This document shows, piece by piece, positions 1-64,000 of a DNA stretch of 64,000 nucleotides. The DNA is taken from assembly GCF_001194135.2 (NCBI RefSeq), contig NC_068992.1, forward strand, positions 10,777,833 to 10,841,832, given 5' to 3'. The notes under the pieces are model-generated. The model saw only the letters and a list, made by a program, of their open reading frames with translations. It was not told where the DNA came from and ran no database searches. This stretch comes from Octopus bimaculoides. Its lineage: Eukaryota. Within the stretch, counting starts at the first letter, position 1. Every line of letters starts with the position of its first letter. Position numbers and translations under genes: made by a program.

Positions 1-3
1 AAC

Positions 4-45
<42 letters not shown>

Positions 46-1110
46 CAATACACATGTGCATGCATATACTCACGTGCCGAATTGTGCACAGATCAGTCCA
101 CTTATACATTTAGACAAATGGAGAGGAGAACGAGCCCTATGTTCGTACATTTATCCATACATATACACAGACAAACTCTATGGAGATGATGGAATTCCTG
201 AAGTAATCTAGGGGCATATACCCCCATACTACTGATGACAGAGGGTAGCAAAGCGGGATTTAAATGTCATGCTACAAGATGTATTCCCAAATAGAAAATT
301 ATTATGTATATATATGTAATATTTTGGACTAATGGCTATATGTCAATTAGTGTTTTGAAGTGTTGAGTAAAGCACTAGTACAGTTTGGGATACGTGGTAT
401 CATCTACAGTGTGGTATATTTCCATTGGATCTACATCAGGAATTCTGCAGTGTTAGTTGAGATAATAATTGTTTAAGTAAACGGAAGATAGATTTGGTAT
501 TGGTCTTTATTTTGTATAATGATCATTTTGACCCATCTTACTATTGTCCCTTATGGGTAGGATTCTATGCATCATGCTGTGTTGCATGAAAAGAAACGAT
601 GTAGGATTAAGAGGTGCTTTAGTCTTGTCTTGCTGAGAACATGACAACTCTGCTAATGCTGGTGCCACAATAAAATGCACATAATTCACTCTGTGAAGTG
701 GTTGGTGTAAAGAAGAATATAAAGCCGTAGAAAACAAACCAAAAATAGAAGATACAAATGAAATGTAGCTGTCTGATGTATCTAAAAGATCAGCCATTCT
801 GAAGAAAGACACAAACTTTACATGCCAGCATGTAAAGCAGATGCATAAATATAGCAACAGTATAATTGATTATATTCTGTCGAAGTTGATGGGTCAATGC
901 ATTGCTTCACGAGTTTCTCGCTTTCCTGCATTCATTCACAACGTTGCAAAATGTACAAAACTGAGTGTAGTAATAGAGTAAGTTATTAATTTGAATTAAT
1001 ATATAAGCTCTAGTTCAAATATTGTCATTTTTTTCTCACATTTCTGCACCAAAATACGCGAATATAAATGGATATGTATATATAGATATAGATATACATA
1101 CATACATATA

Positions 1111-1145
<35 letters not shown>

Positions 1146-1673
1146 NNNNNNNNNNNNNNNNNNNNNNNNNNNNNNNNNNNNNNNNNNNNNNNNNNNNNNN
1201 NNNNNNNNNNNNNNNNNNNNNNNNNNNNNNNNNNNNNNNNNNNNNNNNNNNNNNNNNNNNNNNNNNNNNNNNNNNNNNNNNNNNNNNNNNNNNNNNNNNN
1301 NNNNNNNNNNNNNNNNNNNNNNNNNNNNNNNNNNNNNNNNNNNNNNNNNNNNNNNNNNNNNNNNNNNNNNNNNNNNNNNNNNNNNNNNNNNNNNNNNNNN
1401 NNNNNNNNNNNNNNNNNNNNNNNNNNNNNNNNNNNNNNNNNNNNNNNNNNNNNNNNNNNNNNNNNNNNNNNNNNNNNNNNNNNNNNNNNNNNNNNNNNNN
1501 NNNNNNNNNNNNNNNNNNNNNNNNNNNNNNNNNNNNNNNNNNNNNNNNNNNNNNNNNNNNNNNNNNNNNNNNNNNNNNNNNNNNNNNNNNNNNNNNNNNN
1601 NNNNNNNNNNNNNNNNNNNNNNNNNNNNNNNNNNNNNNNNNNNNNNNNNNNNNNNNNNNNNNGTGTGAGTAAG

Positions 1674-1708
<35 letters not shown>

Positions 1709-1998
1709 GTACATATATATACATGCACATTTGCATTCATATACTTAACCTATACACTCATTTATTTATATATATATTCACATACTCAACATACTCATAT
1801 ATACATAGATGCAAACACTCACATACACACACGTATATAAACACACAAACACATACATGCATATACTCATGCATACATTCATACACATGTACACACTCAA
1901 TCACATGCCCACACACACCCATCAATATAGCTATGCATTTGTTCTATACATATATGTATATATATATTTGTATGTATTAGAATATGTATGTATGTATG

Positions 1999-2072
<74 letters not shown>

Positions 2073-2449
2073 TATATATAGATATATATATGTATATATA
2101 CATACATACACACACACACATATATATATATGTCTTTTTTTCTTCAATTCTGAAATATCTAAGTGTTCTGCTGACAGCTACCAACTGTTAACACCTGATT
2201 GGTAATCGTTAGTATCTATTGTGATTATTTTCACTGAAGATTTTACATAAATACATTAATAAAATAGCAAATATATGAAATATCACTGACTTTTTATACT
2301 CAAGTCAGCAGTCTTTACTGTTTATTTAACTTTTTACTTCTATTTTCACTTTTCCTATTTTTTTTTATCTCACTATTTTATTCAATTTAATCAGATTTTT
2401 GGCGGTGCTTTTCATTTCATACCTATTTCTCATTGCTGTCACATTCTGC

Positions 2450-2712
<263 letters not shown>

Positions 2713-3048
2713 TTTTTGTCTTTTGACTTTTTCTTTACTTTTTGTCTCTTCTTGTTTAATCATCTGCTTTCCTTTTTTTCTTGGAAAGTCTTTTGTTTAC
2801 CTCTTCCTTCTCTTCTTTCTCTTCCTCCTCCTCCTTTTTTTCCTCTTTTTCTTTATCTTTCTTCCATTGTCTTCTCCCCCTCTTCTGTTTCTTTCTGTTT
2901 TGTATTCATTAAAAATATTTAACTTTTTAAAGAATTTATGCTTAAGTATTAAAACGCTGATACCTACTTTTCTGTGAAATCTATCCACAGTTTTGAATGA
3001 CCTATGATGCTGTGACATTATCCTGTGAATTAGTTACTCAGAGAAAGC

Positions 3049-3084
<36 letters not shown>

Positions 3085-3243
3085 GCTAACCATGTATGTA
3101 TGTGTGTGATGTACATGTGTATATATATATATATGTATATATATGTGTGTGTGTTTATGTATGTGTATGTATAGGTGTATATGTGAATATAGATGGAGAT
3201 ATGTATGTGTATATATATATGTATATATATGTGTGTGTATATA

Positions 3244-3300
<57 letters not shown>

Positions 3301-4057
3301 GTGTGTGTGTGTGTATTTATGTATGAGTATGTATGTATATATATGCATGTATGAGTGTATTTGTGTGTCTTCATGTATTGTGCGTATGTGGACGTGTATA
3401 TGTATATACATTTATATATGACTGTATGCACATATATCTTTGTGTGTGTGAATGTATACACCCATTACTAACAAAGATTATGTCGACAATCAGTCATTGG
3501 GTCTTCATATGAATAAAAGGTACAGTTGATATTTCCGAAAGACGAAAGTTCCTGTCTTTCAAATCTTAAGCATTAAACCTAAGTTGCCACAGTGGTTGTG
3601 ACAGTAATGCTTTTAAATTAGTTTCTCCATGCTGGGATGGGCTAATGTTAACAGCTATGAAACCTGTCATCGTGTGTTCCTCTTTCCTACTTTATTCTTT
3701 GAGATCTTCATCTTAAGTTCGGCATTGTGTTTCCTTCTTTGAAAAATCTCTCTCATTTTACCCCACAGCTATCATTATTCTCTTCGTACATATATATCAC
3801 CTAACATCTCTGCTGGAGCTATTTTTTTTGCTTTGTTACTTTTTGTCATGTGTTTCTTTCTTTCTTTCTTTCTTTCTTTCTTTTTTGCAAGTGTTTTGTT
3901 ATTGTTTTGTTTGAATGCTTTTGATGTACAAGAATTTGTCTTTGTTCATTCCTAGGTATTCTATCATCTCAACTCGCATTGCCACACATCCTTTGTAATT
4001 ATTCACACCTGAACTATAAGTAAATGTTAGAGATACAATACGTCACTGCTGCAACTG

Positions 4058-4095
<38 letters not shown>

Positions 4096-4576
4096 GTTGC
4101 TACTGTTGCTGCTACAACATTCTGTGCATTAGACAACAGCTGGCATCACTTACTTAACTTTTTGACTTAAATTCAAAGAATTCTGAAATAAAACAATCCA
4201 ACAATTAAACTCACAAAAGAATTCCAGTTGAACAATGGTAAAAATGAAACAAAAGAAGTCCACCTGAGGAAGGTGGAAAAAAAAACAAAGAACAAAACAG
4301 AACCAGATAAACAAAAATGAAAAAAAAAAAAGATATTGCCAAGGTACAATTCAGTTTTTAGTTGTTTTCCTCTTTTTATTTACAAAAATGATATTTATTT
4401 ATTTATATTTTTGTTGTTGTTGTTGTTGTTGTCATTCTTGGCATTGATATTTCAGATTCTTTTATTGGAACAAGTACATAGATAAATATTGAAAAGTCTT
4501 GATTTCTCTCGGCACACTTCTGCCAAGAAAAGGAAGAAGAAAGGAAAAAAACATGGTAAAATAAACATAAAATAAC

Positions 4577-5253
4577 AATAATAATGGTTTCAAAATTTGG
4601 TACAAGGCCAGCAATTTCGGGGGAGGGGGATAAATCAGTTACATCGACCCCAGTACCCAACTGGTACCTATTTTATCAATCCTGATAGGACAAAATGTTA
4701 AGTCATCCTTGGCAGAATTTTTTTAACTCAGAATGAAAAGACAGATGAAATGCTTCTAAGTATTTTGTCCAACACAGTAACGATTCTGTCCGCTTGCCAC
4801 GTTGATAATGATAATTATAAAGAATTCAAATTTTGGCATCAGGCCAGCAAGTTTGGTGGGGAGGGGGTTACTTGATTACATGGATCCCAGTGCTCACCTA
4901 GAACTAAATTTATCGAACCTTAAAGGATGAAAGGCAAAATCGACCTCATCAGAATTTGAACTTGGAAACGCCACTAAGCATTTTCCCCACCTCAGTAACA
5001 ATTCTACCAGCATGCAACCTGCAATAATAATGATAATGGTTTAGACTTTTTGGTACAAGACCAGCAACTTCGGGGGGAGGGGATAAGTTAATTACATCAA
5101 CTCCAGCATTCAATCAGTTCTTACTTTATTGACCCTCAAAGGATGGAATGCAAATGTTGACCTTGCCAGATTTTGAACCTAGAACATAAAGACGGATGAA
5201 TTATCACTAAGCAGCTTTCTCAGTGTGGTAACAATTCTGCCAGCTCACCACCT
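4577..5253 (-). mobile_element. Three head-to-tail copies of the same-core SINE separated by (AAT)-like spacers
   Basis: Units at ~4577-4801, ~4825-5021 and ~5037-5253, each beginning TTTTGG(T/C)A(C/T)(A/C)AG(G/A)CCAGCAA on the + strand. Confidence 0.85.
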
Positions 5254-5282
5254 TATTAATAATAATAATAATGATAATAATG

Positions 5283-5735
5283 AGGGAGAAAATGTGGCTC
5301 TGGGACTTCCCCGTACATACCAACAAAACTATAAAAACTAATAAACCGGATATTATTATAAAAGATCAGACAAAAAAGATGTGTTTATTAATTGACATGA
5401 GTATTCCCTGCGATCATGATATAGCAGTGAAAGAATTTGACAAGATCGGTAAATATAAAGACTTGCTAATAGAAATTGAAAAAATGTGGCACCTCAAGGC
5501 GACTATCGTACCAGTGATTATAGGATCTCTAGGAATGATTAAAAACAAGGTACTGAAACCTATTTGAAAATGATACCAAGCTTACCATCCNNNNNNNNNN
5601 ATCTCTAGGAATGATTAAAAACAAGGTACTGAAACCTATTTGAAAATGATACCAAGCTTACCATCCCTACAGGAAGTGCAAAAAATTGTGTTAACTGGAA
5701 TGACTCACGTACTGAGAAGAGCATTATCGATGTGA
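5283..5735 (+). mobile_element. 5'-truncated non-LTR retrotransposon 3' end with restriction-like endonuclease domain (R4/Dong/NeSL-like)
   Basis: ORF 5271-5567: KPDIIIKD..LLIDMSIP..KEFDKIGKYKDLLIEIEKMW..IVPVIIGSLG, continuing ..LQEVQKIVLTGMTHVLRRALSM* (stop 5733-35); preceded by (AAT)n. Confidence 0.9.
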
Positions 5736-8504
5736 AAACAACATCCATTCATGAATTTATTTAATTATTAAATTTTTTACATACATATTTTACCTGTGAA
5801 TTTGCGTGTGTAAACTGGGACTGCATACAATATTATTTAATTATATAGTCAAATTCTTCTGTGATCGACTTTGATTTTCATTCTTCTGGTCTCGAGGAAA
5901 TAAGTACCACTTGAGCACTGGAGTCAATTTAATTGATTTGGCCCCAAAATCGCTGGCCTTCTGGCAGAATTTGAAACCTTTATTTAATTATATAATGTCA
6001 TCTAAATTACATGACACACAACCTGTGTTTAGAACTCCATGTGCATTCTTATAAATCAAAAGAGGAAACTACAAAGAGAACTCACATTATAGTCCAAGCT
6101 TGCTTTCACTGGTCTCCATAGTTTGAAAGATCACAGATGTCTTTTATAGATCCTTAAAAGTTTATTTTTGTGTGTTACCCCATCACTAAAGATTTGATTA
6201 TGCAATCTGCTTATAAGGATTTTCCTTATAAACAGCCATTATCATTAATGAAAGACATGTAAAATGATGTAACTGACTCATGAATAAACTCTTGTCTTTT
6301 TATATATGTGTATGTATATATGTGTGTGTGTGTGTGGGGGGGGTCTGTGTGTGTGCTTATGTTTGGGCTTCTTTAAAAATCACTGAGCAGTAATGTCGTT
6401 CTTAGTCTGCCTGTCAATGCGTCAACTACTGGCTTTGTGCTTTTGGAGATGTTTGGGAAAATAGATCCTTTACTTGAAACAGAGGCAAGGATTAGTGACC
6501 ATAAGTGCCTTTATGGTCATAAACATGATGCTTTGATAATATATTCATCAAATTCATGCTAGCCAGGTAAAATGGATGTAAAAGGAATGAATGAAGAAAT
6601 AAATGGAAGTTTTCTTGGATTTTATATCTACTGAAAAAAAATATGCAAATCGTTTAACATGAAAAGAATAAAATTATAAATAAAAAAAACTTGGATGTTT
6701 TACAAATTTAAAGGAAATATTTTCCAGAAGTAAAATCACCTCATCAAAGAATTAGCAGCTTTGTTCCTTAGAGGAACATAGCATAGCTAAGTAGATACAT
6801 ATGTAATTCCTTGTAGAAAGGGCCATAAGCTCAGTCAGGACTTCTCTACTCCTTGTGCAATGATTAATGTATCTGCTTTACATTGTTGAACGGTTGATGA
6901 AAGAAAAATTGATTTTATCTTACAACATATTTATATACTTCTAGATTGGGGAAATGACTTTACTGTAAAATTGTTATATAAGCTTCTTGATATAGCTCTC
7001 CGGAAATTAAAGGTTTGCTCTTTAGGACCATTTTGGAAATGGGCTATTATCTTCAGAAACAAAGAGTGGTTTATTTTTCTTTGATGTATTAATTATTTAT
7101 CCTAGACAAGACGTCAGACAGTAATCAGTAGTGAGGCTTCTCTTTCACAAACCTACAGCCCGAGTTTGCAGTACCAGTCAAGGGCTCCAGTTATTATGGG
7201 TCAAATAGCAAAATATGTTTCTGTGGCCAAGGCATGTAGAACTTGAAAGAGAACTGGCTCCCTAGACATGTGTCATGCAGGCCAACTGATGTGTGGATCA
7301 TGCTATACTATAATATGAACACCAGTCTCTCTGTCTAAGAGTTAGATAAACCCTGTGTCCCAAGGGAAAGCAGGAAACTAGCAGAGCGAACTGTAAATAA
7401 ACTACCAGTAGGCAATGAAACTCTCAGACTTTGGCATGAAGCTCCATTATTGCTAATGTCTGTTGGCAAGACATATGATGAGAGAGAGAGAGAGGAGACT
7501 GCATCAATTATATTGACTTCTCATGCTGATACACATATACACACACTCAGAACACATACGCAGACATAAAAACATATACACATACATATAGATACATGTA
7601 TAAATCTGGTTAAGTACTGTATAATTTCCATCTATAAAATTTCCCTTCCAAGCCTTTCATTGACTTGGGAATCTGGCAGAAGGATTTGTCCAAATAAAAC
7701 ACTCATAATTGCACAGAAATAAAAAAAAAAGTAAAATAAAATACAATAATTAAAGCAAGATATAAGATATAATTAAAATGAATTAAACATAGTAGATTAC
7801 TGACGATTATGTATCAGGGTCTCCTCGACCTTCAATTAACAATTTCTCAATTTATGTATGAGCGTAGCCAAATGCACCAGAAAACATTTTAGTGTTGGAG
7901 ACTCCAACATCTTTGGTCTATTACCTTTTATGTTGTCATATATTAGTTTTAGTTTTGCTAATAGGCTATATTTTGCATGCTGTTTATATTCAGAATATAA
8001 CTGTTCAGCTTATGTTCATTTTATATTTAAGCTAAATTTGCTTTAACACAACTACTGCATGAATGAATTATAGTGTTTGATCTCTGTAATAACAGTTAAT
8101 GTTGCGGTTGTTACTACCACTGCTGCCTTCAAAACTACTCATTTGAGTGTCTGGAGTAATTTTTTCCATTAATTGTTTACTAAATTGTTCAGTATCCCCT
8201 TATTATACATTTATTCATGTATTTTGGTTTTACATTTATATTTTTATTTTAGTTTTCACTGATATTGCAAAGCTCTCATAGAATAACTATGGTAGCAATT
8301 TTGGACGTGAAAAAGTTTTCAAGGTTTGTAAAGCAAATATGTTTTTGTTGCTGTTCTCTACCCCCAGGTAGTGAGGGCAGGCTTTTCTTAGTTAATTAGA
8401 GTTCTTTCTCATAAGTACTTCAAAGAAAACTTTATTTGTTAATACTTGAATAAATTCTAACTTAAAAAAAGAAGAAAAGTGTTGTCTTGACACTACAAGA
8501 GTCA

Positions 8505-8568
<64 letters not shown>

Positions 8569-8623
8569 TTATTATTATTATTATCATTATTATTATTATT
8601 ATCATTATTATTATTATTATTAT
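8505..8623. repeat. Inverted trinucleotide pair: (AAT)n followed by (ATT)n
   Basis: (AAT)n 8505-8566, C, then (ATT)n 8568-8623 with two ATC interruptions. Confidence 0.95.
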
Positions 8624-8905
8624 TTTTGATTATGAGGACGATGATGATGATGATGGTGGTGATGATGGATACCCCTCTCTTAACTCTTAATAACAAACTT
8701 TTGCTAACTATTGGACTTATTCCACAATTTGTATTTTCTTTGCAAAGCTGTTCCACTTTAAGTTTCCTAATTTCTGGCTTTATTGTCGGTTCTTCTTATA
8801 GATTCTTGGTTTTGCAACCATTGCATTGTGTAGTATATAGCCGTGTATTTGCTTCCAGTACACCTGTATATCATGCTGCCATCTATAACAAATACGACTA
8901 ATGCT

Positions 8906-9005
<100 letters not shown>

Positions 9006-9022
9006 GCATACATATATACATT

Positions 9023-9068
<46 letters not shown>

Positions 9069-9929
9069 CATATATGTAGATATATGTATATATATATATA
9101 TATATATATTTATACATACATATATATATATATATATAAACATATATCTATATATATATATGCATGTGTGTGTGTGTGTGTGTATGCACACACACACACA
9201 CACATACTCACACACGAATGTATATATATATATATATATATATATAAACACTGTGTATGTATTCAGGAATTTTTCTGTATTGAGGAAAACTTTGATTACA
9301 AAATAAGACAGGAAACTTCGGCTGATGTCTCTCCAACTCTTCTATGTTGCCTCATGACCATTCTACCTTTGTAATTCAAACCATGGCAGCGCTGACTATA
9401 AATATTTTGACTTGCTGCAACATTTCAATACTTTATTTCTCCCTCTAAATCTGAGATTGTTGGAAGTTATTGTAACTGTTTATTGATCATATAAAATAAT
9501 AATGCAACAGCATAACAACTCTAACAAACAAGTATGTACATCCTGGGAGCTTCTGGAAAATTCTAGAAACAATTTGTATTTTGTTTTTTTCCTTGTTTTT
9601 TTTTCTATTTTCGTTGTCATTGTTAAAAGCTGGTGATGACTGAGTTAGTTGATAAGGTGTCTGGATACCAGATGTTAAAAAGAAAAAGTTTCTTTGTACA
9701 TGTTGTCTCAGACAAAACATGAAATTGTGTTTATGAGACACTTATCTCTTTACGTGGCTTTGTCCCTCAAAACCTTAAATAAATGCCACATGGTTGAGAC
9801 AGTTAAATACATAATGGTCAGTGTTCCAAGCTGAATATTTTATTTAAATTGTAAAAAAAAAAAAAGAAAAAACAGAAAAGAAAAACGATGTCTTCATGCT
9901 ACAATAGTCAAATAGAATAAAAAAATAAT

Positions 9930-10290
9930 TCTTTCCATTATTGGCACAGGACCTTATATTTTGGTTGACTTTGGCTGAATTTGAACTCAGAATGTAAAGA
10001 TGGATGAAATGCAGCTAAGTATTTTGCCTGGCAAGCTAACGATTGTGCCAGCTCACTGCCTTAACAACAACAACAACAACAACAGTAATAATAGTAAAAA
10101 TGAGTTTCAAATTTTGGTACAATAACAGCAATTTTCAGGAGAGAGGGTTAGTCAGTACCACTGGCCCTAGTACGTGACTCCAAAAAGAACAAAATGCATA
10201 GCTGGCCTTGGCAAGATTTGAACCAGAACAAATGCCACTAGACATCTTGTCCAATGTATTTACAATTCTGCCAGCTTGCAGCTTTGCTTA
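9930..10290 (-). mobile_element. Tandem pair of the same-core SINE separated by (AAC)n
   Basis: TTGGCACAGG..GAATTTGAACTCAGAATGTAAAGA..GCCAGCTCACTGCC, (AAC)n, then TTTCAAATTTTGGTACAA..GCCAGCTTGCAGC. Confidence 0.78.
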
Positions 10291-11400
10291 ATAATAATTT
10301 ATGAAGATAATGCTGCTGCTGATGATGATGGTGATGGTGTTGATGATGATGGAAATAACAGATGAATATGATGTTGGTGATGAGGAAAAGGAGGGTGAGG
10401 ATGAGGAAGATGACAATAATTGTCATAAATTAAGAAAACAAATGTAAATAAGATTGCCAAACAAAAATAAAAAAATCAGAAACCGTGAATTGATAAATTT
10501 TCGTTTTTTTTTTTAAACCAATTTCTATCAATATAAGAATATCTTTATTATGTTAACTACTTCATCTATCATTGAAAGTCAATTATTCATTAGCGACTTT
10601 GTAATTATTGTTATTATTCACATTCTGATTGAAAGTTATTAGCTTTGCATTTTTACCTGATAACCAAATTTAGTAACATGATAAACTTCACATCTTTTGA
10701 TTTTCCATATTAGTTAAACATTTGCATTTGAAAATCTTTGCTATGGTTACTTGGCAAGTGATAAATCTAGTTAATTACAAGTGGAATATCAGTGTTCTGT
10801 TTTAGACAGTTTGAAGCAATTATAATACATAGGTTATCTGTAAATTATAATCAAAATATCATAAGAAAAATATATAATGATTTGTCGTAACAGACATATT
10901 AATATGGCTGTAAATTGGTAAGAACGATTGAATGACAGCATAATTATATAAGATTCTTGATAAAGCTCTCTATTGCTTGAAGGTGTAGTCTTAATGTTTT
11001 ATTTCAGAATGCACTCTTATCTTGAGAAGCACAATTAATATTGTATTGACATATAATATAGTTTTATATATATGTGTATGTATGTGTGTTTGTGTGTGTG
11101 TGGTGGGGAGTGTATATATCATCACTTATCATCATCATCATCATTTGATGATAAATGATGATGATACACACACACACACAATGCGTGCACACACACACAC
11201 ACACACATCTATTGAATAAGACACAGAAAACAGACTACACAACACCTTTACTTGATACGTGGTTTAGCCCCAAACAGCTGAGTTCTTCTTTACTACATTG
11301 GTATGAAGAAGCAGTACCTAGATTTCCCCCTCAAACATGTACCTGTGCCTATTACGTATTGATACCTTGAACCCATGCTTTGCAGTCCCTTTATTCGATA

Positions 11401-11637
11401 TACAGGGTTAGTCAAAAATAGCACCCATTTTTCTGGGAAGTCATGCTTTGTTGTTTTCTAGGTTATTACTGACAGATTTGAAAGTTATTTAATCTGGATT
11501 ATGTTTGTTTCGTTTTCTTAACACTATTTGATACCACAACCCATAAAACAAGAATTATGAGTCAAAGGTATCTCTTGACTGGGGAGTCATGTATATCAAC
11601 CCTAAAACAGGAATTGGGTGCTATTTTTGACTGTGCT

Positions 11638-11640
<3 letters not shown>
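11401..11640. mobile_element. Tc1/mariner-type MITE remnant
   Basis: Perfect 17-bp inverted repeat AGTCAAAAATAGCACCC (11410-26) / GGGTGCTATTTTTGACT (11616-32); left end TA-CAGGG. Confidence 0.68.
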
Positions 11641-11709
<69 letters not shown>

Positions 11710-11719
11710 TGTGTGTGTG
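11640..11719. repeat. (TG)n microsatellite
   Basis: Direct reading. Confidence 0.97.
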
Positions 11720-12033
11720 CTTTTATGATTTAGTTTAATCCACCTTCAGAATGAACTACAGGTAAATCAAACAATGATGAACTCATTAACTGGATAACGA
11801 AAATCCCTGTATGCTGAGTTAGTGGGGGTTGAACACATAATTGTAAGATTGTGGTTTCAATTCCTAAACCAGGTAATGCACATCTTAAACTACCTCTGAC
11901 GAGATTCAACTTTCAAATTATTTTTTATTTTATCAATTAATTTTTCTGAAACTAACTACTGTAAGGGATATATGTCAATTTTTTAATTAATAAATAATAA
12001 TTTATTAATTATCTCCCTATTTTCTTATCTTAT

Positions 12034-12064
<31 letters not shown>

Positions 12065-13139
12065 TCGCAATCACACACACACACACACACACAAACACAT
12101 ATTTCTTTTTTGCTTTCCATTGCAAATTTTTAAAGTTCAAGTTAGCATTTTTGGTTAAAACATTTCTTTGTATTAAGATGAAACATTTCTGTGTTATTTT
12201 TTAGTATTATATTGTTATTTTTTAAAATTTTATTTTCTTAACTAAACTCATTATCCAAATATTTTTAAATCACAGATAATGTGTTAAAATTAATCTCATA
12301 TATGTAATTAAAAAACAAGAGTAAAAAACACTTAAAAAACTTTTTAAAACAAAATAATTAATTTCTTTAAACTTTGCAATATCTGATAAAGTATTTTCTA
12401 TTTACAGTCAGAATATTTAAAAAAAAATAAAAGCTAATGAAGAAATTGAGTGCAATATGTAGAAATGGCTCTGGCTTTTTTTTAAATACTTATGGATTAT
12501 AATACATTATCAATTTTGCTTAAATTACTATTACATACTATGTTAAATCTCTGAACGAGGTATTACATACTGTTTTTTAGATATATAAAACACTAAATTT
12601 ATGATATTAAGTTGTTAACATGTAAACTTGCAGGCAATTGGTCTTTTCACTAAAATTGAAAGTAAATAACTTCTTGAGTATCTTAATCTAAAAATATAAA
12701 TTATAAAAGAGCGTCTCTTACTATTTTAGTTTTGAAATTCTAACATTAGCAACAATTTTAAAGTTTTTATTTCTTCATGTTCTGTACTTTTCCAGGCTTA
12801 ATTACTGTTTGTTCTGTACTCTTCCAGGTTTAGTACTTTAAAATATTGTAGCACTCTGCAACAACATTTTTCATTCTTGTCTACTGTTTTTTTTTTCAGG
12901 CAAAACTTCTATTATCATAATTAATTCTGTATACCTTTATATTTTCCATTCTAGTAATACTAAAAATAAAACAAAAATGTTTGAGCTTAAAATGAAAAAA
13001 AATTTTTAATCAAATATATTAACTTAAATTTTAAAGCTTTCAATAAAAAGCAAAAAAAAAAATTAAAATTGTAAACAAAAAAGGGCACATAATATTTGAT
13101 AAACAATTCCAGAAATATATTTTAAGGAAAGATTTCCTG

Positions 13140-13720
13140 AACACCTTCAGCTTCATTTTTCTCAGCTTTTCTTTAGTAGCTAGTCAGATATCTGGTCAGT
13201 ATCATTCTGTTTTCTCCAATATGCTAACAGTCAACATTTGCCTGCCATATTAAAAGCAGTAAACGATTATGATCTTCGATTAATTTCCAAATGATTTTCT
13301 TTAAAGCTGATGAAGCCGTTTAACACCTTTTCCATTTCATCTTAATTTGACACTTTCAACAACAATGAAGAAATTGAATCTTTTTTCAGCCTTAGGAAAG
13401 CCAAATCAACATTTTTTTTTATCACATCTTTTCCTTTCCCACAAATTCTTAAGCAAGTTTGCTACATGAATGCATTTTAAAATTACCAACCAAATTGTAA
13501 AGAGTGAGGTTGGATACTTAACATGGCAAACTGCAAGTAATATACGGTTCTATAATTTTTGGAATTTTTCCTGGAGAATCTTTGTCATAAAAAGGTCCTT
13601 GATCCACCCAGATTTTCATATGAACATGAGGAGCCCCTCTNNNNNNNNNNATTGGATTGTTTTTTTTTTTTTGTCAAAAACACTTCATTCATTACAGCTT
13701 GTAATCAATGATAAATATAT
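13140..13720 (-). mobile_element. Degenerate Helitron (Helitron2/Helentron-like) Rep/HUH endonuclease fragment
   Basis: Manual minus-strand translation: RGAPHVHMKIW (13620-13640 encodes RGAPHVH), ITCSLPC, KMHSCSK, FGFPK, then DHNRLLLLIWQANVDC*HIGE and YLTSY (13176-13190); stops and frameshifts; 10-N gap at 13641-13650. Confidence 0.82.
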
Positions 13721-13739
13721 CCACTAACAGCTGCTGATA

Positions 13740-14600
13740 GTCTGCAAGGTTTGGTGGGGGTTCACAGTGGGATACTGCTCCCACATCTATGGTAGTGCAG
13801 CCACTACATATGCACACATTCTGGACTGTGTCCAGAAATGAGGTACTCAGCTGTAGTAAGGTGGCCAAGATGACTGGGAATATATACATTGCATATAGGG
13901 ATGTGTGAAGGCTCACGACTCAGTGGTTAGAGTATCAGGCTTAAATTGTGAGGTTTTGAATTTGATTCCTGGATTAGGCTGTGTGTTGTGCCCTTAAGCA
14001 AGGCACTTTATTTCACATTGCTCCAGTTTACTCAGCAGTAGAAATGAATTGCGATGTCACTGGTGCCAAGCTGTATTGTTATTTGCCTGTCCCTTGGACA
14101 ACATCGGTGGTGTGAAGAGGGGATGTATGGGTAGCCGCTGGCCTCTACAAACAACCTTGCTGGGATTTATGCCTCAGAGGTGAACTTTCTAGGTGCAATC
14201 CCATGATCATTTATGACCAAAGGGGGTCTTTACCCTTTACCCATATAGGAGTGCAATGGTGTGTCCAGGGTGTCTGTATTCTTTCTGTGTTTGGAGGTAC
14301 ATGTCCCACCTAATTTTACTGGATATTGCCTTTCTGCCTCTTGAAATTTGACTAATGATGGTTAGATTCCCTTCATGCAATCTGTTGAAAATCCAGTCTT
14401 CACATGCCTCTTCACATGTGTATATACATACAATATTGGATGTTGACTCTCAGTTTATCTATCCATTGACAGGATTTGTTTTGCACCTAAAATGGTGTCC
14501 AAAAGTCTCCCTCCTCTCCAAGCAGAATCAGTGAGGCTGTCAGTATAGTCATGTTACAGCTATGCAACTTGGCCACATGTTACCTGCGACATTCATCAGC
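13740..14600 (-). mobile_element. Probable decayed LINE ORF2 segment split by a SINE
   Basis: Remnants LQTQKEYRHPGHTIALLY and STSFLDTVQN on either side of the SINE at 13900-14241. Confidence 0.4.
13900..14241 (+). mobile_element. tRNA-derived SINE with (TTTACCC)n tail
   Basis: Head CTCAGTGGTTAGAG..GAATTTGATTCC; core CCCTTAAGCAAGGCACTTTATTTCAC; probable 8-bp TSD CATATAGG (13892-99 / 14242-49). Confidence 0.78.
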
Positions 14601-15403
14601 AACCTAACATTAATAGCAAGCCTTAACTGAAAACTGAATAATCCTTTAAATCTTTTAACATTTCACTTCATAAGGAAAATAATTCCAGTTACGTACAACT
14701 TGTCACATTTTTTTTTTCAGGCTTGCTGTGCCTGAAACTGTAGTAACAGTATTTGTTATATAATAGACAGACTGTATTTACACTTATATAAAGCTATTGA
14801 TATATTGTATTTATACTTATAAAAAGCTATTTTTTAAATATTGAAGTGATTTAGCAATTACACCATAGGAAAGGCATTTTAGCATTTTACAAAAATTATT
14901 ATTACATTTCATGTTCAGATATTTCTTGATGTACCAACATTTTCATCCCCCACCCTCTGTATCCTGGTCACTAACACAACTCTACTGCAATTCAAACACT
15001 CCAAGTAATTTTTTGTTGATAAATTTAATAACACATGAAATCCTGAACTAATGTGCAATTCTCTCTATGTTACCTTGGGAAGAGAATAGGGTGTGGTTTG
15101 AGGGAGATTTAGCTCCCATGATGGGACCCTTGTTTATCTTTACAGCTGAATGCTTTTCTTCCTATTGCAAACAACTCAACTGAGAATTAGTTGTAGAATC
15201 TAGAGTTTCCAGTCAGGCAAACTGAGACAGCAAATTTATTTTTTATTCTGAATGACTTCCCAACACCTCCTTTCTATCAAAATGTTAGTCTATGTCATAT
15301 CACAGAACCCCAACACATAACACTCTCCTCTTTATATATGCATTTATTCCTTAAAGTTAGTTGAGTTATGTATGAGATATTACAGAGCAAGTTACAGAGA
15401 CTG

Positions 15404-15615
15404 ACATCATCATCATCATCATAATCATCGTTTAGCATCTGTTTTCCATGCTAGCATGGGTTAGATGGTTTGACTGGAACTGGTGAGCCAGAGAGCAACA
15501 CCAGGAACCAGTCATCTGTTTTGGCATGGTTTCTATGGCTGAATACCCTTCTTAATGTCAACCATTGTACAGAGTGTACTGGGTGCCTTTTATTTGTCAC
15601 TGGCATGGGTACCTT
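15404..15615 (-). mobile_element. RTE 3' UTR copy
   Basis: (CAT)n, CCATGCTAGCATGG palindrome at 15446-15459 and shared body. Confidence 0.8.
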
Positions 15616-16614
15616 TCATGTGTCATTTGTTACCAGTTTAAATATCTTTGAGACATATTCAAAGCTGTAAGGAAGCCATTTGCTGCATATTGTCATGGCA
15701 AAAAATCCCCACAGCAGACAAAAAAGGAGCAAACACACCAAATCAGTCCAACACACCCTTTCTATCCAGATCGTTGAATGTGTGTATTTCAGAGTAGCTG
15801 TCTCCTTTTTAGCATCGATCTAGGTAGAAGCTGGCCTTGACTGGTTTGGTTTCTTTACACCTTTTTGCCTCCAGCGAGAAATTTTCTCCATAACAAAATG
15901 CAGTGAATGATTTTCATATAGCTTCAAATACATCTCCAAAATATTCGAACTGATGACAAGTTTATATTTGTATACATCACTGCTTAATGCTTTTAATGCG
16001 TAAAGTAAAATTTGAACTTATGACTAAATACTAAATCAGTCAGAATCTTAAACTCACAGATATAGTTCCAGAATACATAACAGAGAAATAAATCTCTGTG
16101 TGTATTAGCATACATCCAGTGTGTGTGTGTGTATGTGTGAACATGTATATGCTATGATCGTCAAGATACTTTTTCTGCAGTAGTCAAAAGACAGCATCTG
16201 ATTATTTCCTCATGATCTTCATATATGTCTTTTCAGTTGTCACCAAGCTATCAACAATATAATGTAAAGATGTCTGCCATTATTAATCCTCCTTACCAAT
16301 ACAACAAAGGAACAAAATAGTTAAGCTAACTGAATTGAGTGCGAGTAAAATAAAAATTCATTAGATTTGGGATAAGTTTTATCTCCAAAGCTCATTAATT
16401 CTGACAATCTTTTGGGTAAGGTATAATTTAGCATTTACTCTGAAAAAACTGAATGTACTTCATGTTAACAGGAGGGAAAAAAAATATATATTATATATAT
16501 TACATTATATTATATTATATCAATGTATATTTACTGCATATATAACATATGAATGAACGTACATGGTATATGTGTATATGCATATAGACATACACACATA
16601 AATATATGTTTTAT

Positions 16615-16683
<69 letters not shown>

Positions 16684-16754
16684 TATATATATATATGTAT
16701 GTATGTATATATATATATGTATGTATGTATGAATATATATATATATATGTATGT

Positions 16755-16788
<34 letters not shown>

Positions 16789-16894
16789 GTATATATATGT
16801 ATAGTTTGAGTGAATCATCCTGATAAAAGCTCCTCATATCCTTTATATTTATAGGTGTGTAGGTGTGTGTGTGTATATATATATATATATATTT

Positions 16895-17360
16895 ATCATC
16901 ATCATCATACTTTAAAATCCACTTTTCATGCTGGCATGGGTTGGATGGTTTGACTGAAGACTTGCAAGCCAGGAGGCTGCACCAGGCTCCAATCTCATCT
17001 GACAAGGTTTTTACAGCTGGATGCCTTTCCTAACACCAACCACTCTGAGAGTGTAATGAGTGCTTTTTATGTGAGGGCCAGTCAGGCAGTACTGGCATCA
17101 ACCACATTCGAATGGTGATTTTTATGTGCCACCAGCATGGGTGCCAGTCAGGCGGTAGTTGCATCAGCCACAACAATGATTTCACTTGACTCAACAGGTC
17201 TTCTCAAGCACAGAATATCTCCAAAGGTCTCAGTCGCTTGTTATTGCCAACATTCGAAGGTTGTACTTCACCACCACATCCCAGGTCCTTCTGGGTCTAC
17301 CTCTTCCACAGATTCCTTCCACTGTTAGGGTGTGGCACTTTTCACACAGCTCTATTGCGT
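16895..17360 (-). mobile_element. RTE LINE 3' end (ORF2 terminus, 3' UTR and (GAT)n tail)
   Basis: CHTLTVEGICGRGRPRRTWDVVVKYNLRMLAITSD*, followed by the 3' UTR shared with other copies and a (GAT)n tail. Confidence 0.85.
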
Positions 17361-17436
17361 GTTCCACTTGAGGATTGTAGAGTGTTAATAATTGTTGGAG
17401 AACAATACATTTTCTGGTCCTAGAAAAAGAATAGAC

Positions 17437-17510
17437 CAGTGGTTCCCAACCTGGGGTCCGTGGATCCCTGGTGGTCCACAAAGGTAGTACCAGAGATCCA
17501 TGAACTAAAT
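17437..17510 (+). mobile_element. hAT-Charlie-type terminal fragment
   Basis: CAGTGGTTCCCAACCTGGGGTCCG matches the typical Charlie/MER5-like terminus; no partner end found. Confidence 0.55.
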
Positions 17511-17627
17511 TCAAAATTTCATATATATATATATTCCATACACCATTCATATTACAGTATTACATCTAGCCTAATTGCACCACTCCCAGAACTACTTACC
17601 TCCCTTACATATAATCTTTTTACTCAG

Positions 17628-17699
17628 GGACTAATAGACCCAACATCGTTTCGTAATTGGTACACATTCGAAGCCAGTGAACAACAATTGACGAAACCA
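17628..17699 (+). CDS. Candidate isolated 72-nt coding exon (GLIDPTSFRNWYTFEASEQQLTKP), host gene unknown
   Basis: Acceptor ATCTTTTTACTCAG|, donor |GTATGA, phase 0-0, only one open frame, CpG-rich relative to the flanks, not a recognised repeat. Confidence 0.3.
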
Positions 17700-18791
17700 G
17701 TATGACTTTGAATCTCTTTAACAATTCAAAATAATGACTTTTATTCCTCTTATTTCTACATCAGTTCATCTAATTGTATATATTCATCCTTGCTTTTCAT
17801 AAAAAAAGCCGTTATTTTTTTATATTCAATGTGCATTTTCTCTTTTTTCTTCTTATTTTCCCCATATTTCTACCACATGTAGTTTATTTTTCTTTTTGAA
17901 ACCTATTTCTGTTATATATATATATTTATATATATATATATGTACACACATAAGGATAAACATCTGGAATAGGCTAATCTTCAAGATGCATTCTTTGCTA
18001 TCTTAGAGATGTATGTTGACCAGGAGAAATTCTCAGTGATAGCCAGGCCAAGTGTATGAAGCAATTGCAGGGATTTTAGTCACATTCTATTCGTGATTAA
18101 GAAGTGGGAGTGAAGTATGAGTGTGTTTTCTTATCCAAACCCAAGATCCTGTACTAAATACTATAACCAATAATTTCTTTCTAGAAGATTGGATCTCTGG
18201 AAGTTAGACTTAATTTTTTTTCCAAACAGCAAGAGTTTAAGCAGAAAGTTAATGGCATCAATCACACCAGTCATGGAGGATTAGGGTTAGGAATGGGGCC
18301 AGCTCAACCTACGAAATTGAAAAAGAATATGTTCTAGAAAATATCTATACATAAGTCTATGTTTCTGGAGTCAAATGTATGGTTCAATGTAGTGGAAAAT
18401 GTATCATGCAAATGTTCCTGAATTTAAACTCTCTTTGAGTTCCACCCATGTAGAGAGTGGTAGTGTTGCAAAGTATAAAGTGTCAGAAAATAAGATACAA
18501 TAAATTGATTTATCATTCAGCTTAAAAAATGTTTTGTAAATTAAGATAGAAGAAATACAAGTTGACAATTGACAGATTTTGCGTGAAGGGACAGTTCTTC
18601 TGAGATATGATTGAAAATGAGCAAAAGAAAGGCTGGACAATTACTACACCAGCAGACACATTCATGTATGGTACAGACACCCACACACACGCATGCACAC
18701 ACACACACAGCATCATCAGGATGTTATTTGTGATATATACATATATGTTATAGGTATCATGTATGTATGCATATGTATTTATATATCAATC

Positions 18792-18829
<38 letters not shown>

Positions 18830-19814
18830 CGTGTGAGAAAAGAAAATAAGATTTTTGTAAATTAATTAGAAATACTGAAAGACTATAGACACAGATCATC
18901 TGTGAAGAATTCCTGTTCCTTTAATGTGACAATGATAAACATTCACTTTACATTGTCTTTATTGCTTTCATTGTTGTTAACATTATTAATATGGTTGTCT
19001 TTATCTTCCTTTTTGTTTTTATCATTATCCTATCACAATATTGTTTAAAGTATTATGCCATTATGTATTTGTTTTAAGTTCACTTTGTCTCTCTCCCACA
19101 AATTGTTATGTGCATAGAATATATGAAAGCTGTGACAGTCAAATACGTATGCTTACAAATTACTGTGATGTACTTTCTGAAACTTCCAGTTTACTCAATA
19201 TAACAATAGTCAAAGCACTCTTTGTTCTATCTTTTTTGTCATTGTTTTTCTTTTCCCCCTCCTTTTCTCATGTTATCTGTTAATTTTCTCTCTACATCTT
19301 GTTGTAATTATTAACTATCTAATAGAATTTTATCTATGTACTCTATAAACCAAACTTTGTCACATGCTATAATTTTTAGTAGTGCATCTAAAACAAATTA
19401 TAAATGTACAAATAAGTATTTAAACAAACAAATACTAAAGTATGTATGGAAATGCAATGAAATGAAAAGCCATTGAAATATCAAATAAAAATGGAAAGTT
19501 TAAAATGAACAAGTTGATAGAATTATACAGTTCTTCTGGCTGTAGACAATTTTGCTTGTTATAAAATAGAAATATTGTATTTATGTAGTATATATTTAAA
19601 GCTACTTAAATTGTTTCAGAAATATTCTATTTTCTGGCAAGATTTTGCAATGTTTAAAATCACATACCAATGAGGTAGGTTCTGCATAGTTAATTGATCT
19701 GCTATAAGCAGATGCCAAATCACCATCAAATTACATTTTTATTACTATTTTAAAAAAATGAAGGACACATTAGATAATATAATTCTAGTCACACACTCTC
19801 TCTTTCTTCACGTA

Positions 19815-20135
19815 CCATACCTGCAAGTGCCAACCACTCTGAGAGTGTAGTGGGTGCTTTTTATGTGCCACCGGCACAGGGGCCAGAGGAGCTAGCATTG
19901 ACCTTGATCAGATGGTGCTTTTTACATGCCACCGGCATAGAAGCCATTCAAAGCAGCACTGGCATTGGCCACATTCAGATGGTGCTTTTTACGTGCTACT
20001 GGCACGGAGCTCACAACTACAATTTCCATTTGATTTGATTTTGATATTGCTGATGTTGATGTACTTGACTCAATAGGTCTCCTCAAGCACAGCATGTCTC
20101 CCTACGATCCAAGGTACTTTTGAGTGGGCTGGATA
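19815..20135 (-). mobile_element. RTE 3' UTR copy with internal repeats
   Basis: CAACCACTCTGAGAGTGTAGTGGGTGCTTTTTATGTGCCACC and repeated ATGGTGCTTTTTAC units; ends in the same GACTCAA..GGTCT..TCAAGCACAG junction as 17185-17215. Confidence 0.8.
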
Positions 20136-20136
20136 C

Positions 20137-20167
<31 letters not shown>

Positions 20168-21364
20168 GATAGATGTATATATATAGAAATAGTGACTAAG
20201 CACAAGTTTATGTTATAGTTTCTGTGAGAATTTTCCCATTATGGTTGTTCTGAGCCCTCCAATAGGTATTCCAAATGCATTTAGAAGCTCGACCGCAACA
20301 GATCATCAGGGAGCACTTTATAGCATTAAGTTACAGATTAGTTACATACATATTGGCTTACAAGCGTTTACACTCCCCTCCAGTATCCAGTGTAGTATGA
20401 TGTGGGGAATCAATCTTAGGATAGGTTAGTTTTCAGAGTACATATGCACACACACACACACACACACACACCTGCATGTTTATACACAGTCATACTAAAT
20501 TTGTAAGTATTTATATACATCTACAAATTTGTATTCAGACATGTAAAGTAGAACAGCAAAATATTTACACACATGGACATATAAATATATATATGGAAGT
20601 GTGTATGTGTGTGGGTATGTATGTATATTTGCCTAGTCTAACAACTGGTATTGATGTGACTTCAATAATATACTCAATATCAGATACAAAAGTTATGTAG
20701 ACCCCAAAAGTAAAATTATGAGTTCAAGTTATTACAAAGAAATTATTTTTCTGAGTCAGGTTAAAATTTGTTTTTCTTAAATGTTTTATAAAAGATATGC
20801 AAATTCAAATTTGAAAAATATTGTAAAAAGGAAGAGAATATATTAAGAAATCTCAGAATGCTTAATCGTGTATTTGTTTACACTAATTGGTGAATAATCA
20901 TAGTATTTACAAAATATGTTTAAATTATAAGATACTGAACTATTATAAAAATAAAGAATTCTACTGCCATTCATTGAAAACTATGTTTACCTTTACACTA
21001 TTGAAAGTCAATTACCAATGTACATTCTTATAGTTATATGCATATTTATACACACACATACACACATTATACATATATTTATTTACACAAAACCTATCTT
21101 CACACATTCTCTCCAGTAGTACAAATGTTTGTGACTTCTGCATTCTGTGTAAATCTAGAATACACATTCAAAAATATTTGCATTCTCTTTTTATATTTAG
21201 TTATTAATCTGCTGAGTTGCTGGGAAAAATAATTTTGGACTTTGTTATTTTATAAACCCAGAAAGCTACTGTGATTTGCATATGTATACATACACACACA
21301 TATAAATGAACATAAATGCACGTATGTATGTATGAATGTATGTATGTATGTATGTCATTGTTCA

Positions 21365-21975
21365 GTTTTATTTCAAGATTTCTTTCCAATAGAGAAAGAA
21401 ATCCGTATGTTGAAGATCTGTCATAGCTTGGATTGCTGGAAGCATTCAAGGTACTTGAAGTCACTGCAGTACAGTGTCCAAGTCTCACATGTCTAGAGAA
21501 GAGTTGGCAGGAGAATGGCATGGAAGACCATGATCTTTGTCTGGATGGTCAGCGCATGACTGAAGACTACACAGCTGAATCTACTGAAGGTGGAGTGGAT
21601 TGCTCTGATCTGGTGCTCCATGTCTTTTTCACAAGTGGGTATCTTTGAAAGGATACTCCCAGAGTATGAGAAGTGTTCAACTTCTTCTGGGGGTTGGCCG
21701 TTGATGCTAATGTTTGTAGGTGGACTGTTCTGGCCTGGTGCAGGTTGGATCAGGGTCTTGGTCTTTAATGTGTTTACCTGCATCCTGAAGCATTTGTAAG
21801 CCATGTTGTAAAGATTGGCTGTCTTTTGTAGGCCATCTGTGATCCGGTTCAAGGTGGCATTGTCATCAGCATACTGCATCTCACAGACTGAAATGGCGGA
21901 AGTCCTTGTCTTTGTGTCGAGACATGAGAGATTGAAGAGTCTGCCATCCAAGAGATAGTGCATGTTGATTGAAGG
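21365..21975 (-). mobile_element. RTE-clade LINE reverse transcriptase fragment (pseudogenised)
   Basis: ORF 21493-21993(-): DGRLFNL..EMQYADD..MQVNTLKTK..EEVEHFSYSGSILS..TIQTKIMVFHAILLPTLL* then TCETWTLY; YADD catalytic motif. Confidence 0.92.
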
Positions 21976-23583
21976 CAAGTCTAGTGCATGCATACATAAT
22001 AATATTTATGTATACATCCATGTATATATTGTGTAACAGAAAGAAGATATATCCCAATATATCCATCCTCATAAACTTGAAAAACCATAAAAGCTATCTG
22101 AATTTTAGAACTGAAATAGTTACTAGATGTATCTACAAAACAAATTTATTTTATTCAATAGGAAGACACCTCCTACACTATTTTCTTTACTTCCGAACAT
22201 ATTTGAAAATCTCACTCTATTTTTACACTAAACTCGTTCAATGCACATTGCACATAACATAGTTCCATACCTTGATCTGCTATCATCACAAGTAAATGCA
22301 TGGCCCTTCTGAGACTGACAAAACTGATGTTGGTTACATGCCCTTCATATTTAAGATAATGAATTGAGATGATGTTAATCTGTACAGAGATCATGCTTCT
22401 TTGCTTTTGAGGAGATAAGTCACACAACACCAATGAAGAATATTTTTGTGATCTTTTATCGCAGAATATGTGTAGCTATCTTGGTTGCATGAAGATGTGA
22501 CTTTGGCACATAGAATTAGGAATTGAAACTAATAAAAGCATAAGAGAGTATTACTTCATCACAGTTGTTGTGTAGTGTATTTGAGTATTCCATTTANNNN
22601 NNNNNNGACGTTAAACGATGATGATGATGATGATGAAGCAGGGTGCAAAAAATAGTTCGAGGAACGATACTTAAAAAGACTCATACCTAATTCAAAGAAA
22701 AATTTATTCTGCTATCATTTTGTGTCATGAAGCTGGAGCTAAGCAACCAACAAACCGTAAAATCTGCTGAGGGCCCGGAGGACATTTACAATTTTATGAC
22801 ATAATATGATTTGTAGATTATTTATAAAATGATTTTCAAATAAATAAGAGCCTTAGGAAGGTTTAACAAGCATTATTGTCAGAAATAGGGAACAAGTTAA
22901 TAAAAAGACAGTCTTTAGCAACATGAAAGGGGAGCAAAACGAATTTATATCAGATTTGTAAAGCAGAGTGCTTTCCTATTGATTTCTCTACGGGGAGAAT
23001 GGATGTAAACATTTTTAGTGAGGTAGTTGTGTTGTTATTACCTTTTTGAGGAATATTAACAGCCCAAGTGAAGTGTAAATTCTCCAGATTGAAATCAAAG
23101 CAAGCTGGGATTTATTTGGTTTTGTGTCAACCATGATTCAACACATGTATAATCAAAATGATCAAAAGCATTCCTGTTTGGATCATCTTATTTTTTATTC
23201 AAATCCATGCATTTCAAACTAGAATATTCAATGACTTGCCCTAACCTTTTTAAGGTTGTAGTGCATGTTTTGAAGGAAATTTTACTGCGATTTCAACCAT
23301 GTATAAAAGTTCGTTCCAATGCCTGAATTGCAAGTAGCTGGAGGATTGGGTTCACAAAGAACCATCTTCTAATGCAGTGAACTCACCAAATATTTATAAC
23401 TAAATTCAACAGGATTTTAAAAATTTAGAATTTGAAAAATTGACTGGATTGAAAAAATTAAGACGGTTCTCAAGGAATAGATCATAAGAATTTATTCCAA
23501 ATACGAAAGAAAATAGATTTTTTTAATATGAAATGGATATCTAAGGTAAGGATAATATATATATATGTATATANNNNNNNNNN

Positions 23584-23627
<44 letters not shown>

Positions 23628-23975
23628 TATACACACATACACATATGTGTGTGTGTGTGTGTGTGTGTGCATGCATGTGCACATGTGTGTACGTAATCTA
23701 ATGTTCTATTAGGTTTGATCAATTGGTAAATTCTAGAGAGAATAGACATGAGTTGAAGTGAACTCAGTTATTTAAGAAACTGTTTAGAGATAACTAAGTT
23801 GGAAAAAAAATTAAAAAAGGAATTTGGGTATGAAAAGAAAAAAAGTTACATACATACATAAATACAAACATACATTCATGGACACACACATATATATCTT
23901 TACATATATGCAAACATATGAATATATATATACACATATATTCCTGCATATATGTATATAAATACNNNNNNNNNN

Positions 23976-24017
<42 letters not shown>

Positions 24018-24818
24018 TAATGATGTATATATATATGAATATATATAAATATACAATATATATGTATATGTGTTTACATACACATACATCTATATATAAT
24101 ATATATGTATATGTAAACACATATACATACATATTTATGTATGTATGTATGTATGTATGTATGTGTGTATGTATGCCCTCAGTCATCTCAAAGTAAAAAA
24201 AAAAAATACAAAACAGAATAAATATTTCGTATTATTTTCTGATAACATTTTTTTCCTCTCTTCTTACAAGACGAATCCTAGTTCAAACAACTTATACCTA
24301 TGAAAACTTTATATGGTTTCTCTTGTTTAATATTTTATTTTCTGATAATTACTTCTTTCTAGTTACACTTTTACAATAGAAGATGATTATACATGAACTA
24401 CTTAGACTTCTATTCTCTTTTATTTCTTATTCCCCGAGGTTCTTAACTGCATCCTACCTATTAATTTGAAAGTTGACTAACCTTATATGCAATTAATAAA
24501 CCATAGCTTTTTTTTTTAACTTTTAACCTTTATCCAGTCTTTCTTTTTTCTTCTCTTTTTGCATGAATGTATTCTTCAAGATTCTTTTCTTTAGTCTTTC
24601 ACTGTTTTACTTCAACTTTCACTAAGAAAACTATGACCATGCTGGGACACCATCCTGAAAGGTTTTAGTGAATCATAAGTTTTTTTAAAGTGTCTCAAAA
24701 TAAAGACAGGCTTAGAAACAAGACATAGACATGCAAACATGCAATCACTTATATGCACACACATAGTTATACTTATGTGTATATGTGTGCATGTATGTGT
24801 ATATATATATATGTATGT

Positions 24819-25191
24819 GTGGAAGCGCAATGGCCCAGTGGTTAGGGCAGTGGACTCGCAGTCGTAGGATCGCGGTTTAGATTCCCAGACCAGGCGTTGT
24901 GAGTGTTTATTGAGCGAAAACACCTAAAGCTCCACAAGGCTCCGGCAGGGGATGGTGGCAAACCCTGCTGTACTCTTTCACCACAACTTTCTCTCACTCT
25001 TACTTCCTGTTTCTGTTGTGTCTGTAATTCAAAGGGTCAGCTTTGTCACACTGAATCTCCTCGAGAACTACATTAAGGGTACACGTGTCTGTGGAGTGCT
25101 CAGCTATTTGCACGTTAATTTCACGAACAGGCTGTTCTGTTGATTGGATCAACTGGAACCCTCATCGTTGTAACCGACGGAGTGCCAACCA
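24819..25191 (+). mobile_element. Full-length tRNA(Arg)-like-headed SINE, copy 1 (possibly the octopus OR type)
   Basis: A-box TGGCCCAGTGG, B-box-like GGTTTAGATTCCC; tail GACGGAGTGCCAAC; 10-bp TSD ATATGTATGT (24809-18 / 25192-201). Confidence 0.92.
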
Positions 25192-26111
25192 ATATGTATG
25201 TATCATCACCATCATCATTATATGATTAAAACACACATATAGGACAATCTCCCATGCAATTTCCATCTACCAAATCTACTCATTGGTTGCACAAGAACTA
25301 CAGTAGGAGACACTTGTTGGAGGTGCTATGCAGTAGGATTGAACCCCAAATTTTAGGCTGCAAAGCTAGCATCTTAACCACAGTGCCATACTTTCACCTT
25401 TTGTTAATTTATTTCCTGACAAAAAACACTTTGTCTTAATTCAATTGGATAATTATTTAATTTAGTTTTTATAACTTTATTGAAATTTATATTTCATATC
25501 TACTCTGCATGAATCATTCCACATCTTAATCTTTTACACAATAATACATTACACTTAAGCTATTTAATCAGGAAATTCCTCATAGATATTTCTAAAGCTA
25601 ATTTGTAATAATATTTTTTGAAAAAAAGTATTTTAATTTAATACCTTTATCTAGTTGACTATTTTTCAATATATCAGATTACACGATAATGTTATGTCGC
25701 TATAATAGCATATGTTATGTTGTTGAAATTGACAAAAACATTTTTTTTTTTGCTCATGTTCTAAGTTAATGTAATGTACATACAATAATTGTAAATTCCT
25801 ATTTTGAACACATAACCATTTATTTTAAAATGTTATATTTACGTAAATTACAAATATCTGTAATGAAATAAAATGTAAGAAATATAAATAAAATGGCATC
25901 TGTTCAATTCATGCCTTCTACATAATTATTACTCATGAAAAACTGAATAGTACATAGTACAGCTCCTTTCTAAAAGTACGTATACACTATTTTCTTGTTC
26001 CTTTACAACCCTTCACTCTCTGTCAGGCCGTTGGTTACCTCTAGTTTCAGTTGTGTGAAGTGGATTGAAAAAATCTCCCTCTGGATAGGATTCCAGCCTA
26101 CTGTAGAGAAA

Positions 26112-26395
26112 TATGGAAGCATGTGGCTTAGTGGTTAGGGGTGTTGGACTCAACCAAAGCCCATCACATATATGTAAGTGTCTTCATGCTTGTGCTTGTT
26201 TCCCCAACCACTTAATAAACGGTGTTGGTTTGTTTACATCCCAGTAACATAGCAGTTTCACAAAAGAAACTGATAAAGTAAGTACCACACTTAAAATATT
26301 AGTACTAGGGTCAATCTGTTTTAACCAGACACGTCAAGACAGTGCCCCAGTAGGGTCGCAGTCCATTGACTGAAACAAGTAAAAAGAGGAAAATA
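26112..26395 (+). mobile_element. Internally deleted CORE-like SINE
   Basis: Head GCATGTGGCTTAGTGGTTAGGG joined to AAAGCCC; tail GTGCCCCAG..GACTGAAACAAGTAAAAAG. Confidence 0.7.
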
Positions 26396-26753
26396 AGAAA
26401 ATATTTTAAAGGTGGGTTAAGCTTGAGGGATGCATGGTTAAGTAAGTTTGGCATTGATGAGGTGCTAGGTTCAATCCTACTGCATGTCATTTTGAGAAAG
26501 TGTATTTTGCCATTGTCTCAGGCTGATCCAAGTCTTGTGAGTAAAGTTTGATAAATGAAAACTGTGCAGAAGCCCATCAGACAGATTTTTTAACGTGTAG
26601 TACTTAGTTTATCAGCACACCCTTGTGCCAAACTGTTATGTTACAATGTTGTAAACAAACCAACAATGTCAGCTGGTTTCTTCAATGAATCAAACTTGTC
26701 ACACACTGTATCATGCTGATCCTACCTGTGGGCTGCATTATAAGTACCCATGT

Positions 26754-26982
26754 TGGCGAGCTGGCAGAAACGTTTGTGCGCCGGGTGAAATGCTTAGCAG
26801 TATTTTGTCTGCCATTATGTTCTGAGTTCAAATTCCGCCAAGGTCAACTTTGCCTTTCATCCTTTCGGGGTCGATAAATTAAGTGCCAGTTACGCACTGG
26901 GGTCGATGTAAACGATTTAATCCCTTAGTCTGTCCTTGTTTGTCCCCTCTATGCTTAGCCCCTTGTGGACAACAAAGAAATA
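26754..26982 (+). mobile_element. tRNA-derived SINE with GCCTTTCATCCTTTCGGGGTCGATAAA core, nested in an older SINE
   Basis: Head GGCGAGCTGGCAGAAACG..GTTCTGAGTTCAAATTCCGCC; 14-bp TSD ATAAGTACCCATGT (26740-53 / 26983-96). Confidence 0.9.
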
Positions 26983-28156
26983 ATAAGTACCCATGTCAGT
27001 AGAAAACTCAACTGCTTATATTCCTGTCCAATGAGCAGGTAGTTCAGATGAGCAAATAACTGACTCCATATAGTCAAAGCAGAGAAAGATCCATTTTCTT
27101 TGCATACAAGTTGGGCTGGGAGAGTACAATCCTTTAAAGGGGTTATATTCCTTTAAAGTATTGTGTAAAATAACCAGTATGAACAATGAAGTAGAAGATT
27201 CAGTAAAAATAGAACTTCTGTTGCAGACCCAACTTGAAATGACCTTACTACCGTTCTATTATGCTTGAACAAAATTGATCTCCATCTGATCTCAGAATCT
27301 GAACGAAGGTTAAAATTCATAAATCAAAGTTAAGGAAAATGTCTGAAGAGTATAGAAGACCTGTTGTTGTGGACTTGCTAAAGAAAAAAAATCAATATGA
27401 TTAAGATGGATGAGGTGAGATTGATTATTGTTGTCTAATTAGTATAAACAGTACAGCACTTCTTAGCACAACAATAGGCTAAGCTAAATTGTGAAATTGA
27501 AAGCAATTAGTTGTTTCTTTTAGCTAATTTGTTTGATTCAAAATTCCATGATGTACATTGCCAAATTTTACAGATTTATTCTTTGATTTTATTTTCCCTC
27601 CGTTGGATGATTCATAGTCTAAATTTACTGCAGTGTATTTCCGAAAACTTTTGGTTCAGCTTAATAACATTGCCATCGTGTCTTATGCAGCATAGACAAC
27701 AACTGTGTTTTCTTGTCTTCTCCAAATAGACATATTTTTATAGATTTTTAAAGGGAGGTTTTAAGTAAAAGGAAAATAGAAGTTGTAACATCCATACATG
27801 TATTCTATAAGAGTGCTACTGCCATGAAATTAATGAAATATGTATGATATGAGATTTCATTGTATGGCTGATGATGATAGGTTAAAATGACAAACATAAA
27901 TCCCAAAACTATTTTGCATGGATCTATGAACTGAGATACATATTTTGAGTTTATTAGGAATTGTATGAAAATCGAAGATGGAAGTATATGAAGAGGTTAA
28001 ACATAATTTTGATATATTTCAGTATTAAGTTAAGCAAATTTGGCATTGAAACAACTGATAAAAGAAGTTGGGGATTTCAAGGGCAGACAACTAGGCAAGT
28101 GTTCAAGTCAGTGGATCATGATAAATTGAATAATGCTTTACATAGTGTATTGAAGA

Positions 28157-28543
28157 GTGGAGGCGTAATGGCCCAGTGGTTAGGGCAGCAGACTTGCGGT
28201 CATAGGATCACGGTTTCGATTCCCAAACCGGGAGTTGTGAGTGTTTATTGAGCGAAAACACCTGAAGCTCCACGAGGCTCCAGCAGGAGATGGTGTCGAA
28301 CCCTGCTGTACTCTTTCACCACAACTTTTTTTCACTCTTACTTCCTGTTTCTGTTGTACCTGTAATTCAAAAGGCCAGCCTTGTCACACTGTGTCATCCT
28401 GAATATCCCCAAGAACTACGTTAAGGGTACACGTGTCTGTGGAGTGCTCAGCCACTTGCACATTAATTTCACGAGCAGGCTGTTCCGTAGATCGGATCAA
28501 CTGCAACCCTCGACGTCATAAGCGATGGAGTGCCAACAACAAC
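28157..28543 (+). mobile_element. Full-length tRNA(Arg)-like-headed SINE, copy 2
   Basis: Same body; B-box GGTTTCGATTCCC; 12-bp TSD AGTGTATTGAAG (28144-55 / 28544-55). Confidence 0.93.
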
Positions 28544-28739
28544 AGTGTATTGAAGGAGTAAAACTTTTTTTTTTCACTTGCTGGATCTAAAGTAGGCATG
28601 GGTAACCCCTTTCAAGAAGAGGGCAAGACACAGCTCATTATCAAGTAAGCTATACTATTAAAAAAAACTGAAGGTAATTTTTCATTTAGACATACCAATG
28701 AGAAAGTCTCATGAACAGCAAGTTGCCTGTGATTGGTTT

Positions 28740-29060
28740 AAAGAAAGGGGTACTGCCTACGACCATTATAGACCCTCTAAAACTGGCAAGGTCAATACTG
28801 TTAATATTCTTCTTACATGATTGTGAGTTGATGTTTGCAAGAAAGTCATGAACAAAGAATTCCAGAGAATGTCTGAGTGGAAGAATTGGCTATAGTGTTT
28901 AGTGTGTGTCTTGAGGGTTGGGCAGAACTTAGGTGATGAAAGGAGAAAAGATGGTTGTGTCAGAGTGGGCTTGAGTGGAAGTGACACTAGATCAACTAGT
29001 TCTGAGGAACAAGGGCCATTAAAGCGATAGTATGGAATCATATTGTACTAGAATCAGATA
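28740..29060 (-). mobile_element. Degenerate CR1/Jockey-like LINE ORF2 C-terminus
   Basis: YYRFNGPCSSELVDLV..TLKTHTKHYSQFFHSDILWNSL resembles the FYRYY.G.CSSEL..RT..YS.SFF..LWNSLP terminus. Confidence 0.72.
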
Positions 29061-29793
29061 CGAGAGATGTGAATTATTCATTCACTGATACCATTCCATT
29101 CTAACACTCACCCAACTTCTTCCAACCAAATGGACTGTAACCAATAACCAAATAACATAATTATACCATATGAATGATTGCACCCAGAGGATGTTGATAC
29201 AACAATAGATATGTGCTGGGATAAATTTGCAACCAATAAGATCTTTATTTCAAGTGAGAACAGAGTGAAGCATTTATTACAATTTATTACATTCAAAAGT
29301 CATAGCAGCCAAGACTAGTTAATAACAGGAACTGTTTTCAAAAAACATCTGAAGCAAACATCAACTTGCATATGAAACCAATGATGAAAATGATAATAAT
29401 TACTTGCCATCAACATTGCCAAGACATGGTAATTTTTATTCATGGTAGAGTGTGGTCTAACAGAGAATAATACCTTAAATAAATGCACCAAATACATTAA
29501 TGTAAGAAAAGAAAAATAATCTGCAACTACACTTCAGTAACAACGACAATAAATTTTAAAACTTCTCCTTAGCATTTAGATTAAACAATATAAAGAGATA
29601 TGGAACTATCCTCATCCTTCAGAAATACCAATCTTAATAGCTAAAGTGGTTGACAATATTACTATAGATTACTGTTATTTGTAGTCACTAAGAGAACCTA
29701 ATGTTTCAACACACGTGCATATACACACACACACACTCTCTCTCTCTCACACACATACACTCAGTCAAACCATACATGAAAAGCAGATGTTAA

Positions 29794-29824
<31 letters not shown>

Positions 29825-31239
29825 CAACGACGACGATGGTGATGGTGATTATAATGATATATTTTTACAAGAATAGTGATGACAGCATTATCTTTTGGAC
29901 TGTAGCACTTTTGTGTTTGTCTTGGCTTTATATAGTCTCTGGTAAAGTTTCTTTTTTCTGGGGTAAGTGGAGCACATTTGACCGCTGATTATATTGTAGG
30001 ATAAGTTCTGATGAAAAGATACTAAAAAGGCTTTTACAAATTAAAGTTGGAGTTGTGCTATTGTTCAGGATTCAGTCATCAATGTAAAACTTTGCAATCA
30101 GGTGTGTTTATTTGGGTGTGTCAGCATAGAGACTATATAAAGCCAAGACAAACCCAGATGTACCATAGATGGATGAAGGCTAAGCAAACCAAAACTTCAA
30201 AGTCACTGTCAACACTATTCTTATAAAAGAATAATATATATTCAACAAAAATGCATTGAGAATTTCTTGACAATAATGTAAAATTGCTATTATAATAACT
30301 TAACATAAAAACAAACATTAACACACACACACAAATATGTACGTATTCATACATATATATGTATATACACAGACACACACCTCATGCATACATACACAAA
30401 CATTCACGTACATACATACATACATACATACATACATACATACATACATACATACATACACAACTACAGAAATAAATTCAAACGTCATTTAATACTTTTA
30501 ATCTTTGGCTACATTTTTCACTTTTTATCTGTTTGTATGGTTAGTTGTCTTCCTTGCTTGTTTGTAAGCCTTCCTTCCTTTTAAGATATGTTACCTTTTA
30601 TGTAAGGCAAAACAACACCTAACACTTTTCTGGGAAGTCTTTTAAAGCTTCTTTCTTTGAAATTTGTCCATGCATCAAATGTTTGGTATAACAGTAACAC
30701 AAAAGAACTATTATTATACAACATAGATTTGTCTAGGCAAAATTCTCCGCCTTTTGTAAAGAACTGTCTATTGAGAAAACTTTCTCATTCTGTGTAAAAG
30801 AATGGTCTATCAAGACGAAAACAACTACATGCTGTTGTTAACTATTGTGGTTGTTGTTATTATGTCTGTTATAGCATTTATATGTATTTAGTTGAGAATT
30901 TGAAATTTCATGCTATCGTTATGCTAACTTCCTTGCAATACAAGCATTAGATGATTAATGATTGTACTAAGGAATTTTCAAACCGATAAATATGGTTTTG
31001 ACTTGATTTCTGTTCAAATATTCTCTCCTCTATAATGATGTTATTGATGACGATTATGAAACTTTTATATTGTACAGGAAGCCAGCAACTGTTCTTTTTA
31101 CTATGCTATGTGAGATTTCAGTGGACTGTTTTACAATATTTTACAGATAAACCAGAGTGCTAAGAGTATGGTATATTTTTACAAAGTATATATCTTTTTC
31201 ATAACGCTCAGAAAAGGCAGTGAGCAGACCGAATCGTAA

Positions 31240-31430
31240 GGAAGCTGGGGAAAATACTTAGCAGCATTTTGTCCATCTTTTACATTCAGAGTTCAAATTC
31301 CATCAAGGTTGACTTTGCCTTTCATTGCTTTGGGGTTGATAAAATAAATACCAGTTGAACATTGGGGTTGATTTAATTGACTTAGTCTTCCCTTAATCCT
31401 CCTAGTTTTGTGCCAAAAATTGAAAGCAAT
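31240..31430 (+). mobile_element. Same-core SINE copy
   Basis: GAGTTCAAATTCCATCAAGGTTGACTTTGCCTTTCATTGCTTTGGGGTTGATAAAATAAATACCAG. Confidence 0.78.
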
Positions 31431-32034
31431 ATTTTAACACTTGGAATTTATTTAAAAAATAAGTTTAGCTTTTTTAAAACACTGAGGTAGTCAATGATTT
31501 CTGGTGGTTAGTTGTAGTGTGGCGTATGTTTTGGATATATAGTGTTCTAAATACTGTTTCCAATGATTATTATTGATGGATGTAATTTCTGGAAGTAAAT
31601 TGAAAGAAAACATAGATTGTCATGTGCCTGAGGAACAACAAAAATCAAAACAATAATGTACGTATTGGTTCTTAATACATTCTGACAGATTTTTAACCTG
31701 AATATGCTAATTATTGTATTTTGTCTGTGGAGAACAGCTTATCTATCCATTCAGAATCAAATGAGACACCACCGTCTGTTGACTAGGCTGTGTCTCTTCA
31801 GTCAAACTTACTTCCAGATCAATGAATCTAAACAAGAATTTCGGCTCTTGTTTATAGAAATCAGTGAACAAATTATTTACTGATACATTCTGATGTCCGC
31901 CATACCAACAAAAAATGATTACATGCATGAAGAACAGTGAAAATCAAAACAATGTCATATATATTCATTCTTCATACATTCTAGCAGATTTGAACACAAA
32001 CATGCTAATTGCTGTTGTGTATTGTTTATGGAGA

Positions 32035-32420
32035 GTGGAGGCGCAATGGCCCAGTGGTTAGGGCAGCAGACTCGTGATCATAGGTTCGTGGTTTCGATTC
32101 CCAGACCGGGCGTTGTGAGTGTTTATTGAGCGAAAACACCGAAAAGTTCCATGAGTCTCCGGCAGGGGATGGTAACGAACCCTGCTGTACTCTTTCACCA
32201 CAACTTTCTCTCACTTTTACTCCCTGTTTCTGTTGTGCCTGTAATTCAAAGGGTCAGCCTTGTCACACTGTGTCACGCTGAATATCTCCGAGAACTACAT
32301 TAAGGGTACACGTGCCTGTGGAGTGCTCAGCCACTTGCACGTTAATTTCACGAGCTGGCTGTTCTGTTGATCGGATCAACTAGAACCGTTGACGTCGTAA
32401 GCGACGGAGTGCCAACAACA
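32035..32420 (+). mobile_element. Full-length tRNA(Arg)-like-headed SINE, copy 3
   Basis: Same body; 14-bp TSD ATTGTTTATGGAGA (32021-34 / 32421-34). Confidence 0.93.
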
Positions 32421-32434
32421 ATTGTTTATGGAGA

Positions 32435-32870
32435 ACAACTTCTCCTTTCAGACAATGTGTGTTCATAACACACTCAGTTCTTTGAGAAAAGGGAACTTAG
32501 CAAAAACCTTCACTAGAAATCAAATTAGTAGATACTTACAATATCAAACACTGCAAAGAGACCCTGTAGTAATATTTACTGAGTAATGATCTAGAGTAGC
32601 CTCCATATAAATAGCACTGCACTGAGTGAACATTTGCAACTCCGTATTGGGTCCATGCTTTGGCATCTTAAATGCCTTAAAAAAGGCAGATTGTTGTGCA
32701 AAATATTACCAATGAGATGGCAAAGTACAACAGAGTGCAAATATTTCAAAGAGTTTCTTCGTGAGAGAGTGACACTTGATTGAGAGATAATTAAACAGAA
32801 TATAATTGAAGATCGGTTTCTTCTTAAGATAGGTGCAATAGCTGGATTTTTCAGACATTCCACTGAGGAA
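32435..32870 (-). mobile_element. Degenerate CR1/Jockey-like LINE RT fragment
   Basis: ORF 32591-32863(-) LKNPAIAPILRRNRSS..LIISQSSV..KYLHSVVLCHL..NIL resembles the start of the RT domain (A.V.PI.KKG..S..NYRPISL.S..K..E......HL..N.L). Confidence 0.6.
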
Positions 32871-33062
32871 GTACTTAAGATTAGGGTGACTATAAACAGG
32901 GAGACAATATGTCTAAGAGAAGGTTTATAATAAGATTAGTGAGGAAAGTTATCATTTGGAGATAATTTTAAATTAGATTTCGTATCAGCATATAAATATA
33001 TAGATACATACCCCCCCCCCACAATATATATATATATANNNNNNNNNNNNNNCCCCCCCCCC

Positions 33063-33106
<44 letters not shown>

Positions 33107-33198
33107 CATATATATAATATATACATATATAATATATATTATATATATACACATACATACGTATATATACATATAATATATATATATTATATATTATT

Positions 33199-33383
33199 GC
33201 GGGTGACACGTAAAAGCACCCACTACACTCTCTGAGTGGTTGGCGTTAGGAAGGGCATCCAGCTGTAGAAACTCTGCCAAATCAGACTGGAGCCTGGTGT
33301 TGCCATCCGGTTTCACCAGTCCTCAGTCAAATCGTCCAACCCATGCTAGCATGGAAAGCGGACGTTAAGCGATGATGATGAAA
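33199..33383 (+). mobile_element. Young RTE 3' UTR copy
   Basis: ..CCATGCTAGCATGGAAAGCGGACGTTAAGCGATGATGATG; near-identical to 46359-46488(-). Confidence 0.88.
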
Positions 33384-33590
33384 NNNNNNNNNNNNNNNNN
33401 NNNNNNNNNNNNNNNNNNNNNNNNNNNNNNNNNNNNNNNNNNNNNNNNNNNNNNNNNNNNNNNNNNNNNNNNNNNNNNNNNNNNNNNNNNNNNNNNNNNN
33501 NNNNNNNNNNNNNNNNNNNNNNNNNNNNNNNNNNNNNNNNNNNNNNNNNNNNNNNNNNNNNNNNNNNNNNNNNNNNNNNNNNNNNNNNNN

Positions 33591-33630
<40 letters not shown>

Positions 33631-34308
33631 CATACTGACATTCATACACACACACATATATATATAATATATATATATGTATATATGTATGTGTGTGTAT
33701 ATATATGTATATACATATATATGTAGAGAGAGAGAGAGGTAGACAAACAGACAGAGAGGGAAAGAGAGAGGAAGGATGTGAAGTAGGGAGAATGAGTGAA
33801 AGAAGAAAAGGAGAGAGGAAGCGAGAGGAATTCACTTTGTATTCAAATCTTTTCAGGGAATTTTGGGGGATTTCTGTCTTTACTGATCCAAGAATATTGA
33901 TTTTTGTTTTATTGAATTTCTTTCGAAGTGTGATTCACATGAATGGAGATTCTGATTAGATTTTCTGGTTCCATTTTCTTGGAACTGGTTTCATTTTCTT
34001 TCTCTGTAGATGCATGAAGACGTCGTCTCACACACTTGCAGGGTACACATTCTACCGTGTGCATTCCTTTATCTCCCCGCTCCCACCACCGTCCATCCAT
34101 GCTGTCTCCACTGCCACTGCTGCCACCACCACCTCTGCTGCAGCCATCCACCACCACCACCAATGATACCACTGACTGAACAACACTACCAATACTAGAA
34201 GTCTAATGGAAAGTCGATGCTTGATGGGTTCATTCCCTTCCTCTCTGCCTCTTTCTCTCCTCCTCCTCCTCCTCATCATCATCATCATCATTATTGTTGT
34301 TGTTATTG

Positions 34309-34319
<11 letters not shown>

Positions 34320-34340
<21 letters not shown>

Positions 34341-34447
34341 GTCGTTGTTAGTGTCATCATCATCATCATCATCATCGTCGTTGTTAGTGTCATCATCATC
34401 ATCATCATCATCGTCGTTGTTAGTGTCATCATCATCATCATCATCAT
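34320..34447. repeat. 36-bp higher-order unit x3 built on (CAT)n
   Basis: GTCGTTGTTAGTGT at 34341, 34377 and 34413, separated by (CAT)7. Confidence 0.9.
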
Positions 34448-34886
34448 TAATCTTCATCGTTGCCATTTTCGTCCTCTTGACCATCGTCCATATACACTTA
34501 TTTCTCCTCTTCCTCCTCCTCCTCAACATCATCATCAGCATTATCATTATCCCCTTCATTTCATGACCACTTTCCATGCTGGTAGTATGGGTCAGAGGAG
34601 TTGTTCTTCTTTGGAGCTATAGCTCTCTATGATGTGTCAGAGGCCTAAGTCTCTCCCACGCATTTCATTTTGAGCATGTTTTCTATGACAACATTCTCTT
34701 CCTAATCCTAACTACTTTACAGAGAGTATATATCCTAAACATGCTACCACAAGTCTTGCATTTAAAGATATTTGGAATCCAAACTATAAATCAAGATAGG
34801 AGTGGTGTTGATGAACAGAAGATCAAATGCAAAAGGATAGATTGGTCATTTTTGATTGAATAATATAATAAAATAAAAACATACAC

Positions 34887-35025
34887 AGGTATGGCAATGT
34901 GGTTAAAATATTTGCTTCTCAATCACATGGTATCACATTCAGTACCAACTTGTGGCACATTATAACTCTGGAAAGACCAAAGCCATGTGAGAGGATTTGG
35001 TTGACAGAAATTGTAAGAAGGCTTT

Positions 35026-35040
<15 letters not shown>
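34887..35040 (+). mobile_element. CORE-like SINE 5' half
   Basis: GGCAATGTGGTTAAAATATTTGCTTCTCAATCACATGG..ACCAAAGCCATGTGAGAGGATTTGGTTGACAGAAA. Confidence 0.65.
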
Positions 35041-35070
<30 letters not shown>

Positions 35071-35084
35071 AATGTGGCCGATGC

Positions 35085-35169
35085 CAGTGCCCTCTGACTG
35101 GCAACCATGACAGTGGTATGCAAAAAAGCACCCACTACACTCTCAGAATGGTTGGCATTAGGAAGAAGG
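35085..35169 (+). mobile_element. RTE 3' UTR fragment cut by a gap
   Basis: AAAAAAGCACCCACTACACTCTCAGAATGGTTGGCATTAGGAAG. Confidence 0.7.
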
Positions 35170-35569
35170 NNNNNNNNNNNNNNNNNNNNNNNNNNNNNNN
35201 NNNNNNNNNNNNNNNNNNNNNNNNNNNNNNNNNNNNNNNNNNNNNNNNNNNNNNNNNNNNNNNNNNNNNNNNNNNNNNNNNNNNNNNNNNNNNNNNNNNN
35301 NNNNNNNNNNNNNNNNNNNNNNNNNNNNNNNNNNNNNNNNNNNNNNNNNNNNNNNNNNNNNNNNNNNNNNNNNNNNNNNNNNNNNNNNNNNNNNNNNNNN
35401 NNNNNNNNNNNNTATATATATATATATATATATATATATCATCATCATCATCATCATCACCAGGGAGAGGGAACAGCAATCATCTGTGAAGATGGAGCAA
35501 TCACCATGTAAGTATGTATGTATATATGTATGTGTGTGTGTGTGTTTGTGTATATGCATTGGGATGTAT

Positions 35570-35790
35570 ATGTGTGCACATTGAGGTATCTTTGTCTTGA
35601 CATCTTTTGATAGTTGTGAGCCTCACCATCATGCAAGTGATGTCATTTATTTTCGTTCTTCTGTGAAAACATGTCCAACCAATGGGAAATATCACCTAGC
35701 ATAGAAATGGTGAATGTTGGTGATGGGAAGAGCATCCAGCTGTAGAAAATCTGCCCCACTTCCATCTAGCATGGAAAATGGAATGGAAAA
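35570..35790 (+). mobile_element. SINE-like element with RTE-type 3' tail
   Basis: GTATCTTTGTCTTGACATC..GTGAAAACATGTCC..GGGAAGAGCATCCAGCTGTAGAAAATCTGCC..AGCATGGAAAATGG; related copies at ~53005-53230(-) and ~45300-45410. Confidence 0.65.
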
Positions 35791-36121
35791 GCTGTAAAAG
35801 TAAATCTTAAAATGTTTACTGTTATTGTTACTATAGCTGCAAACATTAACTGTAACATTTTCTCAATGATTTATGTAGCAAAAATATAGAACATTACAAC
35901 CAAAATAGTCACAGATCATTAAACTGACATTGCAGTTGACATATAGTTGGAAAATGAGATCTAAGATGGCATTTAGTATTTTTAGGAAAAGATATACAAA
36001 CGTAACTATTGGTGCAAGCATGGCTGTGTGGTTGGCTAAGAAGTTTGCTATAGAGAGCCACATGGTTTTGGGTTCTATCCCATTGTGTGTCAACTTCTGA
36101 AAGTGTATTTTGCTATACAAA

Positions 36122-36164
<43 letters not shown>

Positions 36165-36530
36165 ATATTTATTCGTTTCTTTTATTCGTTTCAGTCATTT
36201 GACTGCACTCATGATGGAGCACCACCTTTAGTTGACTGATACTTATTCAATCAGTCTCTTTTGCTGAAATGCAAAGTTATGGGGATGTAAATACACCAAC
36301 ATCGGTTGTCAAGCAATGATGGGGGGACAAACACAGAAACACACATATCTGACGGGTTTCTTTCAGTTTCCATCTACCAAATCTATTCACAAGACTTTGG
36401 TCGACCCGAGGCTATAGTAGAAGACACTTGCCCAAGATGCCATGCTGTGGGACTGAACTTGGAACCATGTAGTTGGTAAGCAAGCCGCTCATCACACACC
36501 CGCTCCTGCACCCATATATATATACGAATA
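36165..36530 (-). mobile_element. Long CORE-like SINE copy
   Basis: TTTCAGTCATTTGACTGC..GGAGCACCACC..TTTCAGTTTCCATCTACCAAATC..GAGGCTATAGTAGAAGACACTTGCCCAAG. Confidence 0.85.
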
Positions 36531-37905
36531 TTAATGTGAGTTTAGAAGGATATATTATCCGGGTGGCTACTGTGGCGTCTCTCAGTTCTGTTCCAGGTTA
36601 CAGCTAACTGCATCAATTAGTATTTAACGTCTATGACTACTAGGAGTTGTTACTCGTGTTGTAAATTCCTCTGATGCATAATTCCATGCAGTCTATAGTC
36701 TTTATTTTGCCAAGCTGTTTGTAAGAAGTACCATGTGGTCTGTTAATGTGAGACCAGATCAAATAGACTGGTAACAGGGTTATGCTTTTTGCTATATTGA
36801 TAAGTTATTTTCTATCTTGTGGTGCATGTTTACAGTTAGGTGACCTGAGCTCTATGAAAGTTAAATATTTTTTGTATACACACTGTATAGAAACTGTTAA
36901 TAGTCCACTAAACTCCAAGGCCCCGTTAAGGGCTCGATTGATGCCAAGCTATAATGTTATGGTGATGAGTGATTAGGGGGTAAATCTGTATGGAATTCTA
37001 CTCTATGACAGGTAACACTCCCAGATTGTCTGATTCCACTTCTCAACAAATAATGCAGAATAAAAAAGTGGGTATTAATAAACTTAATTAATGATACACC
37101 AACAGCAGATTTCCAACTCATAACCTGTGCACAGGTAGTTCGGTTGATTATACACATTGACTAATGTTAGCTGATGCACTGTAAAGAGCAGTTGCACCAT
37201 GTGATACCAATGAAAGGATATGAATGGCAGGCCTCCCAACTGGCTGGCTGGTTTGGTGGCTGGCTGGCCGGATGTTTCCTTTATTCTATTATGTTCATTA
37301 TCCTCTGCTTTTCTCATATCAATAATACTAAGTTTTATTAAAATATGAATGCTGAAGTAACATATAAATAAATAAATTGAAAATAAAAAAATCCTAAAAA
37401 AGAAATTAGCAACCACAGGACTGATTTCTGAGCATAGAATATATTTGTAAATGAAAAATTATGAGATTAACAGTTAAAGTCTATCATAATAGTAGGTGCC
37501 TTGTGGCAAGATAACAACATTCATAACACCTAAGGATTATGCAACTCATAAAATATATTTAATAAAATCATGGGTATATTTTTGGCTTGAGAAAACTGTC
37601 ACACTCCATCAAATGTAGATTTAATTAGCTTAAAAATAAATGGCAAAAAGAAAAATGAAGAATGGAAGAATGTGATGCATTTTGTAGGCTTGTCTATAAC
37701 TGTTGTTGTACTTAGTTGTCTAAATTAAATTTGTATTGGTATGTTTCATGTGTCAGAGAGTAAACCATAACAGATTTCTTAGGTTGTATATAAACAATAT
37801 TTATTAACTTCTTGGTATATTTGGTTTTTGGGCATTAAGCCACGCTACTATATTCAGTACAGTCCTTCATATAAATAAAGATGGTATAACTATGGGTGAA
37901 TGCCT

Positions 37906-38730
37906 TTAACCTTTCAGCATTTAAACTGGCCATGTCCAGCCCAAATATTCTACCCATTTTATTTTCAAAGTGGCCAGATCAGCACTTTCACACCTATCCT
38001 ACAATGTCAAAGAAGCTTGCTCCCTAACTACATAGTTCTGAATTCAGTCCCACTGCATGGCATCTTGGACAAGTGTCTTTTTCTACAGCCTCAGGTCAAC
38101 CAAAACCTTGTGAGTGGATTTGGTGGATGGAAACTGAAAGAAGCCTGTCATATATATGTCATATATAATATTAAAAAACTGCAATGGTCTTATTCTCCAC
38201 TTGATTAATGGTGGAATAAATTATTATTATGACCAGGAAATCCTGGGTAGCTGCATTTAATAAGATTTGTAGTTTTTTATTATAAGATTATCTTTACTCT
38301 CTTAGTTGATCAAATGCTTTTCTACTTGAAGTATTACCGCACAATTATATGTCTATGTACACACATGTGTGTGTGTGTGTGTGTATGTGCGTGTGTATGT
38401 GTGTGTGTGTTTGCTCCTCTCCCACTGCTTGATAAGCAGTGTTGGTGTGTTTATGTCTCTGTAACTTAACAGTTCAACAAAAGAGTACAATAAATTAAGT
38501 ACCTGAATTTTAAAAAAATAGGTAGTAGGGTTGATTTAATCGAGTAAAATTCTTCAAGGTGGTGCCCCAGCATGGCCATAGTTTAATGACTGAAACAAGT
38601 AAAAGTTAAAAGATATATGAATCATGACTTCGAAATCTCAAAGTTACAAGATAATACAGGATTAACTTTAAAGAATGTGAATAAAAACTGCATTATTTTT
38701 GACAAAGTAATCTGAATGCTAAAGGGTTAA
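37906..38730. mobile_element. piggyBac-type non-autonomous element (TTAA..TTAA)
   Basis: Left end TTAA-CCTTTCAGCATT (37906), right end AATGCTAAAGGG-TTAA (38730); imperfect inverted termini; interrupted by a SINE. Confidence 0.72.
38010..38615 (+). mobile_element. CORE-like SINE nested in a piggyBac-type MITE, with an AT-rich interior
   Basis: AAGAAGCTTGC..TTCAGTCCCACTGCATGGCATCTTGGACAAGTGTC..; tail GGTGCCCCAGCATGGCC..GACTGAAACAAGTAAAAG. Confidence 0.75.
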
Positions 38731-39614
38731 ACAGAGATTTGTTCAATTGAGACTGATCTGGAATTTAAACAACAGTAATAAAGAAACACTGTAGAGAAAA
38801 AATTATTGTAGTGTTGTGTTGTATCCACAGTTCAACTCTAAAATCTCATTCAGAAAAACAAGCAAAGACTAAGGAGTGAAAGTGCAGACAAGTATGGGAA
38901 AAAATGCCTGAGGAACCGAACATTGATAAGGTCACAAGGTGTGATTAAAGGACTTTTGACAAAGCAATTAACTAATTAATTGATTAATTGGTTTGTCAAA
39001 GTTTAATTAAATTGGTTGGTTAAAGTCTAATTAAATAATTAGTTAACTGGTAATAAATCAGAAATGAACTACAATTACTAGTAATATTTTATTGGAAAGA
39101 AAAAAATAAGCAATCCCCAGAAGTCCACCAATATTTGATTCAACTCATAATGCCATATCAACAATTGAGTAAAACACTCAAAAATGAATTGCTTTCTTTT
39201 AAATATGTTTTTTTTAATTATGGATGATAGCAAGGAACATTTTCCACTATGGCCATCCAGAATGTGTGTGCAAAAGTATTTATGAGTATTTGAATGAGAA
39301 CATGTAAATCAAGTTTTATGAATGCATAAATGTGTGTAAATTTTCATGGCATATGTACATATATGTGAGTGTGTGGTGTGTGCGTATATACAGGTATGTA
39401 TGAATGTAAGTGCTTATATGACAGACACACACATACATATATATGTATATATATGCACAAGGAGCCATGTTAGTGTTGATATGTAGTTTTGATTCAAGTT
39501 GGAGTTAGCTCATGATTTTTCAGTTAATTGTTTAAATAATATTTCGTTTTGGGATTTGGTTTAACAGGATGTGTTTAAATAAATGTCACTTTAAATCAGA
39601 GCATATATATTATA

Positions 39615-39675
<61 letters not shown>

Positions 39676-39678
<3 letters not shown>

Positions 39679-39925
39679 GCCAGTGTTTAGTGTGTTGGGC
39701 TCACAATCATAAAGTAGTAAGTGTGATTCTTGGACTGGGCTGTACTGCATTCTTGAGCAAGACACTTTATTTCCTGTTGCTCCATCTCATTCAGAATGCA
39801 GAAATGAGTTGCGATGTTGTTGGTGCCAAGCTGTACTGGCCTTTACTTTTCCCTTGGATACCATTGGTGGCATGGAGGTGAAGTTGCTATGCATGGGTGA
39901 CTGCGAGTCCTCCAGAAACAACTGT
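39676..39925 (+). mobile_element. Second copy of the same SINE family (3'-truncated)
   Basis: TTCTTGAGCAAGACACTTTATTTCC..GCGATGTTGTTGGTGCCAAGCTGTA..CCCTTGGA matches 13900-14241. Confidence 0.75.
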
Positions 39926-40200
39926 GTCGATATAATCGACTTAATCCGTTTGTCTGTTCTTGTTTGTCCCCTCTGTATGTAGCCCCTTGTGGGCAGTAAA
40001 AGAAATAAGAAACGTTAGCATGCTGGGCGAAATACTTAGTGGTATTTCGTCTGTCTTTAGATTCTGAATTCAAATTCTGGCAAAGTCGACTTTGCCTTTC
40101 ATCCTTTCAATGTTGATAAATTAAGTACCAGTTGTATACTGGGGCCAATCTAATCAACTGGCCCCCTCCTCAAAAATTTCAGGCCTTGTGCTTAGAGGAG
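39926..40200 (+). mobile_element. Composite SINE: tail type 1 fused to a truncated head, core and tail type 2
   Basis: ..AGCCCCTTGTGGGCAGTAAAAGAAATA|AGAAACGTTAGC..GCCTTTCATCCTTT..AATTTCAGGCCTTGTGCTTAG. Confidence 0.8.
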
Positions 40201-40257
40201 GAAAAAAATATTTCGTGTATCTGCATGGCTAAGTCAAAGCACCGGCAAAGTACAGGC

Positions 40258-40672
40258 AAGGTACCGGCATGGCAGTGTAGTAAGAACTTTGCTTCTCAGT
40301 CATATGTTCTTGCATTCACTCCCAATGCATGGTACCTCTGGCAAATGCCTCCTGCTATAGCATCAAGCTGATCATAACCTTGCAAGTAGATTTAGTAGAT
40401 GGAAACTAAAAGAAGCCCATTGTATATATCTATATGTATATATATATAGAAATATATGTGTGTGTGTGTGTGTGTGTATCTTTGTCACCAATACTTGAAA
40501 ACTGGCATTGTTTTTTTTACGTCCCCATAACAGCAGTTTGGCAAAAGAAACCAAAAAATAAACCAGATTTTAAAAAATAAACTGGGATTGATTCATTCGA
40601 CCGAAACAAATCCTTTCAAGGTGGTGCCCCAGCATGGCTACAATCCAATCCTGAAACAAATAAAAGATAAAA
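40258..40672 (+). mobile_element. Long CORE-like SINE with internal (TA)/(TG) tract
   Basis: Head GTGTAGTAAGAACTTTGCTTC; TGGCAAATGCCTCCTGCTATAGC; GATGGAAACTAAAAGAAGCCC; tail GGTGCCCCAGCATGGC..CTGAAACAA. Confidence 0.8.
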
Positions 40673-41249
40673 AATAAGTCAGATTATAGTTGTTAAGCAT
40701 GTATGCATTTATCTGGGTGTGAATGCATACTGTGAATGTTACAGCATGCATAATTCTAATATAAACACATGACTGTATCCTCTACATTCATTTGTGTATA
40801 TGTATGTGTAAATGCTTTGCCTGTGGGTGTGCATGCCTGTATGTATGTGTCATGTATGCATAAGTAATTTACTACACTAGTTGCAGTGTAAACCTGAATC
40901 TTACAGGATCTAAGGATAATAAATTTGCGTTAAAACTAAAATTAATTCTATTTTCTTTAAAAGAACAAAAAGTGCTTCCTGCATGAAGTAGCCACAGCAA
41001 GAACAATTCTAAATTGTAGGATATGTATAATCTTCAACATGCAGGCAAAGTGCTGATGTGCCTTCAATTTTCTGGATATGTTGCAATCTATTATGCAACT
41101 GTTGGCAAAATTGATACCAAAATGCTTCAAACATTGTAACAATTGGCAGATTCTCTAATAATAGGCATATTCACTCAACAGGCTCATTGAGTTCTCACTT
41201 TTTAAAAATCTGTGCTATCTCAGCCAAATAACTACTTCAGTTCAGTATA

Positions 41250-41270
41250 CTCACATACATACATACATAC

Positions 41271-41325
<55 letters not shown>

Positions 41326-41326
41326 C

Positions 41327-41401
<75 letters not shown>

Positions 41402-41418
41402 CATACATACATACATAT

Positions 41419-41449
<31 letters not shown>

Positions 41450-41575
41450 CATATATATATATACATACACACACATATATATATATATATACATAAACAC
41501 ACACACACATATATATATACATATACATATGTATGTGTGTATGTATACATATATATATATATGCACACACCCATA

Positions 41576-41607
<32 letters not shown>

Positions 41608-41610
41608 TAA
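41250..41610. repeat. Long compound (TA)n/(TACA)n/(CA)n microsatellite; similar tracts at ~1050-2130, 3030-3460, 8910-9245, 16500-16800, 23550-24175 and 56850-57160
   Basis: Direct reading; these tracts produce the YIYI/THTH/CVCV ORFs. Confidence 0.95.
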
Positions 41611-42593
41611 TAAATTATTTATGAATATCTAGCTATCCATATGTGTGTGTGTGTGCATGTATGTGTGTATGCATGTGTATGTGTGAGATGTGTGTGTGAT
41701 GCGTGTGTGTAGGTGTATAAGGGTATGCAGATGGATACCCATATATTTATGTTTGCAAGGGTGCATGTTTGCAAGGGTGTATGCCGGTAAATACTTATAA
41801 AAATATCAAACAAAATCAGAAGGAAATAGTAAATTGCCAGAGGAGGAGTTAGAGGCAGAAATGAAAGAATATAAAAAGAAAAGAAGGGATAACAGAAGAG
41901 AAGGGAAGCGATGTGATGACAGGGAAGGATTGGAAGGGAAACACCATCCCCCCCTTCCTATTGCTTCTCCTGATTGCCTTCTTTTTGTTTGTTTATTATT
42001 TTCCTGGCATGAAAAATGAGCAAAGTGAAGAAGGAGTTGGGAGGAGAGGAGGAGGGGAGTACAAAGGAGCGGAAAGAAAAGGCAAAAAGGCTATGGGGAG
42101 TAAAACAAAAAGTGGAAAGGAAGGACAAGGAAAAGAAGTAGCAGGTGGAGGAGAAATAGGAAGAGTTAAAGAAGACGAAGAAGAAAACAAAAAATATATA
42201 ATTTACAGAAGAAACAGAGAATGAAGAATAGGGATAGGTGAGAAGAAGAGATTCTAATAGAATTCTGGAATTTTGTATATAGATAAATGCGTAGAATATT
42301 GAAATAAATAAAATTTGTAACAAATACGTCAAAAAGGAATCATAAAAGATATTAATAAGTATATATGTGTGAAGAGAGGCATAAGAAATGCATTGAATAA
42401 ACATTGAAGAAAACGTATGTGTTGAAAATGGTTGATAAAAATGTGTTGAAATGAAATAAAATGATTCAATGTAAATATATATTTGATGGACATACACAGA
42501 GATTCATATGCAATGATGCATTCAATTACATGCAGCATGCAAATGTACAACAGATACATTCTCACACATGAGTCTTAATCCTCAAACGCGCGC

Positions 42594-42629
<36 letters not shown>

Positions 42630-43461
42630 ATGAAGTATACAAATTGAGAAATACGGAGTTCAATAAAAAAAAAAACCAAGAGTGGGCTGTTCAAAAATAT
42701 ATGAAATTATTTCAGATAAACTTTTTTAAGAGGATGTAAAAAAGTGTAAAATATTAGTTAAAAATTTCAATAAAAGTTAATTAGTTGAATGAATACAGTG
42801 GAAACAACCATAACAAAACACAGAAAGTTTGATGCTGAAAAGAACAAAAGTTCTTTGAATCCAGGAAAAAATATAAGCAACCTTCAGATAAGAATATATG
42901 AAAATCTAGAAAGAAAGTATAGTAATAGTGACAAAAACGTAGATTGTTTTTTTCTTAAGTTCAGATATTAAAAACAGTTGGTAATAGACAATAGACAGGT
43001 AAAGAAAATAAAAGTTAAAAGAATAAATTGTGTTTAAGATCCAGTTTGTTAAAAAAGCTCAGTATACATCATTCATTAAGCAGTAGTATGTTACAAAGCA
43101 AGAAACTCGTGGTGTGTCTGCGAGAATCTAATAATTCAAACTTTCTTTTTTATTCAAAGCACATCTTTCTAGAATAGAATGACATAAGTTTTTGTGCAAA
43201 CACAAAACAGATCTCAAAGAAGAATGGAAAGAGCAGTGTCTGTAAGGACTAAGCTTAAGGCACTCCACATTTCAACTTTCCAAGCATCAAACTAATACCA
43301 TATTCACCAAACTTTGTTATTTTGGGGGATTTTTGCACTGTTATTTCAATGTTTATTGACCTTCCAACAGACTTACATACATACGTACAAACACACACAC
43401 ACACATATATGTATGTATGTATATGTATATATATATTTATACATGCACACAAACGTCTATA

Positions 43462-43660
43462 TTCTATTCTTTTACTTATTTCAGTCATTTTACTGTGGCC
43501 ATGTTGTAGCACCACCTTTAGTCAAACAAATTGACCCCAGGACCTATTCTTTGTAAACCTAGTACTTATTCTGTCGGTCTGTTGTGCCAAACCACTAAGT
43601 TACAGGGATGTAAACACACCAACATCAGTTGTCAAGCAATGGTGGGACAACAAACATAAA
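43462..43660 (-). mobile_element. CORE-like SINE 3' half
   Basis: TTTCAGTCATTTTACTGTGGCCATGTTGTAGCACCACC..GGATGTAAACACACCAACATCAGTTGTCAAGCAATGGTGGG. Confidence 0.82.
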
Positions 43661-43670
43661 CACAAACACA

Positions 43671-43716
<46 letters not shown>

Positions 43717-43931
43717 TATATATATATATATATAAAACAAATAATAAATGAGTATATGCATATATACATACAGGTATGTACATACCTACGTCTACCTGTA
43801 TATATAGGTGCATATCTGGGTACAGGACATTGCAAACAAAACGTGGGCAATAAAGAAATATGTAATAAGAGACTGAAAAGAGCCCATCATATATATTTGT
43901 GCATGTATGTGTGTGTGCATGGTTCATGTGT

Positions 43932-44549
43932 NNNNNNNNNNNNNNNNNNNNNNNNNNNNNNNNNNNNNNNNNNNNNNNNNNNNNNNNNNNNNNNNNNNNN
44001 NNNNNNNNNNNNNNNNNNNNNNNNNNNNNNNNNNNNNNNNNNNNNNNNNNNNNNNNNNNNNNNNNNNNNNNNNNNNNNNNNNNNNNNNNNNNNNNNNNNN
44101 NNNNNNNNNNNNNNNNNNNNNNNNNNNNNNNNNNNNNNNNNNNNNNNNNNNNNNNNNNNNNNNNNNNNNNNNNNNNNNNNNNNNNNNNNNNNNNNNNNNN
44201 NNNNNNNNNNNNNNNNNNNNNNNNNNNNNNNNNNNNNNNNNNNNNNNNNNNNNNNNNNNNNNNNNNNNNNNNNNNNNNNNNNNNNNNNNNNNNNNNNNNN
44301 NNNNNNNNNNNNNNNNNNNNNNNNNNNNNNNNNNNNNNNNNNNNNNNNNNNNNNNNNNNNNNNNNNNNNNNNNNNNNNNNNNNNNNNNNNNNNNNNNNNN
44401 NNNNNNNNNNNNNNNNNNNNNNNNNNNNNNNNNNNNNNNNNNNNNNNNNNNNNNNNNNNNNNNNNNNNNNNNNNNNNNNNNNNNNNNNNNNNNNNNNNNN
44501 NNNNNNNNNNNNNNNNNNNNNNNNNNNNNNNNNNNNNNNNNNNNNNNNT
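43932..44549. other. Assembly gap (largest). Others: 1146-1662, 5591-5600, 13641-13650, 22597-22606, 23574-23583, 23966-23975, 33039-33052, 33384-33590, 35170-35412, 45930-46324, 52540-52949, 53656-54058, 57576-57789, 59355-59432, 62235-62334
   Basis: Runs of N, mostly flanked by (TA)n or satellite. Confidence 0.99.
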
Positions 44550-45416
44550 AATAGTCTTGTTCTTTCCTATAAAAATCATTTTCAGGAGAATCAGAAATTC
44601 TTAAAGAAGCTCCTAAAAACCAAAATATATATAATTCTTTAACATGAGAAATTTACGATTTTTTTTTCTCCTTAAATAATTCAAATTCATAGATATCACT
44701 CAAATCTGAAGAATAAGTGTTTTCCATGATAATATATTAGTTGTTAATCAAAAATTATAAAATTGTAAGTAAAAATATTTTAAGCATTACAATTTTTTTT
44801 TTTTTTAAATCTCTAATTCACTTGCAACAGCTTGCAATATCTTTATATTTATATGAATGAAATACTAAAAGAATGATTTCAAACTTTCTACATATTATGC
44901 AATATTTCAAAGTGGTAACTCAGTGTTAAGAGAGCTTGGTGAAAATGCAGGCATCAACCAAATGGGTAAGAGCAAAGAAATTTGTTTTTTTTAATATAAA
45001 GAATATTCAGTATTTGTAAAAACTTACATTTGTAAAATATATACGTTAATAACTCTAAATTCACAAGTTACATCTAGCGATAGATGGATTCAACTTTGGT
45101 GAACATGTTTAGCTATTACATGGCTGCATAGGAGCAGGCTTGGCTGTATAGCTGAGAAATTTACTTCCTAATCACACAGTTTCAGGTTCAGTCCCACATA
45201 GGTATTAGAAATAAATAAAAAATATGTGTATGTGTGTGTATGCGTGTGCATGTAGGTGTGTGTGTATGCATGTGTGTGTGTATGTATGTATGTGTGCATG
45301 TGTATGCGTATCTCCTTGTCTTAACATTGTATATTAGTGGTAAATAAGTGTCACCATTATACAAATTGATATTCATTTCCAGTCTTAAAACTGTGACGAT
45401 GGTGATATACATACCT

Positions 45417-45447
<31 letters not shown>

Positions 45448-45825
45448 TAGATATCTACTATGAACGTAGTTTTGTTTAAAATTAGTTCCATTGTTCAGAT
45501 TATATTTGTATTGTCTTATCCAATTATTATTCTGTTATTTCATAACAAAAAAGATCTCAAAAAAAAGAAAGAAAAAAAAATTCACATTTATTAAACTCAC
45601 ACCTTTGTCCCTTTGACCCTAACTTGCCAAAAAGACTGGCTGAAGAGAACCAGTCAGGCAATAACTCTGATTAATTTGCATAAGGCAGTCAAACACAGCA
45701 TCGTAGTAAATAACATTTCATTCAATGCATCTTTTATTTATAAGTAGAAGCTGATTGTTTTTGTAAATTAACTTTCCAAAGATAGATATTAAAGAAAAAA
45801 ATTAAGACTTTTTGCACATATTTAA

Positions 45826-45893
<68 letters not shown>

Positions 45894-46325
45894 GCATGTG
45901 TGTAAATGTATATTCATATATATATATATNNNNNNNNNNNNNNNNNNNNNNNNNNNNNNNNNNNNNNNNNNNNNNNNNNNNNNNNNNNNNNNNNNNNNNN
46001 NNNNNNNNNNNNNNNNNNNNNNNNNNNNNNNNNNNNNNNNNNNNNNNNNNNNNNNNNNNNNNNNNNNNNNNNNNNNNNNNNNNNNNNNNNNNNNNNNNNN
46101 NNNNNNNNNNNNNNNNNNNNNNNNNNNNNNNNNNNNNNNNNNNNNNNNNNNNNNNNNNNNNNNNNNNNNNNNNNNNNNNNNNNNNNNNNNNNNNNNNNNN
46201 NNNNNNNNNNNNNNNNNNNNNNNNNNNNNNNNNNNNNNNNNNNNNNNNNNNNNNNNNNNNNNNNNNNNNNNNNNNNNNNNNNNNNNNNNNNNNNNNNNNN
46301 NNNNNNNNNNNNNNNNNNNNNNNNN

Positions 46326-46358
<33 letters not shown>

Positions 46359-46362
<4 letters not shown>

Positions 46363-46488
46363 TCATCATCATCATCATCGTTTAACGTCCGCTTTCCATG
46401 CTAGCATGGGTTGGACGATTTGACTGAGGACTGGTGAAACCGGATGGCAACACCAGGCTCCAGTCTAATTTGGCAGAGTTTCTACAGC
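46359..46488 (-). mobile_element. Young, strongly 5'-truncated RTE 3' UTR copy inside (TA)n
   Basis: (CAT)n-CGTTTAACGTCCGCTTTCCATGCTAGCATGG..TTTCTACAGCT; (TA)n on both sides. Confidence 0.88.
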
Positions 46489-47003
46489 TATATATATATA
46501 TATATATGCTGGTGTATACATATATATACATGTACACACACACAGATGTATGCATACACATATGTACATGCATTCATTTATTTCTTCATTTGCTTATCCA
46601 GTTTTTCCATGTTAGCATGAAATAGATAATTCTATTATCGACACCTTCTTTCACAGCCTGATTTCACTTCTTTCCATAATCCTTACCAGTTTTTCCAGGA
46701 AGCGATCTCTTATCACCCTTGCCTTCAAATGCATGTAGGGAGCTGATGGTTCTTTGACAGAAGGAATAACAACAGCCCTCGTAACTCACAACCATTCCAA
46801 AGCACAAATATAAGCAAACACTCAGTGTGTTTCTTTTACCGAATCTATTGACAAGGCTTTTGTTGGGTGAGGTTGTGTAGCAGAAACTTGCTCAAGATGT
46901 TGTGCAGTAGGATTGAATCTGAAACCATGTGACTAGCAAGCAGACTTCTTAACCACACACCTATGTCTCTCTCTCTCTTTTTCTCTGACTGTCTATCACT
47001 CTC

Positions 47004-47057
<54 letters not shown>

Positions 47058-47519
47058 TACATACCACCATCATATATATATATACATACATACATCAAAA
47101 TCAAAATCAAATCAAACCACAATTAAAAAATGGAAATTGTAGTTGTGGCTGATGCCAGCGCCACCTATCTGGCTCCCTGTGCCAGTGACATGTAAAAAGC
47201 ACTATCCAAACGTCATCGATGCCATATATATAATTAAATAATGTGGGTGGCTTATTAGTAATGTAACAACCTAAAGACAAATTTATAGATGTCACTACAG
47301 TGACAGAATATACAAAGTGGTACCAGCATTGCTAGAAATAAGAGTCAAAATGACTCATTAATCACAAGAGTACTATCTTAATAAGCTCCCTACGTTCACA
47401 GATATAGCCATATGACATGATTTCAAATTTTGATGCAGGGCACATACAAATATATATATATATATACATATAGGTGCAGGAAGGGGTATGTGGTAAGAAG
47501 TAGTGTATATGTATATTCT

Positions 47520-47916
47520 TTTCTATGCTAGGTACAAGGCCTGAAATTTTGGGGGAGGGGCAGTGGATTAGGTCGACCGCAGTACGCAACTGGTACTCAA
47601 TTTATGAACCCTGAAAGGACGAAAGGCAAAGTCGACCTTCAGATGAAATACTGCTAAATATTTCACCCATCATACTAATGTTTCTTATTTCTTTATTGCC
47701 CACAAGGGGCTAAACATAGAGGGGACAAACAAGGACAGACAATGGGATTAAATCGATTAGATCGACCCCAGAATGCAACTGGTACTTAATTTATCGACCC
47801 CGAAAGGATGAAAGGCAAAGTCGACCTCGCCGGAATTTGAACTCAGAATTTAACAGTAAATGAAATACCGCTAAGCATTTCGCCCAGCGTGCTAACGTTT
47901 CTGCCAGCTCACTGCC
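47520..47916 (-). mobile_element. Dimeric SINE (head-core-tail1 plus truncated head-core-tail2)
   Basis: Two GAAAGG(A/.)(T/C)GAAAGGCAAAGTCGACC cores at ~47615 and ~47805; same tail1/head junction as 39998-40019. Confidence 0.85.
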
Positions 47917-48353
47917 TTTGTGTGTATGTATATTGTTGACTCTATGAGAAAATGCATACATAGTTGCAGGCATTGGGAAGGGCATCATACCAACTAGTAA
48001 TTTTGAACCTACACTTTGGGAGGCAGAATGTGATGACCTCTCCAACCCATAGCAACCCATGGAAACAAATGTAAAATGATGATAAAGATGATGGTGATCA
48101 TGATAAACATAATGACTATAATGATGATCATGCTGTATGTATGTATGTATGTATGTATGTATGTATTAATTGGGTGTGAAGTGTGTATATTATTATTACG
48201 TAGATGAAAATGGGGAAAAAATAATTTTATAATACTGGTATTTCTTTTGTGTTTACTTAATGTTCTTAGGATTTAAAATCAACAAAGAATTTTTAATGCC
48301 AAATAAAATAGATATTGATGCCACGAGAATATGTGTCTGTTTGTGGCTTTGTA

Positions 48354-48395
<42 letters not shown>

Positions 48396-49325
48396 CGCTT
48401 GTCTGTCTGTGTGTGTATATATATATGTGTGTGTGTATATACAAATATATATACATGTGTGTGTGTATACAAATATCTATATGCATACGTATACATATGT
48501 GGGTATGTATATTAGTTGTGTGAGTGTGAACATATTTGTGTCTATATATGTGTTGGTGCGTGTGTGTGTATGTGTGTGGTGAGTGTTTATTGCTTTTTAT
48601 TGGATTGCATTCAATTTTATTTCAAAATTAAAATGAAAAAGGCTAAAACATTTTTTCCATCACCACAATCATCATCCACATCACACTCAATAACCACAAC
48701 AACAACAGCTGCAACAACAGCTACAATAACAACAAGTACATTAAAATCAATAACAACAACAGCTTTACACTCTTCATCAATAAGATCATCACAATTATCA
48801 ACAACATCAATTATTATTGATAGAAATTTTTCAGTAATTTCTAATACAACCATTTAATTATTAATATCATAATTATCATCGTCATCATTGTCGTGGTCGC
48901 TATCATCACCATCATCATGAAGAACAACAACAATACCATCAAATTCATAAACAGCCAGAACATCATAATACAACATTGAAGTGTCAATATAATCACTCAA
49001 CCTATTAGAAAGAGCAGCCTAATAACCCTCGAAACATAAAGACCAGAAGAACCAGCATGGGTGAGAGAGTGGAAGGAATGAATATATGATGGAAAAAGAA
49101 AGGTAGGATTATGTAGAGCGGAGTGAGTTGAAGAATGATTGGCAATGGCAGAGGTAGACGAGCGTAAAGGTGGGTAATGTGATAACAGCAAGAGGTGATG
49201 GGGAGAAATAGAAGTTGCCCAGGGAAGAGAGAGACAGAGTGAGTGAGAGAGACAGAGTGAGTGAGAGACAGACAGACAGACAGTGGTAAAGTCACACAGT
49301 ATTAGGAAGTGGGATGTAGATGACT

Positions 49326-49525
49326 TCATGCAGTCTGATTAATGCAGTCTGATTAATGCAGTCTGATGTCTGATGCAATTTGTTTGATGCCGTCTGTTCG
49401 GTGCAGTCTTTTTGATGCATATTGATGCTCTCTGATGTAGTCTGGTTAATGGAATCTGTCTGATGCAATCTATTTGATGCAGTTTGTTTGATGCATTCTG
49501 ATGCAGTGTGATTGATGCAGTCTCT
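49326..49525. repeat. Degenerate ~14-bp minisatellite (TGATGCAGTCTGAT-like)
   Basis: ATGCAGTCTGATTA-type units at 49328-49365, followed by about ten diverged TGATGCA units. Confidence 0.88.
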
Positions 49526-51574
49526 TATACATAGACCTAGTTAAGGGTGGAAGGTACCAGATTGATGAAGATGATACAGGCAGTACAGAAAGAAAAGGCT
49601 GCAATGTACCAGAAAAAATGGATGAGTATGGTCTGTTTTAACCGTAACAGTGAAGGGCAAGGATGTCAGAGTGATTAGGATGAGGTTAACAGTACAAAGG
49701 GGTAACATTACAGTATACTGGGAGAAGATATGAGGGTGGACTGATGCAGTCTCTCATAGATAAACCTAATAAAGGTCAAAGATATCAGAGTGATTAAGAT
49801 GTTGATAGCAGCACAGGTGGAGTGGTGTTACAGCAGTGTACTGGGAAGTAATATCTGTGGAGGTAGACGGATGCATTGAGCAGTGTTGTCCTAGGTACAC
49901 TATGTTTGAAAAGAAAATGTAATGGTCTTGACCTAAAACACCTGTGATTATTGGTCTTCTGGGTTAGGGATGCCAACAATGAGATAATCACAATGTTTAA
50001 CAATGAAACTATCATAAGCCACCCTAGACACGCAGCTAGGCTGACTCTACACAAGTCACCTTGAAACATGACTCAAAAATAACAGAGATTTAGAATATCA
50101 CCTCCCAAATCACTCATTCATCTATCTCCTTTCTAGCAACACCAAAGAACATTAAACTGAAATAACGTCATACTTAGTCACATCCACCAACCACACATAG
50201 TATAGATACAAGTACATTCTCTTTCTCCACCTTTTAAAACAGTTCAGTATGTCGTGAGGGTGATTTGGCTGCTCTTTCTGATAGGTTAAGAGATTATAAT
50301 AAAGGCTTCTTTGTTGCACCAGTATCTCACAATTGTTTATAATCTTATGTTATTGCTGTTGATTATTATGATATTAATGATTAAATGGTTGCAACCAAAA
50401 TTCCTATAAATAATAAGTGAGGTTTTTAATAATTGTGATAGTCATGCACACACACATACACACACACACGTATATCTTTGTGTGTATGTGCAAGTGTGTT
50501 AGTATGTGTAGAAGTGTGCGTGTGTCTGTCTTCACCGTGTCATTGTTTGAGCAAAATCAGTGACATTGTTTACATCTTTTGTAAACAATATGACCAACAT
50601 CTTGGCAGTTTTGTCATATATGAAGACTAGTGAAATAAATAAAACAAAGAACTTTATTAGAAATACAATAAGGGTTGGTTACACGAAGAACATCCAACAG
50701 TTTATAATACTATTTCAGTAAGTCTCATCTAACCTATGCCAGCTTAAAGAAAGAGGATGTAAAACTGATGAAGATGAGAGAAATAGCTGCAGCAATAACA
50801 ACCTCACTAATCTAGAACACAATACAACAATGCAGACTCCACCAATAATAGGTACGGCTGAACAGGATCTATTTTGTTCTGATAGGAGGTGGACAAGTTC
50901 ACCTTGCCCACCTTCTCAGAGCTTCACCATTAGACTCTGCTTGCATGCAGAAATAAAAAGGAAATTGAAACACACCCACAAGAGCATCTGCAACAGATCC
51001 AGAATATCACACAGCACCTGATATCGTTAGCTTTCTTCATTACAGTTACCTAAAAATAGCAGTCAAATCACCCTCAAAATACACGGTAAAACCTTAAAAA
51101 GGGAAGGAAAGCAATCCAGAACACTATAATGGATGCACACTCAGCTGATAACAGCTGCAGCAGAACAAACTATTGTCTTCTGACTAAGTCTATCTTGCCC
51201 ACCTTCTCTGTGGTTACGACTAGAATCTACAGAAATAGACTGGAGATTGAAAAGCACCCATGAGGGAATTTGCAACATATCCAGAACGTATTGCTGTATT
51301 TTCATATTATATTTCTTTGTTTTTATTTTCTATTTTTATTCTATTTAAAACATATAGATAGCAATTGTTATGGATAAAAATTTGGAAGGTGGTGCATCAG
51401 CATGACCGCAGCTCTGAGCTGAAACTTTGAAATGAAAATACTGCCTAATCTTCATCATCCGTATAAAAGATTCATGTTAAGAAATACTCTGTAGACTGAC
51501 CATGATGATAGTAAATGAGTTTCAGCCACCAGCATAAATACTAAGTAAAAAAAAAAGTATGGTACAGAATTAAT

Positions 51575-51720
51575 ATTGGTTTCAGATTTTGGCACAAGGT
51601 CAGCAATTTCAGAGGAGCGGGCTTGTCAGTTACATGGACCCCAGTGTTCAACTAGTACTTATTCTATTGACCCCCAAAAGAATGAAAAGCAAAATCGATC
51701 TTATGTCTCAAGCAGGATAC
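51575..51720 (-). mobile_element. Same-core SINE 3' half
   Basis: TTTCAGATTTTGGCACAAGGTCAGCAATTTC..TTGACCCCCAAAAGAATGAAAAGCAAAATCGA. Confidence 0.72.
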
Positions 51721-51885
51721 ATAAGCTTGCCAGTTTATTGTACTTTTACAGCATGAAACTAATAGTAGCTCAAATTTAAATATTGTATACATTAAATTTA
51801 TACAATTTATATAAATTGTATACATTAAATTATATATATATAATAGTAAAGGTGGCTGGGAGAAATTTAAAATCAAAAAGGAAAC

Positions 51886-52508
51886 AATCCACCATCACTA
51901 AAAGTAGCCATAGGGTACAATGAGCACCAGCATTACTAGAAATAGAAGTCAAAGACACGTTAGCCACAAAAAGTCACATGTTTTATTTGGACTGACAGGG
52001 GAGACAACACCCCCCTCTATAAGCGAGCGGCATTAGATTAACATGTTAATCTTGTATAAGGAATTAATACTTATCAATAATGCTTACTCCATCATGGGCG
52101 GTGGCTAAGGAGTCTTTGACTCTTATTTCTAGCAGTGCTGGCGCTCATTGCATCCTTTGGCCACTTTTAGCGATGGTGAATTATTTCTTTTTTCGTTTTA
52201 AATTGCTTTCAGCCACCTTTATTATTTTATAATTATCAAGAAATCAGTTACTGATTTCTCTGGCATTTTCCATAAAAATCACTGGCATGATTTCAGTTCC
52301 ACCACCTGTGATAGAGTAAGAATTACTAACAAGTATTAATTTCTTATATGAAACTAACATGTTAATTTAATGCAGCTCACTCACAGAGGGGAGTGATGTC
52401 TCCCCTGTCAGTCCAAATAGAACATGTGACTTTTTGTGGTTAAGTCTTTGACTCCTATTTCTAGCAATGCTGGTGATTATTGCACCCTTTGGTCACTTTT
52501 CGTGAAGG

Positions 52509-52512
<4 letters not shown>
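51886..52512. mobile_element. Foldback/MITE-like long inverted repeat
   Basis: Arm ~51886-52089 is the reverse complement of arm ~52314-52512 (GGACTGACAGGGGAGACA / TGTCTCCCCTGTCAGTCC); extra terminal copy at ~52100-52180. Confidence 0.85.
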
Positions 52513-52539
<27 letters not shown>

Positions 52540-52949
52540 NNNNNNNNNNNNNNNNNNNNNNNNNNNNNNNNNNNNNNNNNNNNNNNNNNNNNNNNNNNNN
52601 NNNNNNNNNNNNNNNNNNNNNNNNNNNNNNNNNNNNNNNNNNNNNNNNNNNNNNNNNNNNNNNNNNNNNNNNNNNNNNNNNNNNNNNNNNNNNNNNNNNN
52701 NNNNNNNNNNNNNNNNNNNNNNNNNNNNNNNNNNNNNNNNNNNNNNNNNNNNNNNNNNNNNNNNNNNNNNNNNNNNNNNNNNNNNNNNNNNNNNNNNNNN
52801 NNNNNNNNNNNNNNNNNNNNNNNNNNNNNNNNNNNNNNNNNNNNNNNNNNNNNNNNNNNNNNNNNNNNNNNNNNNNNNNNNNNNNNNNNNNNNNNNNNNN
52901 NNNNNNNNNNNNNNNNNNNNNNNNNNNNNNNNNNNNNNNNNNNNNNNNN

Positions 52950-53001
<52 letters not shown>

Positions 53002-54114
53002 TATCATCATTGTTTTAACATTCACCTTTCCATGCTTGCAATGGTCGACATAATTTGTTGAAGCAGATATTCTACAACTAGATTCTCTGCCTGATACAAA
53101 TCCTCATTTGTTTCCCAGCAAAGAAATATTTCCCATGGTCCTTCAAGCAAAAACAGCACAATGGCTGAACATCTTTCCATGGAAGATTACAAGTAGGAAG
53201 GCAACATTTCTTAATAAAAGCCCATGATGTCAGGATGAGGAGATATGAACATGTATACACACACATACAGTATAGATGAATAATTCCAAATTTTGCTTCA
53301 CAGCCACAAAGTCTTGATTTCCATTGCACAGCATGACATCTTTGGTCAACTACCATTTTCGATTGGCTCAGGGTGATCAAAATCTTGTGAATGAAACTGG
53401 GTTAACAAAAACTGTATAGAAGACCACCAAGTGAATTGTACCGATAATTCTAACAGACACAGCTTGTTGTACATTGTGTCACACCGTCTGAGAAATATAT
53501 ATGTGTGTGTGTATATATATATATATATAATTCTTTCACATGTTTTAGCCCTAGCAACACAAACACACACATATTTATACACATATACACATATATGTAT
53601 ATATGTATATGCATAAGTATACAGATGCATATACATGTACATAAACATATATATANNNNNNNNNNNNNNNNNNNNNNNNNNNNNNNNNNNNNNNNNNNNN
53701 NNNNNNNNNNNNNNNNNNNNNNNNNNNNNNNNNNNNNNNNNNNNNNNNNNNNNNNNNNNNNNNNNNNNNNNNNNNNNNNNNNNNNNNNNNNNNNNNNNNN
53801 NNNNNNNNNNNNNNNNNNNNNNNNNNNNNNNNNNNNNNNNNNNNNNNNNNNNNNNNNNNNNNNNNNNNNNNNNNNNNNNNNNNNNNNNNNNNNNNNNNNN
53901 NNNNNNNNNNNNNNNNNNNNNNNNNNNNNNNNNNNNNNNNNNNNNNNNNNNNNNNNNNNNNNNNNNNNNNNNNNNNNNNNNNNNNNNNNNNNNNNNNNNN
54001 NNNNNNNNNNNNNNNNNNNNNNNNNNNNNNNNNNNNNNNNNNNNNNNNNNNNNNNNNNAACTATCAATGGCTGATAGTTAGCAAGGTGAGACACACATAA
54101 GAAAGAAGGAAACA

Positions 54115-54161
54115 AAGGACCACTGATGAGGTCACAGAAGTGTGACGAAAGAACTCTGGCC
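54115..54161 (+). ncRNA. Minimal type I hammerhead ribozyme motif, probably from a Penelope-like element pseudo-LTR
   Basis: CCA(54120-22) CTGATGA(54123-29) G GTCACA-GAAG-TGTGAC (perfect 6-bp stem II) GAAA(54147-50) G-AA-C TC | TGG(54157-59); stem I CCA/TGG; predicted cleavage after C54156. Confidence 0.75.
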
Positions 54162-54330
54162 GAAATAAGATTAAGATTAAGATTAATGTAATATAAAGCT
54201 GAAAAAAAAAATAATAAATAACACCAAATATACAGTGCGTGTGTTTTTATTGGCTAAACTGGCAATATGACCATCCCCAAGTACAACAACATCTGTTTCA
54301 ACACACGATTTCACATAAAAAATCTTGCAA

Positions 54331-54367
<37 letters not shown>

Positions 54368-55108
54368 CCAAATGATGAAAGAAAGATATCTATATAACTA
54401 TTTCTACATCTGTATCCATTTATTTACGTATTTATATATATCTGTATACCTGTTGACATGTATTTATATGTATATGGATGCACACACACACACACACACT
54501 CACTTATATGAATAAATACGTAAACATGTAATTATGCCTATCTCTGCGTATGATAGAGATTATTGGAAATATATAATTGAAATTCATTTAATTTTTCCTG
54601 AGTCTTTCAGAAAAATAAAGTAATTTTCGCTGTTTTGTATTGGTTTCAATTATAAACCTGATAAATATTTCCAATAAATGTCTTTATTCATGTGCAAACC
54701 AATCATATTTAAATCATTTACGAATATATTAAGTGGAGCAAGACATTCTTCACGTTCTTTGTGTGAAAAGACATCTTAATATGCATAATAATAACAATAA
54801 TAACAGCAACAAAACCACCACCACCAACAACAACAATAATAATGTTTTCTGAATGGATGGTGGTAACAGCAACATTTTGTTTATTGGCCACAAGGGTTCA
54901 CAGAGATACAAAAAGGATATGAAACTTTTTCTACTTGTTACAAAGAAAGAAAAGATAATTTGTCGTGCGAAAAAGAAACATTTACAAATTACCAGAGATG
55001 GGGTTAAGAGATGTCAAAATGTAAATGGAAGGAAGTAGTAAGAATTTTAAAAGTGTACTCACATTTATACACCAATGGATTTGGAATCATACATATATAT
55101 ATATATAA

Positions 55109-55141
<33 letters not shown>

Positions 55142-55182
55142 TATTGCACACATATATGCATGCATATACATTTATAAATATG

Positions 55183-55493
55183 GCACTTGTGTCGGTGGCA
55201 CGTGAAAAGACATTCGAGCGAGATCGTTGCCAGTGCTGCTGGACTGGCTCCTGTGCAGGTGGCACGTAAAATACACCATTTTGAGCATGGCCATTGCCAG
55301 TACCACCTGACTGGCCTTCGTGCCGGTGGCACGTAAAAGCACCCACTACACTCTCGGAGTGGTTGGCGTTAGGAAGGGCATCCAGCTGTAGAAACTCTGC
55401 CAAATCAGATTGGAGCCTGGTGTAGCCATCTGGATCACCAGTCCTCAGTCAAATCGTCCAACCCATGCTAGCATGGAAAGTAGACGTTAAACA
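55183..55493 (+). mobile_element. RTE 3' UTR copy with three internal GGTGGCACGT-headed repeats
   Basis: GGTGGCACGT(G/A)AAA recurs at ~55195, ~55258 and ~55326; palindrome at 55463-55476. Confidence 0.87.
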
Positions 55494-55511
55494 ATGGATA
55501 GATGCACATAT

Positions 55512-55655
55512 AGGCACAAGCGTGGCTGTGTGGTAAGAAGCTTGCTTCCCAACTACATGATCTTGGGTTCGGTCATACTGTATGGAACCTTGGGCAAGTG
55601 TCTTCTACTATTGCCTTGAGCTGATGAAAGCCTTGTGTATGGATTTGGGAGATGG
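55512..55655 (+). mobile_element. CORE-like SINE 5' half
   Basis: GGCTGTGTGGTAAGAAGCTTGCTTCCCAAC..CCTTGGGCAAGTGTCTTCTACTAT. Confidence 0.8.
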
Positions 55656-55769
55656 TCAGTTAATAAGTCATTCTCATTTTCTACTTCTCATACACACATA
55701 TATATATACATGTAGGTACATAATATATACAGAGAGGCATAAATATAATATATAAATAAAAACAATTTA

Positions 55770-55774
<5 letters not shown>

Positions 55775-55858
<84 letters not shown>
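55775..55858. repeat. (TAA)n microsatellite
   Basis: Direct reading. Confidence 0.97.
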
Positions 55859-55860
<2 letters not shown>

Positions 55861-56245
55861 TGCACCACAAATGCTATATAGTTGATATTATATGCCCCTT
55901 TGAGGCATGAATAGTCAAGAAGGAGGGCAAAAAGATATATAAGTACAACCCCTTTAAGTACGAAATAACTCAGCTATAGAAAATGGAGAAGGTGAGGATA
56001 GTGCCAATTATTGTTGGGTCCTTTGGAATAGTACCAGAAGGCATCAAGGGGAATATAAAGGAAATTGGAATAGATTGCCCAGTAGAACTGTTATAAAAAG
56101 TTTGCCTCCTTGGCACGGCCAGGATAACCAGGAAAGTATTAGATAGCTGAAAAGAATGAATTGCATGGTACCGTAGGCTACAGGTAGTAAGCTTGTCATG
56201 CATGCAAGACTCCAGGAGCTCCAGCAAAACCTGTGATAAAGAGAA
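55859..56245 (+). mobile_element. Second, decayed R4/Dong-like endonuclease 3' fragment, flanked by (TAA)n on both sides
   Basis: Frame from 55866: HKCYIVDIICPFEA*IVKKEGKKIYKY..EITQL*KMEKVRIVPIIVGSFG..VCLLGTARITRKVLDS* (stop 56148-50); (TAA)n at 55775-55858 and from ~56247. Confidence 0.87.
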
Positions 56246-56848
56246 ATAATAATAATAATAATGATAATTATAATGATAATAATTAAAACTTAGTGTCTTG
56301 TCATCATTATGTTGAAAGAATATTCTATTCTAATTTCAGTTACTAGTTTTGGGAGCATTGTTACTGTGTTATTATTGTTTAACCCTCGGCCAGCTCTGAT
56401 GAAGTATTACAGTCACAATGATCCAATGATATTTCCAGACATAGCACATGAAAGACAACACTATTCAGTAATTTCTGCATTTATTTTAAAGATTCTAAAG
56501 TATAATCTGAGAGATCTGGTTGTTATTTCTAGCAAAATGAGAGAACCAATTAAAGGCTTGCCTGTTTGACACAATTATTAGTGTCTATTTTGGATGTGAA
56601 AAATAAAAACAAATTTATGTAGACAAGCTACAAGAAAATTTGGACCATTTTAAGTATTAAATTTATTTATTCAAGTGATTATTTTCTCTAGTTGACTGAA
56701 TATATGTCTTGGCATTATTTTTATTGCTTCATACCTTGTACTTAGAAATAAAGAACACAGAATTAGTATACTTTTATTGGTAACCAATATAATTTTATCA
56801 TGCTGTTTATTTAACTATTATCTATCTATATCTGTTTACTTACGTACA

Positions 56849-56898
<50 letters not shown>

Positions 56899-56972
56899 CC
56901 TATTTATCTATCTACCTATCTACCTATCTACCTATCTCTATCTACCTATCTATCTATCGATCTATATTACTT

Positions 56973-57049
<77 letters not shown>

Positions 57050-57189
57050 GAATACACACATACACACATATACACAAACACACACACATATATATATATA
57101 AACATATACATACATTCATACACATATATACACATTCATACATACACATACATACATACAATGGAGTATTGGATAGATTGCTTCCAAGT

Positions 57190-57275
57190 ATTTATTCTAG
57201 CACACTGAGTTCAAATTTTGTTGAAGTCAACTTTATCTTTCATCATTTCAGGGTTGATTGTATTACTAGGAGTAA
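57190..57275 (+). mobile_element. Same-core SINE fragment
   Basis: CTGAGTTCAAATTTTGTTGAAGTCAACTTTATCTTTCATCATTTCAGGGTTGA. Confidence 0.6.
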
Positions 57276-57526
57276 TTATTTTCTCTCTCTCTCTCCTCTT
57301 TCTGTCTCTATCTCTGTCTGTCTCTTCACTTCTCACTCTCTCCTCTCTTACTCTATCAAAGAAATTGATTGTGTTCAGGTCAAGAAAAAGATAGGTCCAA
57401 CCAGGTTTAAAATGCATACGATACATGTCCCAAAGGCACACCTGTAGCATCAGGAGGTGATATAATAAGGAATTATATGTACAGAATATATATATATATG
57501 TGTGTGTGTGTGTGTACATACATGCA

Positions 57527-57575
<49 letters not shown>

Positions 57576-60469
57576 NNNNNNNNNNNNNNNNNNNNNNNNN
57601 NNNNNNNNNNNNNNNNNNNNNNNNNNNNNNNNNNNNNNNNNNNNNNNNNNNNNNNNNNNNNNNNNNNNNNNNNNNNNNNNNNNNNNNNNNNNNNNNNNNN
57701 NNNNNNNNNNNNNNNNNNNNNNNNNNNNNNNNNNNNNNNNNNNNNNNNNNNNNNNNNNNNNNNNNNNNNNNNNNNNNNNNNNNNNNNNNAATATCATAAG
57801 ATAAAGATAATAAAATGAATACACGTGTTTCATAACTAATTTTCAAATAGAAAGAAAATTTAAATCGATTAAAATCAATAAAAACTATCGAAAATCAATT
57901 CTATTAAAAAATATAGCTAATCTTCAGGTCAAAATACAATAATAATAATAATAATAATAATAATATTAATAATAATAATAATATTAATAATAAATGAATG
58001 TATATATCAACCAACAATAAATAACAAATGAATTTATATAAAAATATTAAAAATATCAAAATAATAAACATTCCATAATCAACCCTACGTCCACTATAAT
58101 ATATGCTAACAGGTATATTATATACAAAAACCGAATTAAACAAATTTATTATACACACACCCATATATATACATATATACTAAAATACGCACACTCATAA
58201 ATAAACATATATCCATACATATACACATACCCATATGTATATACAAAAAAGCCAACATATACATACATATACACATAAAAATACACAGACTGTAAAACAC
58301 TCACATATATAAATAAATAAAAAAAAGGAATAGTATAAACAAATACACAATCAGTAACGCCCTCAGACATATTATATATATATATATACTCACATGTATA
58401 CACACAAATATATACAGAAACACATATATATATAAATATAAATACATACGTATACATATATACATACACACAAATATAAATATACATACAAACACATATA
58501 GACTAAAACACACACACTCACATGTATACATATACACATACATATGCATATATATAAAGTATCTAAAATATTAATATCAGCAAAGTAGTTTATGGCTATA
58601 TTTAATTTGCCGTTCGTTAAAAGAATTGATTAATGTATCTGAATGTTTATATCAGTAATGTAGTTTATGACTATATTTAATTTGGCGTTCGTGAAACGAA
58701 TTGAATAATGTATCTGAAATGTTTATATCAGTGAAGTAGTTTTTGTCTACATTTAATTTGCCGTTCATGAAAAGAATTGAGTAATGTATCTGAAATGTTT
58801 GTATCAGTGAAGTAGTTTTTGTCTACATTTAATTTGCCATTCGTCAAAAGCATTGAGTAATGTATCTGAAATATATATAACAGTAAAGTAGTTTATGTCT
58901 ACATTTAATTTGCCGTTCCTGAAACAAATTGAGTAATTTATCTGAAATGTTTATATCAGTAAAGTAGTTTATGTCTACATTTAATTAGCCTTTCGTGAAA
59001 GGAACTGAGAGTTGTTTATGTCTACATTTAATTTGCCGTTCGTGAAAGGAATTGGGTAATGTATCTAAATTGTTTATATCAGTAAAGTTGTTTATGTCTA
59101 CATTTAATTTGCCGTTCGTGAAAGGAATTGAGTAATGTATCTGGGATGTTTATATTAGTAAAGTTGTTTATGTCCACATTTAATTAGCCGTTCGTGAAAG
59201 GAATTGAGTAATGTAACTGGAATATTTATAACAGTAAAGTAGTTTATGTATACATTTAATTTGCTGTTCGTGAAAAGAATTAAGTAAAGCATCTAAAATA
59301 TTAACATTAGTAAAGTAGTTTATGTCTACATTTATTTTGCCGTTCGTGAAACGTNNNNNNNNNNNNNNNNNNNNNNNNNNNNNNNNNNNNNNNNNNNNNN
59401 NNNNNNNNNNNNNNNNNNNNNNNNNNNNNNNNAAATGTTTGTATCAGTGAAGTAGTTTTTGTCTACATTTAATTTGCCATTCGTCAAAAGCATTGAGTAA
59501 TGTATCTGAAATATATATAACAGTAAAGTAGTTTATGTCTACATTTAATTTGCCGTTCCTGAAACAAATTGAGTAATTTATCTGAAATGTTTATATCAGT
59601 AAAGTAGTTTATGTCTACATTTAATTAGCCTTTCGTGAAAGGAACTGAGAGTTGTTTATGTCTACATTTAATTTGCCGTTCGTGAAAGGAATTGAGTAAT
59701 GTATCTGGGATGTTTATATTAGTAAAGTTGTTTATGTCCACATTTAATTAGCCGTTCGTGAAAGGAATTGAGTAATGTAACTGGAATATTTATAACAGTA
59801 AAGTAGTTTATGTATACATTTAATTTGCTGTTCGTGAAAAGAATTAAGTAAAGCATCTAAAATATTAACATTAGTAAAGTAGTTTATGTCTACATTTATT
59901 TTGCCGTTCGTGAAACGTATTTAGTAATGTGTCTGAATGTTTATATCAATAAAGTAGTTTATGTATACATTTAATTTGCCGTTTGTGAAAACAGTTGGGT
60001 AATGTATCTAAATTATCTATATTAGTAAAGTTGTTTATGTATACATTTAATTTGCCGTTCGTGAAAGGTATTGAGTAATGTATCTGGATGTTTATAGTAG
60101 TAAAGTTGTTTATGTCTACATTTAATTTGCCGTTCATGAAAGGAATTGAGTAATGTATCTGGGATGTTAATAGTAGTAAAGTTGTTTATGTCTACATTTA
60201 ATTTGCCGTTCGTGAAAGGAATTGAGTAATGTATCTGGGATGTTTATAGTAGTAAAGTTGTTTATGTCAACATTTAATTTGCTGCTCGTGAAAAGAATTA
60301 CGTAAAGTATCTAAAATATTAATATTAGTAAAGTAGTTTGTCTACATTTATTTTGCCGTTCGTGAAAGAAATTTAGTAATGTCTGAATGTTTATATCAGT
60401 AAAGTAATTTATGTATACATCTAATTTGCCGTTTTTGAAAAGAACTGGGTAATGTATCTAAATTATATA

Positions 60470-60518
60470 CCAGCATGGCCGCAGTCAAATGACTGAAACA
60501 AGTAAAAGAGTAAAAGAG
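60470..60518 (+). mobile_element. 5'-truncated SINE 3' tail inserted in a satellite monomer
   Basis: CCAGCATGGCCGCAGTCAAATGACTGAAACAAGTAAAAGAGTAAAAGAG matches the SINE tails at ~26345-26390, ~38565-38612 and ~40625-40670, and interrupts an otherwise normal monomer. Confidence 0.88.
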
Positions 60519-61228
60519 TATTAGTAAAGTTGTTTATGTCTACATTTAATTTGCCGTTCGTGAAAAGAATTGAGTAATGTATCTTAATGGTTCTATTAGT
60601 AAATTTGGTTATGACTACATTTAATTTGCAGTTCATGAAAAGAATTGAGTAATGTATCTGAAATGTTTATATCAGTGAAGTAGTTTACGTATACATTTAA
60701 TTTGCCGTTCGTGAAACGAATTTAGTAATTTGTCTGAATGTTTATATCAGTAAAGTTGTTTATTTATACATTTAATTTGCCGTTTGTGAAAAGAAATGGG
60801 TAATGTATATGGGATGTTTATATTAGTAAAGTTGTTTATGTCTACAATTTATTTGCCGTTCGTGAAAGGAGATGAGTAATGTATCTGAGATGTTTATATT
60901 AGTAAAGTTGTTTATGTCTACATTTAATTTGCCGTTCGTGAACAAAATTGAGTAATGTATCTGGAATATTTATAACAGTAAAGTAGTTTATGTCTACATT
61001 TACTTTACTGATATAAACATTCAGACATTTAATTAGCCGTTCGTGAAAGGAATTGAGAGTTGTTTATGTCTACATTTAATTTGCCGTTCGTGAAAGGAAT
61101 TGGGTAATGTATCTAAATTGTTTATATCAGTAAATTTGTTTATGTCTACATTTAATTTGCCGTTCATGAAAGGAATTGAGTAATGTATCTGGGATGTTTA
61201 TATTAGTAAAGTTGTTTATGTCTACATT

Positions 61229-63022
61229 TACTTTACTGATATAAACATTCAGACACATTACTAAATTAGACATATTACTAAATTTCTTTCACGAACGGCA
61301 AATTAAATGTAGACAAACTACTTTACTAATATTAAAATATTAGATACTTTACTTAATTCTTTTCACGAACAGCAAATTAAATGTATACATAAACTAATTT
61401 ACTGTTATAAATATTCCAGATGCATTACTCATCTGCTTTCACGAACGGCAAATTTAATGTAGACATAAACAACTTTACTACACTATTAACATCCCAGATA
61501 CATTACTCAATTCCTTTCATGAATGGCAAATTAAATGTATACATAAACTACTTTACTGTTACAAATATTCCAGATACATTACTCATCTGCTTTCACGAAC
61601 GGCACATTTAATGTAGACATAAACAACTTTACTACACTACTATTAACATCCCAGATACATTACTCAATTCCTTTCATGAATGGCAAATTAAATGTATACA
61701 AACTACTTTACTGATATAAACTTCCAGATACATTACTCAATTCCTTTCACGAACGGCAATTTAAATGTAGACATAAACAACTTTACTAATATAAACAATT
61801 TAGATACATTACCCAATTCTTGTCGCGAACGGCAAATTAAATGTATACAAACTACTTTACTGATATAAACAGTCAGACACATCATTCAATTCCTTTCACG
61901 AACGGCAAATTAAATGTAGGCATAAACAACTTTACTAATATAAACATCCCAGATACATTACCCAATTCTATTCAGAACCGGAAAATGAATGTATACATAA
62001 ACTACTTTACTGATATAAACATTCAGACACGTTACAAAATTCGTTTCACGAACGGCAAATTAAATGTAGACATAAACTACTTTACTAATGTTAATATTTT
62101 AGATACTTTACTTAATTCTTTTCACGAACAGCAAATTAAATGTAGACATAAACAACGTCACTAATATAAACTTCCCAGATACAGTACTCAGTTCGATACA
62201 TTACTCAATTCCTTTCACGAACGGCAAATTAAATNNNNNNNNNNNNNNNNNNNNNNNNNNNNNNNNNNNNNNNNNNNNNNNNNNNNNNNNNNNNNNNNNN
62301 NNNNNNNNNNNNNNNNNNNNNNNNNNNNNNNNNNATTAAATGTAGACATAAACAACTTTACTAATATAAACATCCCAGATACATCACTCATTTACTTTCA
62401 CGAATGGCAAATTAAATGTAAACATAAACAACTTTACTACTATAAACATCCCAGATACATTACTCAATTCCTTTCAGGGACGGCAAATTAAATGTAGACA
62501 TAAACAACTTTACTGATATAAACGTCCAAGATACATTACCCAATTCTTTTCAGAAACGGCAAATTAAATGAATACATAAACTATTTTACTGATATAAACA
62601 TTCAGACACATTACAAAATTCGTTTCACGAACGGCAAATTAAATGTAGACATAAACTACTTTACTAATGTTAATATTTTAGATACTTTACTTAATTCTTT
62701 TCACGAATAGCGAATTAAATGTATACATAAACTACTTTAATGTTATAAATATTCCAGTTACATTACTCAATTCCTTTCACGAACGGCAAATTAAATGTAG
62801 ACATAAACAACTTTACTAATATAAATACTAATATAAACATCCCAGATACATTACTCAATTCCTTTCACGAACGGCAAATTAAATGCAGACATAAACAACT
62901 TTACTAATGTATATAATTTAGATACGTTACCCAAAAACGGCAAATTAAATTTATACAAACTAATTTACTGATATAAACATCCAGATACATTACTTAATTA
63001 CTTTTAGGAACGGCAAATTAAA
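61229..63022 (-). repeat. Inverted block of the 76-bp satellite
   Basis: Monomers read as the reverse complement (TTCACGAACGGCAAATTAAATGTAGACATAAAC) between 61229 and ~63022, and forward on both sides. Confidence 0.93.
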
Positions 63023-64000
63023 TTGAGTAATGTATCTTAATGGTTCTATTAGTAAATTTGTTTATGACTACATTTAATTTGCCGTTTATGAAAAGAATTG
63101 GGTAATGTATCTGAAATGTTTATATCAGTGAAGTAGTTTACGTATTACATTTAATTTGCCGTTCGTGAAACGAATTTAGTAATTTGTCTGAATGTTTATA
63201 TCAGTAAAGTAGTTTATTTATACATTTAATTTGCCGTTCGTGAAAGGAATTGAGTGTTGTTTATGTCTACATTTAATTTGCCGTTCGTGAAAGTAATCGG
63301 GTAATGTATCTAAATTGTTTATATCAGTAAATTTGTTTATGTCTACATTTAATTTGCTGTTCGTGAAAGCAATTGAGTAATGTATCTGGGATGTTTATAT
63401 TAGTAAAGCTGTTTATGTCTACATTTAATTAGCCGTTCGTGAAAGGAATTGAGTAATGTAACTGGAATATTTATAACAGTAAAATAGTTTATGTATACAT
63501 TTAATTTGCCGTTTCTGAATAGAATTGGGTAATGTATCTGGAATGTTTATATTACTAAAGTTGTTTATGTCTACATTTAATTTGCCGTTCGTGAAAGGAA
63601 TTGAGTAATGTATCTGGGATGTTTATAGTAGTAAAGTTGTTTATGTCTACATTTAATTTGCCGTTCGTGAAAGGAGATGAGTAATGTATCTGGGATATTT
63701 ATATTAGTAAAGTTGTTTATGTCTACATTTAATTTGCCGTTCGTGAAAGGAATTGAGTACAGTATCTGGGATGTTTATAGTAGTAAAGTTGTTTATGTCT
63801 ACATTTAATTTGCCGTTCGTGAAATAAATTGAGTAATGTATCTGGAATATTTATAACAGTAAAGTAGTTTATGTATACATTTAATTTGCCGTTCGTGAAA
63901 GAAATTGAGTAATGTATCTGGAATATTTATAACAGTAAAGTAGTTTATGTATACATTTAATTTGCTGTTCGTGAAAAGAATCAAGTAAAGTATCTAAAAT

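What the first reader, a model, noticed from the sequence alone, without database searches (positions are those of the whole stretch)
54115..54185. Minimal hammerhead ribozyme with an intact catalytic core in otherwise anonymous DNA
Seen: CCA-CTGATGA-G-[GTCACA GAAG TGTGAC]-GAAA-G-AA-C-TC|TGG. It has the full CUGAUGA and GAAA boxes, a perfect 6-bp stem II with a tetraloop, one extra G after the core, a 3-bp stem I (extendable as GG(A)CCA/TGGCC), and a stem III of only 2 bp (A-U, G-C) closed by AA. An (AAGATT)3 tail follows. Known: minimal type I hammerheads with a very short stem III occur in the pseudo-LTRs of Penelope-like retroelements and are thought to cleave as dimers. Inference: this is the end of a Penelope-like or retrozyme-like element whose body, or a second ribozyme copy, may lie in the gap at 53656-54058. 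This is the best candidate for an unannotated functional RNA in the window.
Basis: partly seen in the sequence, partly recalled or inferred. Interest (0 to 1): 0.85.

Follow-up and report, generated by a model that had tools for sequence, protein, structure and literature searches.

The report
Decayed Penelope-type minimal hammerhead ribozyme copy
The hammerhead ribozyme motif is really there and is unlikely to be chance, but it looks like an ordinary worn-down leftover of a Penelope-like jumping gene in an octopus-type genome, a class described in 2014, not a new functional RNA.

Summary
The motif is exactly as described at 54117-54161 (+). It has CUGAUGA, one bulged G, a perfect 6-bp helix II with a GAAG loop, GAAA, a tiny helix III, C17 and a 3(+2)-bp open helix I. 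A motif of this quality is expected about 1e-4 times per window by chance. That is still about 5 times in a 2.7-Gb genome.

It mirrors the experimentally active Poseidon_Ac hammerhead. One feature fails: loop 3 (AA) is not palindromic, and folding predicts no stable helix III as monomer or dimer.

A second, decayed copy lies 15 kb upstream at 38857-39176 (+). It shares the ribozyme and about 170 nt downstream, so this is a dispersed repeat.

Against a stronger claim:
- Rfam gives no hammerhead hit.
- The window holds no PLE reverse transcriptase or endonuclease ORF.
- The visible sequence holds no tandem partner.
- The gap contents cannot be tested.

The host looks like an octopus-like cephalopod, where Penelope elements are abundant.

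Verdict: a new member of a known kind, probably an inactive relic. Interest is low.

The parts
54117..54161 (+). Minimal type-I hammerhead motif (copy A): helix I GG(A)CCA/UGGCC, CUGAUGA, bulged G, helix II, GAAA, helix III remnant, C17
   Evidence: Read directly. It is the only descriptor hit in the window, against 0 in 40 Mb of random sequence. The MFE fold equals helices I+II.
54123..54129 (+). Core box C3-A9 (CUGAUGA)
54130..54130 (+). Unpaired G between A9 and G10.1, a hallmark of PLE minimal hammerheads
   Evidence: the feature is described in PMC4209133.
54131..54146 (+). Helix II: GUCACA/UGUGAC, 6 Watson-Crick pairs beginning with G10.1-C11.1, loop GAAG
54147..54156 (+). GAAA box (G12-A15.1), then G15.2, AA, C16.2, U16.1 and C17. 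The predicted scissile bond is after 54156. AGAACU is not self-complementary.
   Evidence: Closing helix III as a monomer costs +5.7 kcal/mol. The double hammerhead is -22.4 against -25.2 kcal/mol for two monomers.
54126..54191 (+). Short ORF (MRSQKCDERTLAEIRLRLRLM*) starting at the AUG inside CUGAUGA. It is in the same frame relative to the core as the Poseidon_Ac ORF start, and is cut off after 21 codons.
   Evidence: Read and compared with the Poseidon_Ac consensus and text. No database protein shares it.
54059..54334 (+). Repeat copy A: the visible extent of the element, from the gap edge to the (AT)15 array
   Evidence: Collinear alignment to 38857-39176, 78% identity over ungapped columns. 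Best of 1372 real-sequence windows, z=7.7. The 3' flank alone also ranks the copy-B region first, z=5.2.
38857..39176 (+). Repeat copy B, decayed. Its hammerhead remnant at 38923-38958 reads UUGAUAA G GUCACA AGG UGUGAU UAAA GGAC UU. It has U3/A8 instead of C3/G8, and G12->U, which should be inactivating.
   Evidence: (blastn E=0.014).
54166..54186 (+). (TAAGAT)3.5 microsatellite inside the element. Copy B has a TTAAT-rich palindromic stretch at the matching place.
54336..54366 (.). (AT)15 array directly after the end of A/B homology; a possible insertion target
   Evidence: This is weak evidence: 13% of window positions have such an array within 250 nt downstream.
53656..54058 (.). Assembly gap 61 nt upstream of the motif. 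It hides the 5' part of copy A.
   Evidence: The left edge lies in an (ACATAT)n run.

Best explanation
Positions 54059-54334 are the 3'-terminal (pseudo-LTR) part of an old retroelement of the Penelope-like kind. It is either a 5'-truncated PLE or a solo pLTR-derived non-autonomous copy, and it carries that family's minimal type-I hammerhead.

In an active element, the ribozyme lies at the junction of tandem units and overlaps the start of the RT-endonuclease ORF. Two ribozymes of a tandem transcript are thought to pair through helices I and III into a double hammerhead. This cuts after C17 and releases unit-length RNA.

This copy keeps an intact catalytic core and helix II. However, it is solitary and its ORF is closed after 21 codons. 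Its helix III segment (AGAACU) cannot form a continuous duplex with a partner.

It is therefore most likely a non-functional relic, not a working RNA gene.

Shown: the motif, its rarity, its architecture, the second copy, and the absence of a PLE ORF. Inferred: PLE origin, the cleavage mechanism and inactivity.
For: 1. The motif is exact and unique in the window, with 0 hits in 40 Mb of random sequence.
2. It meets the features that Cervera & de la Pena give as arguing against a random origin of PLE minimal hammerheads. [quoted passage not shown] It also has a long helix II (6 bp) and a short open helix I. My analytic estimate with these features required is about 6e-12 per position, or about 0.03 expected in a 2.7-Gb genome.
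3. It has the same build as the experimentally cleaving Poseidon_Ac hammerhead: CCU CUGAGGA U GCCUGC...GUGGGC GAAA CG UC AGG. The reading frame from an AUG at the core is also the same.
4. A second, diverged copy in the same orientation shares the ribozyme and about 170 nt downstream. This means a dispersed repeat. Divergence is about 22%.
5. The host appears to be an octopus-like cephalopod. Published repeat annotations of octopus genomes list Penelope among the abundant families, with an expansion at Jukes-Cantor distance 0.2.
6. Most genomic minimal hammerheads are reported as single motifs from truncated PLEs.
Against: - No RT or GIY-YIG remnant is found anywhere in the window, so the link to a PLE rests on architecture and literature.
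- There is no Rfam hammerhead hit even at E<=10.
- Loop 3 (AA) is not palindromic, unlike published PLE motifs.
- The A/B homology is modest: blastn E=0.014, nhmmer E=0.04. The 5' flank alone is not significant.
- Genome-wide copy number could not be measured because no eukaryotic DNA collection was available.
- No database protein starts with the ribozyme-encoded peptide.
Confidence: 0.7

Rival explanations
1. It is the last unit of a tandem array of hammerhead-bearing short repeats (a non-LTR retrozyme) that collapsed into the gap. The array would be transcribed, self-cleaved as dimers and circularised, so this would be a live non-autonomous element.
For: - The gap starts 61 nt upstream, and tandem repeats do break short-read assemblies.
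- A 2026 preprint derives animal retrozymes from PLE pLTRs, with varying proportions of monomers.
- The catalytic core is intact.
Against: - Retrozyme hammerheads are canonical type I: helix I of 6 bp with loop 1, helix II of 4 bp and loop-loop contacts. This one is the minimal PLE type.
- No tandem copy is visible next to A or B.
- The left gap edge is an (ACATAT)n microsatellite, not a repeat unit. Many other gaps here abut (TA)n.
- Copy B is solitary and dead.
- The helix III segment cannot form a clean dimer helix.
Confidence: 0.14
2. It is a chance match to the hammerhead consensus in AT-rich non-coding DNA, with no evolutionary relation to ribozymes.
For: - About 5 motifs of this basic quality are expected by chance in a genome of this size (analytic estimate; for the descriptor).
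- Rfam is silent.
- The fold z-score is only -1.68.
- With 3 core mismatches allowed, about 90 hammerhead-like sites occur in the window.
Against: - It carries extra PLE-specific features that were not part of any search.
- A second copy shares helix II sequence and a collinear 3' flank.
- The expected count with all features required is about 0.03 per genome.
Confidence: 0.07
3. It belongs to a different hammerhead-carrying element, such as a SINE-like pol III retroposon of the schistosome Sm-alpha type, or it is a host-domesticated ribozyme.
For: - The window is full of SINE copies.
- The A/B homology visible so far begins close to the ribozyme.
Against: - No tRNA-like head is found (ARAGORN gives 0 genes).
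- Sm-alpha hammerheads are canonical, not minimal.
- No exon or gene context is visible.
- Copy B is decayed, which argues against purifying selection.
Confidence: 0.06

Closest known systems
Minimal hammerhead ribozymes of metazoan Penelope-like elements (Cervera & de la Pena 2014, PMC4209133)
   Same: Type I topology, an open and short helix I, and an unpaired nucleotide between A9 and G10.1. It also has a G10.1-C11.1 pair, a 6-bp helix II, a rudimentary helix III with complementary 15.2/16.2, and C17. It occurs as a solitary dispersed copy.
   Different: The two loop-3 nucleotides (AA) are not palindromic, so the dimeric helix III would carry two A.A mismatches. No flanking RT-GIY-YIG ORF is visible.
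Poseidon_Ac hammerhead of Anolis carolinensis (Frangieh et al. 2024, PMC11167929), shown to cleave in vitro
   Same: Nearly the same build: a 3-bp helix I starting CC, a CUGANGA box, a 1-nt bulge, a 6-bp helix II, GAAA, a tiny helix III and UC at 16.1/17. An AUG at the core opens a frame in which GAA of the GAAA box is a codon.
   Different: There is no primary-sequence similarity outside the core (MAFFT misaligns them). Poseidon_Ac has ACGU with no loop 3, and its ORF runs on for 846 codons. Here the ORF stops after 21 codons.
Non-LTR retrozymes of animals (Cervera & de la Pena 2020, PMC7229834)
   Same: A hammerhead within AT-rich non-coding repeat DNA; possibly PLE-derived according to a 2026 preprint.
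   Different: Retrozymes are tandem repeats of about 170-400 bp with canonical hammerheads and loop-loop contacts. Here the copies are solitary and the ribozyme is of the minimal type.

Membership tests
Hammerhead ribozyme (any type) | Conserved core: CUGANGA, GAAA and a non-G residue at position 17 | tested here: met
   CUGAUGA 54123-54129, GAAA 54147-54150, C17 54156.
Hammerhead ribozyme (any type) | Three helices around the core | tested here: inconclusive
   Helices I (3+2 bp) and II (6 bp) form in the MFE fold. Helix III is A-U plus G-C around a 2-nt loop, which is sterically implausible. Closing it costs +5.7 kcal/mol as a monomer.
Hammerhead ribozyme (any type) | Match to curated covariance models (Rfam hammerhead families) | tested here: not met
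   No hit at gathering score over the window. No hammerhead hit at E<=10 over 54059-54400. I could not check whether these models detect validated PLE minimal hammerheads, so the weight of this negative is limited.
Hammerhead ribozyme (any type) | Site-specific self-cleavage | not testable with these tools
   This needs in vitro transcription of monomer and dimer constructs.
PLE minimal hammerhead | [quoted passage not shown] | tested here: met
   G54130; the feature is listed.
PLE minimal hammerhead | G10.1-C11.1 pair and a longer-than-canonical helix II (6-8 bp) | tested here: met
   G54131-C54146; 6 Watson-Crick pairs.
PLE minimal hammerhead | Short open helix I without a defined loop 1 | tested here: met
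   CCA/UGG, extendable to GG(A)CCA/UGGCC.
PLE minimal hammerhead | Palindromic positions 15.2-16.2, and palindromic loop 3 when present, allowing a dimeric helix III | tested here: not met
   G15.2/C16.2 are complementary, but loop AA is not palindromic. AGAACU:AGAACU has two A.A mismatches. The double hammerhead is -22.4 against -25.2 kcal/mol for two monomers. Copy B has AGGACU, also not palindromic.
PLE minimal hammerhead | Location in a pseudo-LTR next to an RT-GIY-YIG ORF | tested here: not met
   tblastn of Poseidon_Ac against the window gives nothing below E=1.4. No GIY-YIG motif is found. Upstream DNA is in the gap. The literature says most genomic copies are solitary, so this weakens the case but does not exclude it.
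PLE minimal hammerhead | Membership of a multi-copy consensus family with compensatory changes | tested here: inconclusive
   One further copy is in the window. Its helix II is kept through a G-C to G.U change. The genome-wide census is not possible with these tools.
Non-LTR retrozyme | Head-to-tail tandem repeats of about 170-400 bp, each with a hammerhead | tested here: not met
   No tandem copy in visible sequence. The 403-N gap is untestable.
Non-LTR retrozyme | Canonical type I hammerhead: helix I of 6 bp with loop 1, helix II of 4 bp, loop-loop contacts | tested here: not met
   Helix I is open and 3-5 bp; helix II is 6 bp.
Sm-alpha-type hammerhead SINE | tRNA-like pol III head upstream of the ribozyme | tested here: not met
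   ARAGORN finds 0 genes in the window. The upstream part of copy A is in the gap.

The most novel reading that the evidence does not exclude
The two copies represent a cephalopod-specific, non-autonomous hammerhead-bearing retroelement family. Its helix III is not self-complementary in either copy (AGRACU). Its ribozyme would therefore be activated in some way other than the symmetric dimer proposed for PLE and newt hammerheads, for example a protein chaperone, a heterodimer with another family, or cleavage with helix III unformed.
Probability: 0.07. Interest if true: 0.45.

Novelty: new member of a known kind. Interest (0 to 1): 0.2.

Why it matters
It adds an example of a Penelope-type minimal hammerhead in what appears to be an octopus genome. 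I found no paper describing hammerheads in that lineage. It also shows that such motifs can be recognised from raw sequence when Rfam is silent. The practical lesson is that Rfam-based annotation can miss a motif of this class. Biologically it is ordinary. Minimal hammerheads are reported in their thousands in many animal genomes, mostly as solitary relics with weak or no activity. This copy shows several signs of decay.

Tried and rejected
- Rfam at gathering score on the whole window and at E<=10 on 54059-54400 gave no hammerhead hits, only AT-repeat miRNA noise.
- Exact-pattern scans for CTGATGAGGTCAC-N(3-9)-GTGACGAAA in JGI metagenome contigs and IMG/VR gave 0 hits. These collections do not hold animal genomes, so this says nothing about copy number.
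- A protein search with the in-frame translation across the ribozyme (stops masked) found no candidate.
- A relaxed-core scan with up to 3 mismatches gave about 90 sites in the window. Copy B's motif-likeness alone is therefore not significant. Its link to A rests on sequence similarity.
- A 22-nt partial match at 4501-4522 (-) lacks the CUGAUGA box, so I treated it as chance.
- A TTGATAA...TAAA site at 9649 shares only a 9-mer with B, so I did not count it.
- Under strict scoring, the flanks do not pick out copy B. Under gapped scoring, the 3' flank does.
- MAFFT could not align the Poseidon_Ac junction to A, so that comparison was made by eye on structure.
- Lunse et al. 2017 (PMC5785218) is not held. 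The supplements of PMC4209133 are not held.
- I ran no further search on Poseidon_Ac. Its hits would probably be dominated by vertebrates, with a low chance of yielding an octopus element of the same family.

Full report
**Observation.** The motif is present exactly as described.
- Helix I 5' strand is GG(A)CCA at 54117-54122.
- CUGAUGA is at 54123-54129, followed by an unpaired G at 54130.
- Helix II is GUCACA/UGUGAC at 54131-54136 and 54141-54146, with a GAAG loop.
- GAAA is at 54147-54150. G15.2 is 54151, AA follows, then C16.2 at 54154, U16.1 at 54155 and C17 at 54156.
- Helix I 3' strand is UGGCC at 54157-54161.
- (TAAGAT)3.5 follows at 54166-54186. A 403-N gap ends 61 nt upstream.

**Chance.**
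- A relaxed type-I descriptor finds only this site on either strand of the window. It finds nothing in 40 Mb of composition-matched first-order Markov sequence.
- From the window's base composition, I estimate about 1e-9 per position for a motif with a 6-bp Watson-Crick helix II. That gives about 1.2e-4 expected per window, but about 5 in a 2.7-Gb genome.
- The bare motif is therefore convincing at window scale only.
- Requiring the extra features below lowers the estimate to about 6e-12 per position, or about 0.03 per genome. Those features were defined in the literature independently of this sequence.

**Curated models.**
- Rfam gives no hit at gathering score in the window. It gives no hammerhead hit even at E<=10 in 54059-54400.
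- The motif departs from the canonical type-I layout of a 6-bp helix I with loop 1 and a 4-bp helix II. That may explain the miss.
- I could not test whether these models detect validated PLE hammerheads.
- The negative lowers confidence a little but is not decisive.

**Host.**
- The window is a eukaryotic draft: GC 32.6%, CpG observed/expected 0.38, 16 gaps and dense (TA)n/(CA)n arrays.
- A LINE-type RT fragment at 21496-22005 (-) is 70% identical to a hypothetical protein of Octopus vulgaris. The host is therefore probably an octopus-like cephalopod.
- Published repeat annotations list Penelope among the abundant retroelement families of octopuses, with an expansion at Jukes-Cantor distance 0.2.

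**Architecture compared with the literature.**
- Cervera & de la Pena (PMC4209133) describe metazoan PLE minimal hammerheads as follows:
  - a larger helix II;
[quoted passage not shown] - a conserved G10.1-C11.1 pair;
  - palindromic 15.2-16.2 and loop 3.
- Copy A meets all of these except the last. G15.2 and C16.2 are complementary, but the AA loop is not palindromic.
- The Poseidon_Ac consensus (supplement of PMC11167929) lets the validated ribozyme be read at the unit junction: CCU CUGAGGA U GCCUGC-CAUAGAU-GUGGGC GAAA CG UC AGG.
- That is the same build as copy A: CCA CUGAUGA G GUCACA-GAAG-UGUGAC GAAA GAAC UC UGG.
- In Poseidon_Ac the ORF starts at A9-bulge-G10.1, and GAA of the GAAA box is a codon.
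- In copy A, the AUG at A6-G8 opens the same frame relative to the core, but it stops after 21 codons at 54189-54191. The frame match alone has a one-in-three chance.

**A second copy.**
- blastn of the region against the window finds 38918-38954 (+) at 79% identity over 38 nt, E=0.014.
- That site reads UUGAUAA G GUCACA AGG UGUGAU UAAA GGAC UU.
- Helix II is kept, with G-C changed to G.U.
- C3/G8 have become U3/A8. This is a pair that the 2014 paper reports as a natural covariation.
- G12 is U. From general hammerhead knowledge, that should abolish catalysis.
- With gapped local alignment and an empirical null of 1372 real windows from both strands, full-length A scores best against the copy-B region (113 against a mean of 37.2, sd 9.8).
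- The 3' flank alone (54162-54335, ribozyme excluded) also ranks the copy-B region first (78 against a mean of 34.3, sd 8.4).
- The 58-nt 5' flank is not significant by itself. Under stricter scoring, the flanks do not stand out.
- The collinear alignment runs from 54059 to 54334 and from 38857 to 39176, with 78% identity over ungapped columns and many gaps.
- I take A and B as two old copies of one dispersed repeat, with moderate confidence.
- Homology ends one base before an (AT)15 array at 54336. This fits the (TA)n target preference reported for some PLE clades. However, 13% of window positions would show the same by chance.

**What is absent.**
- tblastn of the 846-aa Poseidon_Ac protein against the window gives nothing below E=1.4.
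- No GIY-YIG signature occurs in any frame, and the only YxDD in an RT-like context is the LINE fragment near 21.9 kb.
- No tandem copy of the unit is visible near A or B.
- No tRNA-like head is found.
- Copy B lies directly 3' of a SINE copy (about 38384-38615) that has relatives elsewhere in the window.

**Folding.**
- The MFE of 54117-54166 is the helix I plus helix II fold (-12.6 kcal/mol).
- Adding the A15.1-U16.1 pair costs 5.7 kcal/mol.
- The symmetric double hammerhead evaluates at -22.4 kcal/mol, against -25.2 for two monomers and -29.6 for the dimer MFE, which is a different structure.
- This copy is therefore not predicted to form helix III either way. Published PLE hammerheads already cleave poorly in vitro, even as dimers.

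**Interpretation.**
- The best-supported reading is a relic of the terminal, pseudo-LTR part of a Penelope-like retroelement, or of a pLTR-derived non-autonomous copy. It carries the family's minimal hammerhead.
- The mechanism in active elements is taken from the literature and was not tested here. The ribozyme lies at the unit junction of tandem copies and overlaps the ORF start. Two ribozymes pair into a double hammerhead and cut after C17.
- Frangieh et al. found that cleavage is not needed for insertion in vitro, and that reverse transcription starts 111-118 nt into the ORF. That would explain why genomic copies run past the ribozyme, as A and B do.
- This copy is probably inactive. It is solitary, its ORF is closed, its helix III is non-palindromic and its only relative in the window is dead.

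- By analogy with Poseidon_Ac, where the ribozyme sits at the unit junction and ORF start, a body belonging to this copy would lie upstream, in or beyond the gap. The nominal gap of 403 nt is too small for about 3 kb, though gap sizes are estimates.
- The gap's left edge is an (ACATAT)n run, and many other gaps here abut (TA)n. Microsatellite is therefore the simpler content.
- A hidden second ribozyme cannot be excluded.

**Novelty.**
- I found no paper on hammerheads in octopus.
- This is a new member of a known kind and of low interest.

Noticed in passing
window 58555-64000: There is a large satellite with a unit of about 76 nt (spacings of 76 and 123 nt). It is present in blocks of both orientations: 62335-62825 is inverted relative to 58555-61002 and 63259-63961, at 85-94% complementarity.
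   Followed up: no
window 38384-38615; also 43469-43698 (-), 40455-40676, 26191-26384, 36179-36343 (-): These are copies of a SINE-like dispersed repeat at about 70-75% identity. A second repeat family is seen at 55230-55500, 33198-33374, 16911-17149 (-), 46376-46489 (-), 15426-15605 (-) and 19829-19964 (-).
   Followed up: partly
window 21496-22005 (-): This is a LINE-type reverse transcriptase fragment (YADD), 70% identical to a hypothetical protein of Octopus vulgaris. It was the basis for placing the window in an octopus-like cephalopod.
   Followed up: partly
window gaps, e.g. 1146-1662, 33384-33590, 35170-35412, 45930-46325, 52540-52949, 57576-57789: Many assembly gaps are bordered on one or both sides by (TA)n arrays. 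Microsatellites, not hidden elements, therefore seem to be the usual cause of gaps in this window.
   Followed up: partly
window 38955-39000: A 46-nt near-palindrome (87% self-complementary, TTAAT-rich) lies just 3' of the decayed ribozyme in copy B. Copy A has (TAAGAT)3.5 at the matching place.
   Followed up: no
window 54059-54079: A perfect 8-bp hairpin (AACTATCA-ATGGC-TGATAGTT) lies immediately after the gap and 44 nt upstream of the ribozyme. It is not conserved in copy B.
   Followed up: no
window 9649-9690 (+): TTGATAA G GTGTCTGG-ATA-CCAGATGT TAAA is another hammerhead-like site with U3/A8 and U12, as in copy B. It has a different helix II and shares only a 9-mer with B. It may be chance or a relic of another family.
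   Followed up: partly
window 34050-34620: A long ATG/ATC-type trinucleotide array with imperfect 24-codon periodicity gives poly-M, poly-D and poly-I ORFs in several frames.
   Followed up: no

What the first reader, a model, noticed from the sequence alone, without database searches (positions are those of the whole stretch)
61229..63022. A ~1.8-kb orientation flip inside the 76-bp satellite
The array switches from forward to reverse at 61228/61229 (GTCTACATT|TACTTTACTG) with no spacer, and back at ~63021 through the shared AAATT. The inverted block carries the same diagnostic variant monomers as the forward part (e.g. the GCTGTTCGTG..TAAAGTATCTAAAATATTAA variant at ~61335-61372, ~62085-62132 and ~62665-62710), so the inversion post-dates monomer diversification. 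Spacer-less polarity switches create long palindromes that could form cruciforms, and are informative about satellite turnover.
Basis: seen in the sequence. Interest (0 to 1): 0.7.

Follow-up and report, generated by a model that had tools for sequence, protein, structure and literature searches.

The report
Small inversion inside an octopod satellite
About 1.7 kb of a 76-bp tandem repeat in an octopus-like genome lies backwards relative to its neighbours, and its two ends fit together like a real inversion; this kind of event is already well known, and no sequencing reads could be consulted to confirm it.

Summary
A 76-bp satellite starts at 58555 and runs off the window end. It reads forward to 61228, reverse from 61229 to about 63020, then forward again.

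Both switches lie inside contigs, not at N gaps. Each keeps its type however its contig is oriented, so a scaffolding misjoin cannot explain them.

The 100-N gap (62235-62334) has reverse monomers on both sides and breaks the 76-bp phase. Its flanks share 7 nt. With the gap removed, the block is colinear with a forward paralogue at 94.3%, so probably nothing is missing and the block is about 1,685 nt.

Turning 61229-63020 back in silico restores exact monomer phase at the left join. At the right join it restores the repeat order of a forward paralogue (94.7%), apart from one 161-nt loss. The two junctions therefore look like reciprocal ends of one in-place inversion that is younger than the higher-order repeat.

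Not supported: "long palindromes". Arms are 84-95% complementary over about 20-43 nt and 73-86% beyond, with 15-21 nt loops.

Caveats:
- This is a gap-rich, short-read-like assembly with redundant contig ends.
- J1 shares 42 nt with a 29-nt inverted patch 228 bp upstream.

Probability real is about 0.6. Such inversions are well known, so interest is low.

The parts
58555..61228 (+). Forward part of the 76-bp satellite array (F1). Its left edge abuts AC/AT-rich microsatellite. It contains recurring monomer types and a 47-nt truncated monomer.
   Evidence: TRF, monomer tiling, identity matrix
59355..59432 (.). Assembly gap 1 (78 N) with redundant flanks: 58793-59054 = 59433-59694 and 59086-59354 = 59650-59918, both at 100%. 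The two copies differ by one 76-bp monomer.
60460..60527 (+). Non-satellite insert. It is a fragment of a dispersed repeat (SINE-like tail, my label) with related copies at 26358, 36185(-) and 43475(-). It lies within the 161 nt missing from the restored right join.
61001..61027 (-). 27-nt inverted core of a 29-nt insertion in a 47-nt truncated monomer (60982-61057). 60986-61027 is identical to 61214-61255 at J1.
61214..61228 (+). J1 (head-to-head switch): the last 15 forward bases, GTTTATGTCTACATT, form the asymmetric loop. The breakpoint is 61228|61229 with 2-nt microhomology (TA).
61229..62234 (-). Inverted block, part 1 (3' end of the contig 59433-62234). Reading rightwards the monomer types are W'' V'' D'' C'' D'' C'' C B C X' W V C*.
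62235..62334 (.). Assembly gap 2 (100 N placeholder). Both flanks are reverse, share 7 nt (ATTAAAT) and are out of 76-bp phase as written.
62335..63020 (-). Inverted block, part 2 (5' end of the next contig). It is an inverted paralogue of forward 59650-60202 at 94.4%.
63019..63023 (.). J2 (tail-to-tail switch): a 3-5 nt microhomology ((T)A-AAT) shared by the reverse end ...GGCAAATTAAAT and the forward start AATTGAG. No exact repeat longer than 19 nt spans it.
63021..64000 (+). Forward array resumes (F2) and runs off the window end. 63021-63265 is 94.7% identical to 60568-60811.

Best explanation
This is a genuine in-place inversion of about 22 monomers (about 1.7 kb) near the left, divergent edge of a 76-bp satellite array with higher-order repeat structure, in an octopod genome.

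Two breaks occurred. One was at consensus position 19/20 of a D-type monomer. The other was just after a W-type monomer. They were rejoined with the intervening segment reversed.

The left join is clean: exact monomer phase, with 2-5 nt of microhomology. The right join lost sequence: 36 nt in monomer phase, or 161 nt relative to the forward paralogue.

This pattern fits end joining (NHEJ/MMEJ) of two double-strand breaks. It fits equally well a pair of replication template switches (FoSTeS/MMBIR type).

The event is younger than the higher-order repeat. It is not recent: the block has its own variants and internal duplications.

Shown: the layout, the phase, the paralogy and the microhomologies. 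Inferred: the repair mechanism, and that the assembly reflects the animal's DNA. No function is implied. The likely consequences are local only: two imperfect hairpin-capable sites, and a block that cannot exchange with its flanks by unequal crossing-over.
For: - Orientation runs are unambiguous.
- Both junctions sit inside contigs. One is head-to-head and the other tail-to-tail, whichever way the contigs are oriented.
- Un-inverting 61229-63020 gives GTCTACATT|TAATTTGCC at the left, which is exact monomer phase. The alignment to 63256-63465 is ungapped across the join.
- At the right, RC(61229-61400) + 63021-63270 aligns to forward 60256-60811 at 94.7%, with a single 161-nt gap exactly at the join.
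- The best forward match of the monomer next to J1 is 60332-60402, which shares the private GTTTGTCTAC deletion and AGAAATTTAG (my reading). The best match of the first monomer after J2 is 60528 (40-nt exact match). The two are near-neighbours in the forward array.
- My rough chance estimates are about 8% for the phase match and about 6% for the adjacency.
- Reverse monomers carry the same V and W diagnostic states as forward ones.
- RC(62007-62900) is colinear with 59650-60402 at 94.3%. Forward-to-forward paralogues show the same level, 92-95%.
- No exact repeat longer than 19 nt spans J2, and 62886-63020 has no exact repeat of 31 nt or more elsewhere in 58501-64000. A k-mer assembler could therefore only have taken J2 from reads.
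- Satellite-internal inversions are common in complete assemblies (10.1101/2021.07.12.452052).
Against: - No reads or independent assembly could be consulted.
- The assembly is gap-rich. 16 N runs lie in the 64 kb, many next to (TA)n.
- It leaves redundant contig ends, at 59355-59432 and at 5591-5600.
- The contigs pass through exact repeats of 62-97 nt, so order over more than a few hundred bp is not guaranteed.
- J1 shares 42 identical nt with the left edge of a 29-nt inverted patch 228 bp upstream. That could let a small-k graph switch strand.
- The right join is not clean.
Confidence: 0.6

Rival explanations
1. Contig-level assembly artefact. The satellite is a tangle for a short-read assembler. 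At J1 the graph walk entered the real 29-nt inverted patch and left it on the reverse strand of an ordinary W-type monomer. J2 would be a chimeric or mis-closed join. The genome would then have no 1.7-kb inverted block here.
For: - The 42-nt identity between the patch (60986-61027) and J1 (61214-61255).
- The pieces shared with other places overlap by 24 nt (61232-61255). A graph with k of about 25-28 or less would therefore need no new k-mer for J1.
- The 170 nt before J1 are 98.8% identical to 59006-59174, including an 81-nt exact repeat.
- There are redundant contig ends at two gaps.
- A placeholder gap sits in the middle of the block.
Against: - It needs an unusually small k. Any k of 29 or more requires reads containing both 61228 and 61256.
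- J2 has only 3-5 nt of microhomology, and nothing longer than 19 nt spans it. It cannot arise from shared k-mers.
- A random mis-join does not predict that un-inverting restores exact phase at one end and the paralogue's monomer order at the other.
- This assembly writes Ns where joins are uncertain, even for overlapping ends. Neither junction has Ns.
Confidence: 0.3
2. The structure is real but is not an in-place inversion. Either it is a fold-back inverted duplication (DUP-INV-DUP type, two template switches that copy neighbouring sequence), or a satellite segment from elsewhere was inserted backwards.
For: - Both junctions have fold-back geometry, with short loops of 15-21 nt and microhomology.
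- The forward sequence after J2 (63021-63427) resembles the forward sequence before J1 (60568-61230) at 93-95%, as a DUP-INV-DUP structure would.
Against: - The arms next to J1 are only 86% alike over about 330 nt. That is ordinary monomer-level similarity, not a copy.
- The 93-95% between the forward blocks equals the level between any two higher-order repeat copies in the array.
- The reciprocal fit of the two junctions is what an in-place inversion predicts. An insertion from elsewhere does not predict it.
Confidence: 0.1

Closest known systems
Inversions (strand switches) inside human satellite arrays: divergent alpha satellite, HSat3, beta satellite (T2T-CHM13)
   Same: The same repeat family lies on both sides in opposite orientation. 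The site is in a divergent, array-edge region that also carries a transposable-element fragment. [quoted passage not shown]
   Different: This is a different organism (octopod) and an unrelated 76-bp monomer. The scale is far smaller (about 1.7 kb against kb to Mb). It rests on a gap-rich assembly without long-read support.
Microhomology-mediated template-switch rearrangements (FoSTeS/MMBIR; short templated inverted insertions)
   Same: There is 2-5 nt of microhomology at both junctions. A 29-nt templated inverted insertion lies nearby with the same left junction. It forms a 22-nt, 91% complementary fold-back with the sequence 15 nt upstream. The comparison with these mechanisms rests on my own knowledge of them, not on a test here.
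   Different: The mechanism cannot be told apart from two-break end joining using sequence alone. The patch is not 100% complementary to its neighbour, so it is either not fresh or was templated elsewhere.
Long palindromes or cruciform-forming inverted repeats
   Same: Two inverted arms meet with no foreign spacer. The predicted DNA hairpins are -23.5 and -21 kcal/mol, z about -6.3 and -6.6.
   Different: The arms are imperfect and short: 19 nt at 95% and 43 nt at 84%, with 17- and 21-nt loops. Identity is 73-86% beyond the first monomer. This is not a long near-perfect palindrome.

Membership tests
Intra-array satellite inversion (polarity switch pair) | The same monomer family lies on both sides of each junction, in opposite orientation | tested here: met
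   Tiling scores are 87-140 for reverse monomers 61323-62900 and comparable for the forward ones. Diagnostic states are shared.
Intra-array satellite inversion (polarity switch pair) | One head-to-head and one tail-to-tail junction bound the block | tested here: met
   J1 is at 61228|61229 and J2 at 63019-63023.
Intra-array satellite inversion (polarity switch pair) | Reversing the block restores monomer phase and higher-order repeat order at both joins | tested here: met
   Left join: exact phase. Right join: order of paralogue 60256-60811 restored at 94.7%, with one 161-nt loss at the join.
Intra-array satellite inversion (polarity switch pair) | Junctions are present in the organism's DNA (spanning reads or an independent assembly) | not testable with these tools
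There were 0 hits in the metagenome, viral and prokaryote contig scans.
Fold-back inverted duplication (palindromic duplication) | The arms on either side of the junction are reverse-complement copies of each other, well above background monomer similarity | tested here: not met
   60830-61213 against RC(61229-61612) is 86.2%, with 9 internal alignment breaks. The background between monomers is 81-86%.
Cruciform-prone long palindrome | A near-perfect inverted repeat of many tens of bp with a very short spacer | tested here: not met
   The best stems are 19 nt at 95% with a 17-nt spacer (J1) and 43 nt at 84% with a 21-nt spacer (J2).
Scaffolding misjoin (contig placed backwards) | Orientation changes coincide with N gaps and vanish if a contig is flipped | tested here: not met
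   The gaps are at 59355-59432 and 62235-62334, while the junctions are at 61228 and 63020. Each contig carries its own switch, and the switch type does not change on reverse-complementing.
De Bruijn graph strand-switch artefact | An exact inverted match of at least k-1 nt bridges the junction | tested here: inconclusive
   J1: a bridge of 24-28 nt is available through the inverted patch. That is enough only for k of about 25-28 or less, and the assembler's k is unknown. J2: at most 19 nt spans it.

The most novel reading that the evidence does not exclude
The 29-nt inverted patch at 61001-61027 would be a templated insertion copied from J1 into a neighbouring monomer, by gene conversion that ran across the polarity switch and then fell back at ACA microhomology. 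The reverse is also possible: the patch came first and seeded the kb-scale inversion. Either way, this locus would preserve an intermediate linking micro-scale template switches to kb-scale inversions. It would show how homogenisation behaves at an orientation boundary in a satellite.
Probability: 0.15. Interest if true: 0.4.

Novelty: new member of a known kind. Interest (0 to 1): 0.2.

Why it matters
If real, this is a small example of an inversion inside a satellite array whose two breakpoints can both be read at base resolution. One join is clean and in phase. The other has a deletion at the site where the paralogous repeat copy carries a transposable-element fragment.

That says something about how array edges decay, and about the age order: higher-order repeat first, inversion later. 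It does not open a new question. Complete human assemblies already show hundreds of such breakpoints.

The practical value is as a caution. In a gap-rich assembly the layout is a hypothesis. The 100-N gap probably hides nothing, and about 640 bp (Ns included) around the first gap is probably redundant.

Tried and rejected
- **Independent copies.** An exact scan for the J1 junction in metagenome contigs found nothing. Scans for the satellite core in viral, metagenome and prokaryote genome contigs also gave 0 hits.
- **Literature.** No paper prints the satellite core. No octopus satellite paper turned up.
- **Species.** A reverse-transcriptase-like ORF gives only 70% identity to an Octopus vulgaris protein, and the ORF itself is not on record. 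I say only 'octopod'.
- **The lone reverse anchor hit at 25119.** It lies in an unrelated dispersed repeat, not in a satellite copy.
- **RNA reading.** Only far sub-threshold miRNA-like hits appeared, including one over the J2 hairpin (E = 0.16 against a gathering score of 89 bits). Nothing reached gathering score, and there are no tRNAs. Rejected.
- **Inversion by recombination between the patch and a downstream W monomer.** This predicts J2 as ...GGCTAATTAAA|TGTCTGAATG. The observed J2 has GGCAAATTAAAT|TGAGTAATG. Rejected, from my reading.
- **Large palindrome centred on J1.** One V-V pair lies roughly equidistant from J1, but the monomer order between them is not mirrored, and the adjacent arms are 86% alike. 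Rejected.
- **Contig ends at gap 2 as redundant copies (as at gap 1).** 62006-62128 and 62585-62707 are 99.2% alike, but the flanks diverge. They are repeat paralogues, not the same sequence.

Full report
**What is there**

A 76-bp tandem repeat begins at 58555, directly after AC/AT-rich microsatellite, and runs to the end of the window. Tiling the region with the consensus on both strands gives three runs:
- forward monomers 58584-61234
- reverse monomers 61233-63023
- forward monomers 63021-63995

A 13-nt anchor gives the same picture: 34 forward hits, then 20 reverse hits, then 12 forward hits. One further reverse hit at 25119 lies in an unrelated dispersed repeat.

The host is an octopod. 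A reverse-transcriptase-like ORF at 21493-21993(-) has its best hit, at 70% identity, to an Octopus vulgaris protein. The exact species was not established.

**The gaps, tested first**

The window has 16 runs of N, many next to (TA)n. Together with the variable gap lengths, this points to a scaffolded short-read assembly. That is my inference.

Two gaps lie in the array. The contigs here are therefore 57790-59354, 59433-62234 and 62335 onwards.

Gap 62235-62334 (100 N):
- It has reverse monomers on both sides.
- The left flank ends ...GGCAAATTAAAT (consensus position 17) and the right flank starts ATTAAATGTAGAC (position 23). The flanks share 7 nt.
- The 100 N break the 76-bp phase (107 = 76 + 31), so the length is a placeholder.
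- With the Ns removed and the 7 nt merged, RC(62007-62900) is colinear with forward 59650-60402 at 94.3% over 750 columns. The former gap falls inside an ungapped block.
- The simplest reading is that nothing is missing and the block is about 1,685 nt (about 22 monomers). A whole number of repeat units cannot be excluded.

Gap 59355-59432 is different. Its flanks are 100% identical duplicates (58793-59054 = 59433-59694; 59086-59354 = 59650-59918) apart from one monomer. This is an unmerged contig overlap. The 10-N gap at 5591-5600 shows the same thing. Copy number in this array is therefore not reliable.

**The junctions**

J1 reads ...AGTTGTTTATGTCTACATT|TACTTTACTGATATAAACATTCAGACACATTAC...
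- The forward strand stops at consensus position 19 (ambiguous to 21).
- The reverse strand starts at position 4 of the following monomer. The arms are therefore offset by a 15-17 nt loop.
- The microhomology is 2 nt.

J2 reads ...AGGAACGGCAAATTAAAT/TGAGTAATG...
- The reverse strand ends at position 17-20 and the forward strand starts at position 41.
- The loop is 21 nt and the microhomology 3-5 nt.

Both junctions are inside contigs. A forward-then-reverse contig stays forward-then-reverse when reverse-complemented, and the same holds for reverse-then-forward. No re-orientation of contigs can therefore remove the switches.

**Not a long palindrome**

- The arms are 85-90% alike over 20-40 nt and 73-80% over 150 nt or more.
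- 60830-61213 against RC(61229-61612) is 86.2%, with nine internal alignment breaks. That is ordinary inter-monomer similarity; block means are 81-86%.
- The best stems are 19 nt at 95% (J1) and 43 nt at 84% (J2).
- The predicted DNA hairpins are -23.5 and -21 kcal/mol, with z about -6.3 and -6.6.
- Local hairpins are possible. The 'long palindrome / cruciform' idea is not supported.

**The block is a piece of the same higher-order repeat**

V has 29T, 46A, 52A and 67A in 5 of 5 members, against 0-3 of 52 other monomers.
- The order of types is mirrored as expected: X W V D C reading rightwards in the block, against C D V W X in the forward array.
- Inverted paralogy reaches 94.3-94.4% over 550-750 columns. 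Forward-to-forward paralogues show the same level, 92-95%.
- The flip is therefore younger than the higher-order repeat.
- The block also has its own features: two 17-nt duplications (61251-61284 and 62178-62211), a 154-bp dimer repeat, and slightly lower internal identity.

**The key test: un-inverting in silico**

Left join. Joining 61228 to RC(63020...) gives GTCTACATT|TAATTTGCC. This is exact monomer phase, and the join sits inside an ungapped alignment block to 63256-63465.

Right join. Joining RC(61229-61400) to 63021-63270 gives a sequence that aligns to forward 60256-60811 at 94.7%. It has one 161-nt gap (60407-60567) exactly at the join. The missing stretch in the paralogue holds a partial monomer, a 50-nt fragment of a dispersed repeat and 40 nt of the next monomer.

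Paralogue matches:
- The monomer next to J1 shares private features with 60332-60402: the GTTTGTCTAC deletion and AGAAATTTAG (my reading).
- The first monomer after J2 shares a 40-nt exact match with 60568-60607.
- These two forward monomers are near-neighbours.

My rough estimates of chance agreement are about 8% for the phase and about 6% for the adjacency. J1 and J2 therefore behave as reciprocal ends of one event. An in-place inversion predicts this. A random mis-join does not.

**Why I still hold back**

- 60986-61027 is identical to 61214-61255. The first copy is the left edge of a 29-nt inverted insertion inside a 47-nt truncated monomer.
- Within the window, J1 can be composed from pieces seen elsewhere that overlap by 24 nt. 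A graph assembler with k of about 25-28 or less could then have switched strand there without any true junction read. With k of 29 or more it could not. The assembler's k is unknown.
- The contigs also cross exact repeats of 62-97 nt.
- J2 is safer. Nothing longer than 19 nt spans it, and the 135 nt to its left have no exact repeat of 31 nt or more elsewhere in 58501-64000.
- If J2 is real and the scaffold order is right, a forward-to-reverse junction must exist somewhere to its left anyway.
No independent contigs were found.

**Mechanism**

My best reading, at about 0.6, is two breaks rejoined with the segment reversed. One join is clean and one has a deletion, and both have microhomology. 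This fits end joining or two replication template switches equally well.

The nearby 29-nt patch shows that short templated inverted insertions do occur in this repeat, if the contig is right. The patch forms a 22-nt, 91% fold-back with sequence 15 nt upstream.

Rival readings:
- Contig-level artefact: about 0.3.
- Fold-back duplication or foreign inverted insertion: about 0.1. The 86% arms and the reciprocal fit argue against it.

**Comparison with what is known**

Inversions inside satellite arrays are well documented. In the complete human genome, divergent alpha satellite contains many. Over 200 breakpoints are counted across the large HSat3 array on chr9 and beta satellite arrays. Array flanks 'accumulate mutations, inversions, TE insertions' (10.1101/2021.07.12.452052).

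The present case matches that picture: an array edge, about 85% monomer identity, a transposable-element fragment and an inversion. It is a new example of a known kind, in an animal group where I found no satellite literature.

**Verdict**

An inversion younger than monomer diversification: yes, in the assembly. Long palindromes: no.
- Reality in the genome is untested.
- Interest is low, about 0.2.

Noticed in passing
window 58793-59354 and 59433-59918 (flanks of the 78-N gap 59355-59432): The two flanks are 100% identical duplicates, apart from one 76-bp monomer (59010-59085) that is absent from the second copy. This is probably an unmerged contig overlap or a heterozygous monomer indel. About 640 bp of the written sequence (the 78 Ns included) would then be redundant.
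   Followed up: yes
window 60460-60527: The satellite is interrupted by about 50-68 nt of non-satellite DNA (CCAGCATGGCCGCAGTCAAATGACTGAAACAAGTAAAAGAG...). Its core recurs with 2-3 mismatches at 26358(+), 36185(-) and 43475(-). It is a fragment of a dispersed, SINE-like repeat. It lies within the 161 nt that the restored right join of the inversion lacks.
   Followed up: partly
window 60982-61057 (core 61001-61027): A 47-nt truncated monomer type recurs at 58963, 59603 and 63208. The copy here carries a 29-nt insertion that is the reverse complement of a W-type monomer segment. This brings it back to 76 nt and gives it the same 42-nt left junction as J1.
   Followed up: yes
window 61251-61284 and 62178-62211: Two reverse monomers about 930 bp apart each carry a 17-nt tandem duplication at the same monomer position (AGACACATTACTAAATT x2 and GATACAGTACTCAATTC x2). 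TRF reports no such duplication in the forward blocks.
   Followed up: no
window 5591-5600 and 33039-33052: Short N gaps (10 and 14 N) also have overlapping or near-duplicate flanks. For the first, the right head is found at 5525 and the left tail at 5637. The assembly therefore often leaves negative gaps unmerged. Most long gaps sit in (TA)n tracts.
   Followed up: partly
window 21493-21993 (-), also 5271-5567 (+) and 17230-17550 (-): These look like retrotransposon remnants. A 166-aa ORF containing a YADD motif has hits at 70% to an Octopus vulgaris hypothetical protein and at 54% to a protein with a PF00078 domain. The other two ORFs look like non-LTR retrotransposon C-terminal fragments; that is my reading and was not searched.
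   Followed up: partly
window 24850-25250 (-): A dispersed-repeat copy containing ...CAGCCTGTTCGTGAAATTAACG... matches the satellite anchor with 2 mismatches by chance. It is not a satellite monomer. No tRNA-like structure was detected by ARAGORN.
   Followed up: partly
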